Part shown: positions 1 to 64,000 of the stretch, piece by piece | Layout of the letters: every line of letters starts with the position of its first letter | Numbering within the stretch: the first letter of the stretch is position 1 | IMG/VR virus record: IMGVR_UViG_3300005937_000004 | Location: 1-64,000 of that record | Length of the DNA: 64,000 nucleotides | Reading direction: 5' to 3' (one strand) | Source: a virus | Taxonomy: Duplodnaviria > Caudoviricetes | Made by a program: the position numbers and the translations under genes | The notes under the pieces: model-generated | What the model was told of the DNA's origin: nothing | The model's input: the letters and a program-made list of their open reading frames with translations, nothing else | The model's database searches: none

Positions 1-81
1 ATGTCTCTGGACAACACCACCATCACTAATGGTCAAACGGTGACCGTGAACTCGTTTACCTTGACCGACGCGAACGCATGA
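1..81 (+). CDS. 3' end of a phage structural protein (truncated by window edge)
   Basis: Frame 1 reads SLDNTTITNGQTVTVNSFTLTDANA-stop, typical of small virion proteins; the next gene starts 2 nt later. Confidence 0.55.
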   Translation: MSLDNTTITNGQTVTVNSFTLTDANA

Positions 82-82
82 T

Positions 83-1624
83 GTGGCGATCTCGCGAATT
101 CAGAATGTCTCAGCGAATGCGACCAGTGTCGCTTTAGCCAGTACACAGGCAAACGATTTAATAATCGTTTTCGCCTACTCAATCAGCACGACGATCCCGT
201 CATTGGTGGCGGGTTACACTAGTCTCGCTGGCACAGCTGGCACGCAACAGGCATACCGGCTGGCTTATAAAATATCTGCTGGCGGCGAGACCACTACCGG
301 TGTGTGGACCAATGCAGCTAATGTAGTCTGCCTGGTCTATCGCGGAATCGATACAGGAGATCCGATCGGTGCGAGCGCATTGGGAACAGCAGGAAACAGT
401 GCCGTATTAACTTTCACAGGATTCACACCGCAAGTCACTGACAATTCAAGCTGGATAGCGGGATTTGGCGGAGCGAAATCTGCCACGGCTGGCATGGGCG
501 GTGTCCCATCTGGTGGACCGCCAACTCTAACCAATCGCACTAATCAGACCACAGTAACTGGACGCGACAGCGGCGGCTCGGCATCTTCTTCTTTTACCGC
601 CAATTCATTGACGGTTACGACTTCAGGTCGCTGGTTCACAGCCACTGTTGAGATCCGAGCACCATTGGCGGTAATTACCGGTGACGCCAGTATCACTCTC
701 AACACATTATCTCTCAATAGTGATGCTGATCTAACCGCTACCGGTGATTTAAGTAGCATCCTAGGCGTTCTAACCCTCAGCGCTGACGGCACAGTCAGCT
801 CTCCCGGAATCACTGGAGACGTCAATATTACGCTCGATGCGCTCACGCTCAGTGCTGACGGGACACTCGGTGCTGCCCCGATTACTGGCAACGCCAGCAT
901 CACCTTGGGCGGATTGACCCTAAATAGTGATGCCAGCGTCCCGATAAATGCCAGTTCAAATATAACCCTTGGCGCGGCCACTCTTTCTTCGACAGGCAAA
1001 GTAGACGTCAAAGGAACAGCATCGATAGCGCTCAGTCCAGCTTTATTGGTATCGGATTCTGACGTCATCATTGGAGGTAACAGTTCTGTTACTTTGGGTG
1101 CGGTAACACTGTCGAGCACTGGATTCACACCTGCCACCGGGAATGCAAACATAACTCTTGGGGCAGTGACTCTGTCCGCGCAGGGCGGAGCTCCGACTAC
1201 GATTGCGGATTTCTCGCAGATTTTCGGACCGCTCACGGTCACTTCAACTGGGACAATCCCAATCACCGGGAATAGTTCCGTCGCTCTCGGTGTTCTGGCT
1301 CTCTCTTCCACCGGCATAGTTCAGTCGACCGGGAACCTGAATGTCACTCTTGGAAGCCTGACAATCTCTGCCACGGTCTCAACCGACATTGCCGGTAATG
1401 TTTCGATTCAGCTTGATCCTGTCACGCTCAGTTCAACTGTCAGTGGATTAATATCGGCGGATCTTGATCGTTTACTGGGCCAATTGCTCCTCAGTTCACA
1501 TGGTAGCTCATTCTCCGGCGCACAAGCGGATCTGGATGTCACGCTTGATCCGATGACAGTGTACTCATTCATATACACGTTTGTTCCTAACATTCATCAT
1601 TTCGAGGTGATTAATCGTGCCTGA
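83..1624 (+). CDS. Virion/tail-fibre-like protein with ~19-aa beta repeats
   Basis: 513 aa; many TG(N/D)AxITLGxLTLSSxG repeats after a Ser/Thr/Gly-rich N-terminal domain; in the structural operon. Confidence 0.7.
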   Translation: MAISRIQNVSANATSVALASTQANDLIIVFAYSISTTIPSLVAGYTSLAGTAGTQQAYRLAYKISAGGETTTGVWTNAANVVCLVYRGIDTGDPIGASALGTAGNSAVLTFTGFTPQVTDNSSWIAGFGGAKSATAGMGGVPSGGPPTLTNRTNQTTVTGRDSGGSASSSFTANSLTVTTSGRWFTATVEIRAPLAVITGDASITLNTLSLNSDADLTATGDLSSILGVLTLSADGTVSSPGITGDVNITLDALTLSADGTLGAAPITGNASITLGGLTLNSDASVPINASSNITLGAATLSSTGKVDVKGTASIALSPALLVSDSDVIIGGNSSVTLGAVTLSSTGFTPATGNANITLGAVTLSAQGGAPTTIADFSQIFGPLTVTSTGTIPITGNSSVALGVLALSSTGIVQSTGNLNVTLGSLTISATVSTDIAGNVSIQLDPVTLSSTVSGLISADLDRLLGQLLLSSHGSSFSGAQADLDVTLDPMTVYSFIYTFVPNIHHFEVINRA

Positions 1625-2105
1625 TTACGCAGAACTGATACACCATTTCGATATCACCAATGTTGGTGACATCTCCAATATCGATCACTTTGATGTTGAG
1701 GTAGAGACTCCACAGGCTCCGATCGTAATTCAAGAGCCTGCGATCGCGATCACTGCCGATGTTGCGTATACGCCGCCGGTTAATATTTCACCGCTCTATT
1801 CCACAATCATACAGGCATTTGAGATTGAAGGGATCGGGCCTCCTGGTCCACAGGGCGACCCCGGGATTCCTGGTGAACCAGGGCCTCCGGGTCCACCAGG
1901 GTCAGGTGGCGACTTGCATTACCTGCATACACAGAATGTAGCGAGCGACACATGGATCATTTACCACAACCTCGGTAAATACCCGGCAATCCAGATCATA
2001 GATAGCGCTGGAACCATCGTAGAAGGAGAAGTTGAGCACATTGACACCAATACCTCCATCGTGACGTTCAGCGTTCAATTCGGGGGTACCGCTTCCTGTA
2101 ATTAA
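1617..2105 (+). CDS. Collagen-like repeat virion protein
   Basis: GPPGPQGDPGIPGEPGPPGPPG followed by HTQxxASDTWIIxHNLGKYP, common in phage fibre accessory proteins. Confidence 0.75.
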   Translation: MPDYAELIHHFDITNVGDISNIDHFDVEVETPQAPIVIQEPAIAITADVAYTPPVNISPLYSTIIQAFEIEGIGPPGPQGDPGIPGEPGPPGPPGSGGDLHYLHTQNVASDTWIIYHNLGKYPAIQIIDSAGTIVEGEVEHIDTNTSIVTFSVQFGGTASCN

Positions 2106-2107
2106 CT

Positions 2108-3544
2108 ATGGCACTTAAATACCTCATCCCCATCGATCTGAATCAGAATGAGATTCGGAATCCGCTTCTGCATCTTCTGGGCAGTGATCCTGGTTCACCG
2201 GTAGAAGGCCAATTCTGGTACAACACCACTGGGGACACCATGAAACTGCGGCTGGCTTCCAGCACAGTTGATCTGCTTAATCCAACGCTGTTTAACGGAC
2301 AGAACTCTGCCTATTATCTGAGCCGCACCAACCATACCGGTACTCAGCTCGCTTCTACAATCTCCGATTTCGATACTCAGGTGCGCACCAATCGGTTGGA
2401 CCAGATGGCGCTTCCCACGGCCTCAGTCAACCTGAACAACCAGAAGATCATCAATCTTACTGATCCATCCAACCCACAGGAAGCAGCGACCAAGAATTAT
2501 GTCGATAGTGTTGCGACCGGGAGTGTTTACTGGAAGAACCCAGTCCGAGTTCTGTCCACAACGAACATAAACCTCGCTTCGCCTGGCGCAACGATCGATG
2601 GCGTCACGATGGTGACCAATGACCGGTTCGCAGTGGTCGGTCAATCCACAGGATCTGCTAACGGAATTTATGTTTGGAACGGCGCAGCGGTAGCTGCCAC
2701 CAGATCCACAGACGCAGATACATCGGCTGAAGTTAAAAGCGGGATGGCTTTCTGGGTCAGTGAAGGTACGGCCAATGCTGACACGGCTTGGACGCTCACA
2801 ACTAATGATCCAATTACTCTTGGCACCACGTCACTGACATTTGTCCAGTTTTCAGGACTTGGACAAATCACAGCAGGCAATGGTCTTACAAAGACAGGAA
2901 GCACACTGGATGTTGGCGGTACTGCTGGACGCATTTCTGTCGCAGCAGATGCTGTAGATATCGATGCTGCTTATGTTGGTCAGAGCTCCATTACCACTCT
3001 GGGTACGATCGCTACAGGTACATGGAATGCGACAATCATATCGATTGCCAAAGGCGGAACAGGAGCCGCGACGTTCGCAGCCAACAGTTACTTCGGTAAC
3101 CCTACGGGATCTACTGCAGCTCCGGCAATCACTGCAGGTGCAGCTCTGACTAAAACTGATGATACCAATGTAACTTTGGCATTGGGTGGCACACCTGCTT
3201 CAGCTTTACTGGTTGCAGCTTCACTCACACTGGGTTGGACTGGAACCCTTGCAATTACTCGCGGAGGCACAGGTGCATCTACCGCAGCAACTGCACGATC
3301 CAACCTTGCTGCAACCGGTAAATATTCTGCAACGATTGGTGACGGTTCGACGACAGCCATCAACGTTACCCAGGCCACTCATGGTTTGGCGGCTAACGGC
3401 CAGATGGTGGCTGCGGCTTACGACGCCTCTACCGGTGCTCTTGTCATGTGCGATATCACGATCAATAACGCCAATGGAACTGTGACATTTACTTTTTCTG
3501 TTGCCCCTGCTTCCAACGCCATTAGGATCGTGATCATCGGATGA
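2108..3544 (+). CDS. Tail fibre / structural protein
   Basis: 478 aa; LTDPSNPQEAATKNYVD fibre motif; G/T/A-rich. Confidence 0.75.
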   Translation: MALKYLIPIDLNQNEIRNPLLHLLGSDPGSPVEGQFWYNTTGDTMKLRLASSTVDLLNPTLFNGQNSAYYLSRTNHTGTQLASTISDFDTQVRTNRLDQMALPTASVNLNNQKIINLTDPSNPQEAATKNYVDSVATGSVYWKNPVRVLSTTNINLASPGATIDGVTMVTNDRFAVVGQSTGSANGIYVWNGAAVAATRSTDADTSAEVKSGMAFWVSEGTANADTAWTLTTNDPITLGTTSLTFVQFSGLGQITAGNGLTKTGSTLDVGGTAGRISVAADAVDIDAAYVGQSSITTLGTIATGTWNATIISIAKGGTGAATFAANSYFGNPTGSTAAPAITAGAALTKTDDTNVTLALGGTPASALLVAASLTLGWTGTLAITRGGTGASTAATARSNLAATGKYSATIGDGSTTAINVTQATHGLAANGQMVAAAYDASTGALVMCDITINNANGTVTFTFSVAPASNAIRIVIIG

Positions 3545-4929
3545 AGAGTCTCACAGCTCTCGATCTTAATAGTAATCGGATCAACAACCTGCTTGATCCC
3601 TCTGTTGCCCAGGATGCGGCAACAAAGAACTATGTCGATACCAGGCCAGCGCTTCCGGCTGGGTCCAGTACGCAGCTTCAATACAACAACGGCGGGACAG
3701 CGCTGGGAGGTATCAGTCAGGCTACTTACGATGGCAACAATGTGATGTTCCTGGCTGCAACCGGACTCACGCCCAGGTTTATATTGGCTGATTCCACAAC
3801 CAATACCAAGAGAGTCAATTTCGATCTTTCATCGATAACAGCAAACCAAACCCGCAACATCCTTTGCCCGGACGCGAACATGCGGATACCGGAGGCTGTC
3901 TCGTCGAATTATTTCATTTATGGCTGCTCGGGATTGTCGACTGTACCGGCATTCCAGGCACTGACGGTTAACCATTTACCGACTACCAACAATTTCAATT
4001 TCACTCTGGGCCAAACAATAACGACAAACGACGCCGAGACAGGCGGAGCCAGCGCTGCGCAGTTAACGGTCTGTCACAATACAACCGGAACTCCTTCTAC
4101 TCTTCTTGGATCAGCTATCGAGTGGCAAGCGGAGACTTCTACGAACACCGGACAAGCACAAGGTCGAATCGCCTGTCAGTGGTCAAACATCACTCACGCC
4201 AATCGCACCGCGTTCATGGATTTCCTGTTGGAAAACAATGGCGCATCGTTTCTGTCCAGCATGATGCGGTTGTATCCGTCCGGCGGGTTATGCGTTAACA
4301 GGACTACTGACCCAGGAGCAGGGTACATTGATGCGAACACCGGCTTCAAAGTTGCCGGAACCGCATTGGACTTTTCACATTTGACCGGAGCATGCACCGA
4401 AACGCAGCGCAAACTTTGGGACAATGCGAGCGGAACTTCACAGGGTGGAGCTACTGGGTTCCAGAGTAACACCTATATCACCAATTCAAACATTGTGGTG
4501 CCGACAAGCGCTTGGGTTGTCGGAGGTCGTGGCAGAATCCGGGTGCACATGTCAAAAACTGCAGCAGGAACAGCCACGCCGACTTTTTCTATTTACGCTG
4601 GGACAAATGGCTCGACCTCTGATACTGCCGTCATTAATGCGCAAGCACTAGGAGGTGCGCAGACGGCAGCGGTAGATAATGGCGTAATTGACATATATTA
4701 CGTCATTCGCGGCCCATTGGGATCATCCTGCGTAGTGGAATTCGAGCTTGTGTTGATACACAATGTTAATGGTGGCGGTCTTTGGGGTGGCGTTGCTTTA
4801 ACGCTAATTGGCACTGGTCAGACATGGACAATGAACACCACCACCGTCACTAATCTCGGAATGAGCTATAATGGCGGCGCAAGCGTCGGAATCACTGTTG
4901 AAAGCGTGCAACATTCATACTCCGGGTAA
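3541..4929 (+). CDS. Tail fibre-like protein
   Basis: 462 aa; N-terminal LLDPSVAQDAATKNYVD motif shared with the upstream gene; ATGA overlap. Confidence 0.7.
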   Translation: MKSLTALDLNSNRINNLLDPSVAQDAATKNYVDTRPALPAGSSTQLQYNNGGTALGGISQATYDGNNVMFLAATGLTPRFILADSTTNTKRVNFDLSSITANQTRNILCPDANMRIPEAVSSNYFIYGCSGLSTVPAFQALTVNHLPTTNNFNFTLGQTITTNDAETGGASAAQLTVCHNTTGTPSTLLGSAIEWQAETSTNTGQAQGRIACQWSNITHANRTAFMDFLLENNGASFLSSMMRLYPSGGLCVNRTTDPGAGYIDANTGFKVAGTALDFSHLTGACTETQRKLWDNASGTSQGGATGFQSNTYITNSNIVVPTSAWVVGGRGRIRVHMSKTAAGTATPTFSIYAGTNGSTSDTAVINAQALGGAQTAAVDNGVIDIYYVIRGPLGSSCVVEFELVLIHNVNGGGLWGGVALTLIGTGQTWTMNTTTVTNLGMSYNGGASVGITVESVQHSYSG

Positions 4930-4935
4930 ACCAAT

Positions 4936-5184
4936 ATGATAGACCTCGAAACCATCGAACAACGAATCAGAGATTACCAAATTGAATTGTCGGTCCTGCG
5001 CACCACTCACGATCAAATGGTCGCGGTACAGGAGCAAAGCACCAAACAGTTCAATGAACGGGTGCAACAGAACCAGGTCCGGTTCCAGCAATTGACCGGA
5101 ATCATATCCGAGCTGGAACAACTCAAAGGCACGTTGGCTGAAAACAATGGTGAACTCACTCTGACTGATCGGCTGAAAAAGTAG
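4936..5184 (+). CDS. Small coiled-coil protein (possible fibre chaperone)
   Basis: Heptad-rich 82 aa directly after the fibre genes. Confidence 0.55.
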   Translation: MIDLETIEQRIRDYQIELSVLRTTHDQMVAVQEQSTKQFNERVQQNQVRFQQLTGIISELEQLKGTLAENNGELTLTDRLKK

Positions 5185-5201
5185 ACACTGCCGGGTAGTG
5201 T

Positions 5202-5531
5202 ATGCCCGGTACATTCTTTGACACGTTCAACCCGACGCTCATCGATATCGAGGCGTCGTTTACTGAGGAGTGGACTTTCAAAGGGGCGTCATGGCCAGCA
5301 ATCTTTATTGACACCCTGGAAGAGACCGACCACGTAATTAAGGGCGGTGTTCTGCAAGTGACCGCTGCAGCTATCCATGTGCGACTGGAAGTTTTCCAGC
5401 AAAGCGGAGTAAAACTGGGAGACATTGTTACGGTTCGTGGGTCAAATCTATCCGTGAACGGTATTTCATCCGATGGCGATGCCGCCAGGGTATTGAGCTG
5501 TGGACCGGAGGGATTGGATATCTGGAAATGA
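5202..5531 (+). CDS. Head-tail joining (gpFII-like) protein, putative
   Basis: 109 aa beta-rich (GVKLGDIVTVRGSNLSV); position before the tail terminator and tube genes. Confidence 0.5.
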   Translation: MPGTFFDTFNPTLIDIEASFTEEWTFKGASWPAIFIDTLEETDHVIKGGVLQVTAAAIHVRLEVFQQSGVKLGDIVTVRGSNLSVNGISSDGDAARVLSCGPEGLDIWK

Positions 5532-5728
5532 TGATCATCAAACTTCTGGACAACAACGAGAGGCCGCTCTGCGTATACGCCAATGGTCGCTGGGCTGGGA
5601 ACACTACGCCAATGATCTTATCTGAAGCGATTGAGATACTGGTGTCCGGATTGAAGAACCGTCCTGAACGGCATTTTCAGGAGACAATAAAGCATTTCGA
5701 AATTATACAGCCCAAAGAACAACCATAA
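5528..5728 (+). CDS. Hypothetical protein
   Basis: 66-aa ORF overlapping the upstream stop (ATGA). Confidence 0.45.
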   Translation: MMIIKLLDNNERPLCVYANGRWAGNTTPMILSEAIEILVSGLKNRPERHFQETIKHFEIIQPKEQP

Positions 5729-5777
5729 TGGACCGTAGATTGCGTTTGAACATCACAGTAGTATCAACACAGCGGCC

Positions 5778-6407
5778 ATGGAAATAAAACGAGCCACAGA
5801 GCTTACGCTTTGCGATCTACTGAAAGAGGCGTTGCCGGATATTAAGTTCTTCGCGTCGAAGGGGGGCGGAGGTGATATGACACCTGCCTGGCAAGCAGTC
5901 CATAGCTATCAGGTAGGAGAAATCCTCCGCCCTTCTAATCCTTCCTTTATACATGCTGTAGTCATCAATGCGGATGGAATCAGCGGTTCAACCGAGCCGC
6001 CGTTTGATGATGTGGTGGGATCGGTGATTACTGGGCCCCCGGATTATCTGACACTCTCCGAGCTATCGCTTAAGACGTCAGAAGATTCGGGAAACCCGAT
6101 CCCACCTTTTGCTGCGGTACTGTGTGAACCCTCTGAAAAAACCGTATCCTACGAGGACACCAACATCATGCATGGATCAGTGATCTGGGTCACCAAGCAT
6201 GGCGTGACCAACGTTGTGGAACATTCAACAAACGCCAAGAGGATTTACGACGTTTTAAAGAGCATTACCAGCGGATATGACATGCTTCGCAGGATCACGA
6301 TCCACGGGTTGGATATTGCTGCAACCAATGACTTTACCGATCACGAAAGAGACGCCCACGGTGACGTCATCGAATTCGTTGTCGGCGTGTCTGCCAACCC
6401 TCGTTAA
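5778..6407 (+). CDS. Tail terminator-like protein with an inserted carbohydrate-binding-like module
   Basis: Position before the tail tube; internal PAWQAVHSYQVGEILRP...GISGSTEPPF segment. Confidence 0.5.
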   Translation: MEIKRATELTLCDLLKEALPDIKFFASKGGGGDMTPAWQAVHSYQVGEILRPSNPSFIHAVVINADGISGSTEPPFDDVVGSVITGPPDYLTLSELSLKTSEDSGNPIPPFAAVLCEPSEKTVSYEDTNIMHGSVIWVTKHGVTNVVEHSTNAKRIYDVLKSITSGYDMLRRITIHGLDIAATNDFTDHERDAHGDVIEFVVGVSANPR

Positions 6408-6814
6408 AGGGTCTGACCGGTATTGAAAAAATGGAGCACCATGTGATCGGTGCCCTTGCCGTATCCCACCTGGCATACTGACATCCCAGCGGCCAGATCA
6501 CTGAATTCACCTATTTTACCAGGAGTAGCGGTCAGATAATACGGGGTACCATTGACCACTGTCGCGCCGATTTTGAAATTGCTATCTGAAGAAACGTAGA
6601 GAATTGATTGACCGGCTGCGGCAGACGAACAGACGGCAATCCCGATTGGGGCATTCAATGGCGCTGCTCCATTGGCATCAGCTTTAACGCCTTTGCCATT
6701 GTCATCACGGGCAATGACATCTCCGATAGCGATTGCTTCACCGGATACTATTTTGCTCGCGGGAGCATTTGCGGTTGGTAAAAGTTGGGCGGCAGTGATA
6801 ACGAGTTCGGCCAT
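6404..6814 (-). CDS. Capsid cement/decoration-like small structural protein, inverted in the tail operon
   Basis: ORF 6404-6835; start re-called at ATG 6814 (MAELVITAAQ) after an AAAGGA RBS; GEAIAIGD...KADAN...GIAV pattern resembles cement-type proteins. Confidence 0.55.
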   Translation of the reverse strand: MAELVITAAQLLPTANAPASKIVSGEAIAIGDVIARDDNGKGVKADANGAAPLNAPIGIAVCSSAAAGQSILYVSSDSNFKIGATVVNGTPYYLTATPGKIGEFSDLAAGMSVCQVGYGKGTDHMVLHFFNTGQTL

Positions 6815-6829
6815 ATCCTTTCCCCTTGG

Positions 6830-6848
6830 TGTCAACGCTCTGTTGACA
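6830..6848. promoter_or_regulatory. Back-to-back TTGACA elements serving two divergent genes
   Basis: TGTCAA (6830-6835) cgctctg TTGACA (6843-6848); 15 nt to the minus-strand ATG 6814 and 14 nt to the plus-strand ATG 6863. Confidence 0.65.
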
Positions 6849-6862
6849 TTTCACAGGAGAGT

Positions 6863-7234
6863 ATGGCTCTCGTACATTCAACTCAGTATGGACAGGATTA
6901 TGAATTTGGTTTCCCGGATGATGCGGCTCCAGATTTCGGCGGAACATTCGTGGCGCGCCAGGCGGAACTGCGATATGAAGCGGAGGTTTTCGCTCAGGCC
7001 CAGGAAGGTGAAGGCCACACCGATTCGATTGTGACTTCCAATGGCGACAAACGCAAGGTCACAGGCACCTTTAGCGGCTATATCATTGCCGGGTTTAACG
7101 TCGACAATTTCCCGGCTAACTTCAATTTTGCTGGTCGATTTTTCATCACCAGAAATGTCTCTATCCCCAGACGAAAAGGGGAATTTGCAGAGGTTAGTTG
7201 CGAGGCTGAGAGCTACGGATTAATCACCGGTTAA
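6863..7234 (+). CDS. Major tail tube protein, putative
   Basis: Start re-called at ATG 6863 after an AGGAG RBS; 123 aa beta-rich; precedes the chaperone and tape measure genes. Confidence 0.6.
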   Translation: MALVHSTQYGQDYEFGFPDDAAPDFGGTFVARQAELRYEAEVFAQAQEGEGHTDSIVTSNGDKRKVTGTFSGYIIAGFNVDNFPANFNFAGRFFITRNVSIPRRKGEFAEVSCEAESYGLITG

Positions 7235-7237
7235 CAT

Positions 7238-7825
7238 GTGTTCGATCGAGTCTTTGCTGCCGCTTACATTGATAACGGAACCAAGACAAAGGTTCTCGGC
7301 GTAACTCTTAACCCATTTAGTCCCTGGCACCTGTTCTTATTGCAGGTCATTGACTCGCCGTTCTTGAAAGCTGGCGATGTCCAGCTCTACGATTTACGGC
7401 GAGCTGTCGGCATCTGTCGGCTGCAATATCCAGACAGTCGCACCAGGCTTCCTTTCACCTTGAAGCCAATGAACTTAAAACGGCTGGAAGCCGAGGTGGT
7501 CACGTTTCTTGGGTACATCTCCAATTACCTTCAGAAACCGGAGTACAGCATTATTCCTGTAGAGCCTTTCCCGAGGCAAGGAGGACGTGCACCGCCACCA
7601 AAAGGTAATCCACCGCCTGAAGTCATAAGTCTGGTATTCGACGCTGCAAAAGGCGCAAACATCTCTATAAACGAAGCGTGGAACATGCCGATCGGTCAGG
7701 CTTATGTGGCTCAGGTCATGCGACTATGCGAGATCGGTGCCAACGTGGATTTCATGGACGAAAAGGAACGCGAATTCCAGGAAACATTGAAACAGCATCT
7801 CGCTAAAAAGGCGGAGAAAAAATAA
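7238..7825 (+). CDS. Tail assembly chaperone, putative
   Basis: Lies between the tube and tape-measure genes; EAWNMPIGQA motif near the C-terminus. Confidence 0.55.
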   Translation: MFDRVFAAAYIDNGTKTKVLGVTLNPFSPWHLFLLQVIDSPFLKAGDVQLYDLRRAVGICRLQYPDSRTRLPFTLKPMNLKRLEAEVVTFLGYISNYLQKPEYSIIPVEPFPRQGGRAPPPKGNPPPEVISLVFDAAKGANISINEAWNMPIGQAYVAQVMRLCEIGANVDFMDEKEREFQETLKQHLAKKAEKK

Positions 7826-10773
7826 TGCCTCCAGCACTCTTAGCTTTCCTGAAAAAGAACGCAAAGTTCATGTACGGCACCGGCATACTCGGTGCCGCAT
7901 TTGTGGCGAGCGACATCAAAAAGGTGTCTGATGCCGACAACAAATTCTCGGCACTTTTGAGGATCTTTAAAGACTTCCTGACGGTCCGAATTGGTCTGGT
8001 AGCTCTCTTCACTGGTGTCTCCACTGCAATGAAGAACCTGGTCAGGGACAGCGGTTCACTGGAAGCTGCTCTTAAAAAGCTTTCACTGATGCAGGTCATC
8101 AGCCGTCAGTTCCAAGGATTTGTCGGCAGCCTGGATGCAGCAAGGAAACGCATCTCCGAGATGGAGACGCTCAGCAAACGTGGTCCATTCAGGTTTGAAG
8201 AACTGCTCGAAGCCAATAAGGCACTGGAAGTATTTACCAGGGGAGCATTTTCATCAGTCGAAGCCACCCAGGAAGTTGGTCAAGCCGCGATCGCTACCGG
8301 AAACAATGTTGCTGATGTAGCCCGAGCTGTTGGCGCTTTCTACGACAATTTACGGTCCGGTCAACCTGTTGCTCAGACCGCCGACCAGCTGCGGCAAATG
8401 GGAGTCATTACCCAGGAAACTGCCGAACATCTGGAAAGTATGGCTCGCAGTGGCGAAGACGCTACATCAGTGTTCGCGGAACTGCGTAGTGCTATGGCCA
8501 TAACAGGCCAATCTGCCAAGGGTTACGGAGACGAATTGGAAGCGGTAAATCTCCAACACGAACAGCTCGTAGAGGAGATGAAGCAAAAGTTCGGTGCACC
8601 TTTTGCTCAAGCAGAAATCGACAACGCGAAGAATATGAATGCCGCGCTCAAGGCATACATACCCATTGTCGAGCAGATCGCTAAAGGTAGCGCCAGGCTA
8701 TACGGCGGATTTAATACTGTCACCTCGTCAGTCATCAGGCTTGCTGCTGAAAGTAAACTGGGTCAGAAAGCTGTAATCGCTATAGCCACAGCGCTTCAGG
8801 CGCTCACAGTAGCTGCGGCTGGTTATGGAATATTCGTTGGCGTAAAACTGATCCCCACCCTGGCAACACTCGGAGCTGCTGGGACACGGCTGGCTGGGGT
8901 TCTGTCTGTGCTCGGTCGGTTTGCTGGAATAGCAACCGTTGGGCTTCGTATCGCTGCGGTAGGATCTGTGGTTGGATTGATCGCCACGGCAGTGGCAGGT
9001 CTCGCTGGCGCAATGATCAACATGCGCAGGGAAACCGCCAGAGCGCAGAAAGAATTTCGCGACTGGGAGAAAGCCCATAACGACGCTACCGCTGCATTGG
9101 CAGCGCAGGTTGCTGCAGTCAGGACGCTCACTGACAAAAACGAAGCACTGGCCAAAGGCATCAGAGAGCTGATTGCTCTTGAGAAAGAACTTGCGGAAGT
9201 CAGCGGTGAAGCTGCCAAAGCAGAGCAGGAACGCGCACTGGCTGCGATACGTCGTAAGGCTGGCATACCAGAGGAACGCAAACCTGGTGAACCTGTTCCA
9301 ACCGCACTACCCACGCCAGATCCTGAGTATGAGAAAACACGCAAACAATATGTTGAGATCACCACCCGAATAAAGGAACTCGAAAAGGAGCGCGAAAATC
9401 TCAACAGGATTCCGGCTGCCCCCACTGGTCCTGGCGGCCCCGGTGCTACTCCGCCGCCGATCCCGCGTCCTTCAGCAATCCCTGATGAGATCAAGCGAAC
9501 CAATGCGGACATAGATAGAGAGATCGCTGAGCAGAAAAAGAAATTGGCTGAGCTTGGTAAACCGGCAGCTCTGCCACCTGGGGTAAAACCTGGGGAATCG
9601 CGTGGCCAACGGTTTCTGGAAACCATACGCGGGTTCAAAGGCAACGAACCTCTCAGCGAACAGATCAGGAGAGCTGTGGAATCATTGGGACCAGCTCCTG
9701 GACCAAGTGAATCACAGCAGGCCAAAACGATCATACTGCGCCAACAGATTGAGCTCCATAAAGAAATCATCGCGCAGTTGGCTCAGGAAGATGTGTTGCA
9801 TGAGAAACTGTTGGCAGCAGAAACCGAACGTCGTTATGCGATCGAGGAACAACGCAAAGGAGTCGAAGAGCGCTACAAACAGGGCAAGGCCGGGATCGAA
9901 GCTGAAGCCAGAGTTGAAGACCAGAGATCCAAAATCGATAAGGACATAATCGAGAGACAAGCTCGGTTGGAAGCAGACCGGAAATCCTTTGCTGCTGCCG
10001 AGAACATGAGTCAGGCAGACCGCAAGAAGAAGAAAGAAGAATTCAAAAAAGCCGAGCAGGACATCACGGATCTGCAGGCCAAACGGTTGGCAGTCGGTGC
10101 AGCTGGAACCCCCGAAACATCTGCTGTCTTTCTACGGACACGCGCCGAACAATTCCGTCAGGCTAGACACGCTGATGTTCTGGAAGCCCAGATTAAAGCA
10201 ATGGAAGCACAAGGCGCTGTTGTTCCACGGGCAACACGAGTGGAAGCCGAACGCGCCAGGGCTGCGGCTGGCGGAGTTCAATACAACAAAGCTTTGGCTG
10301 AAGAAGCTGAGATCAAAGCGCGATTGGCTGAACGAGCTGAAGAGCGGGTGCCTGAACTGGGAGCTGAAATACCCGGGGTGCAGAGACGCAGGATGGAAGA
10401 AGAAAGGGAGACCGCACTCATTCAAGCACGGGCTTCTGGAGATTTACGTAAAGCATTTAAGCTGGAAGATTTAAGCAGGTTTGCCAGAACATTCGAACGC
10501 TTGAAACCTGAGTTTGGTGAGAAGGAAGCTGCTGTGATGGCCAGGGCGCGAACAGACGCAGAGATCAAAGAGCAATACGCTCAGGCAGGAAACGTTGTTG
10601 GTTACCTTCAATCCATTGGCGGTGGCGGTGGATTGCCTCAAGCCGGAATGGATTTACAACGTCGACTTCTTGATGTGGCGATCGAACAGAAAGAATATTT
10701 AAAGCAGATTGCTCAACCAGAACAAACAGCGGCTGAATCCCAAGGGCTTCCAGCATTCTTTTTCAACCCATAA
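7825..10773 (+). CDS. Tape measure protein
   Basis: 982 aa, Ala-rich helical, hydrophobic central stretch, coiled-coil C-terminal half; canonical position. Confidence 0.85.
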   Translation: MPPALLAFLKKNAKFMYGTGILGAAFVASDIKKVSDADNKFSALLRIFKDFLTVRIGLVALFTGVSTAMKNLVRDSGSLEAALKKLSLMQVISRQFQGFVGSLDAARKRISEMETLSKRGPFRFEELLEANKALEVFTRGAFSSVEATQEVGQAAIATGNNVADVARAVGAFYDNLRSGQPVAQTADQLRQMGVITQETAEHLESMARSGEDATSVFAELRSAMAITGQSAKGYGDELEAVNLQHEQLVEEMKQKFGAPFAQAEIDNAKNMNAALKAYIPIVEQIAKGSARLYGGFNTVTSSVIRLAAESKLGQKAVIAIATALQALTVAAAGYGIFVGVKLIPTLATLGAAGTRLAGVLSVLGRFAGIATVGLRIAAVGSVVGLIATAVAGLAGAMINMRRETARAQKEFRDWEKAHNDATAALAAQVAAVRTLTDKNEALAKGIRELIALEKELAEVSGEAAKAEQERALAAIRRKAGIPEERKPGEPVPTALPTPDPEYEKTRKQYVEITTRIKELEKERENLNRIPAAPTGPGGPGATPPPIPRPSAIPDEIKRTNADIDREIAEQKKKLAELGKPAALPPGVKPGESRGQRFLETIRGFKGNEPLSEQIRRAVESLGPAPGPSESQQAKTIILRQQIELHKEIIAQLAQEDVLHEKLLAAETERRYAIEEQRKGVEERYKQGKAGIEAEARVEDQRSKIDKDIIERQARLEADRKSFAAAENMSQADRKKKKEEFKKAEQDITDLQAKRLAVGAAGTPETSAVFLRTRAEQFRQARHADVLEAQIKAMEAQGAVVPRATRVEAERARAAAGGVQYNKALAEEAEIKARLAERAEERVPELGAEIPGVQRRRMEEERETALIQARASGDLRKAFKLEDLSRFARTFERLKPEFGEKEAAVMARARTDAEIKEQYAQAGNVVGYLQSIGGGGGLPQAGMDLQRRLLDVAIEQKEYLKQIAQPEQTAAESQGLPAFFFNP

Positions 10774-10776
10774 CAT

Positions 10777-11703
10777 ATGCCAGCAGCAGCTTTACAACCC
10801 AGTGATACCAAGGTCAGATTTGGTAAGCATCAGGATTATTTTGTTGTAGGTGTCGACGTTGATCGAACCAGTCTCGCGACTGTTCGGATTGAGATGCACG
10901 TTTCAGATGAAGGCTTAAACAATTTTAACACCAATTTTCTGACACTGGGGTTCGGATTGGCTGTAGCAGGAGAAGCCGGAGTCACAGATTTATTAGAAAT
11001 CCCTGAAGATAATCCTACTGCTATCTGTGTTGGGATTAACCGGCGGTATGAGCGTGATCAGAGCACCGGAATATACACATACACTTTCGAAGGATTATTG
11101 GCTGATCGCACTCCGTATTATGAATTTGAGCTGGAATTCGCAATGAACCAGGAACCGATCGAGACGCATCCAAACTGGGAAGAGATCGATGCGACATTCG
11201 GTCCCTATGATCCGATCAATCGCGTCTGGCAACGAATACCGACCAAGGCCCAGACGCAAGCTGGCGGGTTATCCGGTCCAAGTAATGCCGGTCAGATTGT
11301 CACTAACCCTTTGTTTGGAACCACATCTTTCCTGTCTCCCGGGGCTGTATACCGTATCAGCTACACCGACATCGATATTCATGAAGGAGATCTGGATGGC
11401 ATCGGTACCAAGGATGAACCGCAGGGGCTTGGCGATCAGTTTCCCGAGTTCCAAAACTGGATGGATTCTAATCGTCGTGACTGGCTGAAGATGGCTCCGA
11501 GATTGCGTAAACGCGGTGGCGCAGTTCAGGTCACACTCGAATGGCTATTGAGTGGACCACGAGGGTGGGAGGAAGCGCTCTATAGTGATGCGGCCATTAA
11601 CGGTTCTCCCGGAAGCGGAGCCAACGTCGATCAAGGTGGTAATAGCACAGCTTCAAGTACATTTGGTGCCGCTCCAGGACCTGGCGGAGGATTCCTGGCG
11701 TAA
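10777..11703 (+). CDS. Distal tail protein, putative
   Basis: First ORF after the tape measure gene; 308 aa. Confidence 0.5.
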   Translation: MPAAALQPSDTKVRFGKHQDYFVVGVDVDRTSLATVRIEMHVSDEGLNNFNTNFLTLGFGLAVAGEAGVTDLLEIPEDNPTAICVGINRRYERDQSTGIYTYTFEGLLADRTPYYEFELEFAMNQEPIETHPNWEEIDATFGPYDPINRVWQRIPTKAQTQAGGLSGPSNAGQIVTNPLFGTTSFLSPGAVYRISYTDIDIHEGDLDGIGTKDEPQGLGDQFPEFQNWMDSNRRDWLKMAPRLRKRGGAVQVTLEWLLSGPRGWEEALYSDAAINGSPGSGANVDQGGNSTASSTFGAAPGPGGGFLA

Positions 11704-12362
11704 TGCAATCAGATTTTCTAAGGGTCAAACCTGGCGATCCGGTCACCGCAGAGATCTGGAATCAGATGGCTGCTGCTGCCAGGGCTTCGAAACTCTGTCT
11801 CGGAGGTGATAATGTTAATGTTCGGCAAACCACGCAGGGTTCACTCATCAATAGCCGATTTGTACGTGGTTGGAATCATCCATGGAAGATGAATTCATCC
11901 TATAAAGTGGCTCAGTTCCTTCCGGGAACTATCAATGGAATCACTCCTACGGTAGACACTGGCAGGGACGGAGACATCAAGCTGACTAATAACCCAGCTC
12001 CCAGTCTGGCAATCAGTACATCGGAATGGGATGATGAAGGATTCGCTTGGATGGTGTTGGAGCTCACGTTTGACGAGCACTGGCGGGAAATCAAGAAGGC
12101 TGAAGTGCGACAGCGACCGAATGTCACCAGGCAAGACAAACAGCATTTGGATACTCCACAGCTTTACCTCGGATACGCTGGGTTTAACGATACACATACT
12201 GCCAGGTATCCGCTTGTCCGGATGCAGCGTACACGAACTGTTGCTCAAGGTGGGTTAGCATTCCGGTATTGGCAGGTAGCGATGTTCAATCTTCAACATA
12301 AAGCCACCCCACCGATCCAGGAACAGACCAGCGTTTCCAGACATTATTTCTGGCCAGCATGA
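11703..12362 (+). CDS. Tail tip protein, putative
   Basis: TAATG coupling; VKPGDPVTAEIWN N-terminus common in tail-tip genes. Confidence 0.5.
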   Translation: MQSDFLRVKPGDPVTAEIWNQMAAAARASKLCLGGDNVNVRQTTQGSLINSRFVRGWNHPWKMNSSYKVAQFLPGTINGITPTVDTGRDGDIKLTNNPAPSLAISTSEWDDEGFAWMVLELTFDEHWREIKKAEVRQRPNVTRQDKQHLDTPQLYLGYAGFNDTHTARYPLVRMQRTRTVAQGGLAFRYWQVAMFNLQHKATPPIQEQTSVSRHYFWPA

Positions 12363-13609
12363 ACATCCCAGGTATACCGGTTGATGCCTGGAACAAGGCC
12401 GCTGGTCAGTCTTCCGATACCTACTTAAGGGTTGGTCCAGAGCAGAGTATCGGCGGCGGTGGAAACCTGCCGCAGGGTCGTATCCCGGATAGAGCACCGG
12501 AAACAGTATGGCAACATCCATTCACTATCCTGCCGTACTGGGATTCGAAGTTTGTGCTCACCAACGAAGAACAGGAAACGCTTAAACGTCCCAAGGGAGC
12601 TTGGTGTCTGAAGGTGTCTCCGGGATTTATAAATGGTCATGCTCCTGCAATATCGGTTCCAACCAACCTTGTTCCGGATGGCGTAAAAGTATGGGGAAAC
12701 AAATACGGAAAACAAGATCGTAAACACGCTCGCCTGGCAAATTTCACTCAGGTTCTTCTTACTGACGAATGGACGCCTTTCATGAAAGTCAACGGCTTCA
12801 TGGACGCTCGTGGAGCGGTATTCGGAGCTACGCCTGCTCTGCCGATAAATGTCCCAAAGTTCTTTCGTGGACTCCGAGCCATGGACAAACCAAAAACTGA
12901 TCCACTCGATGCATTCTTTAGCATGGCTACTGCTGGTGGTCTCGGTTATGGACCTGTTCCTACAGCAGGAGAGAAATTTGCTTTAGACATACTGGGAGGT
13001 GGCGCTGGGCCTGTCTTTGTTAATCATAAAGATGACGATGGATTCCCGGAAGGCGACCGTTATCTGCATTTCTGTGATGTGGTATTGGAAATTGACCGGC
13101 CAGCAACCAGGCAAATATTTCAATATGATGAATTTGGGTTACTGCGGTACGCCGGATTTCAGATAGATCCACCGGATAGCGGTCTGTATAACGCGAGGAT
13201 TTATAACATCAGTGTATACCTGATTCCTAACCCGCCGACTCTTGAAGACATCTGGTTTGGCACTTACATCGAGCCCAAAATAGACGAGATAGTGTTAGCC
13301 AGAGTATTTTGGTTATCGCCATCCAAACCGATGCTCGATCCTGATCAACCAATCATTCCGGATGGTTCGTGGATGCCATTTGTCCGGCACAACGTCTTTT
13401 GGAACATGAGCTACGCTGCGCTCAACATCTATGATCCATTCAAACCCAATCGAGACCTGGATTTCTTCAAGCAGATCAGTGCGGTGTTAGCTGGAGGCGC
13501 GGCATATCTCATCATCGCCAGTCAAGCAGACATGATTGAGGCGCAGCACGATCAAATTTCCACCTTTATGAACAATACCAGGGTCCGAACTCGCTTCTGG
13601 ACAAGCTAA
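12359..13609 (+). CDS. Tail/baseplate protein, putative
   Basis: 416 aa, coupled in the tail operon. Confidence 0.5.
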   Translation: MNIPGIPVDAWNKAAGQSSDTYLRVGPEQSIGGGGNLPQGRIPDRAPETVWQHPFTILPYWDSKFVLTNEEQETLKRPKGAWCLKVSPGFINGHAPAISVPTNLVPDGVKVWGNKYGKQDRKHARLANFTQVLLTDEWTPFMKVNGFMDARGAVFGATPALPINVPKFFRGLRAMDKPKTDPLDAFFSMATAGGLGYGPVPTAGEKFALDILGGGAGPVFVNHKDDDGFPEGDRYLHFCDVVLEIDRPATRQIFQYDEFGLLRYAGFQIDPPDSGLYNARIYNISVYLIPNPPTLEDIWFGTYIEPKIDEIVLARVFWLSPSKPMLDPDQPIIPDGSWMPFVRHNVFWNMSYAALNIYDPFKPNRDLDFFKQISAVLAGGAAYLIIASQADMIEAQHDQISTFMNNTRVRTRFWTS

Positions 13610-13630
13610 ATTGACATTGCGCTCTTCGGC

Positions 13631-13885
13631 ATGCCTCTCAATCCCCGAGCACCGATCAAAGAGTCCCAGGAAGATTACCAGAAGCGAGTAAAAAAGAATT
13701 ATACCATCAACCATTTGGAACCGCCATTTCCGTGGAACGTCCAGCAATTCAGTCCATTTGAATATCAGCTGCATCTGAACTACGAAGGAAAGGCTCCTAC
13801 CGGACAGCAGTTCGCTGAAGGTGTTTCAGAGTTTTTTGGTGGCGGCGGTTCTTTTGGTGGCGGCGGCGCAGGTTCCAATTTCTAG
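13631..13885 (+). CDS. Small protein with GGGGSFGGGGAGSNF tail
   Basis: 84-aa ORF; TTGACA 14 nt upstream (13611). Confidence 0.6.
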   Translation: MPLNPRAPIKESQEDYQKRVKKNYTINHLEPPFPWNVQQFSPFEYQLHLNYEGKAPTGQQFAEGVSEFFGGGGSFGGGGAGSNF

Positions 13886-13888
13886 GAT

Positions 13889-16312
13889 ATGCCACAAAAG
13901 TTCATCATCTATGGGAGCCTTGATAAACGCTCCCTTTCGAATGCGACTGGTGCAAGCTCTGCCAGGCTACCGGCCCTTTACGAAGGCGACGAGTACACTT
14001 TCCAGGTTCGACTCTTGGACAAGCCAGACGGAATCAACAGTCAACTGGTATACCCAAACCTCAGGAGTTTCACTTGTTCAATCGGTCGGGTTAACCTTCC
14101 TCCTCTCGGTGGATTCATCCAGTTGCGATTTGGAACCTATGGGACAGTCAGCGAGAAGATCGCTTTTAATGAGGACGCGGCAACATTCCGGAATGCTCTC
14201 CAGGTATTACCGGAGTGCGCCACATACAACCTGGAAGAAGTCTACACACCGGCGGTTGGTTGTTGGATGCTTCGCTTCGGGTCAGACCAAACTGTTCCTT
14301 TAGAGATAGCATTTAATCTTCTTGAACCGGAAACCTTTTGCCGGATCAACCAATTTACCCGTGACGGTCGCCGCTGGATTGAAATCAAACTGATTCAAGC
14401 GCCTGTCGCTTCAACCAGCAACTTCGCCAGGGTCGCAGGCGACATTCCAAGTGTCGTAGAAGTACGGAAAGGATTTACTGAGGACCAGATCCTATACACG
14501 GTTAAAACCACCGAGATCCAATCCCTGAAGGTTCCAACAGGCTGGAGTGGGACATTCGCTCTCTCATTCCAAGGATTGGAAACTATATTCTTTTCAGCTG
14601 ACAGCGGCATCCAGGATTACGAAGATGGGCTCAACGCCATTTTCACTGACGGAATTACTCGGTTCAAAGTCACTAATCCTGTTCTGGAAGAAGCGTACAT
14701 TGAGTTTGTCGGACCACTGGCAGGTATCGATGTGCCGATGCTTGAGGTCATCGTTGGCATCACCAAACCTGGTGATCTGACTTTCACGCTGGACCTCAAT
14801 ACAGCAGAGGTAAACGCCGCGATCCGGACTTCACCAAGAGGGTTCGATGCGATCATGGAAATCATTCTGGAAGTCGCACAGGATGATGCACTGCCAGAAG
14901 AACCAGGCCAACGCTTCGTGCTCTTCCAAGCTCCGATCACTATCTTGCCGGAATTGCAATGGAGCGGGATCACTTCAACAGCCCCAATCGATTGGCTGGT
15001 GCCACCGCAAACGGCTGATTACATCCCGTTTACTCCTGATCAGATCATCACTGGCAGCCAGTATTACGTTCAAGTCTTCGGGGACCCTCTATTCAACGAA
15101 TACCTGTTCCCACATAATCTTGGGACAGAAAACATTGCCGCAGTAACTATCCGAGAGAACCACGATGCTGGCGCGATCCTGAACCCGGATGATTACGACA
15201 TCGAGATCGTAGACGACGTATCACTGAAAGTCACGATGCACAGCTCGTTCGCCAGCGCTAACGGGCATGTGATCATCATCACGTCTGCAGGGCCCAAGAG
15301 CGCGTTCCAGGCGCACACTCACACGATCGCACAGATCATCGGTCTCCAGGACATTCTCGACGTATTGTTGAAACGTATCACTGTTCTTGAGTCAATTCTG
15401 CCGTCTACCATCGGTGGCGCTACGCAACTACAGGTACCAGGAGAAAACTTGCTTATTGAAATTCCAGACGCTCAGGAGCTTTTACTTGTGCCACGGGGCA
15501 GTGAAGCTGCCAAGAAAGTGTCTACTGCTGGAAGTCAGGGTGTAGATCCAAAAGATATACCCAGAGCCAATGCACTCCTGCCCGCTATTCTGATGGAAGG
15601 AACCGCTGGTATACTACCAGACCCATTGGAACCACCAACCTCATTTAATGCCGGTAAAGTCTATGATGTCGATACCACTGGCAATGCTGGCGTGGATCTA
15701 CCAGGTGGTTACGGTATTCGAGGTGTGCACGTTCCAGAAGGCGGTTTAGTTGGATCTGATGGGAAGATCTGGTATGAAGCTTATCAGGCTGACGCGCTTA
15801 ACACTTATTACCCGCGTCCATTCGATCGAACGCTGTTCACTCTGTTTATCAACGATCGGATGATGGCTGTGGGTTCGAATTTCAGTATGGAATTCAAACT
15901 GAAATTGAAGACATACAAAGCAACCAGCAACATTCACTGGCGACTGGTGCTTGAGCTTGGAAGTGCGCCCAGCTCACCTGATCCTGCGCCAACAGAAGTG
16001 AACCTGGAGAATGTGGTTTGGATCGCTAACCCAGCATTAAGCCAGCATTTCATTGTGACTGACGTAGCTGTTACGCATCGGTTCGGATTCCAGGTGTTGC
16101 GATCGATCCTGGATGTAATCACAGCCAACCAAATGCTTTATGGAGCTCTATTACCTGCAGCCCAGATACCTCTAAGCGCCAACTTCGCATTGCGAGCTAG
16201 ACTCATAGAGTTTGACACTGAAAACTCTGTACAAGACGCTCGCGGCCTTGTGTACTTCGGCTTGAAAGACGCTAAAGCACAAATCGCAGGAGGCGGAACC
16301 ACACCACCCTAA
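13889..16312 (+). CDS. Large tail/baseplate structural protein
   Basis: 807 aa, beta-rich, in the tail operon. Confidence 0.6.
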   Translation: MPQKFIIYGSLDKRSLSNATGASSARLPALYEGDEYTFQVRLLDKPDGINSQLVYPNLRSFTCSIGRVNLPPLGGFIQLRFGTYGTVSEKIAFNEDAATFRNALQVLPECATYNLEEVYTPAVGCWMLRFGSDQTVPLEIAFNLLEPETFCRINQFTRDGRRWIEIKLIQAPVASTSNFARVAGDIPSVVEVRKGFTEDQILYTVKTTEIQSLKVPTGWSGTFALSFQGLETIFFSADSGIQDYEDGLNAIFTDGITRFKVTNPVLEEAYIEFVGPLAGIDVPMLEVIVGITKPGDLTFTLDLNTAEVNAAIRTSPRGFDAIMEIILEVAQDDALPEEPGQRFVLFQAPITILPELQWSGITSTAPIDWLVPPQTADYIPFTPDQIITGSQYYVQVFGDPLFNEYLFPHNLGTENIAAVTIRENHDAGAILNPDDYDIEIVDDVSLKVTMHSSFASANGHVIIITSAGPKSAFQAHTHTIAQIIGLQDILDVLLKRITVLESILPSTIGGATQLQVPGENLLIEIPDAQELLLVPRGSEAAKKVSTAGSQGVDPKDIPRANALLPAILMEGTAGILPDPLEPPTSFNAGKVYDVDTTGNAGVDLPGGYGIRGVHVPEGGLVGSDGKIWYEAYQADALNTYYPRPFDRTLFTLFINDRMMAVGSNFSMEFKLKLKTYKATSNIHWRLVLELGSAPSSPDPAPTEVNLENVVWIANPALSQHFIVTDVAVTHRFGFQVLRSILDVITANQMLYGALLPAAQIPLSANFALRARLIEFDTENSVQDARGLVYFGLKDAKAQIAGGGTTPP

Positions 16313-16315
16313 TTT

Positions 16316-18943
16316 ATGGCTGATCCAGTCACCGGTATTACTAGGAAAACCTGTTTCATGGAATGGACAGGTCGCTACGAGCTGTGGATGACCTTTACCT
16401 GGACCGAGCAAGAAACCAGTCCGTGCCATTACGTTGTCGAACGTCACCGGATATCTAGTAACACCTGGGAACAACAGGGCATAGCCCAGAAAGGGGACGG
16501 GTTCCTCAAAGTCTGGGTCGGTCATCAGGGACCAAACGACGGATGGCAATACCATCAGACGATGGACAAGATCAGGGTGACCTGTGTCACCGACCCTGAT
16601 GACGGCGATCCTGCATCTGTTGAATACACCTTTGTCTTTCCGACCAGCAGATCAAAACAAATGCTGGTTAACCGATCGATCAACGTCACTAATCGCACCA
16701 ACAACTCCGTCTCATTCAACGTCAAAGGCGACGACGATAGCAAATATCTGTACTGCGCTAACCTGCATGTTTACAACAGGTCGCAGGGTGATCGGCTGAT
16801 CTACGAAAGAGGTCTTGGGCTTGGCAATCCGGCGCTGGCGATCAATTACTGCGATCATCACAAGCCAGTAATCGGGTTCACTGTCACCGGCAACGATGTG
16901 CCACGCGAAGGCGATGTCCTGCAGGTTCATTACATCGGTATCTGCGGTAACAGCCATGCTCCACAGGACCTACAAGCAGCCAGGGACGGCACTGAAGCGA
17001 TCTTCGGAGCGACTTACTCTAGTCCGGTCAATTTCCCATTGCTCACGCTCTCTGCAACACAGGGAAACAATTTCGCTTACCACATTGGAAACGCTCCGGG
17101 GATAACCGGTAATCCATTCGCTGCGACATATAGCAAGACTACCGGAACAATGCCTCCTGGCATGTCGCTGGCATCTGATGGTTGGCTGACTGGTACCCCA
17201 ACTTCCACAGGGACATTTAATTTCCATGTTCAAACCGTCTCAGAGATGGGCGACATTGGCGGGGGCGACGTTCGCGTCATTGTCGGCGTATCGCAGCTGC
17301 CGGTCATCAATAATCCGGGGCCACAGGTATTAAACCAGTACGTCCCATACAGCCTGCAACTCACGGCATCGCATAATCCGAGCAGCTGGGCTGTGACTAG
17401 TGGCACGCTTCCAACCGGGTTAAGCCTGAATACGAGCACCGGAGAAATCACCGGAACTCCCACGGCGATCCAGAGTCCGACATCTGTCGGGTTCAAGGCC
17501 ACAAACGTAACTGGCCAGGGACCGGAGATGAGCTGCAACTTCAGTGTTGTCGCACTCGGGCTGCCAGTAATCACTTCGCCATCCACAGCCTCAGCATATC
17601 GCGGCGAAGCATGGAACTACACGGTTACCGCATCCAATTCACCGATCTCATTCTCCGCTGCGCCGCTTCCAAAGAACACGGTGATCGACTCGCAGAGTGG
17701 CCGCATCAGTGGAACCATCGACCCGGCTCAAGAACTTCCAGGAACACGATCGATCACGCTCAGAGCCACCAATTATACCGGACAAAGCGCTCCGTTCATT
17801 CTGACGCTCACGATCCTGGACAGGTTACCTGTCATTACCAGCGATTTGAATGTGACGGGGATCTGTTTCCAGCAGTTCATGTATATCATCACTGCTACCG
17901 GTTACCCGACTTCGTTTGGAGCAGACAATCTGCCTTTCGGCCTGAGTGTAGATCCTGAGACCGGAATCATAAGCGGGGTGGTGATCTCTCCCGGCACATT
18001 CACGGTCAACCTGAGCGCCACCAACTCAGCTGGCACGGGCACAGCTGTGCTGACGCTAATTTTCAAACTGCTGCGCCCAGTCATCGACACCTCGATCACG
18101 GCTGGAAAAGCCATCACCTGCGAGACAGGTATCCCGGTAGTGTTTCAACCTGTAGCCAGCAATAATCCTACGCTGTGGCAGGCTTCACCGGTTCAGGATG
18201 GATTCACTATCGATGGCAACCTGCCGATTGGTGACCAGAAAACAGCTACTGGACCAAACGGTCAATTGAAAGGCACGTTCACGACCGTTGGTTTATATGG
18301 ACTGGTTTATATCGCTTCCAACATTGCTGGACCAAGTGATCCGGCCATCTTTTATTTCCTGGTGGAATTGGGAAGCGGCGGTTCAGCGGAAGCATCTTTG
18401 GGAGACGGATTGGATATTTGGATCGATCTACAAGACGGAGCGGTATCGATTATGCCGCCAGGTTCAAAGATGGAACAGACTATCACCCAGACAGAAAACG
18501 GAACCACAACAGAAACCAAGAAAGAAGTGGCTGAACCAACCGAAAAAGCTGTGCTCTGGAGCAAGCGCGGCGACACGTTGCCGTTAACCATCAGGTTCCA
18601 CAAAGGCGGGAAACCTGTCCGAATCGAGAACATGAGCTCGCTGAAATTCGGTGTCCGTGAAGATTTCACGTTGCCGTATGCAGTGCTCACAACGGGTTTT
18701 GCAACCAACGAAGACGGTTCATACCGGATCTGGCCGAATTACTCCGACAATAAAGAGATCGATTTTGAGATCGACGATGAGGAAGAATTCCTGGAGCTCC
18801 TGGCAGAGGTGCAATGGGAGACCGGTACGTTAGATCCAGAAGACACAAATCCCTTTACCCGCCGTAGCTCACAGACGTTCACCAATCGCATCTATCGAGA
18901 TGTGATTTATCCAGATGACTCTGCTCAGCCAGAAAGTGCGTAA
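16316..18943 (+). CDS. Tail protein with tandem putative Ig-like (He_PIG-type) domains
   Basis: About 5 repeats such as LPTGLSLNTSTGEITGTPT and LPFGLSVDPETGIISG. Confidence 0.8.
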   Translation: MADPVTGITRKTCFMEWTGRYELWMTFTWTEQETSPCHYVVERHRISSNTWEQQGIAQKGDGFLKVWVGHQGPNDGWQYHQTMDKIRVTCVTDPDDGDPASVEYTFVFPTSRSKQMLVNRSINVTNRTNNSVSFNVKGDDDSKYLYCANLHVYNRSQGDRLIYERGLGLGNPALAINYCDHHKPVIGFTVTGNDVPREGDVLQVHYIGICGNSHAPQDLQAARDGTEAIFGATYSSPVNFPLLTLSATQGNNFAYHIGNAPGITGNPFAATYSKTTGTMPPGMSLASDGWLTGTPTSTGTFNFHVQTVSEMGDIGGGDVRVIVGVSQLPVINNPGPQVLNQYVPYSLQLTASHNPSSWAVTSGTLPTGLSLNTSTGEITGTPTAIQSPTSVGFKATNVTGQGPEMSCNFSVVALGLPVITSPSTASAYRGEAWNYTVTASNSPISFSAAPLPKNTVIDSQSGRISGTIDPAQELPGTRSITLRATNYTGQSAPFILTLTILDRLPVITSDLNVTGICFQQFMYIITATGYPTSFGADNLPFGLSVDPETGIISGVVISPGTFTVNLSATNSAGTGTAVLTLIFKLLRPVIDTSITAGKAITCETGIPVVFQPVASNNPTLWQASPVQDGFTIDGNLPIGDQKTATGPNGQLKGTFTTVGLYGLVYIASNIAGPSDPAIFYFLVELGSGGSAEASLGDGLDIWIDLQDGAVSIMPPGSKMEQTITQTENGTTTETKKEVAEPTEKAVLWSKRGDTLPLTIRFHKGGKPVRIENMSSLKFGVREDFTLPYAVLTTGFATNEDGSYRIWPNYSDNKEIDFEIDDEEEFLELLAEVQWETGTLDPEDTNPFTRRSSQTFTNRIYRDVIYPDDSAQPESA

Positions 18944-19446
18944 TGTCATTCCTGGAACCAAAGCCTTTTCGTGAGGGTAAAATCACCCTGGACCCTTTGG
19001 GGTGGGACCAGGGTGAAATCCTTCTAATCCCTTATTCAGCGATCCCAAAGAAAGGGAACCCGATCGGGCTTTTGCCGCTGACTGCTGGCGATCGCGGACT
19101 CAATTTTGCTAGGTCACTCACAGGCGGCATTCAAATAGGTAAAGTGCCCGGGTACTGGACCATTCCATACACTGGCTTCATTACCGCTGTTGTCCTGAAC
19201 ACCAACCAAGGCGGATTCAAAATCAGGTTCTGGAAAGCTTCAGGGCACGCTCCGACTGTGGAAGATGTGATCAATCGCGACGGTTACACCATTCAGGCTC
19301 CCGACACGCACAAGGAATACTTTGATCTAAGCGATTTCACCACGATTACCGTTAATAATGGTGACACGTTCGCAGCGGAGATTATGCAGGTCATTGAACC
19401 AACTCCTACTGATGTATCCGGCAATGTGGTGGTCTTCCAGATTTAA
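18943..19446 (+). CDS. Hypothetical virion protein
   Basis: 167 aa, coupled to both neighbours. Confidence 0.55.
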   Translation: MSFLEPKPFREGKITLDPLGWDQGEILLIPYSAIPKKGNPIGLLPLTAGDRGLNFARSLTGGIQIGKVPGYWTIPYTGFITAVVLNTNQGGFKIRFWKASGHAPTVEDVINRDGYTIQAPDTHKEYFDLSDFTTITVNNGDTFAAEIMQVIEPTPTDVSGNVVVFQI

Positions 19447-20381
19447 TGACCAATTACGTCCAAGGTCTAAGCGCAGATTGTAGTCCCGCTGATCATTTCA
19501 GAGCTTGGGCGCAATTCATAGAAGACTCCCTGGTTATGGGTGGTTGGATCGTCACCAATGATACCGGTCAAACCAAGCCGCAGGATCTCCAGGTTCCCAC
19601 TGCCGGGCAACAGAAAAAGGGGTTCCGGATCTATCAGATGAACGATGATCTGCAGGCCGAAGCCCCGGTGTATATGCGGCTCGATTTCGGGAGCGGGTTC
19701 TCCAATTTTGGAACGCCCTATAGCCCGTCGGTATGGATAACGCTGGGAGGTGGCACCAACACTATCGGAGACATCACTAATGTATGGCTGAACAGCGCTT
19801 ATGTTGAATCACATCAAGCTAGCGGGGTCAGTGATTGTTATGCCAGTGTAGACAAAGGTCGATGTGCCTTCGGAATGTTTGTTGGACCTGTTCCGGGAAA
19901 TACCAATGCCGGTTCATTCGCGTTTAGTGTTGAACGTTGGAAAGATGAACTTGGAAAAGACATCGACGAAGGGCTCCTGGTTGTTTATACCAGCAGGCGA
20001 AGTGTTCAGGGAAACGTGCAGATTTGCTTGTCTTATTCTCCCACCTGCTATTTCGAAGTACCTTTGCAACGACAACAGCCTATCGACGTTGGTCTAAATT
20101 TTGTTCACACCACCAGCGATCCTTCTCCCACCCACTTTGGAGACAGAGGAGTTGGAGTATTGTTCCATTTCTTTGGCATAGCGCTACAGCCCGGGAAAAA
20201 CTGGGTGATCTGCAACGCCACCGATACAGCTGGCCCTATCCTGCTGGTAACCATGTACGATGAACTCATTCCGTATCTGGCAGTTAATCTAATTCCGACC
20301 GTAGCAGCTATTGGCCCTGCGGGATTTGGAGCATCTGAGATTGGAGACACTTTTCGGAAAGTACTAATGAGGTACGACTAA
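19446..20381 (+). CDS. Virion protein paralogue 1 of 3
   Basis: Shares WAxxIExxL...GWxVxxxTGxTxP, YMRxDFG and C-terminal LMRYD with the next two genes. Confidence 0.7.
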   Translation: MTNYVQGLSADCSPADHFRAWAQFIEDSLVMGGWIVTNDTGQTKPQDLQVPTAGQQKKGFRIYQMNDDLQAEAPVYMRLDFGSGFSNFGTPYSPSVWITLGGGTNTIGDITNVWLNSAYVESHQASGVSDCYASVDKGRCAFGMFVGPVPGNTNAGSFAFSVERWKDELGKDIDEGLLVVYTSRRSVQGNVQICLSYSPTCYFEVPLQRQQPIDVGLNFVHTTSDPSPTHFGDRGVGVLFHFFGIALQPGKNWVICNATDTAGPILLVTMYDELIPYLAVNLIPTVAAIGPAGFGASEIGDTFRKVLMRYD

Positions 20382-21391
20382 TGGCTACGATGTTTAGCGC
20401 GGATCTGGTGCCCGACACTTATGTCGCTGCAAACATACAAGGCTGGGCCAGTTGGATTGAATCGGTCTTAACGACCATTGCCGGATGGACTGTGACCAGC
20501 GATACCGGACAAACTCTTCCCAGCGCTTTACCGGCAGGCACTGCCCAGAACCAGAGACTTGGTTATCGCGTCTACGAGATGCACGATGAATTCACTGACG
20601 ATCAGCCGATCTTTATGCGGATCGATTTTGGGACCGGTATGACCAGTGGAACCCCACCAAGTTCGATAGGTTACACACCCGGCATAAATTTTTCATTCGG
20701 GGCTGGTACAGATGGCGCAGGGAACCTGACAGGGATCTATTGGAACGGCCAAGGCTGGCACCCGAGCTCGCTACACACTGTCTACACTAATAGCCATCCT
20801 TCCCAGCCACCGATAACTTTCAGAACCAGGAGTTACGCCAGAGCTGATAACAGCAGTTTTATTCTCGGATTATTCATTCTCGAAGGAAACAATCCAGCCG
20901 GGTTTTTTGGATCAGAGCAGATTACTTTTTCCCTTGAGCGAAGCAGGGATCGGGATGGCATTTATACTGGGGACGGACTCCTGATCAGCTATACTGATAA
21001 CCAGATCCTAGGTGGCGGTGGAACAGTGATGGCGCTTAATGCCACCAAATACCTGATCCTGGATCGACCTGGACGAGCTCAGCCTCCATTAGAAAAAGGT
21101 CTTTCTTACCCATACATCAGGCATACCCCGGCTTACTCGTATGACGGGACTATTCCCTGCGCATTGTGCAGCCATTTCAGGGGAACAGCGCAACAACCTG
21201 GGATTAACTTCATAATGATGGGGGCCAACGATATTTCTGCCGAAGGTCAATACCAAGTGGTCCAATACGGACAGACGCGCATCTATCAAAACTTACGATA
21301 TCTGATGACAGGAAGAGCGGCAGCAGGTCCAGTGGGATCAGCTGGTCCACTCAATGACGCCGGGTGCAGGATCTCCATGCTGTATGACTGA
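20381..21391 (+). CDS. Virion protein paralogue 2 of 3
   Basis: Same shared motifs; ends RISMLYD. Confidence 0.7.
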   Translation: MATMFSADLVPDTYVAANIQGWASWIESVLTTIAGWTVTSDTGQTLPSALPAGTAQNQRLGYRVYEMHDEFTDDQPIFMRIDFGTGMTSGTPPSSIGYTPGINFSFGAGTDGAGNLTGIYWNGQGWHPSSLHTVYTNSHPSQPPITFRTRSYARADNSSFILGLFILEGNNPAGFFGSEQITFSLERSRDRDGIYTGDGLLISYTDNQILGGGGTVMALNATKYLILDRPGRAQPPLEKGLSYPYIRHTPAYSYDGTIPCALCSHFRGTAQQPGINFIMMGANDISAEGQYQVVQYGQTRIYQNLRYLMTGRAAAGPVGSAGPLNDAGCRISMLYD

Positions 21392-21411
21392 TGACATAAG
21401 GCATTCATTCG

Positions 21412-22311
21412 ATGGCCACTAAATTCTCTGCCTCCTTGCTCCCGAGTTGTTCTACTAACGCTCTTTTCCAGGCTTGGGCGCAGTTTATAGAAGACGCCCT
21501 GGTATCGACTGGTGGCTGGCAGGTCTCAACTGAGACCGGTGAAACTCTTCCCGGAGCCCTGGTAGCTCCGACTGCTGGAAACCAGAAACGAGGATTTCGT
21601 GTGTACCGGATGACCGATGCCGGTCCGTCGACATATATGCGGATCGATTATGGCAGTTCCGGTGCTACTGCCACTCCCGGGATCTGGATCACGATCGGAC
21701 CCGGAACCAATGGTTCAGGTGTGATTACCGCTCCATTATGGAACGGAGGTGCATCAGCTGCGCCAAATGTCAGTTCCAACACCAACATCGCTTCAGGTAC
21801 ATTCAATTCTTACGCCAGTGCTTCTACCGACCGGTTCGCCATGTGTTTATTCGTGTCTGGAAACTCCGCATACCACATGTGTTTCACGATCGAGCGCACC
21901 AAGAACAGCTCAGGCGGCAACACCACAGACGGACTTTTACTGGTCTATCGTGACGGTCAAACGACTTCAAACGGGATCGCGCATTCCAGATTCCTGATCA
22001 ATATTGGCGGTTCCCAACCAACTGTCGAAACAGGATTAAGCTACATCCTCAGCCAGCGATCACCGAGCGAAACTTTCGGAGGCGACATCCAGGCTGGTAT
22101 TGTTTCACACTTCAAAGGAACCGCACAACAGCCCGGAACCAATATTCTGATCACAAATGCGAGCGACGTCAGCGCCGAGGGAACAATCAACGTGGGCCTG
22201 TATAATCAGACCAGGACATACGTTCAACTCAATGCGCTTCCGCCTTATCAGGCATTGGTGGGAAGCAGCGTAGTGGACGGCAGTGCCCGTATTCTGATGA
22301 GGTACGATTAA
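21412..22311 (+). CDS. Virion protein paralogue 3 of 3
   Basis: Same shared motifs; ends RILMRYD; ATGACA 15 nt upstream. Confidence 0.7.
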   Translation: MATKFSASLLPSCSTNALFQAWAQFIEDALVSTGGWQVSTETGETLPGALVAPTAGNQKRGFRVYRMTDAGPSTYMRIDYGSSGATATPGIWITIGPGTNGSGVITAPLWNGGASAAPNVSSNTNIASGTFNSYASASTDRFAMCLFVSGNSAYHMCFTIERTKNSSGGNTTDGLLLVYRDGQTTSNGIAHSRFLINIGGSQPTVETGLSYILSQRSPSETFGGDIQAGIVSHFKGTAQQPGTNILITNASDVSAEGTINVGLYNQTRTYVQLNALPPYQALVGSSVVDGSARILMRYD

Positions 22312-22604
22312 TGGCCACGATTGTAAATTATTATCAGATCGCCACTACCCATGCGGATGGGACGCCAGCGTATGGATTAAACCAGGTTATCATCGGCGGA
22401 GTCGATCATGGGGCTGGCATCGAACCCAGGTTAAAAGGCATCATAAGATACGTTCCATGTAGAACTGGGCTACAGGAAGACGATCTCGTTCCTCAGGCAG
22501 CGCGAATAGCCCGGGTGTACATCCCGGAACCGCTTGTGGGGATGAATACTGTGACCGTTACCAGGATCGATGACGAGTCTACGGGGTGGACCGGAGGAAA
22601 TTGA
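22311..22604 (+). CDS. Hypothetical protein
   Basis: 97 aa, TAATG-coupled. Confidence 0.55.
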   Translation: MATIVNYYQIATTHADGTPAYGLNQVIIGGVDHGAGIEPRLKGIIRYVPCRTGLQEDDLVPQAARIARVYIPEPLVGMNTVTVTRIDDESTGWTGGN

Positions 22605-22621
22605 CATTCCCGAGTTGAGCG

Positions 22622-23224
22622 ATGCCAGTCGTCCCCTTCTACTTCGATCTGACGACCAGGAGATTCACCAATCCTATCGGGGGAAGTCTGACTACACCGT
22701 TCACCGGAAAACAGGGTGATGTCATCACCTATCAGCTGGCGGTGCTCCAGGGAACGGCTGTCCCGATCGACTTGGGTTGCATCGCCATGCGCCTCGGAGT
22801 AAAAGATCCGAAGGCTCTTACCTCTGCTTATCTTTCAGAATGTTTCGGTGAAAAGAGTGGGAGCGCGCAATATGCCCGGTGGCAGTTCGACCTGGATTTA
22901 AGTCAGCTTAACGGAAACTTGCCAGCGTCCAATACCAATTTTGTTCCATTAGCATTAGAGCTTGAGATCCAGCTGCATGGTCAACGCATTGCCAGCCCCC
23001 TGCAGCAGTTCGTGCTTGAGAAGACAATGGGCATCGAAATCATTCTTCTATGCCCTGGGTCCGGCATGTTCAGGATCACTGGACAACCTGTCACGTTCCT
23101 CTGGATGAACGCCGAAATCGGCCATTTTGCGATCAATGGACAAGATATCACCACCAACTGGTTGTCGGTGGAGTCCGGTCATTTCGCTTACACTGGGCAG
23201 GACGTCAGCTTCAGATTGACATGA
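22622..23224 (+). CDS. Baseplate-upper-like adaptor protein, putative
   Basis: FTGKQGDVITYQLAV-type N-terminus; TTGACA 15 nt upstream (22601). Confidence 0.45.
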   Translation: MPVVPFYFDLTTRRFTNPIGGSLTTPFTGKQGDVITYQLAVLQGTAVPIDLGCIAMRLGVKDPKALTSAYLSECFGEKSGSAQYARWQFDLDLSQLNGNLPASNTNFVPLALELEIQLHGQRIASPLQQFVLEKTMGIEIILLCPGSGMFRITGQPVTFLWMNAEIGHFAINGQDITTNWLSVESGHFAYTGQDVSFRLT

Positions 23225-23238
23225 GGAGGTTTCACTAA

Positions 23239-23658
23239 ATGGCTCTATTCCATAAGTTCAACCAATTTTCGGAGGACGTAGCACAAGGGGTGCACAAATT
23301 AAAGCCCAGCGCAGACGCATTGCAGCTGGCGCTTACCAACACTCAACCCAGCCCGGCTGACGAAGTTCTCTCTGACCTGACGGAAATTTCATACACCAAT
23401 TTATCCAGTCGCGCTGTCACCATTACTGGAAGCGGACAGGCCCTTGGTGTCTTTACGCTTATTTGTGCCGATGTGGTGCTCACGGCTTCAGGAGTGGTAG
23501 CCGGTTTTCGTTATGTAGTCCTGTATAATACGACTCCGACGACTCCTTTGAAACCTCTTATTGGATGGTGGGACCAGGGAAGCGTTGTATCCATGACAAA
23601 TGGCCAGGTCTTTACCATTTCATTCGATAACACTTTGGGCGTGTTGCAGTTAGAATAA
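23239..23658 (+). CDS. Conserved small phage structural protein
   Basis: GAGGAGG RBS; KFNQFSEDVAQGVH...LALTN...FRYVVLYN family pattern. Confidence 0.65.
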   Translation: MALFHKFNQFSEDVAQGVHKLKPSADALQLALTNTQPSPADEVLSDLTEISYTNLSSRAVTITGSGQALGVFTLICADVVLTASGVVAGFRYVVLYNTTPTTPLKPLIGWWDQGSVVSMTNGQVFTISFDNTLGVLQLE

Positions 23659-23659
23659 T

Positions 23660-23899
23660 GTGTTTAAGGATCGATCTACGCTCGATATCGTGGTCATCCT
23701 TCTCACTGCGATGGTTAGTTTAACTATCGTTCTATCGGCCATGGGAATTATCGTCATGCGGATGACGCATCCAAATGTTGATGTCCAAAAAGGTGCTGAC
23801 GTAATCGGAAACGTCATACAGACAGTAGTTGGAGCCTTAGTCGGGTTTATTGGCGGCAGAGCCGTTGGAAAATTGGAAGCAACAAACGGAGGACATTGA
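23660..23899 (+). CDS. Holin, putative
   Basis: 79 aa, two hydrophobic segments, directly upstream of the hydrolase gene. Confidence 0.65.
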   Translation: MFKDRSTLDIVVILLTAMVSLTIVLSAMGIIVMRMTHPNVDVQKGADVIGNVIQTVVGALVGFIGGRAVGKLEATNGGH

Positions 23900-24378
23900 T
23901 GCAGCTGCATGTACTGGTTGAAATCGGTGGAGTAAAAATCTGGACCGGATACGAAGGCGGCTACATCTGTTTTATTTCGAATCTGGACATCTGCAATGAC
24001 GGCAGCGGACCATCTCACGGCGATCCATATTACCAGAGCCAGACTGCTTACTACAATGGCGGAAAATATCTGAACGCCGACGTCGACAAATACATAGTGA
24101 TCCCACCGCAATGTCGAACAATGGTTCCTCCGGTAGTGATGGGATGCCAGGCACGCATGACCAACATGCTCACAGCCAAATGGCACGCTGCGGTCACAGG
24201 CGAGATCGGCCCGAGCAACAAAACTGGTGAAGCTGCTTATTGTTTGGCGGAAATCATTAATCCTGAAATTACGTATAACCAGGGCGATTCGCGGATGATT
24301 TATTTTTATGAGCTTTGGCCTGGGATACCGGCCAAGGTTAGTGACAAAACTTACAAGCTGGAACCGGCTGGTGGATGA
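23896..24378 (+). CDS. GH75 chitosanase-like glycoside hydrolase, putative endolysin
   Basis: LDICNDGSG, QSQTAY, LNADVDKYIVIP and GEIGPSNKTGEAA match the GH75 motif layout; follows the holin. Confidence 0.65.
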   Translation: MMQLHVLVEIGGVKIWTGYEGGYICFISNLDICNDGSGPSHGDPYYQSQTAYYNGGKYLNADVDKYIVIPPQCRTMVPPVVMGCQARMTNMLTAKWHAAVTGEIGPSNKTGEAAYCLAEIINPEITYNQGDSRMIYFYELWPGIPAKVSDKTYKLEPAGG

Positions 24379-24569
24379 GCAACAAGAATGGGTACAAAGC
24401 TGAGCTGGAACACCGGGAAAAGGTGATCAAAAAGAGCCAGCGTTTGCAGGGGTTGCGAGATCTACTCTTAACCTACGAAGAAGCCGGGATCGAGAACAAC
24501 GAAGTCGCTGCTCTACGATCCCGGGTTCGACGTACTCATATCCAACTTGTGGCAATGGGCGGACTTTAA
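24375..24569 (+). CDS. Hypothetical protein, last gene of the late operon
   Basis: 64 aa, ATGA-coupled; converges with the minus-strand block. Confidence 0.5.
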   Translation: MSNKNGYKAELEHREKVIKKSQRLQGLRDLLLTYEEAGIENNEVAALRSRVRRTHIQLVAMGGL

Positions 24570-24823
24570 CGCACCAGGTTACTGGCGGTATAAGTCATAC
24601 CTTTCGGTGCCACAGTGGATGTCATGATCGACATTCCACTACCGCTTGCTCCGATTGGCGAATCTTCCCATTGCTGAACATTGCCGGTCAGGGTTGCCCT
24701 AATATCACCTGGCATACTGGGTTGCGCTTCGCGTGCTCTTTTGCGAACCGCTTCCCATTTAAGCTGCGTTGGATCTTTCGAGGCAGGCGCAGCGCCCTGA
24801 CTCACACGCAAAAAGGGCGGCAA
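24566..24823 (-). CDS. Hypothetical protein
   Basis: ORF track; true start may be GTG near 24804. Confidence 0.45.
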   Translation of the reverse strand: MPPFLRVSQGAAPASKDPTQLKWEAVRKRAREAQPSMPGDIRATLTGNVQQWEDSPIGASGSGMSIMTSTVAPKGMTYTASNLVR

Positions 24824-25032
24824 TAAACTTTCACTCGATCGAGATTGATCTCACCGTTTTTCCCTTCAGCCCTGAAGTCTGTCACCGCTTTAATGGCTGC
24901 AGCTTGATCGCCTTCCGCGACCACTGATCTCGGTGGCATGACAAGTGTTTCGCCCTTGCCTTCTTCTTCTTCTTTTTTGGTTGGTAACTGCGTTAATGCT
25001 ACTTCGTATAACATAGGATTAAAAGTGGGCAA
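24802..25032 (-). CDS. Hypothetical protein
   Basis: 76-aa ORF with a natural-looking composition. Confidence 0.55.
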   Translation of the reverse strand: MPTFNPMLYEVALTQLPTKKEEEEGKGETLVMPPRSVVAEGDQAAAIKAVTDFRAEGKNGEINLDRVKVYCRPFCV

Positions 25033-25053
25033 CCACTCGTAGGCAGGTTGCCC
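25027..25053. promoter_or_regulatory. Perfect 8-bp hairpin between genes
   Basis: GGGCAACC-11 nt-GGTTGCCC; no clear U-tract. Confidence 0.4.
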
Positions 25054-25069
25054 AATCGCCTGTTGTTTA

Positions 25070-25432
25070 TTAACCGTATTTGAGTCTGTTATATTCCCGG
25101 AAAGAGACCGGTGAACCTTCCCACAGGTAATCCTTCGAATCCCAATAAGGATCGTAAGTTATTCCCTTGAGAGCTTTCCTGATCTGGCGGAGTCGCTCCT
25201 TCCTGTTCAACTTCTTCCGTGTAACATGTTTTGGCAGAAGCTTCTTAAACCAAAACTGATAGATCCTCAGATAGAAGTTTGGATGGTAGTTGATCAACCA
25301 GATGTTAGCGCCGATGAATGACGCTATTCCGACAACGATGAGGAATACCATACCTACGTTGTGACAGGTGCAACTGTCGTCCACCTCAGCCTTCACCTCG
25401 TTTGAGGATGTCCTCGATTGCGACGTCTTCAT
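25070..25432 (-). CDS. Membrane-anchored hypothetical protein
   Basis: One hydrophobic helix then a basic tail; the start is probably internal. Confidence 0.5.
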   Translation of the reverse strand: MKTSQSRTSSNEVKAEVDDSCTCHNVGMVFLIVVGIASFIGANIWLINYHPNFYLRIYQFWFKKLLPKHVTRKKLNRKERLRQIRKALKGITYDPYWDSKDYLWEGSPVSFREYNRLKYG

Positions 25433-25889
25433 CCCATTGGGCTATGAAGTATTTGTTTGAGCAATCGCGGATCGTTCCAAAGAGGATCGGGTCCGGTGGC
25501 GGAATCATCTTGGTTGCGTTCTCCACTTTGAGAGTGGCAACCTCAAAGCCATCGAAGCACTTGAGCTCCTTGGCCTTTTTCAGTGCTTCCAGCACTGGAG
25601 TAGGCGGGATCTCTTCGTACTGATCGATTGGCGTGAAGTTCAACCGTTGCCAGGTTGATTTATAACTCCTGCCGATTCGGAGGACCGACAGGGTGCGTCG
25701 TCTGAGTTTTCGGTTGAACTTTTCAATGTTCTTCGGAGTCACAACCCTGTGATGCTCGGAAGCGATAGCCATTTTGCGGGCCATCTCGACTTTGCGATCG
25801 ACAGTGCGTGATGCTGCTTTAAGCCCGAGAAGTTCGAGCTCAGTCTTTAACGTGTCTTGGTTTTGTTTCGTCGTTGTTATTGTTTCCAT
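25386..25889 (-). CDS. Conserved phage hypothetical protein
   Basis: Start re-called at METITT; PDPILFG...YFIAQWDE motif. Confidence 0.65.
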
Positions 25890-26703
25890 TTTCAGTTTTA
25901 TGTTTGTTGAGGGCCTCTTGAAAGATGCCGCGCAACGCCTCAACTTGTTTGTGCGTCATCTGTTTGGTTAGTTCTGGGGTAATTTCCAGGCCTATCTCTT
26001 TTACTGCTTGATAGGTCTCTGCTTGCTTAATTTTGACGGTGTACTCGTGAAGAATGTCTTCACCTTTCTGAACCTGTTCCTCACTGACCTCTGTGGCTTT
26101 GGCTTCTCTCTCCTGCTGACGCTCGACTGCACCTGTATCTTCTGCTTGCTGCATTTCCTCAGTAGTATACAGGCCGCTAAGCTCTTGCGGGAACGCCTTC
26201 CGCAGTGCCAGAGCTTCTGCGACTTTGGCGATCATGACCTCACTCATCTTGCCCCAGAATTGGTTCAAGCTGCCTTCTTTATCGGTGACAGCGTATGAAT
26301 CAAACTTTGCTACCCCGTAACAGGGTTCCCTGAATCCTGTGCGCCATACACCGACCCTGGCTGCGGCTGGTGGACTCTTTGAGAGCCACACATCATACCA
26401 TTTGCCTGAGTGATCTGCCCATTCTGGTTTGGTTTGACCTTCGTACTCGCCGGTTCTTTCCGCAATCAATCGGAAGCCATCGATTGATACTTGGAAAGTA
26501 AGCGAGTATCGTTTGTTCTTGTTGTCCCAGCGTTTAACTGCGTAGAGCTGTCTGGCTACTGGGTCCAAGCCAGTTCTCCTAGCGTGATACAGAAACAACT
26601 TTAGCTCATCATCGGTTGCTCCTTGCTTCATCAGCATGGACTTGATTAAGTCCACTTGTTCCAGGGTTAACTCTCTTTCAGTCCGCGTCGTAAGTGTGCT
26701 CAT
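25840..26703 (-). CDS. bet: Phage recombination protein Bet (single-strand annealing)
   Basis: [27 protein letters not shown] and [28 protein letters not shown] are Bet-family motifs. Confidence 0.9.
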
Positions 26704-26995
26704 TCAGGTTCCTTTCTCTTCTTCGGATTATTTCTATAACTACTTCGTACATCTGCTGTTTAGGCAAACGTTCGATAGTATCATGAGCCACGGGGCATAA
26801 AAGGCAAACTTGAAATAGTTCGTCTCCCCGGATGTCTGCGCGTTTTTTTGAATGAGCGAAACTGAGGCCGTCATAGTGCCAGCACGCATGAGGCCACCAC
26901 GCCTCGCAGTGGGTGATACCCGCCTGCTCGAATGTGACTTTTAGAATGCGTCTAGCGTTTTCCCAGGCTTTTGTCTTTTTGCCTCGGCGTCTCAC
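26678..26995 (-). CDS. HNH-like zinc nuclease, putative
   Basis: CE...C...AHSKKR...[11 protein letters not shown]. Confidence 0.55.
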
Positions 26996-27420
26996 CTATC
27001 GGGTTACTGCCCATACCAGCACGATGACCATGCTGATTGCCAGAAGCAGATACCAAATGAGTTTGGCTCTTTTTCTCTTCTGCCTGGCTACATCCAGGTT
27101 GTATGCTGTAGCCAGGAATACTGGTCGTCGGCTCTGGTAATGCTCTGGTAATGACATGCCTTTTGATTCCATATCGATGTTGGGTGGCGTGCTTTCTTTA
27201 TTTTCAGGTTTCAACTTTTCCTCCTCCTTTCTGGTTTTTTGATTCTGTAATCACATACATCCCAATCCCAGGATGGTTCCCAGCCTTCCAGGGTGTTGTG
27301 CCTCCAGATCCCTTCATGTTTGAGCTGCCATTCGATTGGATGACCTTCCAGGAAGAGTTGCATAATCAGCAGTCGTCCTTTCATTTCATCCACTAAAAAT
27401 CTAGTGTGTTCATATTGCAT
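26996..27420 (-). other. Two small hypothetical ORFs (26996-27214, membrane; 27211-27420)
   Basis: Coupled ORFs in the ORF track. Confidence 0.5.
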
Positions 27421-27453
27421 AAAGAATTTTCCTATAAAAGTTTCAGTTTTCGT

Positions 27454-27481
27454 TTGACAAAGAATTTGATTGCGTCAGGAT
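27454..27481 (+). promoter_or_regulatory. Possible sigma70-like promoter of the replication operon
   Basis: TTGACA at 27454 and a weak -10 (CAGGAT) 16 nt later, in the divergent AT-rich intergenic region. Confidence 0.35.
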
Positions 27482-27600
27482 CAGTTCGGTGATAAGCATA
27501 TTCAACAGACCTCTCAACGCTGCGGCTGGCGGCAAACTCAATAAAGAGCTTATCACCAAGCCGACGGTCGTAGCGTTGGGGGGTTTTTTCTTTTCTCTCA

Positions 27601-28239
27601 ATGTCCGTTCGTGCACTGACATGGGCGCTTGATCAGAAGACAGGCTCGCCAATCAGCAAGCTGGTTTTGCTCAAACTGGCTGACGCGGCCAACGATTCAG
27701 ATGGGCAATGCTGGCCATCGAGAGCAACAATAGCGGAAGAGTGTGAGCTGAGCTTTGAATCGGTAAAACGCCATATCAAACTGCTGGCCGATCAAGGATT
27801 GCTTGAGGTTTATCACAGGAAGCTCAGTTCCGTTCATTCATCTAACCTTTATCGGCTTCCCTTCAAGAGGGGGGTGGGGTCTGACAGACCCCAGGGTGGG
27901 GTCTCACAGACCCCAGGGGTAGGGTCTGACAGACCCCCTAACCATAATAAAGAACCAGAATTGAACCTATCCCCTATAGTCCCCGAACAGATCTACGATC
28001 TTTATCCTTTAAAAGCAGCAAAACCAAAGGCGATCGCCGCGATTAAGAAAGCCTTAGCAAAATATCCAGCCAAACTGCTATTGGAAAAGACCAGAGAATT
28101 TGCTGCTGCCAGAAATGGGGATTTGGAATTCTGTCCCATGCCAACCACCTGGTTTAATCAAGAGCGCTTTAATGACGAGCCCTCAACCTGGGTTCGCCAG
28201 AAACCAAAACAACCCAAGCCATATGATCCAATGATATGA
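27601..28239 (+). CDS. Phage replication initiator (HTH_36-like, lambda O analogue)
   Basis: KLVLLKLADAAND..GQCWPSRATIAEEC N-terminus; C-terminal PMPTTWFNQERFNDE; iterons inside the gene. Confidence 0.85.
   Translation: MSVRALTWALDQKTGSPISKLVLLKLADAANDSDGQCWPSRATIAEECELSFESVKRHIKLLADQGLLEVYHRKLSSVHSSNLYRLPFKRGVGSDRPQGGVSQTPGVGSDRPPNHNKEPELNLSPIVPEQIYDLYPLKAAKPKAIAAIKKALAKYPAKLLLEKTREFAAARNGDLEFCPMPTTWFNQERFNDEPSTWVRQKPKQPKPYDPMI
27876..27937. repeat. Replication-origin iterons: three 17-bp palindromes
   Basis: GGGGTCTGACAGACCCC (27876), GGGGTCTCACAGACCCC (27898), AGGGTCTGACAGACCCC (27921); 22-23 bp period. Confidence 0.8.
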
Positions 28240-29942
28240 ACGTCGACAGACAATTCATCCTGAGTCAAAATCCACTCGCCACCTTCCTCGAACGCGCTGG
28301 TATCCGGTTACGCGGTTCAACCCCAGTGTTGAGGACTAATGTGTGTCCCAGGCGGGAACATAAGCGTGACCATCTGTGTGTTGACGTCAATGTCGACACC
28401 AACCTCTGGTGCTGCCATGATTGCGATAACATCGGTGGAACTGTGATCGATTGGGTTATGCACTCGAAAGGTTGCTCTGTTAAGGAGGCGATCGATTCAT
28501 TTGTGCCTGGCGGCGGCGCATTAGCCCCTAAAACTGCGCGCAAACCAGAAAAGGTATCAGAACAGCGCGAACCCAAACAAAACGAAATACAGAGGATTGT
28601 AGCGACATACAGCTATTGCGATAGCGCAGGTAATTTGCGATATGAAGTGGTTCGCTATGAGCCGAAGAGTTTCCGGCAACGACGCCCCGACCCAGATAAT
28701 CCTGGTAAATGGATCTGGAGCTTGGACAAGAGCGAACGTATTTTATACAATCTTCCAGAGGTTCTGCTGTCTGAAACCATTTTCTTAACTGAGGGCGAGA
28801 AAGACGCGGACAATCTATCGGCTCTTGGCTTTGTGGCGACTACACATCCATGTGGTGCAGGACAATGGTTGCCAGCTTATGCTGAAAACCTTCGCGCCAA
28901 GCATATTGTAATTTGTCCGGATGATGATAAAGATGGACGCGAATGGGTTAAAGCCGTAATCGAATCACTACGAGATAAAGCATTATCGATCAAGCTACTG
29001 AAGTTTCCAACCAAGGATGTAAGTGATTTCATTGAGTCCTGTTTTACTCCGGAGACCGCTAGAACGGAGATCGATAAGCTCATTGCCTCGACACCCCATT
29101 TACAACCCCCACCACCGCTCTTTTCGATTGAGGAAATGGCAATACGCTACCGAGAATTTGTGAGACGACTTGGCGACAACGCATTCAGGCTTGGAAAGTT
29201 TCTTCCATCTCTCGATGTGGTGAAACAGGGACTCTGGCCAGGGGATTTGGTCCTTCTACTGGCCGACACTGGCGTAGGTAAGAGTCTTGTGTGTCAGTGC
29301 CTTGCACGAGCCGCGCATCCCTTGCCTACGCTATTCTTTGAGTTGGAAATCTCCCTCGAACTATTGTTCCAGCGTTACATCCAACATGAGCTGGGCGTAA
29401 GGGATGAGGATGTGGAACACGAATATGTAAACAATGACAATCCGATCGACTGGAAAGAGATGAACGGCCTCAACCATATTCTGACCTGCCCAGAGAGCGG
29501 GTTAACTGTTCCGCAGATAGAAGAATACATTGTCAAAAGCCAGCTGCGCTTTGGTGAACCAGCCAAGATCGCATTCATCGATTACGTAGGATTATTGGGT
29601 GGTGAAGGTCGATCACGTTACGAACAGGTCAGCAAAGCTGCTGAGCAATTGAAAGTCATGGCCAAACGCCAGGCTATTATCACGGTTGTAGTGGCACAGA
29701 TCTCGCGCCCTGACAATAAGAAAGAATCCAACGAAATACGCTTGCATGATGCCAGAGATTCTGGTGCTTTGGAATCATCCAGTGCCCTGGTGATCGGATG
29801 TTGGAAGAGTGCTCTGGACAAAATGACATTCAAAATTCTAAAGAACACCAGAGGCAGAGCCGGTAAACAGTTCGAAGCCAATTTTGATGGGTCACGAATG
29901 AGAATAACCGAACCGCCAATCCAAACACTGATGTCAGCATGA
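28236..29942 (+). CDS. Primase-helicase (Zn finger + TOPRIM + DnaB/RecA-like helicase)
   Basis: CPRREH...CCHDC; TEGEKDAD and PDDDKDG; ADTGVGKS Walker A; FIDYVGLL; ARDSGALE. Confidence 0.9.
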   Translation: MNVDRQFILSQNPLATFLERAGIRLRGSTPVLRTNVCPRREHKRDHLCVDVNVDTNLWCCHDCDNIGGTVIDWVMHSKGCSVKEAIDSFVPGGGALAPKTARKPEKVSEQREPKQNEIQRIVATYSYCDSAGNLRYEVVRYEPKSFRQRRPDPDNPGKWIWSLDKSERILYNLPEVLLSETIFLTEGEKDADNLSALGFVATTHPCGAGQWLPAYAENLRAKHIVICPDDDKDGREWVKAVIESLRDKALSIKLLKFPTKDVSDFIESCFTPETARTEIDKLIASTPHLQPPPPLFSIEEMAIRYREFVRRLGDNAFRLGKFLPSLDVVKQGLWPGDLVLLLADTGVGKSLVCQCLARAAHPLPTLFFELEISLELLFQRYIQHELGVRDEDVEHEYVNNDNPIDWKEMNGLNHILTCPESGLTVPQIEEYIVKSQLRFGEPAKIAFIDYVGLLGGEGRSRYEQVSKAAEQLKVMAKRQAIITVVVAQISRPDNKKESNEIRLHDARDSGALESSSALVIGCWKSALDKMTFKILKNTRGRAGKQFEANFDGSRMRITEPPIQTLMSA

Positions 29943-29994
29943 AAACTGAACGAACCAGAGAAACATTACCAAAAGGCGCAATCCGCAGGGTGGC

Positions 29995-30453
29995 TTGCTG
30001 CCACAAATACGCAGGAATAATCCATCAGTTCAAAACACTCAGATACTATCGGCCTTACATTCCTGTTGGCAGATCTTACGGGCTAAACCAAAATCGATGG
30101 GGGTGGCTGCGATGAAGCAAGGATATCTGTTCGATATGGCGCTGGGTGTACAAAAGGGCGAGGAAGGCATGAATCTCGCTTTACTTGCCAAAGGTAAAGC
30201 CGATTGGGATGAACGCAGAGACGATTGGCTTGACCGACACGAAAAAGGTTTCCAATTCACTGCTGACGATCTGGCATTTGCCAGACTTTTGGCCAACGAT
30301 CCTGATGATGGCCCAAACGGGAACAACGATTTCAGTGGATGGTTTAATAGAGCCAGGAGACGGCACCTGATCAAACGGACCGGAGAATGGATTCGGAGCC
30401 GCAGAGTGAGCAACCATGGGCACATGATTCCGATCTGGGAAAAAGTTTACTAA
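29995..30453 (+). CDS. Hypothetical protein
   Basis: ORF track; the start is probably internal (MKQGYLFDM). Confidence 0.55.
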   Translation: MLPQIRRNNPSVQNTQILSALHSCWQILRAKPKSMGVAAMKQGYLFDMALGVQKGEEGMNLALLAKGKADWDERRDDWLDRHEKGFQFTADDLAFARLLANDPDDGPNGNNDFSGWFNRARRRHLIKRTGEWIRSRRVSNHGHMIPIWEKVY

Positions 30454-30516
30454 ACTTTTTGACTTGACACTCCATTAAGTAAGGATTTTCCTGATATCCC
30501 GTGGCCAGTACACGGG

Positions 30517-31218
30517 ATGTCTAACGCACCACTCAGTTATGCTGAGCGACAAATTGCACATGACGTCGAGTATGTGCGGGCATGGGAGAACGCTCCAGCT
30601 AGATTCAAGCGTGTGGCTTCAAAACTGGGTCTCGCTTGTGACCCGGAACACCGAGACGGGATGGCCATTCAGTATGAGGAAAACTACATCGAATCCTCCT
30701 ACAGACCGAACATGGCGGACCTGGTGGATAACCATGTCGACATCGTTATTGAGAGGTATGGTCCACAGCACGCTGTCCTTATCCGATCTATTGCTGCGGA
30801 TCTCAAAAAGCCGATGGAAGAAGAGCTCATCCGCAACCGGGCATTTTTACTCGGGAGGGTCGCATGTTATTTAATCAAGGAAGAAGGCCCCAAAATTTTA
30901 CCCCGTGTTCATGCACTTTTGCACTCTATCCCGGGCTTAGCCAAAGGGGCAGGATATGGCTCATTGCGAGCCAGTGCAGTGAAGTGCAGGGTGAGCGCGG
31001 AATGGCTCCGACGCCGACGGGACAAGTGGTGTCATGTACTTTCTATTCCTATCCCAACCGAGAGCAGAAAATCAAATGAAGCCCGCGAAAAATACAGACA
31101 AAACGCTTGTGTGAATCACTGGCGTCATCAAACATACAAAAATGGAAAACACAACGGAACAAACGGAAACGGTAACGGCACCACCGACGAACAGCTCAAT
31201 CGAACTGGCCATTGTTAA
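30517..31218 (+). CDS. Hypothetical protein, possible C-terminal HTH
   Basis: SLRASAVKCRVSAEWLRRR segment; TTGACA at 30464 upstream. Confidence 0.6.
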   Translation: MSNAPLSYAERQIAHDVEYVRAWENAPARFKRVASKLGLACDPEHRDGMAIQYEENYIESSYRPNMADLVDNHVDIVIERYGPQHAVLIRSIAADLKKPMEEELIRNRAFLLGRVACYLIKEEGPKILPRVHALLHSIPGLAKGAGYGSLRASAVKCRVSAEWLRRRRDKWCHVLSIPIPTESRKSNEAREKYRQNACVNHWRHQTYKNGKHNGTNGNGNGTTDEQLNRTGHC

Positions 31219-31849
31219 AGGCCAAGAATCAGGAATCATACGGTGTATAGACACCGGACTTGAGATCGCTCCTGACTTAACATTTGAACAGTGGTTTGAG
31301 TTGCTTGGATGGATTCGGTGGGCTCGTCATAAACTCACGATCGGTCTCGCTGACGCTATTGCTTACGGCAACATGCGTTTCGGAATGGAAAAGGTAAATG
31401 ACAGTCTTGAGCAGCTGGAGTTCGATCTCCCGATGGTCAAAGCTGCCATTACCATCAATTCTATTCCACCTGAGCTGCGATATCCGGAGTTGAGCGCTGA
31501 TCACTATGTGGAATTGGCTCGCGCTGAGCTTTCCAAGAAAGAGAAAGCCAAATGGGCCAAAACCGCAGCGGAGCTAAAACTCACACCAACTCAGCTCCGT
31601 CTGTCGATGGCTGAAGGTGAAGTCGTAGACACCGCTGCGGCCCGTCAGCTATCCACGGGTGTGATCACTATCCCAGGAATTCGCCAGGAATTCGATGTCT
31701 GGATGCATAGAGTCGGCGGGATTGAAGGTGTGCGTAAAATGGATTACGACACCAAGCAAGAGATCTTCGAAGAACTCGAACCGCTGATGCTTTTTGCGAT
31801 CAAACTGGAAGAAGAACTCTCCGGCGCAGCTGAAGCTATTTCCGAGTAA
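31142..31849 (+). CDS. Conserved phage hypothetical protein
   Basis: TGLEIAPDLTFEQW...IGLADAIAYG pattern. Confidence 0.65.
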   Translation: MENTTEQTETVTAPPTNSSIELAIVKGQESGIIRCIDTGLEIAPDLTFEQWFELLGWIRWARHKLTIGLADAIAYGNMRFGMEKVNDSLEQLEFDLPMVKAAITINSIPPELRYPELSADHYVELARAELSKKEKAKWAKTAAELKLTPTQLRLSMAEGEVVDTAAARQLSTGVITIPGIRQEFDVWMHRVGGIEGVRKMDYDTKQEIFEELEPLMLFAIKLEEELSGAAEAISE

Positions 31850-33296
31850 CCTTCTTTTTTTTCCGTTTTTTTGGTGGTTGATAGGTGATACCTGTTCGTG
31901 GATCTGTCCACGGCATACCCACACTGTGGGTCACTCTTCTGGCCACGTCATAGAGACGCGGATCTTCTGGTGGGACATGTGGTCCCATGGCATTCCAACC
32001 TGCGTGTCCTTTTGGGTGCATTATTTCCTGTGTTTAAAGAAAGTGTCGATGATGAGCCTGATATCGTCTCTGGCTTGGTCATCTAATCCTCCTGGTATAC
32101 GGCCAGCAAACATGATGAAAGCCCTCTCGATTAGACCTTCCCGGTCATCTGCATCGATCATGACAGCGCAATGAGCACATGCTGCCCAAGCGCCTTTGGA
32201 CATGTGACCCTCTACGACTTCGACATCTTCGGCGTCGTATATTTTTGCTGATGGCCCTGATGCGCTGCAAAAATCACAAAGTATCTCACCAGGGTCAGCA
32301 AGAGTTTCAGCCAGGTTGCCCTCTTCATCTATGAATGTCCGTATCTTTTTCACCACTCAGGTCTTTCTACCCTGCTGTCGTGTTTGTCCCAGTCTACAAA
32401 ACGCGACCGTTTGCTCTTTGGTTTACCACCTCGCCTGGGTGCACCAATAGGCTCAATTCTTTCGCCATTTGATTGAGGCGGTTTGATTTTGATGTCTTTG
32501 CCCAGCATCCGTAGTCCTTGCTTTGTTAACGGAATGTATGGGCGCGGTTCATATGAGTTTTCGTTTTTGGAGTTCATCTTTCAGTTCCTGTTGCTGTTCC
32601 GGGGTGAGGGGAACGATCTCCATTTTTTCACCTGGCGGATTGATTATTTCCGCACACGACATGCAAACGGGTTTGATCCCTTTGCCTACCATCATTAACC
32701 CTGTGGGGGAAATCCAGATGTCTGTGCGACATCTGAGACATTTAATGATGATGCTTCCTTGTACTGCTTCATTTCCTGGTTTGGCTTCCAGGCATATTAG
32801 GTGCTCAGGCTTCTCTGCAGCCATTTCTGATAACAGGCTCGTTTGTTGAGCCAGAGTTCCATTTGTTGCTTCACTTCGGTTTCTGTTCCAAAGAAATATC
32901 TCGGGAACCCATCGCAATAGTCGAGGTCGTTGTGACCGTCGACATAGATCAGCCAATCACCGCGATCGCAGTAATGTGGCCGTTTAGATATATTGATTTT
33001 GTATTCACCGTCCATCCCTTCCCACAGTTCAATTGGCACCGTGAGATGGATGCCGTCTTTGTCTGTTGTCCAGTTCATTCTTCGGCTACTTTTATGATTG
33101 CTACTTTCTTTTCACATACACCGCACTCCAGGTGTAGACATTTGTTGATCGAATCATATTTGACCATCAGATCCGCCTGAACATGGCATACGGAATGGAT
33201 GTACATTTCCGGATCATGATGGTGCGTTGTGCATCCTGGAACGCTGCAGCCACCAGCTGTGAGGATGTCGAGATCCAATTGTGTTAGAGGATTCAT
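31836..33296 (-). other. Cluster of about 6 small coupled ORFs, several with CxxC pairs
   Basis: 31836-32021, 32021-32356, 32350-32577, 32549-~32821, 32797-33078, 33075-33296. Confidence 0.6.
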
Positions 33297-33438
33297 GGCT
33301 TAAGGGGTGAGCAGGACGCGCCCCTTTTCTAAAGCAGAACACTGGCCATGCCAGCCAGGCCCCGAGGTTTTGAAACAACTAAGTAACCTTAACCACTGTT
33401 ACACTTGCCAAACCTGACGCGCCTGCTCAAAGCAAAGA

Positions 33439-33780
33439 TTAATCCATCACCCGACGGATTTCACCCGTTGGATCTTCTTCCTGTGCGATGTGCACTTCGT
33501 AGGAAGTGTTGGGCTCCAGGAATATGGGTCCATGTTCGTCATGGATGATCCTGGCCCCTTCACGGCCTACGACTACTATTGCGTTGCCACTGTTACCGAA
33601 CCGATAAACCTCAGCACTGTTGAGATTTTCCAGTTTATGATGATGACCAGTGGCTTCTCCCTCTTGGATGATACCATTCTTTTGGTATTCCTCACTGTCC
33701 TTTGAAAGGCGATTGAGTCGCCAATGATTTCCGGTAATTGGCACAAACATCAAGTCGCCTTGTCTATGTGGTTGTTTCAT
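33439..33780 (-). CDS. Conserved phage protein with QGD...GEATGHHH motif
   Basis: RQGDLMF, EGEATGHHH, HDEHGPI; a related motif occurs at 63254-63997. Confidence 0.7.
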   Translation of the reverse strand: MKQPHRQGDLMFVPITGNHWRLNRLSKDSEEYQKNGIIQEGEATGHHHKLENLNSAEVYRFGNSGNAIVVVGREGARIIHDEHGPIFLEPNTSYEVHIAQEEDPTGEIRRVMD

Positions 33781-33809
33781 TTTTCCCTTTCTGTTGCTTG
33801 TCCCGGGGG

Positions 33810-34919
33810 TTAGGTCTCTTGACCGACGATTTTAAAATAGTTACTCACACCGAACATCCAGTCCAAGGCATGATCCACACGCTCAATGTGGTTCGGGACC
33901 AGATTGATGTAAACGGTGCCTGTAGACGGGCATGTCATTTGCAACGCATGGATGCGAGATCGACCTTCGGCTCTATCTCTGACTGCCGAGATCACTGCTC
34001 TGGTTGGATCACCAACTGGATTTTGAATTGGGAATTCCATGCGCAGAAGTGTGTATCCACGCATCTTGTGTACAGGCTTACTTCCTGCATCTTCAAAGAA
34101 CCGTTTAACACCGTAGAGCTTTATCTGCGCGCTCCGCACAGTAGCATTCGGTTCATTAATAATGTCTTGCCATTTGCCCCTGAAGAGCAAGTTCTTCCGA
34201 TAGAATCTGCAACCGCAGTCGAATGTGGTTGGCTGAGTGGGTCTATCCCATCTGCGCAGTGAACAGCGACCTACTTCTTTTGGATCTTCCTTGCGCGATC
34301 TACATTTCGATTGGTCCCGATACAGATTACGTGCTCTACTCAACCAATAGCGACCGCGCCTACGAGGTTTATCCAGGTCGCGCCATTGTTTGACGTAGCT
34401 TTCCAAAAGCTTTTCCTGTGTGAGTCCCAGTGGTGTATCTGCGTTGATTGATCCATCCTTATTGAATTTCAATGTTTTAGGGACTTCACGACCATCTTTA
34501 CCATCCCTATCAGAGTTAAACTCTTTTCCTGAACCCTTTGGCCAATTCACGATCATGGTGTGGTATGCGCAGGTATAAAACCGATACGGAAACGGGATAT
34601 ATTCGTTGATGCGCATCAATGCGCCCCATTCTGTGTATACCCCCATTGTGCCTACAGCCTGTATCCGTTCATTGTGACTGCGTATCTCTCTGACCATGCG
34701 CCCAGGGAAATTGATTGTGACTGTGCCATCCGGATACCACACCATCAGGTCAGTGCAGTTCCAATATTCCAGGGTGATGCGTCCTTTCTTCTTGTACAGC
34801 CTGGTAGAGCCACGATCCCTGACGATGCAGTTGCGGTAATTGTATTTGTGTCCGAATTCTGATATTGCTGTTGGATAGTCCATATGTGTTATTAGCTCCC
34901 ATTCAAGTTGTTCGTTCAC
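33810..34919 (-). CDS. Hypothetical protein, partner of the QGD/GHHH gene
   Basis: 369 aa; ends LQMTCPSTGTVY..VP...DHALDWMF. Confidence 0.65.
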   Translation of the reverse strand: MNEQLEWELITHMDYPTAISEFGHKYNYRNCIVRDRGSTRLYKKKGRITLEYWNCTDLMVWYPDGTVTINFPGRMVREIRSHNERIQAVGTMGVYTEWGALMRINEYIPFPYRFYTCAYHTMIVNWPKGSGKEFNSDRDGKDGREVPKTLKFNKDGSINADTPLGLTQEKLLESYVKQWRDLDKPRRRGRYWLSRARNLYRDQSKCRSRKEDPKEVGRCSLRRWDRPTQPTTFDCGCRFYRKNLLFRGKWQDIINEPNATVRSAQIKLYGVKRFFEDAGSKPVHKMRGYTLLRMEFPIQNPVGDPTRAVISAVRDRAEGRSRIHALQMTCPSTGTVYINLVPNHIERVDHALDWMFGVSNYFKIVGQET

Positions 34920-34920
34920 G

Positions 34921-36793
34921 TTAGTTGTTTCTTATCTCTTTGGTGATGCGTTTGACTAAGTCTTCCTGCAATCCCGGAATTGACATCAACGCCAGGATAA
35001 ACAAGCGCCCCAGATTCTTGAGGCTTTGCACTTCTTCCTCATCGAGCTCGCGCTCAATTCTTTGTCTGTCCTCGGGGGTCTTAACGTAATAGCCAATAGC
35101 TTCTACGCGCATCCGATCGATCTGATCCTGTGGAACATCTAGTTCCACCATCAGCTCATCGATTACCTGGATCATAGTCATTGCTGGTCTCCATTTCATG
35201 GTGATGTTTGGCGTCCAAGATTTCATCACGAAGTCCGTGATATTCTCCATACGCTTCCAGAGCCATTTCGAATGACTTATATGAGTCGTAGGCAGCCAGG
35301 CCTGCAAAGGCCAGTATAATCATGCCTACCGGCAGAAATACGAACAACATGATGAGGCCTAAGAATCCGAATCCGAGTGCTGCTAACAAATTCTTCCAGC
35401 CCGCTATGTTGAACTCTTTCCGGTAATATCCTGCTTTCATGGCACATTCTTGTGCCACTTGTTTTGATCTTAAGATTGCGTTTTCGTTTTTCATCTGGTT
35501 ACACTTATCAACAGTTTTTCCTGCAATTTGGTTGGGAGTCGCTGACGGATATGTTCCTTCAGCCACTCTGTGTTTATGAATGCCTTGCTGATGATGCTGA
35601 CCTCCTCTCTGGTCAACTTTTCAACAGAAGCGAAATCGATATGCCACTGGTCGATTAAGATTGGATCTTTCATTAATTGTTCTTTCTGTTGTGGATAATT
35701 GTTTTGCCACCGCGTTTAGCGATGTAACTCGCATGTGATTGACGACTATCGCCAACGCCCATAGCCAACACCATCATATGGTCCGGATCTTTCTTCACAC
35801 ACTCAAAGCACACAATCTCAGCCGGTTTGATTTTATATTGCTCCTGTTGCTCTTTACCCAAGAGCACAGGGATGCGGCACCTTTCGCAGGTTGCCCTGAT
35901 GTAAGTGCCATCGGTTTGCACTGCGAATAGACCGATTCTCTCTTGGTCCTCCTTTTCCGCAGGCGGACAAGCGTACTTGAATTCAATGTTCATTTCAGTT
36001 GTTTTGGATTTTCCTTTCTACGTCTTTGGCTGCTTTTATTGTTTCTTCGCTGGTTGGCGAGAACAAACTTTTAATCAGATGCAAACGCATATACCAGCGG
36101 ATCAGATCCTCCAGATCCTCTGGTAGATCGCTGTCCCGATTCATGCCTCCTGGCACTATTGGGTTAGTAGCGCGAGCATAGAGATCGGCTGATTTTACTT
36201 GTTCCTCGGTGAATCCCAGCTTTTTGGCTTCATCCATCATTATTTCGCTCAGATTCATTTGGTTAACCTCGTTTAGTATTCATCTATCATTTTATCCAGG
36301 TCTTTGATGCTCAGACCATGTTTATTTAAAGCTTTCTCTGTTCCACGCAGGATCGCTTCAAGTTCTTTGGTTCTGAGCCACCAGTACCAGGTTGATCCAC
36401 AGCTCCCTAAAAGCGCGAAGATCAGGTACATCATCATGTGTCCTCCTGACCAGTCACTTTCAGAAACTGCCCTCTAATAGCCATCATGCGTGTGTGCATG
36501 TCGCGCACCTGCATTTGGAGACGTTCATGCTGAACAGCAAGCCACTCATGATGTTCTTTTGGTAAAACCGCCGCGCATCGCTGGAATGTATTGTTGCAAT
36601 CTTTGATGGCGTTGTTTTGTAGATCGCAGAGCTCTAAAAGCTCCACGAGCATTTGGATTTCTTCAGTTGTCATTTTTTGGTTTCTGTATGGTTTGGAAGA
36701 TTGACCTGGCTTGGATAGCTGAACAGATGGGTTTGCTACCCTGCCGGACGTTCTGTGAATGTGCTGTGGGCCCAATGGAAATATCGGTTGCAC
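34921..36793 (-). other. Cluster of small hypothetical ORFs
   Basis: 34921-~35181, 35156-~35494, 35491-35673, 35673-35993, 35995-36258, 36434-~36673. Confidence 0.55.
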
Positions 36794-37254
36794 CGGGATT
36801 TAAGAACCTGTGCAAAAAGATGATCCTGATTGAGCCCAATCAGCATCTGGCTGCGATTGCTGCTGAGACTATGCAGATGCCCGTGACGCATGCTGCGATC
36901 GGGTTTGAGTCTGGTGTCGCCACACTGGTGAATAATGGTGGCTCCAGCTTTCTGCAGGGTACCTGGGCACCTACCATGCCCCCGGATCAAGCACCGGTCG
37001 AAACGGTCACCATGATGACCTTTGATAAAATCGATGATGGCAGAATCGACATTCTGGCTCTCGATTGCGAGGGCATGGAGTGGGCTGTTTTATCACGGAT
37101 GCGCAGTAAACCGAAGCTGCTCACGATCGAACTGTGGGATCGCAACCCATTCCATCGCGAGATCACTAAATGGCTCACTGATCACCGATATGTTCTGCGT
37201 TTTTCTACAGGACCAACTACTGAGACTCAGCTTTATTCTCTTTGGCCTTATTAG
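36688..37254 (+). CDS. FkbM-family SAM-dependent methyltransferase
   Basis: ECAVGP, ILIEPN, IDILALDCEGMEWAVL, LLTIE motifs; start re-called at ATG 36688; lone plus-strand gene. Confidence 0.75.
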   Translation: MVWKIDLAWIAEQMGLLPCRTFCECAVGPMEISVAPGFKNLCKKMILIEPNQHLAAIAAETMQMPVTHAAIGFESGVATLVNNGGSSFLQGTWAPTMPPDQAPVETVTMMTFDKIDDGRIDILALDCEGMEWAVLSRMRSKPKLLTIELWDRNPFHREITKWLTDHRYVLRFSTGPTTETQLYSLWPY

Positions 37255-37643
37255 GCATTGATGCCCACGCTATCTGCGCCAATGTGACATTGGGATCTTT
37301 TAAGAACAGTGCTGCCTCATCTGAGGTAGGTTTGCGCACTGTGAGATCCTTTTTAAACACCATCAGCTTGCCACATTGTATGCAGAGTGTGATGTCACCT
37401 CGCCTTGGTTTCGCTCCTTTTTCGAGGGCTGTTGCGCAATCCAGCTTGTGTCCGCACCACGGGCACGGACTCACTGGTGTCATGGTGTGATTTATATCGC
37501 TCATGTAACGATGTAATGTGTTTGGCTACGGCATCCAGGTTAGTGAATACATGGCAGTTAGCGACGTCGCTATTATCCATCCATCCACAATCATCTGTGA
37601 CGATGTAGCCGTTTTGTGTTCTCCATATCACGATTGGTTTCAT
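37217..37643 (-). other. Two small hypothetical ORFs (37217-37504 with Zn ribbon; 37395-37643)
   Basis: CPWCGH...CIQCG in the first. Confidence 0.55.
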
Positions 37644-37670
37644 GGTTTATTGACAATTCCCTTTATTTAC

Positions 37671-37991
37671 ATGCTTTACTCTGGTTACCGAACTGAATTT
37701 GGAATTAAGCTTGTTGTGACCGGGGACGGTCAAAACAAACAGATTAAAATCGATCTACGCAAAGAGCCATTCGCATTCAACTTTCAAGGGCTTTATCCAA
37801 CTGACCTATTTGTGAGATCTGATGATGAATCGGTTCCAACTCCAATGGCAAGATTAGGAGACATACTTGGCACGGTCGAGCTTGAATACCCCGAAGCGCT
37901 ACCGTCTTGTGGGGCGGGTACGATGTCGCCTCGATCGCAGATCACCATATTTCTGTTCTACTCAGACACCTCAATATCGGGAAGACGGTGA
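37671..37991 (+). CDS. Hypothetical protein, lone plus-strand gene
   Basis: In-frame ATG 15 nt after TTGACA (37650) within ORF 37518-37991. Confidence 0.6.
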   Translation: MLYSGYRTEFGIKLVVTGDGQNKQIKIDLRKEPFAFNFQGLYPTDLFVRSDDESVPTPMARLGDILGTVELEYPEALPSCGAGTMSPRSQITIFLFYSDTSISGRR

Positions 37992-40966
37992 TTGCATTGG
38001 GCCATTGGGTGTAATCTCCCTGAGTTCCACTCTTTGAGTAAGCTTAATCAGTTTGATTTTTATCCCAGTCTGATCAGAAACCCATTGAGCTATTGGAATC
38101 AATTGCTCTAAACGTTTCTCATCAGCTGCCACTAACGGCATGCATCCTACTGGACCCATGGGTGCACCCACCAGTCCTTCATTGCCATCCTCAGCATCTA
38201 CGCTCACAAATGCGTAGATGTCAGTGATTTTCGGCAATGTGTTTTTGGGCTGCATGAATATCGTTCCTTCCGGGATCATAACCATACCTCCACGATTTGT
38301 GGTTCATCATTTGGCATGCGCTCAAGTCGCACCATTCCTCTGGGCAATTTATCACGCACACTTTGCAGTGTGGGACCGAAGAACGCTTTCATCGTTGGCC
38401 TGGTTTCACCAGCTCCAATCAAATGTAGCCTGGCTACGAATCCATCCGGATAATCTGTGGGCCGCTCATACACTGTCCACATATGCAGTTCTTTCATGGT
38501 CCTCCTTTCTGACCCAGAGACCATCGACTTTGATGAATTCTTCATCCATGGAGATATGCAAACAGGCTGCTGCGCCTGCTTTCCATCCATACATGACGAT
38601 GATCCGGTTTACTCCGCCGATGTTGTGCCTCAAGTATCGATGTGACAGAGGCGCTTCATCAGCAAATTCATCCAACCATTTGTGAACTTCCTCAAATGGT
38701 TCACCCAACGCTTTCACTGTCGCTTCGCAATGGATCTTGAACGACGGCATCTTTCTCCTCCTTGTGTTGAACGGGTTTGCCGTTTATTAACAGCCTGCTA
38801 AAATCAAAACGATTGTCTTCAAGCACAATGGTTTTGCCTACATCCAATGCAGCCTTAAGGAATGCAATTCGGTTCTTAACTGTGAGTGGTAGTTCAATTG
38901 TGATTTTCGCCTTCATGATATTCTTTCCATCTCCTCGATCTCATCCAGCGTGAAATCGGGGATATCGATGCGTTCTGCACCGATATTGACCTGCACTATG
39001 CGGATCATGGCAGCACAGTTTTTTGCCTCCTGTTCACGCCACACTTTGTGATCTTGCGTCACATCTAACTTTGCGTAGTCAGCCGCTCTATTGCGACAGA
39101 TGCGCATTGATAGCTCCATGCCCTCAATGAAGGCACGGCGCATGTCCAGTGTGTATAGTTTCATTTCGGTTTCTTTCCTCCTTTTTGTTTAGCCTGCCGC
39201 TCCAACATGCGCGCCACCCTGGCAGACTTTTTCCCCATTGTGCCGTGCCCTTGCCCATAAGCATGGCGATTGTTCTCTTTTGGTGTTCCTTTATTGCTTC
39301 CTCTTGGTTTCCTTTTTGGTTTTTGTTTCATGTTTCAGTTGTATGTCTGGCTTGCGGTTTTCATACGCTGCGATCGCATCATCTAATGTGTCATATCTGC
39401 AGCGCTTATAATACTCATCATCGCGATTGGATGGCATCGGTTCGAACTCCCATTCACCCTCATTATTGAGAGCTAACGGGCCACGCAGCACAGCCCATTT
39501 TACGCCTTGATAATATGGGCTAACCCTGCGGTTAAAACTCACTGCATCAATGTTGTTAGCGAGGAAATCATCCTCATACTTGTATTGTGTTGGTATCAGT
39601 TCCCCTGTTTTCATCTTTGGTTTTTCCGTTCATGTGCAAGAAAGCTATGTCCTTCCATTTTACTGCTGTGTTCATGCCCATAGCCCAGCCCCATGCTTGG
39701 GCGATAACCAGGATCAATCCCAAGATGTAGACTGGCATCCATATTTTGCCTGTGACCAAGGCAAAACCGATTAGTATTAAACAGGTCACTGTTTGACCTA
39801 ATGCTATCAGTGTGTATTTCATGTTTGTTGTCCTTTCTGGTTTGGTGTTAGCTCATCCCAGTCTACAGGCTCAATGTCTTTGATCCCGCATGCTGGGCAT
39901 TCTCCGTTACAAGCGCATTCCCATATATCTGTCCATTCTACGCCTGGTCTGACTTTGCAATCGTCATGCCGATATTTGATCAGATATAGCTGATTCATTT
40001 TAATTGCTTTAGCTATTGTTGCCCAGTAAGCCAAGCGCTTGCGCAGAATAGGCGCGCACACTGTGACTTTCCCGTTCTCTACCACAAAGCCTGCACAAAT
40101 GCCTTTGTGCGTGACCTGATAAAGCCCATCTCTCACAATCGCTCAAACCCACGATCATGGTCACCCAAATCAGGCCGAAACTGAAAGCCTGCTGTAGCGA
40201 TTTGAGTCGCTTCATCTGTTTTGCCTTCACGCGCTAATCGCTCCACATGTTTGAGTTGTTCTTCTTCCAAGTAGCTGACAGTGATCAGCCCCAATGGCTC
40301 AGCCCAAGGCAATTCCCAGCATCGGATCTCAAATGGGTCTTGTTTCTTTATCCGTTCTATGTTCTCTGGACCAAGGATGATGAGCATATCCCTGCGCCCT
40401 TGATTGTTATTCCTGCTTAATATCAGTGGCATAAGTTTAATGAGTGTGTGGGACGTCAGCTGCGCATTGCTCACAAATGACTGTGAGATGTTCTCCTGCT
40501 TGAGGAGGCAGATCTCCGATTCTTATGTAATTAGCCGCTCTCAAATCATCGGGATTGATCAATCGATCTTTGCCCCATTGTCTGATCTCAGCTATTGCGT
40601 CGGGATCTGATGTATCCATTTGATACAGCGCAGTTTCGCCTCCAGGGAATAATCCCATGTTCTTCACTTTGCTAAGTGCTGACTCTTCATCCCTGGCATC
40701 AGTTATGATGACGCCAACGTTCTTGTGATTTTTTACAAACGACATCCAATAAGTGTTCATGGTCTTGTTTTGATATAAAGAACTCCCACGTCTCTATTGT
40801 ATCGCTGCACAATGGCGCACTCATGATGCACCTGTATTGCTTCAGCAATATTGTCTGCAGTATCAGTGCCATCAATTGTGACTAGCACTGTTGGTTTATC
40901 GTCGCGCATACCGCACACTGGGCACGCTGGCCCTGCTGGATTGAAATGGTCGAATACCCTGCTCAT
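37971..40966 (-). other. Cluster of about 11 small hypothetical ORFs
   Basis: Includes 38466-38750 (HKWLDE..HRYLRHN, DUF6915-like), 37971-38285, 38276-~38497, 38701-38916, 38913-39164, 39291-39614, 39574-39822, 39819-40136, 40133-40474, 40437-40760, 40757-40966. Confidence 0.55.
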
Positions 40967-41190
40967 TGCTTTAGATTTTCCTCAATAAGCGATTCCAAGT
41001 ATTGCCTGATAGAGGCGATGTGCCAAAGGCGCTTACCACGCTTTGTGCCTTTCTGCTGCAGTGTCACACTCTTAATCAGTCGATCCCAATGTAATTGATA
41101 CAATAGTGAACGCTTGATACCGAAGCGCTGATATATCCCATCTGAATCAGCATACTCTGCTATGTCGTATTGGTTTGGTTTTGGTTTCAT
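40963..41190 (-). CDS. Excisionase/AlpA-like winged-helix protein
   Basis: FGIKRSLLYQL...IKSV...GKRLWHIASIRQYL. Confidence 0.65.
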   Translation of the reverse strand: MKPKPNQYDIAEYADSDGIYQRFGIKRSLLYQLHWDRLIKSVTLQQKGTKRGKRLWHIASIRQYLESLIEENLKQ

Positions 41191-41309
41191 ATGACCCTCT
41201 TTTTCATGGTGGTGGTTAAAGAAATCTATTAATGGAAATGATGTTTTAGGTCAGGACCGTTAGGTTGCTTGAAAAACTTGTGGAAGCTCTTCAAAGTTTA
41301 GGCTTTACG

Positions 41310-41445
41310 GGGCGGGGGAGGGACTCGAACCCTCAATCTCTACGATCCTTGATAGTCTGCCTTATTACTTCGGCAGCTGCCCTCATTTAAAGGGCTAGAA
41401 TCAAGTATCAGGACCGCCGCGTTAACCTATTCCGCCATCCCCGCC
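41310..41445 (-). tRNA. tRNA-Leu(UAA)-like element with a 59-nt insert in the anticodon loop
   Basis: Acceptor GGCGGGG/CCCCGCC; Leu-type D arm GGCGGAATAGGTTAACGC; stem GCGGT/ATCGT; T arm GAGGG-TTCGAGT-CCCTC; insert 41351-41409. Confidence 0.65.
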
Positions 41446-41465
41446 AGATTAGCCTCAGGCGAATG

Positions 41466-42591
41466 CTACTGAGGCACTGAATTTTGTGTCAAGACTTTTT
41501 CAAAGCCGTAATCATCGATCTTCTCGGCATGCAAACCATGGAGCGCGATGAAATGACGTTGAACCCGGTATTCGCCTTTCCCGGCGACCTTCACTGTGAC
41601 GAATTGTTCGCCAGCCAGCTCAATCATCCGATCGACCTGTTGTTTGATCGATTGCTTGGAATAATGCAGTGGTCGACCGCATTGGCAGTATCCCAGCGGA
41701 GTTTCACTTTCCTTGGTCACTTTCATCGATGACCTCGAAACTGAATTCTTTCGCGTAATCTTTGGCATCCGCTGCAGTGCTGAAATTGGATACCTGAACG
41801 TTGCCAAAGATCGGCACCCAACGCGATCCGCTCCATGCCAGGCTCAAATCATCCGCTTTGAGCACTGCCCACCGGTTAAACTGCAGATACGGTCTGACTT
41901 TGACCTTCTGTTTTACTGGGACCTGTCCAAGACCACCTGGATATTCGTGTTCGCCTCGTTTCCGTGGCTTTTGAATTTCCCGTTTTTTGGAAACGATCCT
42001 GGTCAATATACCGAACGCTTCACCTGCCCCACCGAATGTTGGCGCGTTGGGTATCAAACCCATGATCGCATCCAGATCCCGGCCAGCACTGTCGACTTCC
42101 AATTGCAGATCGTTGGCTCGCTTCTCTTGGTCTCCAGCTTCCAGTAGCAGCCGTTTATTCTCTTCCTCGGAGAGCTCGAATTTTAACGTCAGAATTGCAA
42201 GTGATCCTTGGGCTTTAATCTTTTCCCTGGTCTCCTGCAACCGAACACTTTCCGCTGTTGTCATTGCCTGCTCCATCTTCCACATGTCGCAGTTATCCGT
42301 GTGACCGTATGGGATTTCGCCATCACAAAGTTTGCAACATCCTATGTCGTCCAACCACTTTCCATCACGCTTACTCAACTCCAGTGGGTGGGTTGGTCTA
42401 AGAAAGACGGTCTTGGTCAGTTTGGACGTCGGCTCGATGACGTTGCAGATCAGATCGCCTTCCTGTTTCGGGGTCTCTTCGTCACTGATGACCTGAATGA
42501 TCTTATAGGCAAGACCATAGATATTGCGCTCTTTGGCGCGTTTGCGCTCTTCACTTGGAAGAATGCTTGTTTGCGATGTTTCTTCTTTCAT
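41466..42591 (-). other. Two hypothetical ORFs (41466-~41732, 41704-42591)
   Basis: ORF track; the second has CCKLC..HTDNC and a coiled coil. Confidence 0.55.
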
Positions 42592-42645
42592 TTTTTTCCT
42601 TTGGTGGGGCGATCAGGAATAGCCCGATCGCCCCTGGATTGAGTT

Positions 42646-43494
42646 TTATTGTTTCTGCATCATTTCGGCTTTCATAATGTCGAATGCCGAAACTTCGACT
42701 CCGTTCACTATGCAACCGTTGTCGTCACAGCAACCCATGTTGTAACAAGTGAACCACAGGAAGTGTATCTGGCAGCGATACCCATCGGGACAACAGATTG
42801 GTCGTGTCCAATACCATCCGCATTCAGACCCGCCGTAATACCACACAGGAGCGCAATAATGTGTTCCTGGCGCACACTCGATTGGCGTAGGAGATGGCGG
42901 CAATGGTGTTGGCGTGGGTGATGGCGTTGGCGTAGGGGTAGGGTACGGTGTAGGCCGTGGCACCGGCGTCGGTGATGCCGAGCAAGCTGGATGCGTAATG
43001 CGGTCGCGTGTTCTTACCGTATATTGTTGCCCAAGGCAGAACGTCGCACCCGCCCAGACTGCTTGCCAATCCGGACCAATGTGCGGGATGCCGTCGGCAG
43101 CCGCTATCCAATAGGTGTCAGTTGGGAATGTATGTGGCAGACCGTCGCACACGACGTTATCGAAGCGACGAACAATGTGCACCGTGTCGGTAAGACAGCC
43201 GGTGAGGTTCGTCGGAACACTCATGCAACCACCAGTTTTCGGAGTGTGCCCCGGTGGACATGAGTAAACTACTGTACCAATCCCGTAGCCTTTGACCGTC
43301 AATTGTATGTCTGTATAGACGGTTGTGACAAGTGGGTTTGGCACTTCTGGTTCCATGTTCTGATATTCAGTGTGCATTACCACTGTGTCCGAATCCGTCC
43401 CGTTTGGTTGGGGGTTTACCTGCGCCACTAGCGCAGCCATTACTGCGGTTAATACTGCCGCTAATATCAGCAGTAAGCTTATTGTTCTTTTCAT
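42646..43494 (-). CDS. Secreted Cys-rich protein with a Pro/Thr linker
   Basis: Signal peptide, (PT)n linker, Cys-rich domains on both sides; GAAAGGAAA RBS. Confidence 0.7.
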   Translation of the reverse strand: MKRTISLLLILAAVLTAVMAALVAQVNPQPNGTDSDTVVMHTEYQNMEPEVPNPLVTTVYTDIQLTVKGYGIGTVVYSCPPGHTPKTGGCMSVPTNLTGCLTDTVHIVRRFDNVVCDGLPHTFPTDTYWIAAADGIPHIGPDWQAVWAGATFCLGQQYTVRTRDRITHPACSASPTPVPRPTPYPTPTPTPSPTPTPLPPSPTPIECAPGTHYCAPVWYYGGSECGWYWTRPICCPDGYRCQIHFLWFTCYNMGCCDDNGCIVNGVEVSAFDIMKAEMMQKQ

Positions 43495-43525
43495 GTTTCC
43501 TTTCTGTTTATTTTTTGTGTTGACT

Positions 43526-43599
43526 GGGCAGGGGAAGGAATCGAACCTTCAAAGAGAATCCCGCAAAGACTCTTGCCTTAGCCATTCAGCCACCCTGCC
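43526..43599 (-). tRNA. Atypical tRNA (loop TT-TGC-GG, 6-bp anticodon stem, no G3:U70)
   Basis: GGCAGGG/CCCTGCC; D arm GCTGAATGGCTAAGGC; AGAGTC/GATTCT; T arm GAAGG-TTCGATT-CCTTC; no CCA. Confidence 0.7.
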
Positions 43600-43608
43600 A
43601 GGTTAAGG

Positions 43609-44160
43609 TTAGATCATTGTTGTCGCATTCAGGAGGGACAGACGACCATCTAGTTCGCCCAAGATCTTTTCGATCTCTTCGCGCTCAGACGCCAATTCCA
43701 GTTCGTTGATGTTCACAACGATTTCTTTGGCCTGGTTATCGCTATTCTGGACCGCAGCGGCAGCAGCAGTGACATTGAAGCCCTGCTGTTGCGCTAGACG
43801 CCTGGTGCCCTGGATCTTTTCCCACATCCGACCGAGCTCAACCTGATTGAGTGGCGCGACTTCCCTGCGCCAGATCAACCATTCGAACACGCTCATCTCT
43901 CTTTCGCCCATCTTGAGCCTGGTAGCCAGGTTAGCCTGTTGGATCGCCAGCCTTAAGTCTACAATGCGATTGCGCAGGTCCGCGATCGATTGGCGTTCGC
44001 GCTTGATGTATTCCACGCTACCGCCGTCTTTCTCCATCGGATCACGCAACCTGGAGTCTCGGGAGAGATACTCCATGAGCTGCGCTTGTTTGGTGTCTGT
44101 GCGTTTGCCGATTGTCTTAATCTCGGCCAACGCCTCAGTGATAGTAATATCGAACTTCAT
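43609..44160 (-). CDS. DIP1984/DUF6847-like coiled-coil protein
   Basis: ITITEALAEIKTI..R, RDP, DLRNRIV.LR.AIQQAN, MSVFEWL.WRRE, LDGRLSLLNATT pattern. Confidence 0.6.
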   Translation of the reverse strand: MKFDITITEALAEIKTIGKRTDTKQAQLMEYLSRDSRLRDPMEKDGGSVEYIKRERQSIADLRNRIVDLRLAIQQANLATRLKMGEREMSVFEWLIWRREVAPLNQVELGRMWEKIQGTRRLAQQQGFNVTAAAAAVQNSDNQAKEIVVNINELELASEREEIEKILGELDGRLSLLNATTMI

Positions 44161-44199
44161 TTTTATGTTTCCTTTCAGGTTTGTTGTTTGGGTTGTGTA

Positions 44200-44480
44200 A
44201 TGGGGGGGGTTGCCTCCGGATAGCAGCCGTGAACCCAGAAAAGCGCCACACGCGGCGTTTCCCGCTCCTCTCAGAGTCGGGCAGGTTTTACCACGGATTT
44301 TGACCAGCTTTAATCTTTCAACCCTCAGCGTTTAGAACCTAAACTTTCAGTTTTAAGCTTTCAGCTTTGAGTTGGTGCGGGAATCGAACCCGCGAATCCA
44401 TTTTTGCACAATGGTCAAGATTGTGATTCTTGAATTGTAGTCGTGTGTTTTATCTCCGTTTCGCTAATGAAGGCAAACTG
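44200..44480 (-). ncRNA. Predicted structured ncRNA: tRNA-like domain + ten 7-nt repeats + multi-stem domain
   Basis: Anticodon-like hairpin 44415-44433; hairpin 44398-44414; perfect T arm GCGGG-TTCGATT-CCCGC 44377-44393; heptamer array 44300-44370; CCGTG/CACGG-closed domain 44227-44296; no ORF. Confidence 0.65.
44300..44370 (-). repeat. Heptamer tandem array (consensus TRAAAGY)
   Basis: TCAAAGC TGAAAGC TTAAAAC TGAAAGT TTAGGTT CTAAACG (C) TGAGGGT TGAAAGA TTAAAGC TGGTCAA. Confidence 0.75.
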
Positions 44481-44493
44481 TTAAAATTGTAAA

Positions 44494-44566
44494 AGGCGAG
44501 GAATCGGGTTCGAACCGAGCTCTACCGGAATTATCCGATTGTTTTGCCGTACTAAACTACCCCGCC
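44494..44566 (-). tRNA. tRNA-like element with a collapsed anticodon loop
   Basis: GGCGGGG/CCTCGCC; D arm GTTT/AAAC; ATCGGA-TAAT-TCCGGT; T loop TTCGAAC with an imperfect stem. Confidence 0.6.
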
Positions 44567-44577
44567 AGGGTGTTGCT

Positions 44578-44988
44578 TTACGACTGACTCATCTCGACCG
44601 CAAACGGTTTTCTGTGGCACGCCATCGGCGCATGCTTGACCGGTTGATGCGGTACCACCCTCTCTATGAGCGGAATGCCAAGAATATTAGCAACCCGTTC
44701 TTCGATCTTGTTGAAACATCGCAGAGCGAGTTCCCATTTCTGGTCCTGGACAAACCCAGCAAACTGGACTCCTAACAGATTCAACTGTTGGTCGATTGGA
44801 GATTTATCCCGATTGCGGCCTAATTTAGTGCATAGTTGTCCACACGCACATGTAGGCCATGACCCGGCTTTATCAGTTAATTGCTTTTGATCTTCGAAAT
44901 GGATCGGTGCACCCTGAGCCAGTGGGACCAGGACATCGAACCAATCGAACTTATTGTAGTTTATCTCCAGCATTGGTTCTGCTTTCAT
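44578..44988 (-). CDS. Hypothetical protein
   Basis: Start re-called at MKAEPMLEI after a GAAAGGAAA RBS; WPTCACGQ motif. Confidence 0.6.
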   Translation of the reverse strand: MKAEPMLEINYNKFDWFDVLVPLAQGAPIHFEDQKQLTDKAGSWPTCACGQLCTKLGRNRDKSPIDQQLNLLGVQFAGFVQDQKWELALRCFNKIEERVANILGIPLIERVVPHQPVKHAPMACHRKPFAVEMSQS

Positions 44989-45134
44989 GTTTCCTTTCGT
45001 TGTTGTTAGTGTTTTCTGCTTCTTGATCCCAGATATACACCGAGTAAAAACCATACCGGTGTTAGAAGGGACCAGACCAACACAATGGCTGTTTGCCATT
45101 TGTTCATTCCGAGGGGTTCCTTTCTTGTTTGTTG

Positions 45135-45976
45135 TTACCTTGCCTGCTGTACCGAGCTTGAACGTGCCGCGACCTGTCATATCTCGCCTGTTCCTTCCTT
45201 ATCCCGCCTGCCAGTCCTGAGCGAACGTTACCCCGCACTAACCATCTTACGGGACCCCGACTCGCCTGCCACGCCGTAGACCGACAGATCGCCCAAGACG
45301 ATCTCCACCCGGACGGGCCTGCCGTACCAGTTCTTTTCACCTACAGAGCGATCAGCTCCGCTTACGCCCTGCCTGCCATGCCAGTCCCCTGTTTGGTCAT
45401 TCTCCGCTATCTCAATACCGGACTGACCTGTACCCGCCTCTCCTGCATTTCCGGACCGAAGACTCCCGTGGCTACCGAGTCCCGCTTTACTGTCCGGACC
45501 TCACTGGAACACTCTACTGGTTCCGTACCGAGCCGCGCCTGCCCAACCAATCAAGGACTCTATAGATCCAACTCCAACGAACTGGACCCCATCAATCCCT
45601 GCCTGCTAAATCTATCCTTGCCATTCTAAATCAGCCCATGACGGCCCCAGGTCATAGCTACCCTCATCTTGCCTGCAGTTCCTATCTCTACCGATAGAAG
45701 ACTTTCCGAAGCCAATCCGTCGTTGCCAAACCCAACCTGCGCGATCGGGCCTGCCCCGCCATACACACATCCGACTGTACCGGGACGTATCTTGCCTGCC
45801 ATACCATTCCCCTGCTACTACGAAGCTTTTCACAACTATCTGGACCTGATCTTTCCATGCCTGCCGTGGCTTAGCTTGGTCATCCCCAATCTATCTAACC
45901 ATTCTCTTCTACGCCTGCCGTGCCTACTGATTCCTTGCTGCTGCCCTTCACAACCCGCTTAACCTTCCCCGCCTGC
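45135..45976 (-). repeat. VIPR-like guide array, sub-array C (about 13-14 units)
   Basis: GCCTGC (+ strand) at 45142, 45206, 45264, 45317, 45371, ~45441, 45537, 45601, 45671, 45749, 45794, 45859, 45913, 45971; 5-nt NN+triplet periodicity between them. Confidence 0.8.
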
Positions 45977-46000
45977 GGAATTGACATTGGAAATAGATGT

Positions 46001-46225
46001 GTGCCCGGTAAACTTGGAAGTCCATCTCCAATCGAGACGATCTGGCTCTTAGAACAGTTCGAAAAACTTCACAACGAGCATCTATTGATCTTGAGAAAGA
46101 TCGATGAAATCCAAACGACAATTAATCCAGCTTTAGAAAAGCAGGTGCGTTTGGCATTGACACTCGCCACAAAGGTTGACCAAAAAGTTCCAGACATAAA
46201 TGTCCCACCATCAACCAAACCGTAA
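46001..46225 (+). CDS. Small coiled-coil protein inside the array
   Basis: GTG 46001 is in frame with ORF 45920-46225 and 14 nt after TTGACA (45981). Confidence 0.6.
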   Translation: MPGKLGSPSPIETIWLLEQFEKLHNEHLLILRKIDEIQTTINPALEKQVRLALTLATKVDQKVPDINVPPSTKP

Positions 46226-46237
46226 GGATAAAAAACC

Positions 46238-46483
46238 ATGGCAATGACACAAGCAGAAGCTACCGCAGCGCTGACCAAAACCAACGAAACGCTGGTCAAG
46301 ATCAGCAATGAAACCGACGCGCTCCTTCGTGAGATCGAAGCTTTGAAGAAAGCCTTAGCCGACGCTGGCGGACCGGGTGGAACGATCACGCCAGAATTGG
46401 AAGCTGCCGTCAACGCAGTTGGAACAAGGGCGGAAGCCATTGACCAGCTGGTCGAGGATGTGCCTCAGCCAGAGGGCAAATAA
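46238..46483 (+). CDS. Small acidic Ala-rich coiled-coil protein
   Basis: 81 aa, natural composition, follows the previous ORF. Confidence 0.7.
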   Translation: MAMTQAEATAALTKTNETLVKISNETDALLREIEALKKALADAGGPGGTITPELEAAVNAVGTRAEAIDQLVEDVPQPEGK

Positions 46484-46547
46484 TTTTATTTGACTCGCTG
46501 TCGGAATAGGAATAGAAATTCTGGCAAGGTTAAGGCATTAAGATCGT

Positions 46548-46589
46548 GTGGGGCGGGCAGCCGTAAAAAGCGCCGCCCCGCCACTTTTT
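46548..46589 (+). terminator. Probable intrinsic terminator of the plus-strand cassette
   Basis: GC-rich imperfect hairpin GTGGGGCGG...CCGCCCCGCCAC followed by TTTTT. Confidence 0.55.
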
Positions 46590-47500
46590 AACGAACCGGG
46601 CTGGAGATACCTGGTCGCTCCAATTCAAACCCCGCCTGCGCTATCATTCCATACCCAAACGGGATCGATCATGCGATCCCAATCTTGCCTATTCCCGCCT
46701 GCCTGATCAAACCAAGTCAAGCCTGACCCGCTCCATAGCTCTACTGTCTGCGCCACCCGTCCCAAAACCGTCCATGCCTGCCGTGCCTTTAGGTGCCTGA
46801 GCGAATCAATACTTCAAGCCCTTGCCTCGCCTGCCGATCCTTGCCGACGCAAGATCATTCCTGGGCTCTACAGTTCATGACTTGTTTCTTCCCGCCTGCT
46901 GTTCCCAGCCCGATCCGGACTGAGCTCTCCACAGTAATCCCATACAATTCATACCTGCCGTGCTTATTCCCATTTCTCCCCAGTTGACTGCTCTATAGCA
47001 TTCCTCGCCTGCCGTTCCGAAGCTTCCTAGATCCACCATACCTCGATCCGTCCATAGACCGATCGAGCACACCAACCAGCTCCTCGCCTGCCCTGCCATC
47101 CCCGAGCTCAGTTCGACCTCATCGTGACAGTCCAGCTTCTCCGTGCCTTGACCCTCGCCCCCCAACGTTACGGACCGAACTCACCACGCCTGCGCATCCG
47201 AGCCAACACCGCTTGACCCAACTGGACCGGTTCCCAGCCCATTAGTCTAAGCCCAACCTCGCCTGCCCCACTGCGTTTTTCCGAACCAACCCGGACCTGA
47301 CCCAAAAGGATCAAATCCCTCTGCCCATACCATGCCTGCGATGCCCCATCTTGGTTCACCAAATCGGGGTGGAACAGTCCAGATAACGCCTGCCACAGAA
47401 TATCTATCCCGCGCAACCCAGGTCTCATCTATTCGTGATACCAGCTCTCCAGGCCTGCCTTGCCATGACGCAGCCCGGCTACTCAAGCTGCATCCAAAAT
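46590..47500 (-). repeat. VIPR-like guide array, sub-array B (about 13 units)
   Basis: GCCTGC at 46634, 46697, 46776, 46829, 46894, 46953 (variant), 47007, 47086, 47188, 47261, 47334, 47388, 47453. Confidence 0.8.
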
Positions 47501-47571
47501 TATTTCTGCTGCGATTTATGGGCATGGCAGCAATAAACAACCCACAAACCACGGAAAAACAGAGTGCCCCA

Positions 47572-47691
47572 ATGACAGGTGGTGGCAATCCTGTTGTTCA
47601 TCCTAATGATCCGAGTATTACTCCGGAGGAAAGAGAACGGCGGGAGCGTGAGGAACGTGAACGCCAGCGAAAACAGAAGCAGTCGAAATAA
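47572..47691 (+). CDS. Very small charged protein
   Basis: MTGGGNPVVHPNDPSITPEERERREREERERQRKQKQSK; start uncertain. Confidence 0.4.
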   Translation: MTGGGNPVVHPNDPSITPEERERREREERERQRKQKQSK

Positions 47692-47754
47692 CTGCATCGC
47701 TTGTGATGGTTCAAAGCCTCACAAGCGAACATATTGACACCTGGAGGATTTAGT

Positions 47755-48090
47755 ATGCCTACAGCACACAAGGAAACCAAACACACGGTCGCTGGTCCGG
47801 ACCCAGTTCCGGAATACCGACATGAAGCGGAAAGAAAAGCCCGTGAAGAAGCAGAAGAAGCAAGCGAAAAAGCCAAAAAAGAAGGTCCACCAAAGCCTCA
47901 AGCGCAAATCGACGCGGAGCTCGCAGAAAAAGGTGGCGACGTCCCAGAAGAAAGGCAAGGTGTCCCAACCGAAGCCAGACGCTGGACAGCCGTGGAACGA
48001 GAACGCGAGGAGCGCGCTGATTACGAAAAGTTTAAAGCGGAGTACGCTGCTGAGTGGAACAAGCGACACGCCGCCAAAGCTTCCAAGTGA
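47755..48090 (+). CDS. Small charged protein inside the array
   Basis: ATG 47755 with a GGAGG RBS, 15 nt after TTGACA (47734). Confidence 0.65.
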   Translation: MPTAHKETKHTVAGPDPVPEYRHEAERKAREEAEEASEKAKKEGPPKPQAQIDAELAEKGGDVPEERQGVPTEARRWTAVEREREERADYEKFKAEYAAEWNKRHAAKASK

Positions 48091-48100
48091 GGATGGGGGT

Positions 48101-48134
48101 GGAGAGCGTCCCTTTGTATAGAAGGACGCCCTCC
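48101..48134. terminator. Hairpin between the converging plus ORF and minus array A
   Basis: GGAGAGCGTCC-12 nt-GGACGCCCTCC, 10 of 11 bp paired. Confidence 0.45.
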
Positions 48135-48139
48135 GTTTA

Positions 48140-48343
48140 GCGTGTCATGGCATGCCGTTTCTTGCCCCGGTAGCCCCGGTGCAACTCGGCTCGCCTGCCG
48201 GACCTTGCCGACCCGTGGTGTACCATGGTGGACCAAGTTCCACCCCATCTATATCGACAAATCCATGCCTGCCCCGCTGTAGCAGGTCCCAGGGTACCGT
48301 GAACCGATAACCCTCATTTCGCCACGCCTGCCGAACTCTGCCG
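48140..48343 (-). repeat. VIPR-like guide array, sub-array A (3 units), directly after the partner gene stop
   Basis: GCCTGCC at 48193, 48267, 48326; spacings 74 and 59 (5n+4). Confidence 0.8.
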
Positions 48344-48811
48344 TTAGTTGTCGGTTAGCACTAATTTGAGTTCTTTCTGGAATTTCTTAGAAGCAGCAAA
48401 GACCTCGGATAATTCACCGAGATTTTTATATTTCTTTTCAAATTCCAAAAGTTCTGCCCTTGCATCAGCCAGGAGTTGCATGCGCAAAGATTTGTTGCTC
48501 ATCACGTCTACCATCGCCCTGTAGCCGCCACCGGCAGTGCGGTCTGGCCTTAAGGAGGTGAAAACGCGAATTGCTCTGCGGTCTCCATTCATCCGGACGT
48601 ATTTAACAACGCACCGAACGAGATGGCCTGCTTGGATTAAGCGGTATTCAGCTGCCGCCTCTGAATCATCCCACTCAAAGTATTTGTGTAGGATGCTACT
48701 CTTTGGTCGAGCTGCTTGGACCACTGCCTCCGCTCGGAGGATTCCCTCCGGGTCCTGATCCCTGATCCGGTTGAGTTCCCGGATCACCATCGGATTGCTT
48801 ATGTCGTACAT
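48344..48811 (-). CDS. Conserved partner protein of the RAMP-like gene
   Basis: LHKYFEWDDSEAAAEYRLIQA...ARAELLEFEKKY; start re-called at MYDISNP. Confidence 0.75.
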   Translation of the reverse strand: MYDISNPMVIRELNRIRDQDPEGILRAEAVVQAARPKSSILHKYFEWDDSEAAAEYRLIQAGHLVRCVVKYVRMNGDRRAIRVFTSLRPDRTAGGGYRAMVDVMSNKSLRMQLLADARAELLEFEKKYKNLGELSEVFAASKKFQKELKLVLTDN

Positions 48812-49019
48812 CGGCTTTTTTCCTCTCCCACATACCGACTTTCGCTCCCTTTTTCTGTGAGATCTCATTGGCTATATCACGAACATTGTCCATGATTCTG
48901 GCTGCAACACTGATCTCTTCAGGCGAAGGGTTCTTGCTATAGACCCTGGCCTCCACCCTGCCGGAGACCTGGCCTTCATCAGCCGGTTGTTCTCGGATTT
49001 GAATGAGGATGTCGATCAC
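48696..49019 (-). CDS. Possible small protein between the RAMP-like gene and its partner
   Basis: GTG overlaps the RAMP-gene stop (GTGA); the 3' end overlaps the partner gene. Confidence 0.4.
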   Translation of the reverse strand: MIDILIQIREQPADEGQVSGRVEARVYSKNPSPEEISVAARIMDNVRDIANEISQKKGAKVGMWERKKADVRHKQSDGDPGTQPDQGSGPGGNPPSGGSGPSSSTKE

Positions 49020-49708
49020 TTTTGCTCGACCTCGAATAGGCCCCAGCCTTGACCGGGACTGTTTCGAGAATCGGGTCGACCTTCGCAGATTCCGACCTGT
49101 AATCCAACTCGCATCAACAGGTTGGTGACGTCTTTCAACTGGAACTGATCTGCGTCCCAGCGGATCTTGACGTTCGCTTCCCATGGCATGTACTTGGCTC
49201 GAATAGCCACATACGGTTGCCCTGTTTCAACCCGAGCGATCGACTTGAGAAGTTCTGGTTTCCCATGAAGCCGGATCAATGGGATGGTCGGTTCTGTCCC
49301 GTCCCAGCCGTCCTGCACGACGAAGATGGAAAGTTTGGCTAACGTCATCTTGAAGTTGACCAACCTGCAGGCCGAAATGCAGGCATTGCGAATAGAGCCA
49401 GCATGAAATCCATCCCAACCCTGCGGTGAAATGTAACGAGCCTGTATGAAAGACTCGTTAATGTCCTGCGGTTCTCGCTTCTTCTTTGAAGACGCCGATT
49501 TTCCTTCCATCTGCTTGGCTAACATTTCGTCAGCCACCTTTTTGCTGAACCGGTGTATTACCAGAGGTACACCAGATAGACCGCTGATCTTGAATACCGC
49601 CGTCTGGAAGTTTGGCGGTGTGATAGTGACCGTCATTCGACGTTCACCGTCCAGTGACGGCTTTTTAGTCATCCGTCGAGACTTTGCTGTTAGGGTTGAT
49701 GTTGCCAT
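49016..49708 (-). CDS. RAMP/Cas7-like protein (Vipr-like effector)
   Basis: FKISGLSGVPLVIHRF, GWDGFHAGSIRNACISAC and a C-terminal Gly-rich loop VGLQVGICEGRP...GQGWGLFEV; adjacent pentamer arrays; no cas1/cas2 or CRISPR repeats. Confidence 0.75.
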   Translation of the reverse strand: MATSTLTAKSRRMTKKPSLDGERRMTVTITPPNFQTAVFKISGLSGVPLVIHRFSKKVADEMLAKQMEGKSASSKKKREPQDINESFIQARYISPQGWDGFHAGSIRNACISACRLVNFKMTLAKLSIFVVQDGWDGTEPTIPLIRLHGKPELLKSIARVETGQPYVAIRAKYMPWEANVKIRWDADQFQLKDVTNLLMRVGLQVGICEGRPDSRNSPGQGWGLFEVEQK

Positions 49709-49801
49709 CAGTTTTCCTTTCTGTTACTTGCCTTCTTTTGGTTTATTGACATCGGAACGTGAAGGCGTCCGATCCGAAATTCCGAACTGAACTTAAAAGG
49801 T

Positions 49802-50380
49802 ATGTTGTCGCAGGCTGCTATAGCCCGTGAGTGGGGTGTGTCCCGAGCTTACGTTAATCAGCTGGTAAAGCGTGGTTTACCGCTTGACTCTTTTGAGAAT
49901 GCCAGGCTATGGCGCGATGCTCATGCTCGGAAGCGCGCCCCCACTGACCCAGTGCAATTAGCTCACCTTGAGGAAGCCGATAGACCTCAAAGTTCGACCG
50001 AACCAATGCCAGCAGGAGACGCGCTTCAGAACGCGAACCGCGCAGCTCAGGAAGCTTACAGACTGTTAAGCGAAGCGATGATAGAAGGTAAGACCAGCAA
50101 AATCTCAATCCTTCTGTCGGTGCATTCCAAAGCCCTGGAAGCAAAATGCCGGATTCAGACGATGATCCGGGAAGAGGAGGAGAGGCGCAACATCCTGATC
50201 CCACTGGCCAAAGCCCAGGAGATTACGAGACAAGCGTTTGAGGTCATTATCAAACGCTTAATCGCGCTGCCGCAGAATATTGCGCCTCGGTGCAATCCTC
50301 ATGATCCAACCCACGCATTGGGAATCTTGGAAGACGAATGTCGCGGGATAATCAGCGCAGCCCAGAAAGCGATCGCATGA
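49802..50380 (+). CDS. terS: Terminase small subunit (Nu1-like)
   Basis: N-terminal HTH SQAAIAREWGVSRAYVNQLVKRGLP; coupled to the large subunit. Confidence 0.8.
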   Translation: MLSQAAIAREWGVSRAYVNQLVKRGLPLDSFENARLWRDAHARKRAPTDPVQLAHLEEADRPQSSTEPMPAGDALQNANRAAQEAYRLLSEAMIEGKTSKISILLSVHSKALEAKCRIQTMIREEEERRNILIPLAKAQEITRQAFEVIIKRLIALPQNIAPRCNPHDPTHALGILEDECRGIISAAQKAIA

Positions 50381-52215
50381 GTCCTATCGACGATTACCGC
50401 GCTTTTGTTTCTGGGTTGCTCGCACCGCCACGGAAAATATCGGTGGTCGAATGGTGCGAAGAAAATGTAAGCGTTCCAACTGGGGCAGTTCAAGGTCAAC
50501 TTTCGATGCGAATGGCACCATATGGGCGTGAGATTCTTGAGCGCTTTGGGGACCGAAAAACCCGGTCTTTGACCTTATGCTTTGCTTCACAGTCGAGTAA
50601 GACGACCTTGATAATCTTGGGGATGTTGTATCGTCTTTGTAATAATCCCCAGGACGCGATGTGGGTGATGCCGAATCGGGAGTTGGCGAATTCATTTTCG
50701 AAGAGTCGCTGGATGAAGTTTATAACCGAATGTCCGCCGGTTAACGCGCTATTGCCGAGAACCAGCCGGAACGAGATCGATCGTCATATGTTTGCTTTTA
50801 TGGAGCAACATTTTCTGACGATGTTTCTGAAATTTGTGGGATCGAACTCACCGGCAAACTTGGCTTCGTTCCCTTGTGGAACATTGGTGATGGACGAGAC
50901 CGATAAGTACGGAGAACAAACAAAATACGAGGCCGCTGCTTTGGATCTTGCCGAGGAGAGAACGAAAACTTTCCCGTTTTCTTTGATTGTGAAAGCTTCG
51001 ACGCCAACCATGGCGGCAAGAATGATTTGGCCTGCTTTTGAGGCGAGCGATCAGAGGAGATATTGGGTTCCATGTCCAAGATGTGGTAAGGATATTTTGT
51101 TGAATTTTCGGCACACCAGTGAAACGCATGGGGATTGCGGTTTACGCTGGTGGCATGAGAATGAAAGCGAAGTAAAAACTGATGGGGAATGGGATCTCAA
51201 GAAGATTCGCGCAACCGCTTATTACAAATGCCAGGAATGCGGCGGCGCGATCCATGAATGGGAGCGACCCCGGATGTTGGAGGCCGGTGTTTGGAAGCCT
51301 TCCAACGACAAAGTCGACGAAGGAATTTATGGTTACCATCTTTCCAGTCTTTATTCCATCCTGTCGGACAAAACTTCTTTCGGTTCGATCGCGGTAAAAT
51401 GGATCGAATCGAAAAACTTTTTAAGTGGCAGGCAGAATTTCATCAATAGTTGGCTGGCTGAGACCTGGGACGCTGAAAGAGCGTTCGACCAGGCCGACGT
51501 CAAGACTGAGACAATTGACCTTAAATCGCTTCCTGAGAAGACGACCGCTATCATGTTCGCGGACGTTCAAGAAAATGGGTTCTGGGTGGTAATACGGCGC
51601 TTTATGCCGCCTTCTAAGGAACGACCGTATGGCGAAAGCTGGCTTCTTTACGCGGATTTTGTCGGGACGGAAGATGAGCTTGAATCTCTTTCCAAAGAAT
51701 ACGAGGTTGCGACCCAGAATGTTTTGCTCGACATGGCCCATCGCCCCAATCAAGTGGGACGAATGTGTATCGAACACAACTGGCGAGGGTTATGGGGAAG
51801 CGACACCAAGAGTTTCTACCACCGTCAAGCATCCGGTGTTCGGATTGAGCGCATTTATAGCGCTGTTCAACTGCGAGATCCGCACTTGGGTACGCATCTG
51901 GCCAATCGAACGTTTCAACGCGCCAAATACGTCAAGTATTCAAAGGAAGCTGCCCTCGACCTGGTATCCAGTCTCCGCTATTCGACTCCCACCATCTGGC
52001 ACGTCAGCGCCAACGTCTCAACCCGATACCAGCGGCAACTCAACTCAAAGGTTAAAGTGATGCAGCAATCCAAAAAGACTGGGCGGTTCGAAAGTTTCTG
52101 GAAAGATCTGCACTCTGAAGATCATTTGTTAGACGCCGAATGCGGTGTAGCGATCCAGGCTGTGATCCTCGGCCTGGTCGCTGTGCCGCAAGAGAAAATT
52201 GACATTGCGGCATGA
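50377..52215 (+). CDS. terL: Terminase large subunit, lambda GpA family
   Basis: FASQSSKT, SNSPANLAS, MDETDKY, ERTKTF, STPT, YWVPCPRCG, ADVQ and DHLLDAE motifs; start re-called at ATG 50377. Confidence 0.92.
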   Translation: MSPIDDYRAFVSGLLAPPRKISVVEWCEENVSVPTGAVQGQLSMRMAPYGREILERFGDRKTRSLTLCFASQSSKTTLIILGMLYRLCNNPQDAMWVMPNRELANSFSKSRWMKFITECPPVNALLPRTSRNEIDRHMFAFMEQHFLTMFLKFVGSNSPANLASFPCGTLVMDETDKYGEQTKYEAAALDLAEERTKTFPFSLIVKASTPTMAARMIWPAFEASDQRRYWVPCPRCGKDILLNFRHTSETHGDCGLRWWHENESEVKTDGEWDLKKIRATAYYKCQECGGAIHEWERPRMLEAGVWKPSNDKVDEGIYGYHLSSLYSILSDKTSFGSIAVKWIESKNFLSGRQNFINSWLAETWDAERAFDQADVKTETIDLKSLPEKTTAIMFADVQENGFWVVIRRFMPPSKERPYGESWLLYADFVGTEDELESLSKEYEVATQNVLLDMAHRPNQVGRMCIEHNWRGLWGSDTKSFYHRQASGVRIERIYSAVQLRDPHLGTHLANRTFQRAKYVKYSKEAALDLVSSLRYSTPTIWHVSANVSTRYQRQLNSKVKVMQQSKKTGRFESFWKDLHSEDHLLDAECGVAIQAVILGLVAVPQEKIDIAA

Positions 52216-52234
52216 ATAAATCCGATCCGAACCT

Positions 52235-52792
52235 ATGCTTACAGCCCCGAAAGACCGCGAGCGGGTGCTTGCTGACCAGCTTAAGAATTTCCTGCGCACA
52301 ATCGTTGCGGCTATTGCCCGAAGTACACCAACACCTGAGATCCTGCATTACCCGAACGACGCGCTCATTGAGTTCGCAGTGGACCCCAAGGATCAAGGGC
52401 GCTTTATAGGAAAACATGGCACAACAATCTGGGCAATTCAGACTCTATTTTGGTTTGCTGGCTTGGCTCAATTCGGGTACAGCTATTCGATTAAGCTCAC
52501 CTGTACGCCCATTGAGCAACGGCCATCAATGCCAATCAAATTCAGTCCCCTGTGGCCCCGCAAAACCATCAACAATCTGATCAGTGAGATCATAGCCGCC
52601 TGTGTGCCGGAGCATGCGGACTACTCAGTTGACGAAAACGGCGAAACGAAGGCGCTGGTTACTCTCACTCTGCCAAAGTATCTGGAACTGCAGCTTAGCG
52701 ATCCTTCTTTCCCCGAGGCTTTTGCTACCGTGGTACGCACTGCTGGCATCAGCAACGGAGTGTCGCTGAGAACGGAGACACATTTTGCCTGA
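52235..52792 (+). CDS. KH-domain (KhpA-like) RNA-binding protein
   Basis: EFAVDPKDQGRFIGKHGTTIWAIQTL carries the type II KH GxxG loop. Confidence 0.7.
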   Translation: MLTAPKDRERVLADQLKNFLRTIVAAIARSTPTPEILHYPNDALIEFAVDPKDQGRFIGKHGTTIWAIQTLFWFAGLAQFGYSYSIKLTCTPIEQRPSMPIKFSPLWPRKTINNLISEIIAACVPEHADYSVDENGETKALVTLTLPKYLELQLSDPSFPEAFATVVRTAGISNGVSLRTETHFA

Positions 52793-53138
52793 CATCAAAG
52801 AAAGGACAGTCAATGAATCATTCAAGATCATCCGCCAGGGCCGAGGGAGCTACCTATGCTACAGTGGGACTCATACCTCCATTGTGTATGCAGTTGACCT
52901 TGAAGCCCATGACGGCCTCGGCCACTGCGAATGCGACGACTTCAACTACCGGCGATATCCACAGTGGAAACGAGTGCGCGCTAAGTACGATTTCCTCAGA
53001 TGCAAACATCTCCGAGCAGTCCGAAACCACGTCCTCGACCAAATCATCGAGTACATGAGCAAGCACAAGGATGTTCCGGTTAAAAATCCCCGACGGAATC
53101 GATCGACCCGTACCAGTTTACCAGGGTCGACCACTTGA
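52785..53138 (+). CDS. SWIM-type zinc finger protein
   Basis: YAVDL..GHCECDDF...RCKHLRAV. Confidence 0.7.
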   Translation: MPDIKERTVNESFKIIRQGRGSYLCYSGTHTSIVYAVDLEAHDGLGHCECDDFNYRRYPQWKRVRAKYDFLRCKHLRAVRNHVLDQIIEYMSKHKDVPVKNPRRNRSTRTSLPGSTT

Positions 53139-54189
53139 AGCTGGAAAAGAGTATCTCTGTACCAACAGATTTGTTGGCCAATTACTCTTAAGCCAATACC
53201 GAACAAAAATCAGAGGTCGAAGTTACCCGATTCGGACTCTACTCAAGGTCCAGAGCTGGAGAGCAATGAAGCCATTGCTTCTTCCCAACACGGATTGGAA
53301 TAATCGCGATCTGTGGTTGTGCCGGGGAGGAGGGTGGGGCGATTTACTAGCCATGACACCATTGGTTCAAGAGATTTTGGGGCGATGGCCCAACTGCCGA
53401 CTGCATATTGCCTGTGGTTCATCGAATCACGACTTGTTCCACGGGCTCAACGTCACTTGCGAATTGATCCCGGTGCCGTTCCAGCCGCATCTGATGGTGG
53501 TCGACTTCGAAGAGCTGGTTGAAGGTGATCCAGCGGCTGAAAAATCGCATTTAATAGACCTATTTGCCGATCGAGCTGGCATACAAATCACTAACAGGAA
53601 GATTCATTACGAAGTTCGCCTGGAAGAATTCAACGAAGCTGTTCTACGCTATCCCAAGGGGAGTAAACCACGGATCGGCGTCCAGTTCATGGCCTCAGCT
53701 CTCTACAGGACCTACCCAAACATGCAGTTTGTGATTAAAGAGCTGGCCAAAGAGAATGAGATTCTCGTTTTTGGCACTCCAGGTCAGGTAGAATTCAAAC
53801 CACATCCCAATGTTCACAATCTGATGGCTGACAAATTGTCTTTCCGACAGAGTGCTGCTGTATTATCGACTTGTGATGTCTGTGTCGCTCCAGATTCAGC
53901 GTTGGTACATCTATGTGCCGCCCTGGATGTGCCCTGCGTTGCATTATACGGTCCAATACCGAGTTCCCTGAGGGTTTCCGGGGATAAGACCCACGGGATC
54001 GACGGGACAGCGCCCTGCGCGCCTTGTTTCTTTCATGCTGATCGGTCTACCGATTTCCCAACCGGTAAGCCGTGTGCGAAAGAATACAAATGCATCGCAC
54101 TGGACGCCATTCCCGTCGAAACTGTCGTGAATAAGGTCAAGCAGCTTATCGCTCAGGGAACAACTCCTTGTGAGCGCGCACCACGATAG
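53071..54189 (+). CDS. Glycosyltransferase family 9 (heptosyltransferase-like)
   Basis: RGGGWGDLLAMTP; CVAPDSALVHLCAALDVPCVALYGP. Confidence 0.85.
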   Translation: MFRLKIPDGIDRPVPVYQGRPLEAGKEYLCTNRFVGQLLLSQYRTKIRGRSYPIRTLLKVQSWRAMKPLLLPNTDWNNRDLWLCRGGGWGDLLAMTPLVQEILGRWPNCRLHIACGSSNHDLFHGLNVTCELIPVPFQPHLMVVDFEELVEGDPAAEKSHLIDLFADRAGIQITNRKIHYEVRLEEFNEAVLRYPKGSKPRIGVQFMASALYRTYPNMQFVIKELAKENEILVFGTPGQVEFKPHPNVHNLMADKLSFRQSAAVLSTCDVCVAPDSALVHLCAALDVPCVALYGPIPSSLRVSGDKTHGIDGTAPCAPCFFHADRSTDFPTGKPCAKEYKCIALDAIPVETVVNKVKQLIAQGTTPCERAPR

Positions 54190-55280
54190 CGCACTGTTCT
54201 CGATATCTGAAATCCGAGCCCTTCTCAGGATTGCTGGCATCGGATTGCACGAATTTGTCGAGTGCTTTCGCGTTCAGCTGACTAAAGAGCGCCAAAAGCT
54301 GGCCTGCTACGAAGATGGCCATGTTCTGGGCTCGCTGTTCTTCATCTGTTAGTTTAATTTGTTTTGTTTCGCTCATTTTCCTTTGTTTGTAACCAGAGAT
54401 CGATTGATTTACCTGTTATTTCTCCTCCTGGATGAACCAGGCGAGAAATAAACTCCCATTTGAAGTCCTGGTGCAACGCAACGGCTCTGTCCTTGTCATT
54501 AATGTGTTCAAGGAGTATAGCCAGAGCCAATTGCGCTGGACCGGACCCACCGTACCCGAAATTGAAGCCGTCTGGGCTATGATTCCAAACCTTTTGACTT
54601 CGGGTAGGCGTTACTTCGCGTTTATGCTTTCTTCTGCGAAGAGTGTCCTCTACGAACAGGTGAACTGGCAGTAGATCGTTCTCTTCGCCTTCTTTTGTTA
54701 TGATGTATTTTACCATCGTTGTTTACTCTCATCATTATGAAGTTGGCTTTGGATAATTCCAGAAGCTGTGTGTACGCAGCCCGGTTGATCCGGATTGCAC
54801 TGAGCTCTCTGTATTCTCGGCCTTCTCCCCGATACACTTTACCGAACACACGCTTCTCTGGGTCTAGTTTGTGGTAACAACCCAATTCATAGCGAGTGCT
54901 GTGTGGCCCATTCCTTCTTGCCTGGATAAAGAATAGAACCGGATTACCTCGACGCATTATCTGCGGAAACAGGTAGTGTTTCATTTGAGCAAGAGTCTTT
55001 CCAGGTGCTTGAGCTGCACGTTGTCGGACAGTTCTTCGCACTTGTTCTGCACATGTTTCCCGATTGGGTTCAAGGCATCGCGGTAATCGATTTTCTTCAC
55101 GTTACCCCATTTTTGAGCCTGATAGATCTGGTATTCAGTGACTCCGCATGACGCTTTGATGGCCTTATTGGAAAGACCACACATCGCCATACGACAGATG
55201 AGCATGCGGGTCCCATCGCTGAGACCCGCCCTGCGCACCTTAGCCACTGCCGACTTGCGAATGGCTAAGCTCTTTTTCAT
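54146..55280 (-). other. Four small ORFs, including DUF6166-like 54354-54716
   Basis: NHSPDGFNFGYGGSGPAQLALAIL in 54354-54716; others 54146-54376, 54622-~54984, 54981-55280. Confidence 0.6.
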
Positions 55281-55894
55281 CAGATCTTGCCAGTCTCCTT
55301 AAGCCAATCACGAAGACCCTTGGCTTCTTCGTAGGCCTTGATGTTTTCCCCACAATTAGGACAATGGTCGATATGCCCTCTGACGGGACCTGTAGGTTGC
55401 TCCAGGATCGTGTCGACCTGGCCGTTGGTTAGAGCCGGATAGCGTTTTACTATCGATTCACTGAGAGGACGTTTGCGAACCTTTCCTGTGGTCGTAAGTC
55501 CCTTGGCCAAGTTCTTTTGGCGCAGCTTGGCATTGTATGCTCTCTTTTTCGCCAATGCCTCTATATGTTCAGGCGTTCGAATGAGTGTTGCGGTGATGCC
55601 AGGTCTGGGGCCCCTGTAGCTTTTACGCAAACGCATTTTACGCGGTTTACCTGATGAGGTTAATCCGCGCATGATATTGGCTTCACGCCTTTTGGCTGCA
55701 TAGGACTTGATCCGTCCGGATCGAGCCAGACTCATTTGTGGTTCTTGACCTATTGTGGCTGCCCAGCTGCCCTTCCATTTGCCGATGTGATTGCCTTTGA
55801 TGTGGTTGATCACCGCTGGGACATACAGGTTGCTGTAGTCACAGAACGGACACTTGGTTACTTTACTTGGTGCATTTTTCAGTTTGGTTTTCAT
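55280..55894 (-). CDS. Basic protein with a C2H2-like finger and two repeated basic motifs
   Basis: CPFC...HIKGNH; NIMRGLTSSGKPRK and NLAKGLTTTGKVRK; C-terminal CPNC. Confidence 0.65.
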   Translation of the reverse strand: MKTKLKNAPSKVTKCPFCDYSNLYVPAVINHIKGNHIGKWKGSWAATIGQEPQMSLARSGRIKSYAAKRREANIMRGLTSSGKPRKMRLRKSYRGPRPGITATLIRTPEHIEALAKKRAYNAKLRQKNLAKGLTTTGKVRKRPLSESIVKRYPALTNGQVDTILEQPTGPVRGHIDHCPNCGENIKAYEEAKGLRDWLKETGKI

Positions 55895-57654
55895 TCTTCA
55901 GTTTGCTTTCTAGTTTGTGGTTTCAGTTTCTCTATCAGTTCTGGGGGTGGGGGAGCATGAGATATCCGCCCAATAGCCAGAGCGGTTTCGTCTGACATAT
56001 TGGGCTCGACCATCTTCAACCTGGTTGGTACAACGATGGTCATATCGCATTCATCACAGCAACGCCCCTCTTTCACTGGTTGTGCGTTGTTGCCGTGTTT
56101 CCAGCCAGGCTTTTCTATTGGTTTACCGCATATGCAGCAGTCCATATTAGAATACCCTTCCTGTTGGATGTTTTTTCCAGTAGGCGTTAGCGATCGCTTT
56201 CCCCTCTGGTGTTTCGAGCCATTGAGCGTGTTCATCAAAGAACCTCTGGGCTATTGCCATCTCGTGTGCACGAGCTGCTTTGATTTTGACCGGGTCATTG
56301 GTATAAACAACGTTCTCGGCTCCTTTACTGTGGTTCTCCAGTGGGAACGTGTTAGGTCCGTGCACGAAGAACTGTTGTGGACTACTACCGCCAAGGACAG
56401 TGAATACCGTACCTGCGGCGCATTTCTTGAGACCATGTTGCCAGAGAATTGCTTCTGCGTATTCCTGGCCGCTTTTATCGATCGATACCACGCCCATGGT
56501 TAGTTGCGGTACCGGATCGTCTTCTGGCCATTTACACCAGAACAAATGAAACCCGTCATTCGCGTCTGTGTCCGGTGTAAATTTGGTGTATTCCAATTCA
56601 ACCATCCACGAGTAGAACCCGGGTCGCATTAGCAGACACACGTAATTACGTCTGTCCGGTTTAGAGCATTCTCTTATGATCTCATCTTTTGTTGCTGGCG
56701 ACTCGTTGTTCACGTTTTACCCTCTCCATGTTTGGGTCCCTTGGGATGTGAACCAGAGCCCCGCCAGTGGGCACTTTCGGTCTATTGGGCGCTAACTGAA
56801 CGCGAATTTCATCTTCGAACTCCGGCGCATGCCGTCGAACGACCATGATCGCTTCATCCAATGTTTTTACCCATTGATACATCAAATCATCGACTTCCTT
56901 GTGAACGGTTGTCAGATGTCCGATGCCAACGTAGTAACCACGGTCTTGCAGATGGTTTTCACACACCCGAACCGTAGTCCACCGGTAGCGTCGATCTCCT
57001 CTCCTTTCTCTATCACTTGCATAGGCGAGTTCGATGCCAGGGAAAGACACCTCCCTCCTGCCTGTATGCTGCAGTGTTATCATTGTGCTCATGTTTTTAT
57101 TCTTCCTTATGTTTAAGTTCCTGTAACGACCGAAGATCTCCATCAAGATCCGCATCATCGAATCCTTTGGCGATCGCTTCACCAAAGTTACCTTCCAGCG
57201 GTTTATTGTCGATGTGTTCTTCCCATTCGGCTATTTCTGGTGGCCGATCTGGATACCGCACTAGCCTGCCACACATGAAATTGGATTGGCACTCCTTATC
57301 CACTACTAATGCCATCACAATTTCAACTCTGTCTGGATCATCTGCAGGACGAGGGATGACGCCTTCACGCATGGCTTTAATCACATCATCCTTGGTTAAT
57401 CCTTCACCTCTTTCTGGAGGTGACTGCCAGGCTGTGGCGGTAAACCAGACCCAGTCAGGGTTGGTCACCTGAATTGATTTGTATATCACCTGAGCGCACA
57501 ATCGTTTCTGTTGATCGTCTTCCATTAGATCCAGGAACATAATTGCGCATTCGTGGTTTTTATACAGATGCAATATCGGTGGCCAATCCCCGTCTGGCTC
57601 CAGTGTTACGCCGAAATCCTCAATAATCTGCTGGACTTCATATGGCGTGAGCAT
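55891..57654 (-). other. Four hypothetical ORFs
   Basis: 55891-56238, 56147-56713, 56682-57185, 57097-57654. Confidence 0.55.
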
Positions 57655-58046
57655 CAGTGGTGATGGTGGGTATGCGATGCCCCGGCGAATGCCATGGCAT
57701 GCTGGACATGGTGCACCAGCGAGATCACCTTGGCTTTCAGCGCTGCCGTCACATCCCTCAGGAAGTTTTCAGCATTCGCGTGGTTCGGGCCACTGATGAT
57801 CCCTGGCACATCAAATTTGATTTTGCCATCTTTCATGATGTCCACTTTGATCAAGTCCTTCGTGAAGGGCTTGGTCAGCTCCAATTGCCAGCGGCCTTTC
57901 TCTTTCACCAGCCAACCGAATTTCTCGGCCTGCTTTTTGATGATCTTTTTGCTTTCGATCCGCTTTGGCGATTTGGGTTTCGATTTTGGTTTGTCCTTGG
58001 GCTTGATCCGCTCCCTCTGGACAACTCTCATTGTTGCGCAGCTCAT
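57654..58046 (-). CDS. DUF2997-like small partner of the AAA ATPase, His-rich tail
   Basis: IKVDIMKDGKIKFDVPG pattern; adjacent to the Ycf46-like ATPase. Confidence 0.45.
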   Translation of the reverse strand: MSCATMRVVQRERIKPKDKPKSKPKSPKRIESKKIIKKQAEKFGWLVKEKGRWQLELTKPFTKDLIKVDIMKDGKIKFDVPGIISGPNHANAENFLRDVTAALKAKVISLVHHVQHAMAFAGASHTHHHH

Positions 58047-58048
58047 GG

Positions 58049-59686
58049 CTATCCTTTCTTGCCGAACAAGCCTTTGTGTTCTACTGGCGGAGTCGGCTTC
58101 GGTTCAGGGTTTGGAGTGAACGTGTAGACCCCTGGGTGCTGGGTTGAGACGTATTTTCCAGACGCGTTTTTACGCATCTTATCTACGCCAGTTCCCATGG
58201 CATGACTGACGATGGTCATGTATTTACAGGAGTCTGTGAGGCTGATATTAAACTCATGCGATTTCTCGCAGGCCACTTCGATCTCAGCTCCGGTCCATCC
58301 GTTATCATCTGGCCGAGTGTGATGATGAAGGTTGAACTTCTTCATGTAGATCTGCCAGATCCTCTCTTTCTCTTCCTGGGTAGGCAGATCGCCAAACCAG
58401 ATCCCATGCTTAAACCTCCGTTTGAGCTCTGGCCTCAGGATCGAGATATCGTTACAGGTGGCAACAAAGAACACTCTGTTGCCGCCCATGGCTTTGATCA
58501 CCTTCACGAATGACCGCATCCGGGCCTCTGAACTGCCGACCCAGATATGTTTCATTGCGCCAAGATCCGCTTCTACGGTCAACGCTCCGGCTTCACCGCC
58601 GAACGCTTTACTCAACTGCGATTTGCCGGTGCCAGGAAAACCGTAGATGATCAAGCCGGTCCAGAAGTTGTTCTGCATTTCGGTCAAGAGAACCTTCAGC
58701 TGGTCAGTGGTGACACCGCTTGTGTCGGTGCCCGCTGCAGCCATCGATTTCTCGATCTCATCCAGAAACACTACTAGAGCCGGTTTACTACCGCTTCTGG
58801 CGATCCTGCGCAGGTAATCCTTGATATTGTCGTTCCCGCCGATGTCGTCAAACGTCGGCCCGCTACGGTGGATTTTAAGGCCCACCGATGATTCGATCTT
58901 GGCGATCTTACGATCCCAGAGTTGATCCATGTCGACTACGGTCTTGCCGCGACGACCTTTGCTGATCGACATCCGGATGATCTGCTCGATCGCAAACGGA
59001 GCTAGTCCAGAAGTGGCATCCACTATTGCTGGCATCGTTTTACGAGTCGGTTTGCGTACTCCGCAGCTGACGAACGTCTTGGTGATGATCGATTCCAGCT
59101 CTTTATCTCTGGGAAGCTGTTCATCCAGAATGATGATATCATGCTGGAGTTCATCCGGGATATGGTATGTCGGAGCGAAGAGCACCAGCATACTTTTGCG
59201 TTTCCGGAAGTGATCGCGAACGTTCCATATAGCTTGGATGCAAGGCGCTGCCAGAGCACCCGGAAGCATCTTGTCCGTAAACATGTGAGCGTTGCTCATC
59301 ACCAGAATGGTGTTTTCCGGAAGAGCTTTGACCTTCATCAACATCTCTACCGGATTACCGGTGGCCAGAACGGCGTTGATTGAGCCATCTGGCAACTGGT
59401 TCATTTTGTTAACAGCTTCAGTTGCCTGTGGAGTAATCGTGGTCGCTCCGTTAATGACGTCCCACTGCACGATCGGGTTGGATGGATACATTATCTTAAT
59501 CGCCCTCATCGTGCTGGCAGGATCAGGAGTGTTGATCGCCAGAAGTGGCACATTGGCGTTCTTGGCGACCGTAAACTGCTTGATCATGTTCCCATTAGTG
59601 ACTTGCATTGGTCCTTTCAGTTTTGAGTTTGTTGATTCCGATACCGAGACAGATACCGGCTGCCACGAACATGGCGTGATGGCCAA
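58049..59686 (-). CDS. Ycf46-like AAA+ ATPase
   Basis: TFDDIGGNDNIK; GFPGTGKS Walker A; GSSEARMR; RPELKRRF; WTGAEIE. Confidence 0.85.
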   Translation of the reverse strand: MAITPCSWQPVSVSVSESTNSKLKGPMQVTNGNMIKQFTVAKNANVPLLAINTPDPASTMRAIKIMYPSNPIVQWDVINGATTITPQATEAVNKMNQLPDGSINAVLATGNPVEMLMKVKALPENTILVMSNAHMFTDKMLPGALAAPCIQAIWNVRDHFRKRKSMLVLFAPTYHIPDELQHDIIILDEQLPRDKELESIITKTFVSCGVRKPTRKTMPAIVDATSGLAPFAIEQIIRMSISKGRRGKTVVDMDQLWDRKIAKIESSVGLKIHRSGPTFDDIGGNDNIKDYLRRIARSGSKPALVVFLDEIEKSMAAAGTDTSGVTTDQLKVLLTEMQNNFWTGLIIYGFPGTGKSQLSKAFGGEAGALTVEADLGAMKHIWVGSSEARMRSFVKVIKAMGGNRVFFVATCNDISILRPELKRRFKHGIWFGDLPTQEEKERIWQIYMKKFNLHHHTRPDDNGWTGAEIEVACEKSHEFNISLTDSCKYMTIVSHAMGTGVDKMRKNASGKYVSTQHPGVYTFTPNPEPKPTPPVEHKGLFGKKG

Positions 59687-62200
59687 GTTCGGTTACGCCG
59701 TCGAGTACCACCCCTATCGCTCCAAAGATGAAGGCCAGCATGAGCAAGCCCACGATGTGCACTTCGTTTTTCGGCTTCTCCGGTTGAACCGGCGGTTTAG
59801 GCTGGGGTGTCTGTAGGTGTGTCGGTAACTGCAGGTGTGTTGGTAGTTGTTGTTGGTTCATTTTGTCCTTCTGGTTTCTGTTGCTTGCGTTTTGCTCCGG
59901 GGAGAATGTCTTCTAACGTCGGTGCTGCTGACGTAAATTCGCCTGGCTTCAGTTTCCTGAAACCACGCGAGAGAATGAGGTACCGTTTCCCTTGGTACCG
60001 GATCACATCTCCCATCGATACTGACGGGAGTTGTTGCGGTTGGAAGTCGTTCTGACCGTGATATAAAATCAGGTCGAGTATGTTATCGACTTTTTGTCTT
60101 CCCTTTAGCTTTGCGTCCGGGACGTTGACGGTCCTTATTTTTCCGTTTTTGAACATTCGCAGTTCGACTTGGTATTTCATTTTTCCTTTCAGGTTTTGGG
60201 TTGTAGATCTTGCAGCATCCATCACATCCGTGTCCTCCATATTCACGGAATTCTCGATAGATCTGATAAGCTGCTGGTGCAGGATGTCCCACATTGTGTG
60301 GGCACACCCATTCGATTAATCCTGTCTCACGCTGAACCTGAGTCCAGCCTTCTGGAATCCCATTCAATTAATCACCTCCCTTCCAGGTTAATTGTTTAAG
60401 TTGCACATCAAACGTTCTGATCGCGCTCAGGTCCCAAATGCAACCCGACGCACAATCCCAGCCGTAATACCACATGTAATCCATGCGGCGCTCCCATAAA
60501 TATGGGGTGATTATGATTCCCTGCCAGCGTGGATAGACCTTGGTCCAATCGAGCCATCGGGGAGGACCATGCTCCCACGGCCCTAGACGCGCTTTAAACG
60601 CGTTATGGAACTTGTCCAATTCCTCCACATTGCGGATTAAAAGGACATTGGCGTCTGTCCACAGCTCTACCAGGTGCTCATAGACCAGACTATCGGTTCC
60701 CCAATCTTCACCGGTAGTCCAGGCCCGCCAGCCGAAGTCATCCTCATCTGACACCCACAACCCATTCGGCTTAAAATATGAGTCTCGATCTTTGATTGGA
60801 TAAACACGGTTGCGATCTAAAGTGATTATTTCTTTGCCGTGTTTGATCAATCTCATGATGGATTGCCGGATCGGAATGACTTCAGTATCTCAGTTTTCCA
60901 GAGCACCTCGTCTTTATCGCTGACCTTCTTCAGAGATCCCCGGATGCCTTCCAGGACGGCCTTGGCGAAGACCGCCTCATGAAGGGTGCCGACGTCTCTG
61001 GCTTGAATTCTGGTGGTGACGGAGCCATCGGGAACCTCCTCAATTGTTACTGTTATCTGGATAGCCATCCTTCTTCTCCTTCCTGACTACGACAGCGGTC
61101 AATTGATTCGGATCGTTGGTGTCTGTGCCCTCTTTCCTGTCGATCTCTTCGACAGTGTTGGCCAGATCTATCAGGAACTCTCCCATGATCCGGCTGACCC
61201 GTGGTCCAGGCTGAAACGCTTTGAGCGTCAGCATCAATAGGGTGCACATTTTCTGTTCATCTTCATTTGGGAGTTTCTTTGTCTTCATCACCAACCGGTT
61301 GATTACCGATCTCAATGCTGTGTCTCGCTCATCGCTCCACGCAGTGACTTGTTTTTCTCCTTCTTCTGGTTTCATTTTCATTTCAGTGTTTGTCCTTTGC
61401 TTGGGTGCCGGTTTATCCGGTCCTTTATAAAGTTAATAGCGTTGATTTCTACCGCCTCAAGAAACTCGTTGCTCACACGGTCGAATTTGTGAGCACGAGT
61501 CGCCTGGGCGTAATTGAGAGCTATGCGTTTAACGCATTCCCTCGAAGTGGCTCTGGTGGCCTTTCTGGCACGTTCCTTGGCATCCATACGTTTCTCTGCT
61601 CCAGGTTAATTGATCCACATGGTATAGACGCTTCATCAGGTCTTTATGGGTCTCCGAGCAACCAGGTTCGGTCAGGTACAGATAGTCTGATCCCTCCGTC
61701 TTCATTTCAATCAGCACCTGGACCGCATGTTCACACGCTTCCCTGAGTTGCGTATCTCCGTCAGCATACTCAATGCCACGGCTCATTGGATGCGCTGCGT
61801 GCCATCTCTGCTGCACCTTGGCCATGAACTCGTTCCCGTTGACTTTATTGGACCCTAACTCCGCTACCGCGAACCGACGCATGCCATCGGCTCTAGCCTT
61901 TCGGGATGACCATCCACGGTCATTCATTCTGATCCCGAAACTTACTACCTGATCATCTACACAGAATATAGGATGATCGTTGTATTCAATGTGATTGCAG
62001 GCTTTGCTCACAGCCTGTTGTACACAGAATGTGTTCAGATTGTTGCCTGCACCGTTTTCCAAACCTCCAGTGATGATGTTCAGCACCTTCTCAATAATGT
62101 CTTTTGTTATTTTCATATTTCCCTTCATTGTTGATTGTTTGGTTTGCCCTGGAGGGGGGTGGTGGCCTATTGTCACCCGGGCCACCTGCGGGGTATCCAC
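59595..62200 (-). other. Cluster of early-type hypothetical ORFs
   Basis: 59595-59861, 59797-60294, 60083-60367, 60368-60856, 60853-61068, 61040-61381, 61378-61587, 61529-62200. Confidence 0.55.
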
Positions 62201-62334
62201 CTCAATGTTTTTGCTTCAGGATGGCCAGAAGCAATCGGATATAACCGAGTGCGATCCGGCGCTGCCTTGATGTCATTTTCATTTTTAGGTTGCGGCAGAC
62301 GCTCATGCCGGTCTGCCAGCGGCTCTCCTTTTTA

Positions 62335-62616
62335 CTACCGGCGAATGGGCGAGGTAGTTGGCTTGTTTAGCCGTATGACCCGGCTGCCAAACGAATCCGA
62401 ACCGGAGATCTTTCCGGACACGCCGTTGCTGTAACGGAAGTATTGAGTCCCGAACGAATCCGGACCCGAAATCTTCCCCTTGAATCCATTAGGCCCACTG
62501 ACATAGCGAGCCCCGAAGGAATCAGGTTTACTGACTCTGTAGTCCTGGCCGACCGCGCATTTGGCTAGGATCACTCCAATTAAAGCTGCGATTGTGCAGC
62601 CGAGGAAGAACTTCAC
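62335..62616 (-). CDS. Exported small protein with three SxPDSFG repeats
   Basis: Signal-like N-terminus; SKPDSFG, SGPDSFG, SGSDSFG. Confidence 0.6.
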   Translation of the reverse strand: MKFFLGCTIAALIGVILAKCAVGQDYRVSKPDSFGARYVSGPNGFKGKISGPDSFGTQYFRYSNGVSGKISGSDSFGSRVIRLNKPTTSPIRR

Positions 62617-63213
62617 AGTTTCTCCTTTCGCTTAGCTTTCCGATTGCGGATCAGCTTGTAGACCCGCATACCGGCAGCGATAAGTGTAGCGAGTGCGAAC
62701 GCAACCGTTTCCACTTCATCCTGCTGGAAGTAAGGCCAATGCCGATGGATCTTCTTGATCCTGGTGGCCCGACGTTTTTTCTTACGAGGCTGAACAGCCT
62801 CTTGAGGTTGAGACATAATGTCCTCCTTTTGATTTCAGGTTTCTGTTACATTCGATGACCCTGAAAGGATCACCGACACATCAGCACTGGTTGCCCAATG
62901 CTGACGGTGTCGAGGATCAGTTGAGCCGATACTCTTCTGCGATCTTGTCGATCTGATGGTCAACCAGCGTTTTGACTGAGCTGGAGACCTCTCGCATGTT
63001 TGGAGGACCCTCTTTCTCTTGCCGGGTCTTGGGTGCCCATTTCAATATGATCTTGGTGAGCCCATCATTAGACTTCCAATACTCGGTGTAGTCACCAACG
63101 AAGCGTCCATCTTTGCCTCGTCGGTCGTACTCGCATTTTTTGTCACGGGAATACCGGACAAATCCTGCGGCACACAGGAGGGTTCTTACAATGCATCTTT
63201 CTTGTGTTGTCAT
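62613..63213 (-). other. Two small ORFs (62613-62816, 62917-63213)
   Basis: RBS-preceded ORFs in the ORF track. Confidence 0.55.
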
Positions 63214-63253
63214 GGTTTTTATTTCAGGTTTTGGTTTCTGTTGCTTCTAACAA

Positions 63254-63997
63254 TTAATCCCAGGCGCGATTGCGTCTGCGCTGTGCTGCTTCTCGCTGAT
63301 CAGAACTGACGTGAAGTTTCGCTTCAGCGTTGTGAACGCACTTGTGCCATCCCTTCAGATAGAGCGGCGCGTGATGACCAGATCTGCTATCCCAGATGTA
63401 TCCATGAGCGTAAGTTCCTTCCTGCCTGCCGCCGATATTGATGGCCGTTAACGCGACATGCGTGGTATTGCCCAGAGTTATCCTTTTGGCTTGTCGAGCT
63501 AACCTGGACAAATGCTTGGTCATTCGTCTTCCTGTCTTAACGAAGAACCATTCGCCCTGCCGTTGTGCATTGGCAGGCACCCCTTTCGGTCGCAGGACAC
63601 TGTGAGCTGACCGGATGGATTTAACTTTCTTGGGAAGCGGCGAGATGAAGTTCGCCGTTTCATCCATCCCAATTAAGAGGTGGTTCACGGTTCGGTTTGG
63701 GACTGTCGCTGTGACTCGCGCCCAGCAATGATAATATGGCGATCCACCATTGTACCTTTCGAATTTCTTCGTCCTGAACTTGTCTTCCGTCCACTGGGTG
63801 CCGAACGGCATCGTCATAGGGAAGTTGTTCCTGAACTGTTTTTCTAATCCTTTCAGGGTCGGTTCTTCATCAGCATACTGAGAGATTCGCACCGTTCTGC
63901 GGACCACTCTACTTCGTTCACGGATAGTGGCGGCGACCTGTCGATGTCTGACACTTCCGACCACTTCCACTCTGGCCGTGCCCTGATTGACGAGCAC
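63254..63997 (-). CDS. Hypothetical protein with RQGEWFF motif (start may lie outside the window)
   Basis: AQRQGEWFF...THVA...HAPL..GWH, related to 33439-33780. Confidence 0.65.
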   Translation of the reverse strand: MLVNQGTARVEVVGSVRHRQVAATIRERSRVVRRTVRISQYADEEPTLKGLEKQFRNNFPMTMPFGTQWTEDKFRTKKFERYNGGSPYYHCWARVTATVPNRTVNHLLIGMDETANFISPLPKKVKSIRSAHSVLRPKGVPANAQRQGEWFFVKTGRRMTKHLSRLARQAKRITLGNTTHVALTAINIGGRQEGTYAHGYIWDSRSGHHAPLYLKGWHKCVHNAEAKLHVSSDQREAAQRRRNRAWD

Positions 63998-64000
63998 GGT

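What the first reader, a model, noticed from the sequence alone, without database searches (positions are those of the whole stretch)
43526..44566. Candidate undescribed RNP: DIP1984-like coiled-coil protein plus an ncRNA with a tRNA-like head and a 7-nt repeat tail
Seen in sequence (minus strand order): tRNA-like element, then a ~280-nt ORF-free region, then the 183-aa coiled-coil gene, then another tRNA-like element. The 280-nt region has an anticodon-like hairpin (TCAAGA-ATCACAA-TCTTGA), a long variable-arm hairpin, a perfect T arm and a partial acceptor pairing (AGTT/AACT). It continues with ten heptamers of consensus TRAAAGY and a multi-stem domain closed by CCGTG/CACGG. Established knowledge: tRNA-like modules are cut by RNase P and RNase Z and are used in tmRNA and bacterial Y RNAs. 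Inference: the flanking tRNA-like elements release the ncRNA, and the coiled-coil protein oligomerises on the heptamers, one subunit per repeat, with variable positions possibly carrying information as in the neighbouring pentamer system. I know of no described function for this pairing.
Basis: partly seen in the sequence, partly recalled or inferred. Interest (0 to 1): 0.85.

Follow-up and report, generated by a model that had tools for sequence, protein, structure and literature searches.

The report
Phage heptad-rail RNA with partner protein
The ORF-free stretch is a real, conserved 267-base folded RNA with a tRNA-shaped branch and eleven evenly spaced 7-base units; in every relative checked, including a remote one in model phage T5, it lies beside the same small helical protein gene, so the two probably form an undescribed protein-RNA particle.

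Summary
Window 44210-44476 (minus strand) is a 267-nt structured RNA. It has:
- a closing helix P1;
- an invariant GCGAA motif;
- a degenerate tRNA-like branch;
- a 77-nt rail of eleven heptads, consensus AAAG-N-U-N;
- a junction domain (helices P2/P2b closing hairpins P3 and P4).

On 34 homologues, 91.8% of cells pair, against 63% after shuffling. 30 of 35 pairs show double changes.

A covariance model built from 32 copies found the RNA in every held-out locus of the 183-aa gene's family. In all, 69 distinct loci from IMG/VR viral contigs, GTDB genomes and assemblies carry it, plus the window. It normally starts just after the stop codon on the same strand. Only the window and its closest relative carry it upstream. 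A remote copy follows gene T5.085 in phage T5.

The protein has the DIP1984 (3KDQ) fold and only weak sequence signal for DUF6847. Rfam holds no matching family.

The branch slot varies: a true tRNA in 10 of 34, a capped permuted tRNA mimic ordered as in YrlA Y RNAs in 5-6, and a remnant here.

Its release-by-flanking-tRNA model and its AGTT/AACT acceptor pairing are not supported.

This scan has met the same gene-plus-RNA class before on other genomes.

The parts
44210..44476 (-). Whole structured RNA, from P1 5' strand to P1 3' strand (267 nt)
   Evidence: nhmmer with the family profile gives one hit in the 78.9-kb genome, E 7e-48. CM R1 scores 132.7 bits on its 3' half. P1 pairs 12 of 12 scored positions.
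44463..44476 (-). P1 5' strand (TTGCCTTCATTAGC); the invariant GCGAA motif runs from its end, at 44460-44464
   Evidence: Helix 1: 13 pairs, 9 with double changes, 90.7% paired. G16 C17 G18 A19 A20 are invariant in 34 sequences.
44377..44433 (-). Degenerate tRNA-like branch: anticodon-arm-like hairpin (44415-44433), V-like hairpin (44398-44414), T arm (44377-44393). No D arm and no acceptor stem.
   Evidence: Fold. The T arm matches the Rfam tmRNA/tRNA T-arm consensus only. ARAGORN makes no call. The same slot holds real tRNAs in 10 of 34 relatives.
44297..44373 (-). Heptad rail: 77 nt, eleven 7-nt units, family consensus AAAG-N-U-N
   Evidence: Lag-7 autocorrelation z 4.7. Rail length is 77-81 nt in 29 of 34 homologues. 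The register is conserved in alignments A3 and A4.
44227..44296 (-). Junction domain: P2 (44292-44296 with 44227-44231), P2b (44283-44286 with 44233-44236), hairpin P3 with a GAGA loop (44261-44281), hairpin P4 (44244-44257)
   Evidence: Helices 2-5 are 87.5-100% paired, and every pair but one invariant C-G shows double changes. RNAalifold result.
44210..44224 (-). P1 3' strand (GCTA-TCC-GGAGGCAA), preceded by the conserved GGCUGC
43609..44160 (-). 183-aa helical protein gene: DIP1984/3KDQ-like fold, PHROG 1491
   Evidence: PHROG 1491, E 1.2e-14. AF2 pLDDT 91. 3kdq is the top hit in Foldseek (E 8e-3) and VIA (Z 10.9). At least 785 homologues.
44494..44566 (-). Flanking tRNA-like element with a 6-nt anticodon loop, just upstream of the RNA; specific to this phage
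   Evidence: ARAGORN 'tRNA-???'. Rfam tRNA 20.9 bits, below cut-off. Fold.
43526..43599 (-). tRNA-like element with a 9-nt anticodon loop, 9 nt after the gene's stop codon
   Evidence: Rfam tRNA 46.6 bits with a 5-nt insert in the anticodon loop. Fold.

Best explanation
The 267-nt element is a trans-acting structured RNA. It belongs to a large RNA family that Rfam does not hold, and that family is obligatorily co-inherited with a small DIP1984-fold helical protein in phages and prophages.

Shown:
- The RNA fold: P1 closing the whole molecule, a variable slot holding a tRNA or tRNA mimic, an 11-heptad single-stranded rail of fixed length, and a junction domain (P2/P2b closing hairpins P3 and P4).
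- Its strand: many G-U pairs.
- Its universal linkage to the gene.

Inferred:
- The protein and RNA form a ribonucleoprotein.
- Protein copies load onto the AAAG-N-U-N rail at a defined stoichiometry, as TRAP does on its triplet repeats.
- P1 and the junction domain fix the ends of the rail.
- The tRNA-shaped branch gives the particle access to tRNA-recognising machinery (RNase P, CCA-adding and modification enzymes, or tRNA-directed defence nucleases), as the tRNA-like domain of YrlA Y RNAs does for Ro60 particles.

In this phage the branch has decayed to a T arm plus two hairpins, and the RNA has moved upstream of its gene.
For: Structure:
- 91.8% of cells paired against 63.3% shuffled and 34-46% slid.
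- Covariation score 0.743 against 0.21 shuffled.
- 30 of 35 pairs have double changes.
- Frequent G-U pairs (columns 10-451 U-G in 29 of 34; columns 369-431 U-G in 22 of 34) place the fold on the gene's strand.

Linkage:
- nhmmer found the element after the stop codon in about 45 of 58 viral loci.
- CM R1 found it in all held-out loci, on the same strand.
- 12 of 12 loci from an independent genome collection have it.
- A pattern scan for the RNA alone returned only copies next to the gene.
- No other neighbour is conserved.

Trans action: in the window and in L006 the RNA sits upstream of the gene (690 nt away in L006) yet keeps every helix.

Rail: fixed length and 7-nt period.

Protein: invariant basic residues R20, K24, R34, R70, R98, R120.

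Deep conservation: T5.085 (PHROG 1491, E 9e-84) is followed by an unannotated RNA with the same P1/P2 layout (fold z -5.7; R1 21.8 bits, E 0.0017).

tRNA mimicry: capped permuted modules in V-T-acceptor-D order, as described for YrlA (PMC4201824).
Against: - No direct evidence of transcription, RNA ends or binding.
- The protein is not basic (pI 5.6-8.9) and has no recognised RNA-binding domain.
- Gene-RNA adjacency would also be expected for a cis-acting 3' element.
- 14 of 34 copies lack any T arm, so tRNA mimicry cannot be essential to the core function.
- RNA-repair genes are not consistently present: RtcB in 3 of 42 records.
- This phage has no Ro60/TROVE.
Confidence: 0.55

Rival explanations
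1. Cis-acting 3' element of the DIP1984-like mRNA. The structure ends, stabilises or autoregulates the upstream message, for example through RNase P cleavage at the tRNA followed by P1 protecting the new 3' end. It has no role as a separate RNA.
For: In 69 of 71 copies the RNA begins within tens to hundreds of nt after the stop codon on the same strand. P4 plus a U-run resembles a terminator in the window.
Against: The window and L006 keep an intact, high-scoring RNA upstream of the gene, 690 nt and three ORFs away in L006. The element is 250-350 nt with five covarying helices and a fixed 77-nt rail, far more than a terminator or stabiliser needs. P4 is followed by conserved sequence that closes P2 and P1.
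Confidence: 0.15
2. The RNA works without the protein, as a decoy or sponge for host tRNA-directed enzymes or defence nucleases, or for a universal RNA-binding protein such as S1. The neighbouring protein is merely co-expressed or acts elsewhere.
For: tRNA or tRNA-mimic modules are frequent (20 of 34). The window's phage carries three further aberrant tRNA-like elements. The protein is not basic.
Against: Strict co-inheritance with one protein family, across hosts from Chloroflexota to Proteobacteria and out to T5, is hard to explain without a direct partnership. 14 of 34 copies lack tRNA features.
Confidence: 0.15
3. tRNA expression cassette. The conserved frame is a processing scaffold whose product is the embedded tRNA.
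For: 10 of 34 copies hold tRNAs scoring 42-70 bits, with ordinary anticodon loops and varied anticodons.
Against: Most copies hold capped, truncated or no tRNA, yet keep the frame, rail and junction domain under strong covariation. The window's copy cannot yield a tRNA.
Confidence: 0.07
4. DNA-level site (origin, attP or packaging signal), or a type III toxin-antitoxin pair with the RNA as antitoxin.
For: Repeats next to a small protein gene in replication modules. The varied tRNA identities recall attP sites. In the window the RNA precedes the gene and contains a terminator-like hairpin, as in ToxIN.
Against: Covariation with many G-U pairs is strand-specific and spans 250 nt. No integrase is linked. 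The RNA follows the gene in nearly all loci. The heptads are not tandem pseudoknot repeats. The protein has no nuclease signature.
Confidence: 0.06

Closest known systems
YrlA-type bacterial Y RNA with Ro60 (Rsr) (Chen et al. 2014, PMC4201824)
   Same: Both are ncRNAs encoded beside, and on the same strand as, a partner protein gene, in bacteria and phages. Both carry a short CGAA(G)-containing motif near the 5' end (YrlA: GNCGAAN0-1G; here an invariant GCGAA, usually followed by G). Both have an internal tRNA-like domain in V-T-capped acceptor-D order; here that is seen in L023, L029, L036, L041 and L062. In M. smegmatis YrlA this domain is cut by RNase P and receives CCA.
   Different: The partner is a 180-aa helical DIP1984-fold protein, not a TROVE ring, and this complete phage genome has no TROVE. 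The Rfam YrlA model scores 14.9 bits against a cut-off of 69 in the window and reaches the cut-off in none of the 40 related loci scanned. YrlA has no heptad rail and no P2-P4 junction domain. The tRNA-like branch here is optional.
TRAP bound to the Bacillus trp leader (own knowledge: 11 (G/U)AG triplets wrapped round an 11-subunit ring)
   Same: Both have a fixed number of short, evenly spaced single-stranded repeats, which suggests one repeat per protein subunit. The count here is also about eleven.
   Different: The period is 7 nt, not 5. The repeat is AAAG-N-U-N. The protein fold is different. The rail lies inside a closed, stand-alone RNA rather than an mRNA leader. Binding is not shown.
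tmRNA with SmpB, including two-piece permuted tmRNA
   Same: Both have a T arm of tmRNA/tRNA type (the Rfam tmRNA model matches the T arm only). In some members a permuted tRNA-like domain would split the RNA into two paired pieces if processed. Both have a dedicated small protein gene next door.
   Different: ARAGORN finds no tmRNA. There is no tag reading frame, since the rail has stop codons in all frames. The window's copy has no acceptor stem, and the genome has no SmpB-like fold.
Orphan Rfam motif RAGATH-26 (RF03051)
   Same: A weak local resemblance over the rail and the start of P2 (ACUGAAAGU ... GGUCAAAAU).
   Different: 17.9 bits against a cut-off of 86.3, E 0.58, so not significant. 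The motif has 76 positions and no known function or partner.

Membership tests
Heptad-rail RNA linked to DIP1984-like genes (uncatalogued family defined here by model R1 and alignment A3) | The 3' half (rail plus P2/P2b/P3/P4) matches the family covariance model | tested here: met
   132.7 bits, E 1.6e-30, but the window's copy was in the training set. All held-out loci score 49-134 bits.
Heptad-rail RNA linked to DIP1984-like genes (uncatalogued family defined here by model R1 and alignment A3) | Closing helix P1 with the GCGAA motif at its inner end | tested here: met
   12 of 12 scored pairs in the window. GCGAA is invariant.
Heptad-rail RNA linked to DIP1984-like genes (uncatalogued family defined here by model R1 and alignment A3) | Lies directly downstream of the partner gene | tested here: not met
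   The RNA lies 49 nt upstream of the gene. Only L006 shares this arrangement. The linkage itself is kept.
DIP1984 / DUF6847 (PF20935, PDB 3KDQ) | Pfam or NCBIfam model hit above the curated cut-off | tested here: not met
   No hit for the window's protein. 7 of 23 relatives hit PF20935 weakly, best E 0.0053.
DIP1984 / DUF6847 (PF20935, PDB 3KDQ) | Same fold as 3KDQ | tested here: met
   3kdq is the top hit in both searches: Foldseek E 8e-3, TM 0.47-0.55; VIA Z 10.9, 151 of 152 residues aligned but rmsd 8.3. ESM Atlas neighbours carry PF20935 in 16-25% of members.
YrlA Y RNA (RF02553) | Rfam covariance model at gathering score | tested here: not met
   14.9 bits against 69. No hit at gathering in the window or in the 40 related loci scanned.
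YrlA Y RNA (RF02553) | Encoded next to a Ro60/TROVE gene | tested here: not met
   No TROVE in the complete 78.9-kb genome.
tRNA (RF00005), for the internal branch | Cloverleaf with acceptor and D arms | tested here: not met
   No ARAGORN or Rfam tRNA call at 44377-44433. Only three hairpins form.
tmRNA (RF00023 and permuted models) | Full model match or an ARAGORN tmRNA call with a tag peptide | tested here: not met
   Only 17-27 nt of the T arm match. ARAGORN finds none.

The most novel reading that the evidence does not exclude
A new class of phage and bacterial ribonucleoprotein. An oligomer of the DIP1984-fold protein, about eleven copies, assembles one subunit per heptad on a fixed-length AAAG-N-U-N rail held between two helices. 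An exchangeable tRNA or tRNA-mimic branch plugs the particle into tRNA-processing or tRNA-targeting pathways. That would make it a functional analogue of Ro60-Y RNA built from unrelated parts, conserved from uncultured soil phages to T5.
Probability: 0.3. Interest if true: 0.9.

Novelty: categorically new. Interest (0 to 1): 0.8.

Why it matters
Proteins with the DIP1984/DUF6847 fold are common in bacteria, plasmids and phages, and no function is known for them. A dedicated 250-350-nt structured RNA partner, absent from Rfam 15 and from the literature I could search, would give that family its first functional handle.

It would also add a new large RNA class with an unusual design: a fixed 7-nt-period rail and a swappable tRNA slot. 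A remote copy sits unannotated behind T5.085 in phage T5, so the hypothesis can be tested directly in a standard laboratory system.

Tried and rejected
- **Permuted or two-piece tmRNA.** Rejected: ARAGORN finds none, Rfam matches only the T arm, and there is no tag frame.
- **Pseudoknot between the 5' GAGAGAA tract and the conserved UUCUC after P4.** Inconclusive: 63.5% paired at register 0 against 77% at register -2, and the purine/pyrimidine composition inflates the baseline.
- **Pairing of heptad 5 (AGGWUUU) with AAAAUCC before P2.** Examined by eye only. It clashes with P2 and was not pursued.
- **Named phage relatives by tblastn in GenBank phages.** None at E 1e-3. blastn of the region also found none.
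- **Fused or longer forms of the protein.** None.
- **Solved-structure sequence search.** Nothing meaningful.
RtcB in only 3 of 42 phage records and not adjacent. One RNA ligase lies 3 kb away in L095.
- **Sigma-70 promoter for the RNA.** None found.
- **Exact-pattern search for the junction core.** It found only L006's contig. Three hits of the 5'-block pattern were coding-sequence chance matches.
- **Literature searches.** Searches for DIP1984, DUF6847, RAGATH-19/26/27, septicolysin and embedded tRNA/structured RNA/phage found no description of this RNA.

Full report
**Setting**

The window is 64 kb of a complete 78.9-kb phage genome with terminal repeats. On the minus strand the order is:
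- a 135-200-aa ORF;
- a tRNA-like element (44494-44566);
- an ORF-free stretch;
- a 183-aa ORF (43609-44160);
- a second tRNA-like element (43526-43599);
- a 282-aa ORF.

Upstream, at 45134-49708, lies what earlier notes of this scan read as a VIPR guide-array system. I saw its GGCAGGC-punctuated non-coding DNA but did not study it.

- Both flanking elements are aberrant. The upstream one has a 6-nt anticodon loop (ARAGORN 'tRNA-???'; Rfam tRNA 20.9 bits, below the cut-off of 29).
- The downstream one has a 9-nt loop (46.6 bits with a 5-nt insert).
- The heptamer tract has a highly significant 7-nt period: lag-7 identity 0.51 against 0.28, z 4.7, 0 of 2000 shuffles as high, with harmonics at lags 14 and 21.

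**The protein**

- It has no Pfam or NCBIfam hit. It matches PHROG 1491 (E 1.2e-14), whose 'tail fiber' label is probably unreliable.
- It has at least 785 homologues of the same length in metagenomes and no fused forms.
- AlphaFold2 on a 23-sequence alignment gives pLDDT 91: four long helices plus a small sheet.
- The only full-length structural match is 3KDQ, the C. diphtheriae protein of unknown function. It is the top Foldseek hit (E 8e-3) and the top VIA hit (Z 10.9, 151 of 152 residues, rmsd 8.3).
- Seven of 23 relatives touch PF20935/DUF6847 below threshold. ESM Atlas neighbours carry it in 16-25% of members.
- 'DIP1984-like' is therefore fair at the fold level. Membership of the sequence family is not shown.
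- The protein is near neutral (pI 5.6-8.9) but has invariant basic residues R20, K24, R34, R70, R98, R120.

**The RNA is a family**

I fetched 58 viral loci encoding relatives.

*First signs*
- A T-arm motif or tRNA lies 45-125 nt after the stop codon in about half of the loci, always with a different anticodon.
- blastn and nhmmer with the window's ORF-free stretch showed that the whole element, not just a tRNA, is homologous. In relatives it lies immediately downstream of the gene on the same strand.

*Structure on an alignment of 34 full elements (A3)*
- RNAalifold predicts a closing helix P1 (5' GCCUUCGGYAGC with 3' GCUG-UUU-GGAGGC), then P2, P2b, hairpin P3 with a GAGA/GAAA loop, and hairpin P4. 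30 of 36 pairs are compensatory.
- Counting on the 35 pairs kept from that structure gives 91.8% paired cells, against 63.3% after shuffling and 34-46% with partners slid.
- The covariation score is 0.743, against 0.21 shuffled and 0.09-0.16 slid, with 0 of 500 shuffles as high on every measure.
- Many positions are predominantly G-U, so the fold belongs to the strand of the gene. This argues for RNA rather than a duplex DNA site.

*Rfam*
- Rfam 15 finds only tRNAs, plus one tmRNA gene elsewhere in locus L054, in 40 related loci and nothing else in the window.
- Sub-threshold hits in the window are not significant: RAGATH-26 17.9 bits, YrlA 14.9 bits, tmRNA T arm only.

**Linkage is universal in my sample**

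- A covariance model of the 3' half (R1, from 32 copies) found the RNA in every held-out locus, on the gene's strand.
- Those comprise the viral loci not used in training, 12 of 12 loci with downstream DNA from an independent collection of species genomes, and two further assemblies.
- The independent genome loci come from MAGs of Chloroflexota, Planctomycetota, Armatimonadota, Acidobacteriota and Alphaproteobacteria.
- Together with the 32 training copies, that is 69 distinct loci with adequate flanking DNA, plus the window.
- In the reverse test, a degenerate pattern for the RNA's 5' block found ten true RNAs in IMG/VR, all beside the gene, and three chance hits inside coding sequence.
- No other neighbour is conserved. 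Contexts are replication, recombination or early modules: PolA, SSB-like, FtsK-like, PD-(D/E)XK, ERF/YqaJ.

**Anatomy in the window (minus strand)**

| Part | Coordinates |
|---|---|
| P1 5' strand | 44463-44476 |
| Invariant GCGAA | 44460-44464 |
| Anticodon-arm-like hairpin | 44415-44433 |
| V-like hairpin | 44398-44414 |
| T arm | 44377-44393 |
| Rail | 44297-44373 |
| P2 | 44292-44296 with 44227-44231 |
| P2b | 44283-44286 with 44233-44236 |
| P3 | 44261-44281 |
| P4 | 44244-44257 |
| P1 3' strand | 44210-44224 |

- The genome has one copy of the RNA and one copy of the gene.

**The rail**

- Its length is 77-81 nt in 29 of 34 copies, which is eleven heptads.
- The register is conserved, with family consensus AAAG-N-U-N and position-specific features such as a YAGGWUUU fifth unit.
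- It has stop codons in all frames, so it is not a tag frame.
- A fixed length and period fit a defined protein stoichiometry better than a guide code.

**The branch slot varies**

- 10 of 34 hold standard tRNAs (Arg, Gln, Ile, Ser, Lys, Val; Rfam 42-70 bits where scanned).
- 5-6 hold a circularly permuted tRNA mimic: a T arm, then a 7-bp acceptor stem capped by a loop, then a D arm. The fold of L062 shows a clean four-way junction.
- 3-4, including the window, keep only a T arm.
- 14 have none.
- The permuted order V-T-acceptor-D is the one described for YrlA Y RNAs. YrlA RNAs also carry a GNCGAAN0-1G motif near the 5' end, are encoded beside Ro60 on the same strand, occur in phages, and in M. 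smegmatis are cut by RNase P and receive CCA (PMC4201824).
- The resemblance is architectural only. This phage has no TROVE gene and the YrlA model fails.

**What is special here**

Only the window and its closest relative L006 (73% protein identity, a 79.7-kb phage) have the RNA upstream of the gene. The gap is 49 nt here; in L006 it is 690 nt and three small ORFs. The RNA is nevertheless fully intact. That argues against a purely cis 3'-UTR role and for a trans-acting RNA.

In relatives there are no flanking tRNA-likes, so they cannot be the general release mechanism. In this phage they may still serve as processing signals, but this is untested.

**Reach to a model phage**

Earlier notes of this scan said that T5 relatives carry the same pair, so I tested it.
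- T5.085 (43505-44143, minus strand) matches PHROG 1491 at E 9e-84.
- It is followed by about 360 nt of unannotated DNA.
- That stretch folds with z -5.7 into an 18-bp closing helix, followed by GAAAG, and a P2 just before the 3' strand, with heptads between.
- R1 hits it on the right strand at 21.8 bits, E 0.0017. nhmmer alone is marginal.

**Interpretation**

Best reading (0.55): a protein-RNA particle in which the protein loads on the rail and the branch mimics tRNA.

Rivals:
- a cis 3' element (0.15);
- a protein-independent decoy (0.15);
- a tRNA cassette (0.07);
- a DNA site or a type III toxin-antitoxin pair (0.06).

Nothing here shows transcription, binding or phenotype. A link to RNA repair is not general, with RtcB in 3 of 42 records.

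I found no paper describing the RNA or a function for the protein family. This scan has reported the same class several times on other genomes.

Noticed in passing
window 45134-48340 (minus strand): About 2.5 kb of non-coding DNA in three blocks, punctuated every 60-100 nt by GGCAGGC and interrupted by plus-strand ORF cassettes. Earlier notes of this scan read it as VIPR guide arrays (bioRxiv 10.64898/2026.04.26.720920). The RNA-protein pair studied here occurs in many phages in other contexts, so the adjacency looks coincidental.
   Followed up: no
window 41310-41445 (minus strand): A third aberrant tRNA-like element. GGCGGGG...CCCCGCC can form an acceptor stem and there is a perfect T arm (41318-41334), but the whole is about 130 nt long with a large insert. 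ARAGORN does not call it.
   Followed up: partly
L093 (phage T5 AY543070, about 43142-43504, minus strand): An unannotated 360-nt intergenic stretch behind T5.085 folds with z -5.7 into the same closed, rail-bearing layout. It is a remote copy of this RNA family in a model phage.
   Followed up: partly
L066:2479-2553 and L033:3099-3174: The tRNA modules embedded in these relatives are called 'tRNA-???' by ARAGORN with 2-base anticodons (6-nt loops), as for window 44494-44566. The Rfam tRNA model nevertheless scores the L066 module at 63.9 bits. L007, L021 and L029 have anticodon-like loops reading UUA.
   Followed up: no
L054:1-290: A phage contig carrying the pair also encodes a tmRNA (Rfam 75 bits, cut by the locus end).
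   Followed up: no
L097:8540-8827: The source's gene caller places a 95-aa ORF across the RNA. Such spurious ORFs may hide this RNA family in annotated genomes.
   Followed up: no
window 42646-43494 (minus strand): A 282-aa protein with a signal-peptide-like N-terminus, a Pro/Thr-rich linker and a Cys-rich C-terminal part. It has no Pfam or PHROG hit.
   Followed up: no
L006:3050-3205: In the closest relative too, the gene is followed by a short tRNA-like stretch (anticodon-like loop CUGUAAA) instead of the full RNA. This mirrors window 43526-43599 and suggests one rearrangement in their common ancestor.
   Followed up: no

What the first reader, a model, noticed from the sequence alone, without database searches (positions are those of the whole stretch)
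45135..49708. RAMP/Cas7-like gene with about 29 pentamer-coded guide units: a VIPR-type RNA-guided system in a phage
Seen in sequence: on the minus strand a 230-aa protein with a RAMP-style C-terminal Gly loop is followed by a conserved partner gene and then about 2 kb of non-coding units. Each unit starts with GGCAGGC and runs in 5-nt steps of two variable bases plus a G-rich triplet, e.g. GGCAGGC at|gga tt|tgt cg|ata ta|gat gg|ggt gg|aac tt|ggt cc|acc at|ggt ac|acc ac|ggg tc|ggc aa|ggt cc GGCAGGC. Several spacings are 5n+4 (54, 59, 64, 74, 79). Established knowledge: RAMP-fold proteins polymerise on RNA. From recall, to be verified: the recently reported VIPR systems pair a Cas7-related protein with GGY/NN repeat RNAs whose NN bases specify a gapped dsDNA target. 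Inference: this phage carries a large repertoire of such guides, probably against competing phages or host loci.
Basis: partly seen in the sequence, partly recalled or inferred. Interest (0 to 1): 0.9.

Follow-up and report, generated by a model that had tools for sequence, protein, structure and literature searches.

The report
Phage VIPR locus with 28 guides
This phage carries a real VIPR system, an RNA-guided DNA-silencing system first described in 2026, with an unusually long array of about 28 guides, two of which spell the conserved catalytic motif of DNA methyltransferase genes when read by the published code.

Summary
The observation and the interpretation both hold. On the minus strand of a 79-kb virus record lie a 230-aa RAMP protein, a conserved 155-aa partner gene, and about 28 units of 45-102 nt in three blocks (45135-48338).

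- **Array:** the units are NN+G-rich-triplet pentamers. G autocorrelation at lag 5 gives z 5.5-7.4, with none in controls. Units are joined by GGC-A-GGC.
- **Protein:** it shares PHROG 4652 with the characterised SUSP1 Vipr. Its family profile finds only 'SUSP1 Vipr protein' (36pp) in the PDB (E 5e-6). Its model matches Cas7-type RAMPs (Z 11).
- **Relatives:** 137 related loci show the same array grammar. Spacing is 5n+4 in 70% of adjacent pairs, which fits the published 'staggered, 1-nt-overlap' arrays.
- **Status:** this is a new member of a known system (bioRxiv, April 2026), not a new kind.

The added result concerns targets. Read by the published two-read, one-skipped rule, unit 48193-48273 is the antisense of G-F-D-V-V-I-G-N-P-P-Y, motif IV of Eco57I-type N6-adenine methyltransferases. 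The best match is 27/28 bases, with 24 viral hits against about 2.6 expected. Unit 47188-47267 spells GGPPCQG, the C5-methyltransferase motif IV. Arrays in relatives carry equivalent guides (0 of 500 shuffles reach the observed counts).

Host, RNA processing and the targets of the other guides remain unknown. The scan's index lists a second first-stage reading of this same stretch from another window of this genome, and a withheld follow-up report.

The parts
49016..49708 (-). vipr: 230-aa stand-alone RAMP protein, with an RRM core, a beta-hairpin thumb at about residues 151-173 and a Gly-rich loop at 206-224
   Evidence: ORF. PHROG 4652 at E 2.6e-9, the family that SUSP1 Vipr hits at 1.4e-96. 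Family profile against the PDB: the only significant hit is 36pp 'SUSP1 Vipr protein', E 4.8e-6. hhalign to SUSP1 Vipr gives 95% probability. AF2 model pLDDT 93. Csm3/Cmr4 matches at Z 10-11.
48696..49019 (-). Small 107-aa ORF whose GTG overlaps the vipr stop codon (GTGA). Function unknown.
   Evidence: Translation and tblastn: 52% identity over 108 aa in L004 and 40% over 67 aa in L003. It is seen only in the closest relatives.
48344..48811 (-). Partner gene, 155 aa from the ATG at 48811 (the longest ORF starts at 48868). It is the accessory (vap-like) gene of this clade.
   Evidence: Found next to vipr in 70 of 84 viral loci. PHROG 15946, not the vap1 family 5926. Its profile also hits Cy-LDV1 g33 (E 2e-26) and mycobacteriophage Brocalys gp46 (E 3e-24). 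No Pfam, PDB or Vap1 similarity. Its ESM Atlas clusters are viral only.
48120..48338 (-). Array block A: 3 units. The third runs into non-periodic sequence.
48193..48273 (-). Guide unit of 14 pentamers. Its NN string, read NNx, is the antisense of G-F-D-V-V-I-G-N-P-P-Y-R-[KN]-[IM].
   Evidence: Decoding. At least 119 metagenome hits, with every hit printed (the top 40) lying in this motif and frame; best 27/28. Eight of the best-matching ORFs all carry Pfam Eco57I and N6_Mtase domains, most also TaqI_C or MmeI_Mtase. 24 IMG/VR hits against about 2.6 expected.
47734..48090 (+). 118-aa Lys/Glu-rich ORF on the opposite strand, between array blocks A and B
   Evidence: ORF. 58% identity over 72 aa at the equivalent place in relative L002. 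No family match.
46600..47465 (-). Array block B: about 12 units, ending at a G+C-rich hairpin followed by T's (about 46555-46600)
47188..47267 (-). Guide unit whose NN string, read NNx in sense, is [DE]-[CW]-[FL]-L-G-G-P-P-C-Q-G
   Evidence: Decoding. All 3 exact IMG/VR seed hits fall on DVLLGGPPCQGFS of a 439-aa ORF, matching 22/28.
46238..46483 (+). 81-aa ORF on the opposite strand, between array blocks B and C
   Evidence: ORF. 73% identity over 78 aa in L002.
45135..45982 (-). Array block C: about 13 units

Best explanation
This is a VIPR (Viral Interference Programmable Repeat) locus of a tailed phage.

**Shown.** The 230-aa protein is a homologue of the characterised SUSP1 Vipr and has a RAMP fold. 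The adjacent non-coding blocks are tandem pentamers of two free bases (NN) plus a G-rich triplet. Successive units are joined by GGC-A-GGC, that is, the pentamers GGCAG and GGCNN sharing one G. This shifts the register by one base and gives unit lengths of 5n+4, which corresponds to the 'staggered, 1-nt overlapping' array layout mentioned for some VIPR types.

**Inferred from the published mechanism.** The minus strand is transcribed and cut into about 28 vrRNAs of 9-19 pentamers. One Vipr protomer binds each pentamer, hiding the G-rich triplet and presenting the NN pair. The filament then reads double-stranded DNA in a two-read, one-skipped pattern and blocks transcription.

**Shown in silico.** Read by that rule, one unit spells the N6-adenine methyltransferase motif IV (GFDVVIGNPPY, on the antisense strand). 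Another spells the C5-cytosine methyltransferase motif IV (GGPPCQG, on the sense strand), with the skipped base at the codon wobble position. Relatives carry equivalent guides.

**Inferred.** Part of the repertoire consists of broad-spectrum guides that silence methyltransferase or restriction-modification genes of rival mobile elements or of the host. The conserved 155-aa partner is this clade's accessory protein; its role is unknown.
For: **Literature definition of VIPR:**

**Protein**
- It shares PHROG 4652 with SUSP1 Vipr.
- The profile of 97 homologues finds only 36pp 'SUSP1 Vipr protein' in the PDB at a significant E-value (4.8e-6), aligning the thumb Arg and the G-loop (GIGEGRP against GVGDWRP).
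- hhalign gives 95% probability, E 3.9e-8.
- The AF2 model has pLDDT 93. The top Foldseek and VIA matches are all CRISPR RAMPs: Csm3 Z 11.0, Cmr-beta subunit Z 10.7.

**Array**
- Delimiter enrichment; period 5 at z 5.5-7.4; unique in the genome.
- The position logo around the delimiter reads GG-Y-NN in register.

**Family**
- In 137 related loci there are 456 adjacent delimiter pairs on the vipr strand against 8 on the other strand.
- 318 of the 456 are spaced 5n+4. The logo is GG[C>T]NN with near-uniform NN.
- The same arrays occur beside vipr in Cyanophage Cy-LDV1 and mycobacteriophage Brocalys.
- The partner gene is conserved.

**Targets**
- Decoding.
- At least 119 metagenome seed hits and 24 viral seed hits. 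All 24 viral hits and every metagenome hit printed lie in GFDVV[IM]GNPP[YFW] of Eco57I-type genes; best matches are 27/28 and 26/28.
- The C5 guide lands on DVLLGGPPCQGFS.
- In other arrays, [GA]NPP[YF] guides (L004, L133) and PCQx[FW]S guides (L002, twice) occur at counts reached by 0 of 500 shuffles. They are almost absent in the four wrong pentamer phases, with a single PCQ match.
- Guides on both the sense and antisense strands fit DNA targeting, not mRNA targeting.

**Other**
- No self-target in the phage genome.
- No cas genes, CRISPR array or ribozyme nearby.
Against: - No RNA or binding data exist for this phage. Transcription, processing sites and Vipr loading are inferred.
- The window's triplets are markedly degenerate. 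Only 1-7 canonical GG triplets occur per 8-19 pentamers, whereas mutating GGY abolished silencing in SUSP1.
- SUSP1 Trp178, which stacks on the second G, aligns to an invariant Gly here. A Trp in an 8-residue insertion might replace it, but that is a guess.
- Only 2 of about 29 units gave a target. Three other guides gave nothing in IMG/VR. All guides were at shuffle level against 2.6 Mb of local sequence.
- The C5 guide matches only 79% of NN bases, and its 3' end lacks the usual Ser codon.
- The methyltransferase motifs were recognised after decoding. The test in relatives is the independent part.
- The published seven-type scheme and the vap1-6 identities are in supplementary files not held here. 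The type is therefore unassigned, and the 'staggered' equivalence rests on a figure legend.
Confidence: 0.85

Rival explanations
1. The locus is a decaying or inactive VIPR array. The protein may be intact, but most units have drifted from the GGY grammar and no longer load Vipr, so the long array is largely a relic.
For: G frequency at the two triplet positions is 0.64 and 0.39 here, against about 0.8 and 0.75 in relatives. Half of the short spacings are not 5n+4. One unit is 14 nt, and several gaps of 102-166 nt occur.
Against: The unit with six non-GGY triplets out of 14 still keeps all 14 NN pairs in register with a coding motif, matching 27/28. That argues for selection on the NN positions. 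The published work notes frequent internal degeneracy and accepts NNNNG-type repeats. The closest relatives L002 and L003 show the same style. Vipr and the partner are intact and highly conserved.
Confidence: 0.12
2. The methyltransferase-motif matches are coincidences or side effects. The real targets are other sequences, such as rival phages or satellites, and no guide is aimed at methyltransferase genes.
For: The motifs were recognised by eye after decoding. 27 of 29 units have no identified target. The exact 28/28 site was not found. The C5 guide matches only 22/28.
Against: An 11-codon perfect run (22 specified bases) was found, with the skip at every wobble position. There were 24 viral hits against about 2.6 expected, all in one motif and frame. 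Independent arrays in L004, L133 and L002 carry equivalent guides, at counts of 3 and 2 against shuffle means of 0.026 and 0.022; 0 of 500 shuffles reach them, and the wrong phases give almost none.
Confidence: 0.1
3. The RAMP protein belongs to an unrecognised CRISPR-like or other RNA-processing system, and the G-rich period-5 DNA has another role, for example a packaging or recombination site near the terminase genes.
For: The fold alone does not separate Vipr from Cas7, Cas5 or Cas6. The locus lies beside the terminase genes.
Against: The only significant sequence relative in the PDB is SUSP1 Vipr. There are no cas genes or CRISPR repeats. The array follows vipr, on its strand, in relatives with quite different neighbourhoods. 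In Brocalys and Cy-LDV1 it sits in the immunity region. The decoded guides obey the VIPR skip rule.
Confidence: 0.03

Closest known systems
SUSP1 / Pseudomonas fulva type II VIPR (Vipr + Vap1 + vrRNAs; bioRxiv 10.64898/2026.04.26.720920 and .720927; PDB 36pp)
   Same: Both have a stand-alone small RAMP protein with a conserved thumb Arg (R138 / R170) and a G-loop acidic-x-Arg-Pro (D177..R179 / E209..R211). His17 aligns to His52 in this subclade. Both are phage-borne two-gene cores flanked by GGY/NN pentamer RNAs of 9-16 repeats. Both have targets in coding DNA with the skipped base at the wobble position, on either strand.
   Different: - Pairwise identity is not detectable by BLASTP; only profiles link the two.
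- SUSP1 Trp178 aligns to Gly, and the G-loop here has an 8-residue insertion.
- The accessory protein belongs to another family (PHROG 15946 against 5926).
- There is no roughly 40-nt pseudoknot tail after each guide. Guides abut through GGC-A-GGC.
- There are about 28 guides here against 4 in SUSP1.
- The triplets are much more degenerate.
- The array is split by opposite-strand genes.
'Staggered vrRNA arrays' of other VIPR types (fig. S18 of the discovery preprint)
   Same: [quoted passage not shown] GGCAG plus GGCNN sharing one G gives exactly that, and explains the 5n+4 spacing.
   Different: The figure, the type assignment and the example loci are not held here. The preprint says experimental confirmation was obtained for the ribozyme and single-guide layouts, and does not say so for the staggered one.
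Class 1 CRISPR backbone proteins (Csm3, Cmr4, Cas7)
   Same: RRM core, thumb hairpin and Gly-rich loop. Z 9-11, rmsd 2.8-3.8 A over 134-151 residues. These proteins polymerise along a guide RNA.
   Different: There is no CRISPR repeat-spacer array, no other cas genes and no adaptation module. Guides are read discontinuously at a period of 5 nt, rather than being interrupted at every sixth base.

Membership tests
VIPR system | Vipr protein: homologous to characterised Vipr proteins | tested here: met
   Same PHROG 4652 as SUSP1 Vipr (2.6e-9 against 1.4e-96). Profile against the PDB gives 36pp at E 4.8e-6, the only significant hit. hhalign gives 95% probability.
VIPR system | Minimal RAMP fold with thumb and glycine-rich loop, without a second RRM domain | tested here: met
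   The AF2 model has pLDDT 93, a single RRM core, a hairpin at 151-173 and a Gly-rich loop at 206-224. The top 36 VIA rows are all CRISPR RAMPs, Z up to 11. Foldseek E about 1e-4.
VIPR system | GGY-binding residues of SUSP1 Vipr (H17, R138, D177, W178, R179) | tested here: inconclusive
   R138 aligns to R170 and R179 to R211, both invariant in close relatives (A2); R211 is also invariant and R170 at least 90% conserved across the wider family (A1). D177 aligns to E209. H17 aligns to H52, conserved only in the close subclade. W178 aligns to the invariant G210, with a conserved Trp (W222) in an insertion.
VIPR system | At least four tandem YNNGG-type pentamers (a vrRNA) beside vipr, on its strand | tested here: met
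   About 28 units of 8-19 pentamers. Period-5 z is 5.5-7.4. The family logo is GG[C>T]NN. The triplets in this window are degenerate.
VIPR system | Minimal locus: no CRISPR array and no other cas genes; usually viral | tested here: met
   ORFs with Pfam and PHROG scans. Rfam finds only a tRNA and a sub-threshold tmRNA-like match outside the array. It is a virus record with terminase genes.
VIPR system | Accessory vap gene next to vipr | tested here: inconclusive
   A conserved 155-aa partner is present in 70 of 84 loci and in Cy-LDV1 and Brocalys. It is not Vap1. Whether it is one of vap2-6 cannot be checked, because the supplementary data are not held.
VIPR system | NN pairs specify a DNA target with one skipped base per pair | tested here: met
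   This was tested in silico only. Unit 48193-48273 matches 27/28 and 26/28 in Eco57I-type genes, with the skip at the wobble position, at ten-fold excess over chance. The C5 guide matches 22/28. The result is replicated in relatives' arrays.
VIPR system | vrRNAs are expressed, processed and bound by Vipr; the complex represses transcription | not testable with these tools
   Requires small-RNA sequencing, pull-down and reporter assays.
Type II VIPR (SUSP1-like) | Conserved structured 3' tail (pseudoknot) after each repeat tract; Vap1 | tested here: not met
   Units abut through a 7-nt junction with no tail. The partner is not in the Vap1 family.
CRISPR-Cas (class 1) | Repeat-spacer array plus multiple cas genes | tested here: not met
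   There are no direct repeats longer than the 7-nt junction and no cas families in the neighbourhood.

The most novel reading that the evidence does not exclude
VIPR arrays of this clade carry broad-spectrum guides aimed at the near-invariant catalytic motif IV of DNA methyltransferases: NPPY/F of N6-adenine enzymes, including type IIG, type I and BREX-like genes, and PCQ of C5 enzymes. The skipped base absorbs wobble variation. One guide could therefore silence whole families of restriction-modification genes, or the protective methyltransferase genes of rivals or of the host. This target class is not mentioned in the main text of the discovery preprint, the one VIPR paper searched for it. 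In addition, the register-keeping but GGY-poor units here suggest that this Vipr clade tolerates non-GGY triplets.
Probability: 0.5. Interest if true: 0.75.

Novelty: new member of a known kind. Interest (0 to 1): 0.58.

Why it matters
VIPR was described only in 2026 and has been characterised mainly in one coliphage clade with four guides.

- **Scale.** This locus belongs to a very large, highly conserved clade: 1,751 clusters at 50% identity. Members occur in viral contigs and in genome bins labelled as many different bacterial phyla, in a cyanophage, and in culturable Mycobacterium smegmatis phages.
- **Array layout.** It shows the tail-less, register-shifted array layout at full scale, with about 28 guides.
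- **Targets.** Two decoded guides, and their counterparts in relatives, point to DNA methyltransferase genes as a recurrent target. If real, that links RNA-guided silencing to restriction-modification conflicts. It would also show how a wobble-skipping code allows one guide to cover a whole protein family.
- **Annotation.** The proteins of this clade are still labelled 'hypothetical'.

Tried and rejected
- **Direct sequence comparison.** Single-sequence AF2 failed (pLDDT 39). The single-sequence PDB search gave nothing. BLASTP of the protein against SUSP1 Vipr (E 2.5) and of the partner against Vap1 (E 10) gave nothing. Only profiles work.
- **Partner gene.** Pfam gave no hit for either protein. 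The partner's profile found nothing credible in the PDB (best E 0.05, methane monooxygenase) and nothing in Vap1. The ESM Atlas gives only viral hypothetical clusters.
- **RNA and regulatory signals.** Rfam finds no hammerhead or other family in the array. No sigma-70-like promoter was found.
- **Local target searches.** All 29 guides were at shuffle level against the phage's own genome plus 84 related loci (1.28 Mb). Against 1.34 Mb of fetched loci, only the two methyltransferase guides stood out.
- **Collection scans for other guides.** IMG/VR scans with seeds from units 45211 and 47091, and a 10-NN seed of unit 48272 that included the Arg codon, gave 0 hits. An 8-NN seed of unit 46781 gave 41 hits with chance-level extension, at most 22/30. 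That scan served as the calibration of chance.
- **Shared guides.** A search for guide k-mers shared among loci found almost only near-duplicate contigs.
- **Tool limits.** The wide alignment A1 was too divergent for locus searching. Relatives of a virus record cannot be drawn, so the host could not be inferred.
- **Own methyltransferase.** The regex scan of the six frames found no [NDS]PP[YFW] site preceded by a methyltransferase-like motif; the one NPPY site looked at closely, at 8711, lies antisense to a 982-aa ORF.

Full report
**What is there**

On the minus strand the window holds a 230-aa ORF (49016-49708). A 107-aa ORF starts on the stop codon of that gene (48696-49019). A 155-aa ORF follows (48344-48811). 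After these come three blocks of ORF-poor, G-rich sequence down to about 45135.

The heptamer GGCAGGC occurs 28 times in the window against 8.5 expected. Twenty of these copies lie on the minus strand between 45206 and 48332. With the core GCAGG[CT] there are 30 junctions, giving units of 45-102 nt. Thirteen of the 26 short spacings are 5n+4.

G autocorrelation at lag 5 exceeds dinucleotide shuffles by z 7.4 in block 46600-47470 and z 5.5 in block 45135-45985. It also exceeds them at lags 10 and 15. It is absent in the protein gene and in the two inter-block stretches. The 17 most period-5 windows of the whole 78.9-kb genome all lie in this locus on this strand.

Around each junction the bases read GG-Y-NN-GG-C-A-GG-C-NN-GG-H-NN in fixed register.
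- The array is three blocks separated by small plus-strand genes, not one tract.
- The triplets inside units are much less regular than at unit ends.

**Is the recalled system real?**

Yes. Three bioRxiv preprints of 2026 describe VIPR.
- The system is a small stand-alone RAMP protein (Vipr), an accessory gene (vap) and vrRNAs of 9-16 YNNGG repeats.
- The NN pairs read double-stranded DNA with one skipped base per pair. The skip usually falls at the codon wobble position, and either strand can be read. The result is transcriptional silencing of rival elements.
- Seven types are described. Array layouts include tailed guides, hammerhead-separated guides, single guides and 'staggered arrays' whose guides overlap by 1 nt.

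**The protein**

Pfam gives nothing. The protein does hit PHROG 4652 (E 2.6e-9, nearly full length). I located the SUSP1 Vipr in the phage record KT454805 and confirmed it by its published residues His17, Arg138 and Asp177-Trp178-Arg179. It hits the same PHROG at 1.4e-96.

The family is very large. It has 4,401 hits in the 90%-clustered set and 1,751 clusters at 50% identity.

A profile of 97 members searched against all PDB sequences finds one significant entry, 36pp 'SUSP1 Vipr protein' (E 4.8e-6). The alignment covers the thumb Arg and the G-loop. hhalign gives 95% probability.

With that alignment AlphaFold gives pLDDT 93. Foldseek's best hits are type III CRISPR effector-complex subunits (E about 1e-4). 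An exhaustive structural comparison gives Z 11.0 to Csm3, and the top 36 rows are all CRISPR RAMPs.

Of the five SUSP1 residues that hold the GGY triplet:
- Arg138 and Arg179 are conserved.
- Asp177 is Glu.
- His17 is His in this subclade.
- Trp178 aligns to an invariant Gly next to an 8-residue insertion that carries a conserved Trp.

**The family's arrays**

I fetched 84 viral and 53 genomic loci that encode relatives.
- In almost all of them the strongest period-5 G signal lies just downstream of vipr, on its strand.
- Adjacent junction pairs number 456 on the vipr strand and 8 on the other.
- 318 of the 456 are spaced 5n+4 (39, 44, 49 ... 79).
- The logo is GG[C>T]NN, with near-uniform NN.

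GGCAG followed by GGCNN with one shared G produces this junction and this spacing. That matches the preprint's legend for staggered arrays. I could not see the figure or the type table.

The 155-aa partner follows vipr in 70 of 84 viral loci. Its profile also finds Cy-LDV1 g33 and mycobacteriophage Brocalys gp46. Both of those phages have clean GGC-NN arrays with the same junction beside their vipr genes. The partner is not Vap1 and has no known relative.

**Targets**

Decoding each unit as NNx and searching both strands gave nothing above shuffled guides in the phage's own genome or in the related loci. This agrees with the preprint's report of no self-targeting.

Exact scans of public collections with seeds from five other guides gave nothing, or only chance hits.

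The ten bases outside the seed matched far above chance, with a total mode of 23-24 of 28 and a best of 27 of 28.
- Every hit printed (the top 40) lies in one frame of one peptide, GFDVV[IM]GNPP[YW].
- The eight best-matching ORFs tested all carry Pfam Eco57I and N6_Mtase domains, most also TaqI_C or MmeI_Mtase. These are methyltransferases of type IIG restriction-modification enzymes and their relatives.
- The full unit decodes, on the antisense strand, to G-F-D-V-V-I-G-N-P-P-Y-R-[KN]-[IM].
- In IMG/VR the same seed gives 24 contigs, all in the same motif and frame, with a best of 26 of 28. About 2.6 were expected, calibrated on a 16-base pattern that gave 41 chance-like hits.

*The C5 guide.* A second unit (47188-47267) decodes in sense to D-x-[FL]-L-G-G-P-P-C-Q-G. 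From this I predicted that it would land on motif IV of C5-cytosine methyltransferases. All three exact seed hits do (DVLLGGPPCQGFS), although the overall match is only 22 of 28.

*Replication in other arrays.*
- L004 carries FDVVIANPPY and L133 carries RVVIANPPF, both antisense.
- L002 carries VGGPPCQAFS and GFPCQPFS, both sense.
- Across 799 units the counts are 3 for [GA]NPP[YF] and 2 for PCQx[FW]S, against shuffle means of 0.026 and 0.022. No shuffle out of 500 reaches them. Decoding in the four wrong pentamer phases gives none, apart from a single PCQ match.

The phage's six frames show no comparable methyltransferase motif IV. Guides in both orientations fit DNA recognition rather than mRNA recognition.

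**Reading**

The locus is a VIPR system with a long staggered array, which makes it a new member of a published kind. The mechanism is taken from the SUSP1 work and is not shown here. In that mechanism one protomer binds each pentamer, the NN pairs are presented, the target is read with gaps, and transcription is blocked.

The new lead is that part of the repertoire is aimed at the invariant catalytic motif of DNA methyltransferases. The wobble skip would let one guide cover a gene family. The discovery preprint's main text does not mention methyltransferases. I could not decide whether the targets are host restriction-modification or BREX-like genes, or the methyltransferases of rival phages. 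Hits occur both in viral contigs and in general metagenome contigs that were not classified.

The window's units are GGY-poor yet keep register with a coding target. This may mean that this clade tolerates non-GGY triplets. Alternatively, much of the array may be decaying.

Host, promoters, processing and the roles of the partner and of the interspersed small genes remain open.

Noticed in passing
window 47091 unit (47013-47092, minus); L002:12553; L003:11522: Three related phages carry apparently orthologous guides that decode to a similar peptide, roughly E-A-F-V-R-x-I-R-x-x-G-Y-K. The guide seems to track one unidentified target gene. An exact IMG/VR scan with the window's version found nothing.
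   Followed up: partly
window 47734-48090 (+) and 46238-46483 (+): Small genes on the opposite strand split the array into three blocks. They are conserved at equivalent places only in the closest long relative, L002 (58% and 73% identity). No family match; function unknown.
   Followed up: partly
L327 (Mycobacterium phage Brocalys, NC_031262.1, gp45/gp46 and the gp44-gp45 spacer); L326 (Cyanophage Cy-LDV1 g34/g33): Phage records with named hosts, including Brocalys on M. smegmatis mc2155, carry the same Vipr clade, partner gene and very clean GGC-NN arrays with GGC-A-GGC junctions. All are annotated 'hypothetical protein' and lie in the immunity/excision region. 27 Mycobacterium and 5 Gordonia phage records match the protein.
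   Followed up: partly
window 43526-43599 (-), 44494-44566 (-), 44376-44402 (-): A tRNA-Ala gene, a second tRNA-like call with an abnormal anticodon loop, and a short sub-threshold tmRNA-like Rfam match lie just downstream of the array.
   Followed up: no
window 46555-46600: A G+C-rich hairpin with T runs on both sides sits between array block B and the convergent 81-aa gene. It is a likely bidirectional terminator, which would imply that blocks B and C are separate transcripts.
   Followed up: no
window 49802-52215 (+): Small and large (GpA-type) terminase genes are transcribed divergently from vipr. The same neighbourhood occurs in L002 and L003.
   Followed up: partly
window 42646-43494 (-): A 282-aa Cys-rich protein with a signal-like N-terminus and a Pro/Thr-rich linker lies downstream of the 183-aa tail-fibre-like gene.
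   Followed up: no
L086-L138: Close homologues of this Vipr clade (43-65% identity) occur in genome bins labelled as many different phyla: Bacteroidota, Acidobacteriota, Planctomycetota, Verrucomicrobiota, Cyanobacteria, Proteobacteria and candidate phyla radiation. That is unusually high conservation for a phage accessory protein.
   Followed up: no

What the first reader, a model, noticed from the sequence alone, without database searches (positions are those of the whole stretch)
45135..48343. The constant triplet of the guide code is highly degenerate while a 7-nt GGCAGGC delimiter is nearly invariant
Seen in sequence: triplets are not uniform GGY. Unit 48267-48326 uses ggc, aat, ggg, atc, ttc, ggt, cct, gac, gct, agc. 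Unit 47007-47086 uses gga, tgg, ggt, gct, atc, tct, gga, gat, agg, tgg, gat, agg, gct, gga. Phase is kept, but the triplet is only G-biased. Some units carry a 1-nt slip (e.g. 45206-45264, 58 nt). Inference: this may be a divergent subtype in which register is set by the delimiter rather than by each triplet. Degeneracy would also reduce deletion by recombination, and slipped units may be decaying guides.
Basis: partly seen in the sequence, partly recalled or inferred. Interest (0 to 1): 0.7.

Follow-up and report, generated by a model that had tools for sequence, protein, structure and literature searches.

The report
Relaxed-scaffold phage VIPR guide array
The five-base rhythm and the GGCAGGC punctuation are real and mark the guide-RNA arrays of a phage VIPR system (a CRISPR-related DNA silencer first described in 2026). 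Its constant triplet is unusually loose, yet at least two guides still spell the catalytic motifs of DNA methyltransferase genes.

Summary
Observation confirmed. On the minus strand of 45145-48331 there are 28 GCAGGC junctions, 20 of them the full GGCAGGC. They cut three blocks into about 26 units of 9-18 pentamers.

The rhythm is phased on G. Position 1 is G in 58-71% of pentamers, position 2 in 44-47%, and position 3 is nearly free. Only 15-18% of pentamers are GGY. That compares with 38% in pooled relatives, 88% in the cleanest relative, and about 65% in phage SUSP1.

This is a VIPR system with the "staggered" array architecture of bioRxiv 10.64898/2026.04.26.720920. A RAMP-fold Vipr gene (49016-49708, minus) and a conserved partner gene sit upstream. 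The "7-nt delimiter" is better read as a truncated repeat, GGCA (a 4-nt step), followed by the GGC of the next unit.

New here: two degenerate guides decode by the published read-two-skip-one rule, in the register of their 3' GGCA.
- Guide 47336-47264 spells AGFPCQPFS(K/N)AG, motif IV of C5 DNA methyltransferases, and its seed has more than 117 exact IMG/VR hits.
- Guide 48269-48196 spells GFDVVIGNPPY, motif IV of Eco57I/N6 methylases.

15 of their 23 matched pentamers are not GGY, so the looseness is tolerated and is not simple decay. No targets were found for the other guides.

The scan has found similar staggered or relaxed VIPR arrays on other DNA. Verdict: a new member of a known kind.

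The parts
48145..48343 (-). vrRNA array block 3, the first block after the partner gene's stop. It has 3 GCAGGC junctions and 2 full units.
46634..47460 (-). vrRNA array block 2, with 12 GCAGGC junctions plus GCAGGT and GCAGGG variants.
45142..45976 (-). vrRNA array block 1, with 13 GCAGGC junctions plus a GCAGGA variant.
47264..47336 (-). Guide A, 73 nt (5n+3). Its 12 pentamers nearest the 3' end spell AGFPCQPFS(K/N)AG, motif IV of C5 cytosine DNA methyltransferases. Only 3 of those 12 triplets are GGY.
48196..48269 (-). Guide B, 74 nt (5n+4). Read antisense, its 11 pentamers nearest the 3' end spell GFDVVIGNPPY, motif IV of Eco57I/N6-adenine methylases. 5 of those 11 triplets are GGY.
47191..47263 (-). 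Guide C, 73 nt. In the 5' phase its core spells GGPPCQG, the other common form of C5 methyltransferase motif IV. This reading is suggestive only.
49016..49708 (-). vipr gene, 230 aa. RAMP/Cas7-like fold, remote homologue of the SUSP1 Vipr.
48344..48868 (-). Conserved partner gene (vap-like), 174 aa, with a weak winged-helix-like fold. It is not homologous to SUSP1 vap1.
45998..46483 (+). Two small genes on the opposite strand between array blocks 1 and 2. A hairpin read by eye follows at about 46548-46590; the terminator scan did not list it.
47518..48090 (+). Two small genes on the opposite strand between array blocks 2 and 3. A hairpin read by eye follows at about 48095-48140; the terminator scan did not list it.

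Best explanation
The three G-phased blocks are the guide-RNA (vrRNA) arrays of a phage-borne VIPR system of the 'staggered' type.

Shown in sequence:
- The arrays lie downstream of vipr and its partner gene, on the same strand.
- Each unit is a run of 9-18 pentamers that ends in a truncated repeat, (G)GCA. The next unit starts at once with GGC, so the register drops by one base at every junction.
- The two variable bases of each pentamer, read with one skipped base between them, spell target codons.

Inferred by analogy with the SUSP1 structures:
- One Vipr protomer binds one pentamer.
- The filament is phased from the canonical repeats next to the 3' junction and extends 3'-to-5' by protomer-protomer contacts. 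Internal triplets therefore need only a weak G bias.
- The 4-nt step stops the filament and marks the boundary of the processed guide.

What this phage's guides aim at. At least two guides are aimed at the catalytic motifs of DNA methyltransferase genes: C5 motif IV and N6 motif IV of the Eco57I / type IIG class. The phage itself lacks the two methyltransferase families searched. The likely use is transcriptional silencing of such genes in rival phages or other elements, and possibly in the host (inferred).
For: Protein.
- The fold search returns only Cas7/Csm3/Cmr4 RAMPs.
- hhalign to the SUSP1 Vipr covers the full length (E 1e-4). It pairs the published RNA-contact residues H17, R138, D177 and R179 with residues H52, R170, E209 and R211, which are invariant in the 36 sequences aligned.
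- The family is large: more than 4,400 homologues, 454 IMG/VR loci, and genomes of many phyla.
- The context is a phage: terminase genes lie next to the locus and the genome is complete with direct terminal repeats.

Array.
- GGCAGG clusters lie on the vipr strand in nearly all relatives.
- Clean relatives show units of the form (GGYNN)n + GGCA, with length 5n+4.
- Junction logos are the same in the window and in 465 junctions from relatives.
- The periodicity is far above shuffles.

Code and register.
- Guide A matches L008's PF00145 methylase gene at 22 of 26 bases, in frame, with the skipped base at the wobble position.
- Guide A's 18-base seed has more than 117 exact IMG/VR hits, all translating xAGFPCQPFSxAG; 16 of them match 25 of 26. 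Five other 18-22-base guide patterns gave 0 hits in IMG/VR.
- An independent guide of relative L001 hits the same site at 16 of 16.
- Guide B has an exact 20-of-20 hit and a 1-mismatch hit in Eco57I/N6_Mtase genes of one Paludibacter genome, with 0 hits for the reversed-pattern control.
- In guide A, 13 of 36 triplet positions depart from GGY, against 0 of 24 NN positions departing from the target (Fisher p = 7.7e-4).
- Guide A decodes only when anchored at its 3' end.
- In units that are not 5n+4, phase holds for about 7 pentamers from the 3' junction but only 2-3 from the 5' junction.
- In SUSP1, protomers resolve 3'-to-5' from the 3' cap.
- The phage has no PF00145 or PF02384 gene of its own.
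Against:
- 23 of 26 guides have no target. The local databases of 2.5-5.6 Mb gave nothing above shuffled controls, and seven guide patterns (five in IMG/VR, two in the metagenome collection) gave nothing.
- 9 of 26 units lack significant periodicity and may be dead.
- In SUSP1, perturbing GGY abolished silencing, so tolerance of non-GGY triplets here is inferred from sequence only.
- The hhalign probability is only 57%.
- W178, which stacks on G2 in SUSP1, aligns with an invariant Gly here.
- The figure that defines 'staggered' arrays could not be seen; only its legend was available.
Confidence: 0.85

Rival explanations
1. Simple decay. The arrays descend from canonical GGYNN arrays and are eroding. 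Only the few GGY-rich units still work, and the loose triplets and off-length units are damage.
For: - 9 of 26 units have no significant 5-nt signal, and 15 of 26 are not 5n+4.
- Clean relatives with the same Vipr motifs exist.
- No targets were found for 23 guides.
- The two units of about 96-97 nt may hide decayed junctions.
Against: - The junction core is intact at every unit boundary that was called, while internal G2 is only about 45% G.
- The two decoded guides are themselves degenerate (8 of 23 triplets GGY) yet have 11-12 consecutive perfect NN pairs. Departures fall on triplets and not on NN (p = 7.7e-4).
- One decoded guide is a 'slipped' unit.
- The closest long relative, L001, is equally loose, with unrelated guides.
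- vipr keeps all the residues that are invariant in the 36-sequence family alignment.
Confidence: 0.1
2. Parsing artefact. The true register contains many more GGY triplets, but unrecognised 1-nt slips blur a strict 5-nt parse.
For: Allowing 4- and 6-nt blocks raises G1 from 0.58 to 0.71. Many units are 5n+3 or 5n.
Against: Even the slip-tolerant parse gives only 18% GGY. In guides A and B the register is fixed independently by the target match, and in that register 15 of 23 triplets are not GGY.
Confidence: 0.04
3. Not a guide array. It would instead be a periodic protein-binding or decoy RNA/DNA, for example an RNA that wraps a ring-shaped protein as in TRAP, unrelated to DNA targeting.
For: A 5-nt triplet-plus-spacer rhythm with 9-18 repeats per unit resembles TRAP sites (own knowledge). 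No processing data are available.
Against: - A RAMP protein with Vipr contact residues sits adjacent on the same strand.
- The variable dinucleotides spell conserved coding motifs with the skip at the wobble position.
- Guides are hypervariable between relatives.
Confidence: 0.01

Closest known systems
VIPR systems with 'staggered' vrRNA arrays (bioRxiv 10.64898/2026.04.26.720920, fig. S18 legend and methods)
   Same: - A single RAMP-fold Vipr gene plus one accessory gene in a phage.
- Pentanucleotide repeats.
- Units abut, and the end of one marks the start of the next with a 1-nt overlap (here GGCA|GGC, a 4-nt step).
- Read-two-skip-one code, with the skip at the codon wobble position.
- The paper itself notes 'internal degeneracy' and alternative NNNGG, YNNNG and NNNNG repeats.
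   Different: - Only 15-18% of pentamers are GGY.
- G1, not G2 or Y3, is the best-kept position.
- The arrays are large (about 26 guides) and split into three blocks by small genes on the opposite strand.
- The decoded targets are DNA methyltransferase catalytic motifs, a target class not mentioned in the main text of the two preprints searched for it.
- That paper states sRNA-seq confirmation only for the ribozyme and single-guide architectures, not for staggered arrays.
Type II VIPR of Escherichia phage SUSP1 (same preprints; structures in 10.64898/2026.04.26.720927)
   Same: - Remote homology of Vipr, with H17, R138, D177 and R179 conserved as H52, R170, E209 and R211.
- 9-16 pentamers per guide.
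- 1-nt skip code.
- The 3' end is the stable end of the filament.
   Different: - SUSP1 guides have G2 and Y3 at 0.93 and a tail of about 40 nt with a pseudoknot. Here there is no tail, only a 4-nt junction.
- W178, which stacks on G2 in SUSP1, aligns with an invariant Gly, and 8 residues are inserted after the G-loop.
- The partner gene is unrelated to vap1 (hhalign probability 0.4%).
Class 1 CRISPR crRNA on a Cas7 backbone (type I Cascade, type III Csm/Cmr)
   Same: RAMP-fold protomers polymerise along a guide RNA and flip out bases at a fixed period. Guides are cut from a multi-unit array.
   Different: - The period is 6 nt with 5 paired bases, against 5 nt with 2 paired bases here.
- CRISPR has a separate repeat hairpin and Cas6 processing, and Cas1-Cas2 acquisition.
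- There are no CRISPR repeats or other cas genes here.

Membership tests
VIPR system | Vipr protein with a RAMP (RRM core, G-loop, thumb) fold | tested here: met
   The AlphaFold model has pLDDT 78. All top PDB matches are Cas7-family RAMPs: Cmr4, Csm3, Cas7, with best E 6.9e-4 and TM 0.35-0.45. hhalign to the SUSP1 Vipr gives E 1e-4 over 168 columns.
VIPR system | Residues that hold the GGY triplet in SUSP1 (H17, R138, D177, W178, R179) | tested here: inconclusive
   H52, R170, E209 and R211 align with H17, R138, D177 and R179 and are invariant in the 36 sequences aligned. W178 aligns with an invariant G210, and an 8-residue insert carrying an invariant W222 follows. The alignment probability is only 57%.
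VIPR system | vrRNAs of about 9-16 tandem pentanucleotide repeats next to vipr, on its strand | tested here: met
   26 units of 9-18 pentamers lie downstream of vipr on the minus strand. 5-nt G periodicity is significant in 17 of 26 units. Relatives have the same layout.
VIPR system | Conserved GGY scaffold triplet in each repeat | tested here: not met
   GGY makes up 15-18% of pentamers, with G1 0.58-0.71, G2 0.44-0.47 and Y3 0.52-0.62. SUSP1 has 65% GGY. The source paper allows 'a related consensus' (NNNGG, YNNNG, NNNNG), so this lowers the fit to type II, not to VIPR as a whole.
VIPR system | Noncontiguous code: the NN of each repeat matches the target with one skipped base, usually the codon wobble | tested here: met
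   Guide A's seed has more than 117 exact IMG/VR hits, all in frame on AGFPCQPFS. Guide B has a 20-of-20 hit in frame on FDVVIGNPPY in Eco57I/N6 methylase genes. Only 2 of 26 guides decode firmly.
VIPR system | Accessory (vap) gene beside vipr | tested here: inconclusive
   The 174-aa gene has tblastn relatives in 115 of 133 related loci. It shows no homology to SUSP1 vap1. Its fold gives only weak winged-helix-like matches, E about 1. Comparison with vap2-6 was not possible.
VIPR system | vrRNAs are expressed, processed and bound by Vipr; the RNP binds dsDNA and represses transcription | not testable with these tools
Type II VIPR (SUSP1-like) | Invariant 3' tail of about 40 nt with a pseudoknot after the repeats; vap1 | tested here: not met
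   Units abut directly and the only constant element is (G)GCA|GGC. The partner gene is unrelated to vap1.
Staggered VIPR array | Adjacent vrRNAs share a 1-nt overlap, so the end of one unit is the start of the next | tested here: met
   The junction is a 4-nt step between two GG positions. Clean relatives have units of (GGYNN)n + GGCA with length 5n+4. In the window, 11 of 26 units are 5n+4. Only the legend of fig. S18 could be read.

The most novel reading that the evidence does not exclude
In this Vipr clade the scaffold triplet would be almost free. The filament would be phased by the 3' GGCA junction and by protomer-protomer contacts alone, so that natural guides with two-thirds non-GGY triplets are fully active. 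The phage would use them to silence the catalytic-motif regions of DNA methyltransferase genes, including type IIG / Eco57I-class restriction-modification enzymes of the host. That would make VIPR an anti-defence or 'epigenetic warfare' weapon as well as an anti-satellite one.
Probability: 0.25. Interest if true: 0.75.

Novelty: new member of a known kind. Interest (0 to 1): 0.5.

Why it matters
VIPR was described only in 2026, and its published rules and array callers treat GGY as an invariant scaffold. This locus shows a natural array in which most triplets are not GGY, yet the guides still keep perfect two-base codes in phase with the junction.

If that holds at the bench, three things follow:
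- It relaxes the design rules for VIPR guides.
- It explains why GGY-based callers would miss arrays like this one.
- It points to the junction and the 3' repeats as the element that sets the register.

The decoded targets also add a possible new use for VIPR. They are the PCQ motif of C5 methyltransferases and the NPPY motif of Eco57I-class methylases, genes the phage itself lacks. The guides aim at the most conserved codons of DNA-modification genes, which a rival cannot change without losing the enzyme.

Tried and rejected
- Rfam gathering scan: only a tRNA, nothing in the arrays. Tandem Repeats Finder misses the arrays. Global Fourier power at period 5 is weak because the phase resets at each junction.
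- Target search, 5'-anchored, all 26 guides, local 2.5 Mb database: nothing above shuffles. The same for 475 guides of relatives: no enrichment overall.
- Alternative codes (skip 0, 2 or 3; N3N4N5 contiguous; shifted NN positions): nothing.
- Guide patterns of 18-22 specified bases: six IMG/VR scans (searches used guide 45208-45145 and an 11-NN stretch of guide B) and two metagenome scans gave 0 hits.
- Guide 45208-45145 in 401 Bacteroidota genomes at up to 3 mismatches: 2 hits against 1 control, which is noise.
- Guide C's 12-NN pattern in the same genomes: 0 hits. In the local database its top hits are real GGPPCQ sites but do not score above shuffles.
- Guide B in the local database: not above shuffles. 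It was resolved only by the whole-genome pattern search.
- GC content as the cause of degeneracy: no correlation across 48 loci.
- Vipr RNA-contact motifs as the cause: identical in loci with clean and with loose arrays.
- Conservation of guides between the window and its closest relatives: none; only the interleaved genes align.
- Sigma-70 promoter scan: 0 sites.
- Pfam and PDB sequence searches of Vipr and the partner gene: nothing significant.
- The paper's supplements are not held, so the VIPR type number (I-VII) could not be assigned.
Full report
**What is in the sequence.**
On the + strand, GCCTGCC occurs 28 times in the window against 8.7 expected. 20 of these lie in 45206-48332, all in one orientation. 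The 6-mer core, GCAGGC on the minus strand, occurs 28 times between 45147 and 48331, and only 21 times on that strand in the remaining 75 kb of the phage genome. The spacings are 45-113 nt.

The junctions form three blocks: 45142-45976, 46634-47460 and 48193-48331. The blocks are separated by small + strand genes with clear codon periodicity.

Anchoring all copies on the junction shows C (G on the minus strand) at every fifth position on both sides. It also shows that the junction itself is a 4-nt step. On the minus strand the text reads ...GGNNN GGNNN (G)GCA GGCNN GGNNN...

**How degenerate is the triplet.**
| Parse or comparison | G1 | G2 | Position 3 | GGY |
|---|---|---|---|---|
| Window, strict 5-nt parse of the 26 units | 0.58 | 0.44 | close to uniform | - |
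| Window, parse allowing 4- and 6-nt blocks | 0.71 | 0.47 | Y 0.62 | 18% (GG 34%) |
| Window, shuffled units | 0.32-0.37 | - | - | 4-7% |
| 442 pooled units from relatives | - | - | - | 38% |
| Four SUSP1 vrRNAs, parsed the same way | 0.78 | 0.93 | Y 0.93 | 65% |

- GGA is the commonest triplet. The classes under the 3'-anchored parse are GGY 15%, GGR 16%, GAN 17%, G[CT]N 15%, HGN 14% and HHN 23%.
- The looseness is therefore real. The order of conservation is also inverted relative to type II: here G1 is kept best.
- The first two or three pentamers and the last one or two of each unit are the most canonical. The middle is loose.
- 17 of 26 units have significant 5-nt periodicity on their own and 9 do not. 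11 of 26 have length 5n+4.

**What it is.**
A note from this scan named VIPR. The source papers were then found and read.

VIPR systems pair one small RAMP protein (Vipr) with vrRNAs made of GGY/NN pentamers. The NN bases pair with DNA, and one target base is skipped per repeat.

The paper lists seven types. It mentions alternative consensus repeats (NNNGG, YNNNG, NNNNG) and 'frequently observed internal degeneracy'. It also describes 'staggered arrays', in which neighbouring vrRNAs overlap by 1 nt.

The evidence that this locus is one of these:
- The 230-aa product of 49016-49708 (minus strand) has no Pfam family. It folds as a RAMP: every top PDB match is Cmr4, Csm3 or Cas7.
- Its family profile aligns over its full length with the SUSP1 Vipr at E 1e-4. 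The published RNA-contact residues H17, R138, D177 and R179 pair with H52, R170, E209 and R211, which are invariant in the 36 sequences aligned. W178, which stacks on G2, pairs with an invariant Gly.
- The next gene (48344-48868) has relatives in 115 of 133 related loci. It is unrelated to SUSP1 vap1, and its fold is at best weakly winged-helix-like.
- Terminase genes flank the locus. The genome is a complete 78,949-bp virus with terminal repeats.

**The clade and the meaning of the delimiter.**
The protein family is large. In nearly all of the 80 viral loci fetched, GGCAGG clusters lie on the vipr strand.

Clean members such as L008, L036 and L050 show the grammar plainly. A unit is (GGYNN)n followed by GGCA, its length is 5n+4, and the next unit starts at once. 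The 'GGCAGGC delimiter' is therefore a repeat that lacks one variable base, plus the first triplet of the next guide. This fits the '1-nt overlap' wording of fig. S18.

Across 48 loci, GGY content runs from 88% down to 13%. The window, at 15%, is near the loose end. This does not track GC content, and the Vipr RNA-contact motifs are the same in clean and loose loci.

The closest long relative, L001 (77% Vipr identity), is equally loose and has the same interleaved opposite-strand genes. None of its guides resembles those of the window.

**Are the loose guides real guides?**
Searches with the 5'-anchored parse found nothing, and neither did eight collection scans. Parsing backwards from the 3' GGCA gave a hit.

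Guide A (47336-47264):
- It is a 73-nt 'slipped' unit. It matches L008 at 22 of 26 NN bases, with 9 consecutive perfect pairs and the skipped base on the third codon position.
- The ORF it hits is a C5 cytosine DNA methylase (PF00145, E 1e-34). The site is motif IV, AGFPCQPFS.
- A guide of L001 hits the same site at 16 of 16.
All translate xAGFPCQPFSxAG, and 16 contigs match 25 of 26 bases of the whole guide.
- The 12 matched pentamers carry the triplets TGG AGA GAT GAT TTT GGT GGT GGG GGT GGA AAC AGT.
- 13 of 36 triplet positions depart from GGY, while 0 of 24 NN positions depart from the target (p = 7.7e-4).
- The unit's 'slip' is a second GGCA at its 5' end.

Guide B (48269-48196):
- Decoding all guides as NNx codons showed that guide B, read antisense, spells G-F-D-V-V-I-G-N-P-P-Y-R.
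- A pattern search of five genomes that carry Vipr relatives found a 20-of-20 match and a 1-mismatch match in one Paludibacter genome. The reversed-pattern control found none.
- Both sites are the NPPY motif of Eco57I/N6_Mtase genes. One of them is a protein of at least 986 aa with MmeI_Mtase and TaqI_C domains.
- Its 11 matched pentamers carry ATA GAT GGT AAC GGT ACC GGT ACC GGG GGC GGT.

Both guides:
- The mismatches sit at the 5' end.
- The phage itself has no PF00145 or PF02384 gene.

Guide C (47263-47191) is a third guide, next to guide A. Its core spells GGPPCQG, but this is not statistically secured.

**Mechanism.**
Shown:
- The grammar.
- The code.
- The 3'-anchored register in two guides.
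- The better phase-keeping from the 3' junction in units of irregular length.

Inferred from the SUSP1 structures, where one protomer binds each repeat and protomers resolve 3'-to-5' from the 3' cap:
- The canonical repeats next to the junction would nucleate and phase the filament.
- Protomer-protomer contacts would carry the 5-nt ruler across loose triplets.
- The 4-nt step would break the filament and define the guide's ends.

How the RNA is cut is unknown.

**Verdict.**
- The reading that the junction, not each triplet, sets the register is supported.
- The readings 'divergent new subtype' and 'slipped means decaying' are not supported.
- This is a new member of a known, very recently described kind. 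Other follow-ups in this scan reached the same classification for similar arrays on other DNA.
- What it adds is sequence-level evidence that heavily non-GGY guides are maintained, and a target class (DNA methyltransferase catalytic motifs) that the main text of the two preprints searched for it does not mention.

Noticed in passing
45998-46483 and 47518-48090 (+ strand): Four small genes of unknown function (75, 81, 57 and 111 aa) lie on the strand opposite to the arrays and split them into three blocks. Each pair is followed by a hairpin read by eye in the sequence (about 46548-46590 and 48095-48140); the terminator scan did not list them. Two of the genes have homologues in the same position in relative L001, about 68% identical in DNA. 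Transcription of these genes would run antisense to the guides.
   Followed up: partly
L001:14178-14222 against L008:19676: A guide of the related phage L001 spells GFPCQPFS exactly (16 of 16). This is the same C5 methyltransferase motif that guide A of the window targets, although the two guides are not homologous in sequence.
   Followed up: partly
L035:8711-8770 against L046:10180: A guide of relative L035 matches the vipr gene of relative L046 at 20 of 22 bases, in frame, with the skip at the wobble position. This may be an anti-VIPR guide. On its own it is of borderline significance.
   Followed up: no
G005 (Paludibacter sp. MAG): L085, L253, L254: One genome holds a Vipr relative (63% identity), the exact 20-of-20 target of guide B, and a second target with 1 mismatch. 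This may hint at the host range of the clade, or it may be coincidence, since the motif is widespread.
   Followed up: no
43526-43599 and 44494-44566 (minus strand): A tRNA-Ala(TGC) gene, and a second tRNA-like element to which ARAGORN could not assign an anticodon.
   Followed up: no
27871-27937: A 22-nt tandem repeat of 3 copies (GGGGTGGGGTCTGACAGACCCCA) with internal dyad symmetry.
   Followed up: no
45539-45444 and 47190-47094 (minus strand): Two units of 96-97 nt (18 pentamers), longer than the published 9-16 range. The first has no 5-nt periodicity at all (p = 0.98). They may contain decayed junctions.
   Followed up: partly
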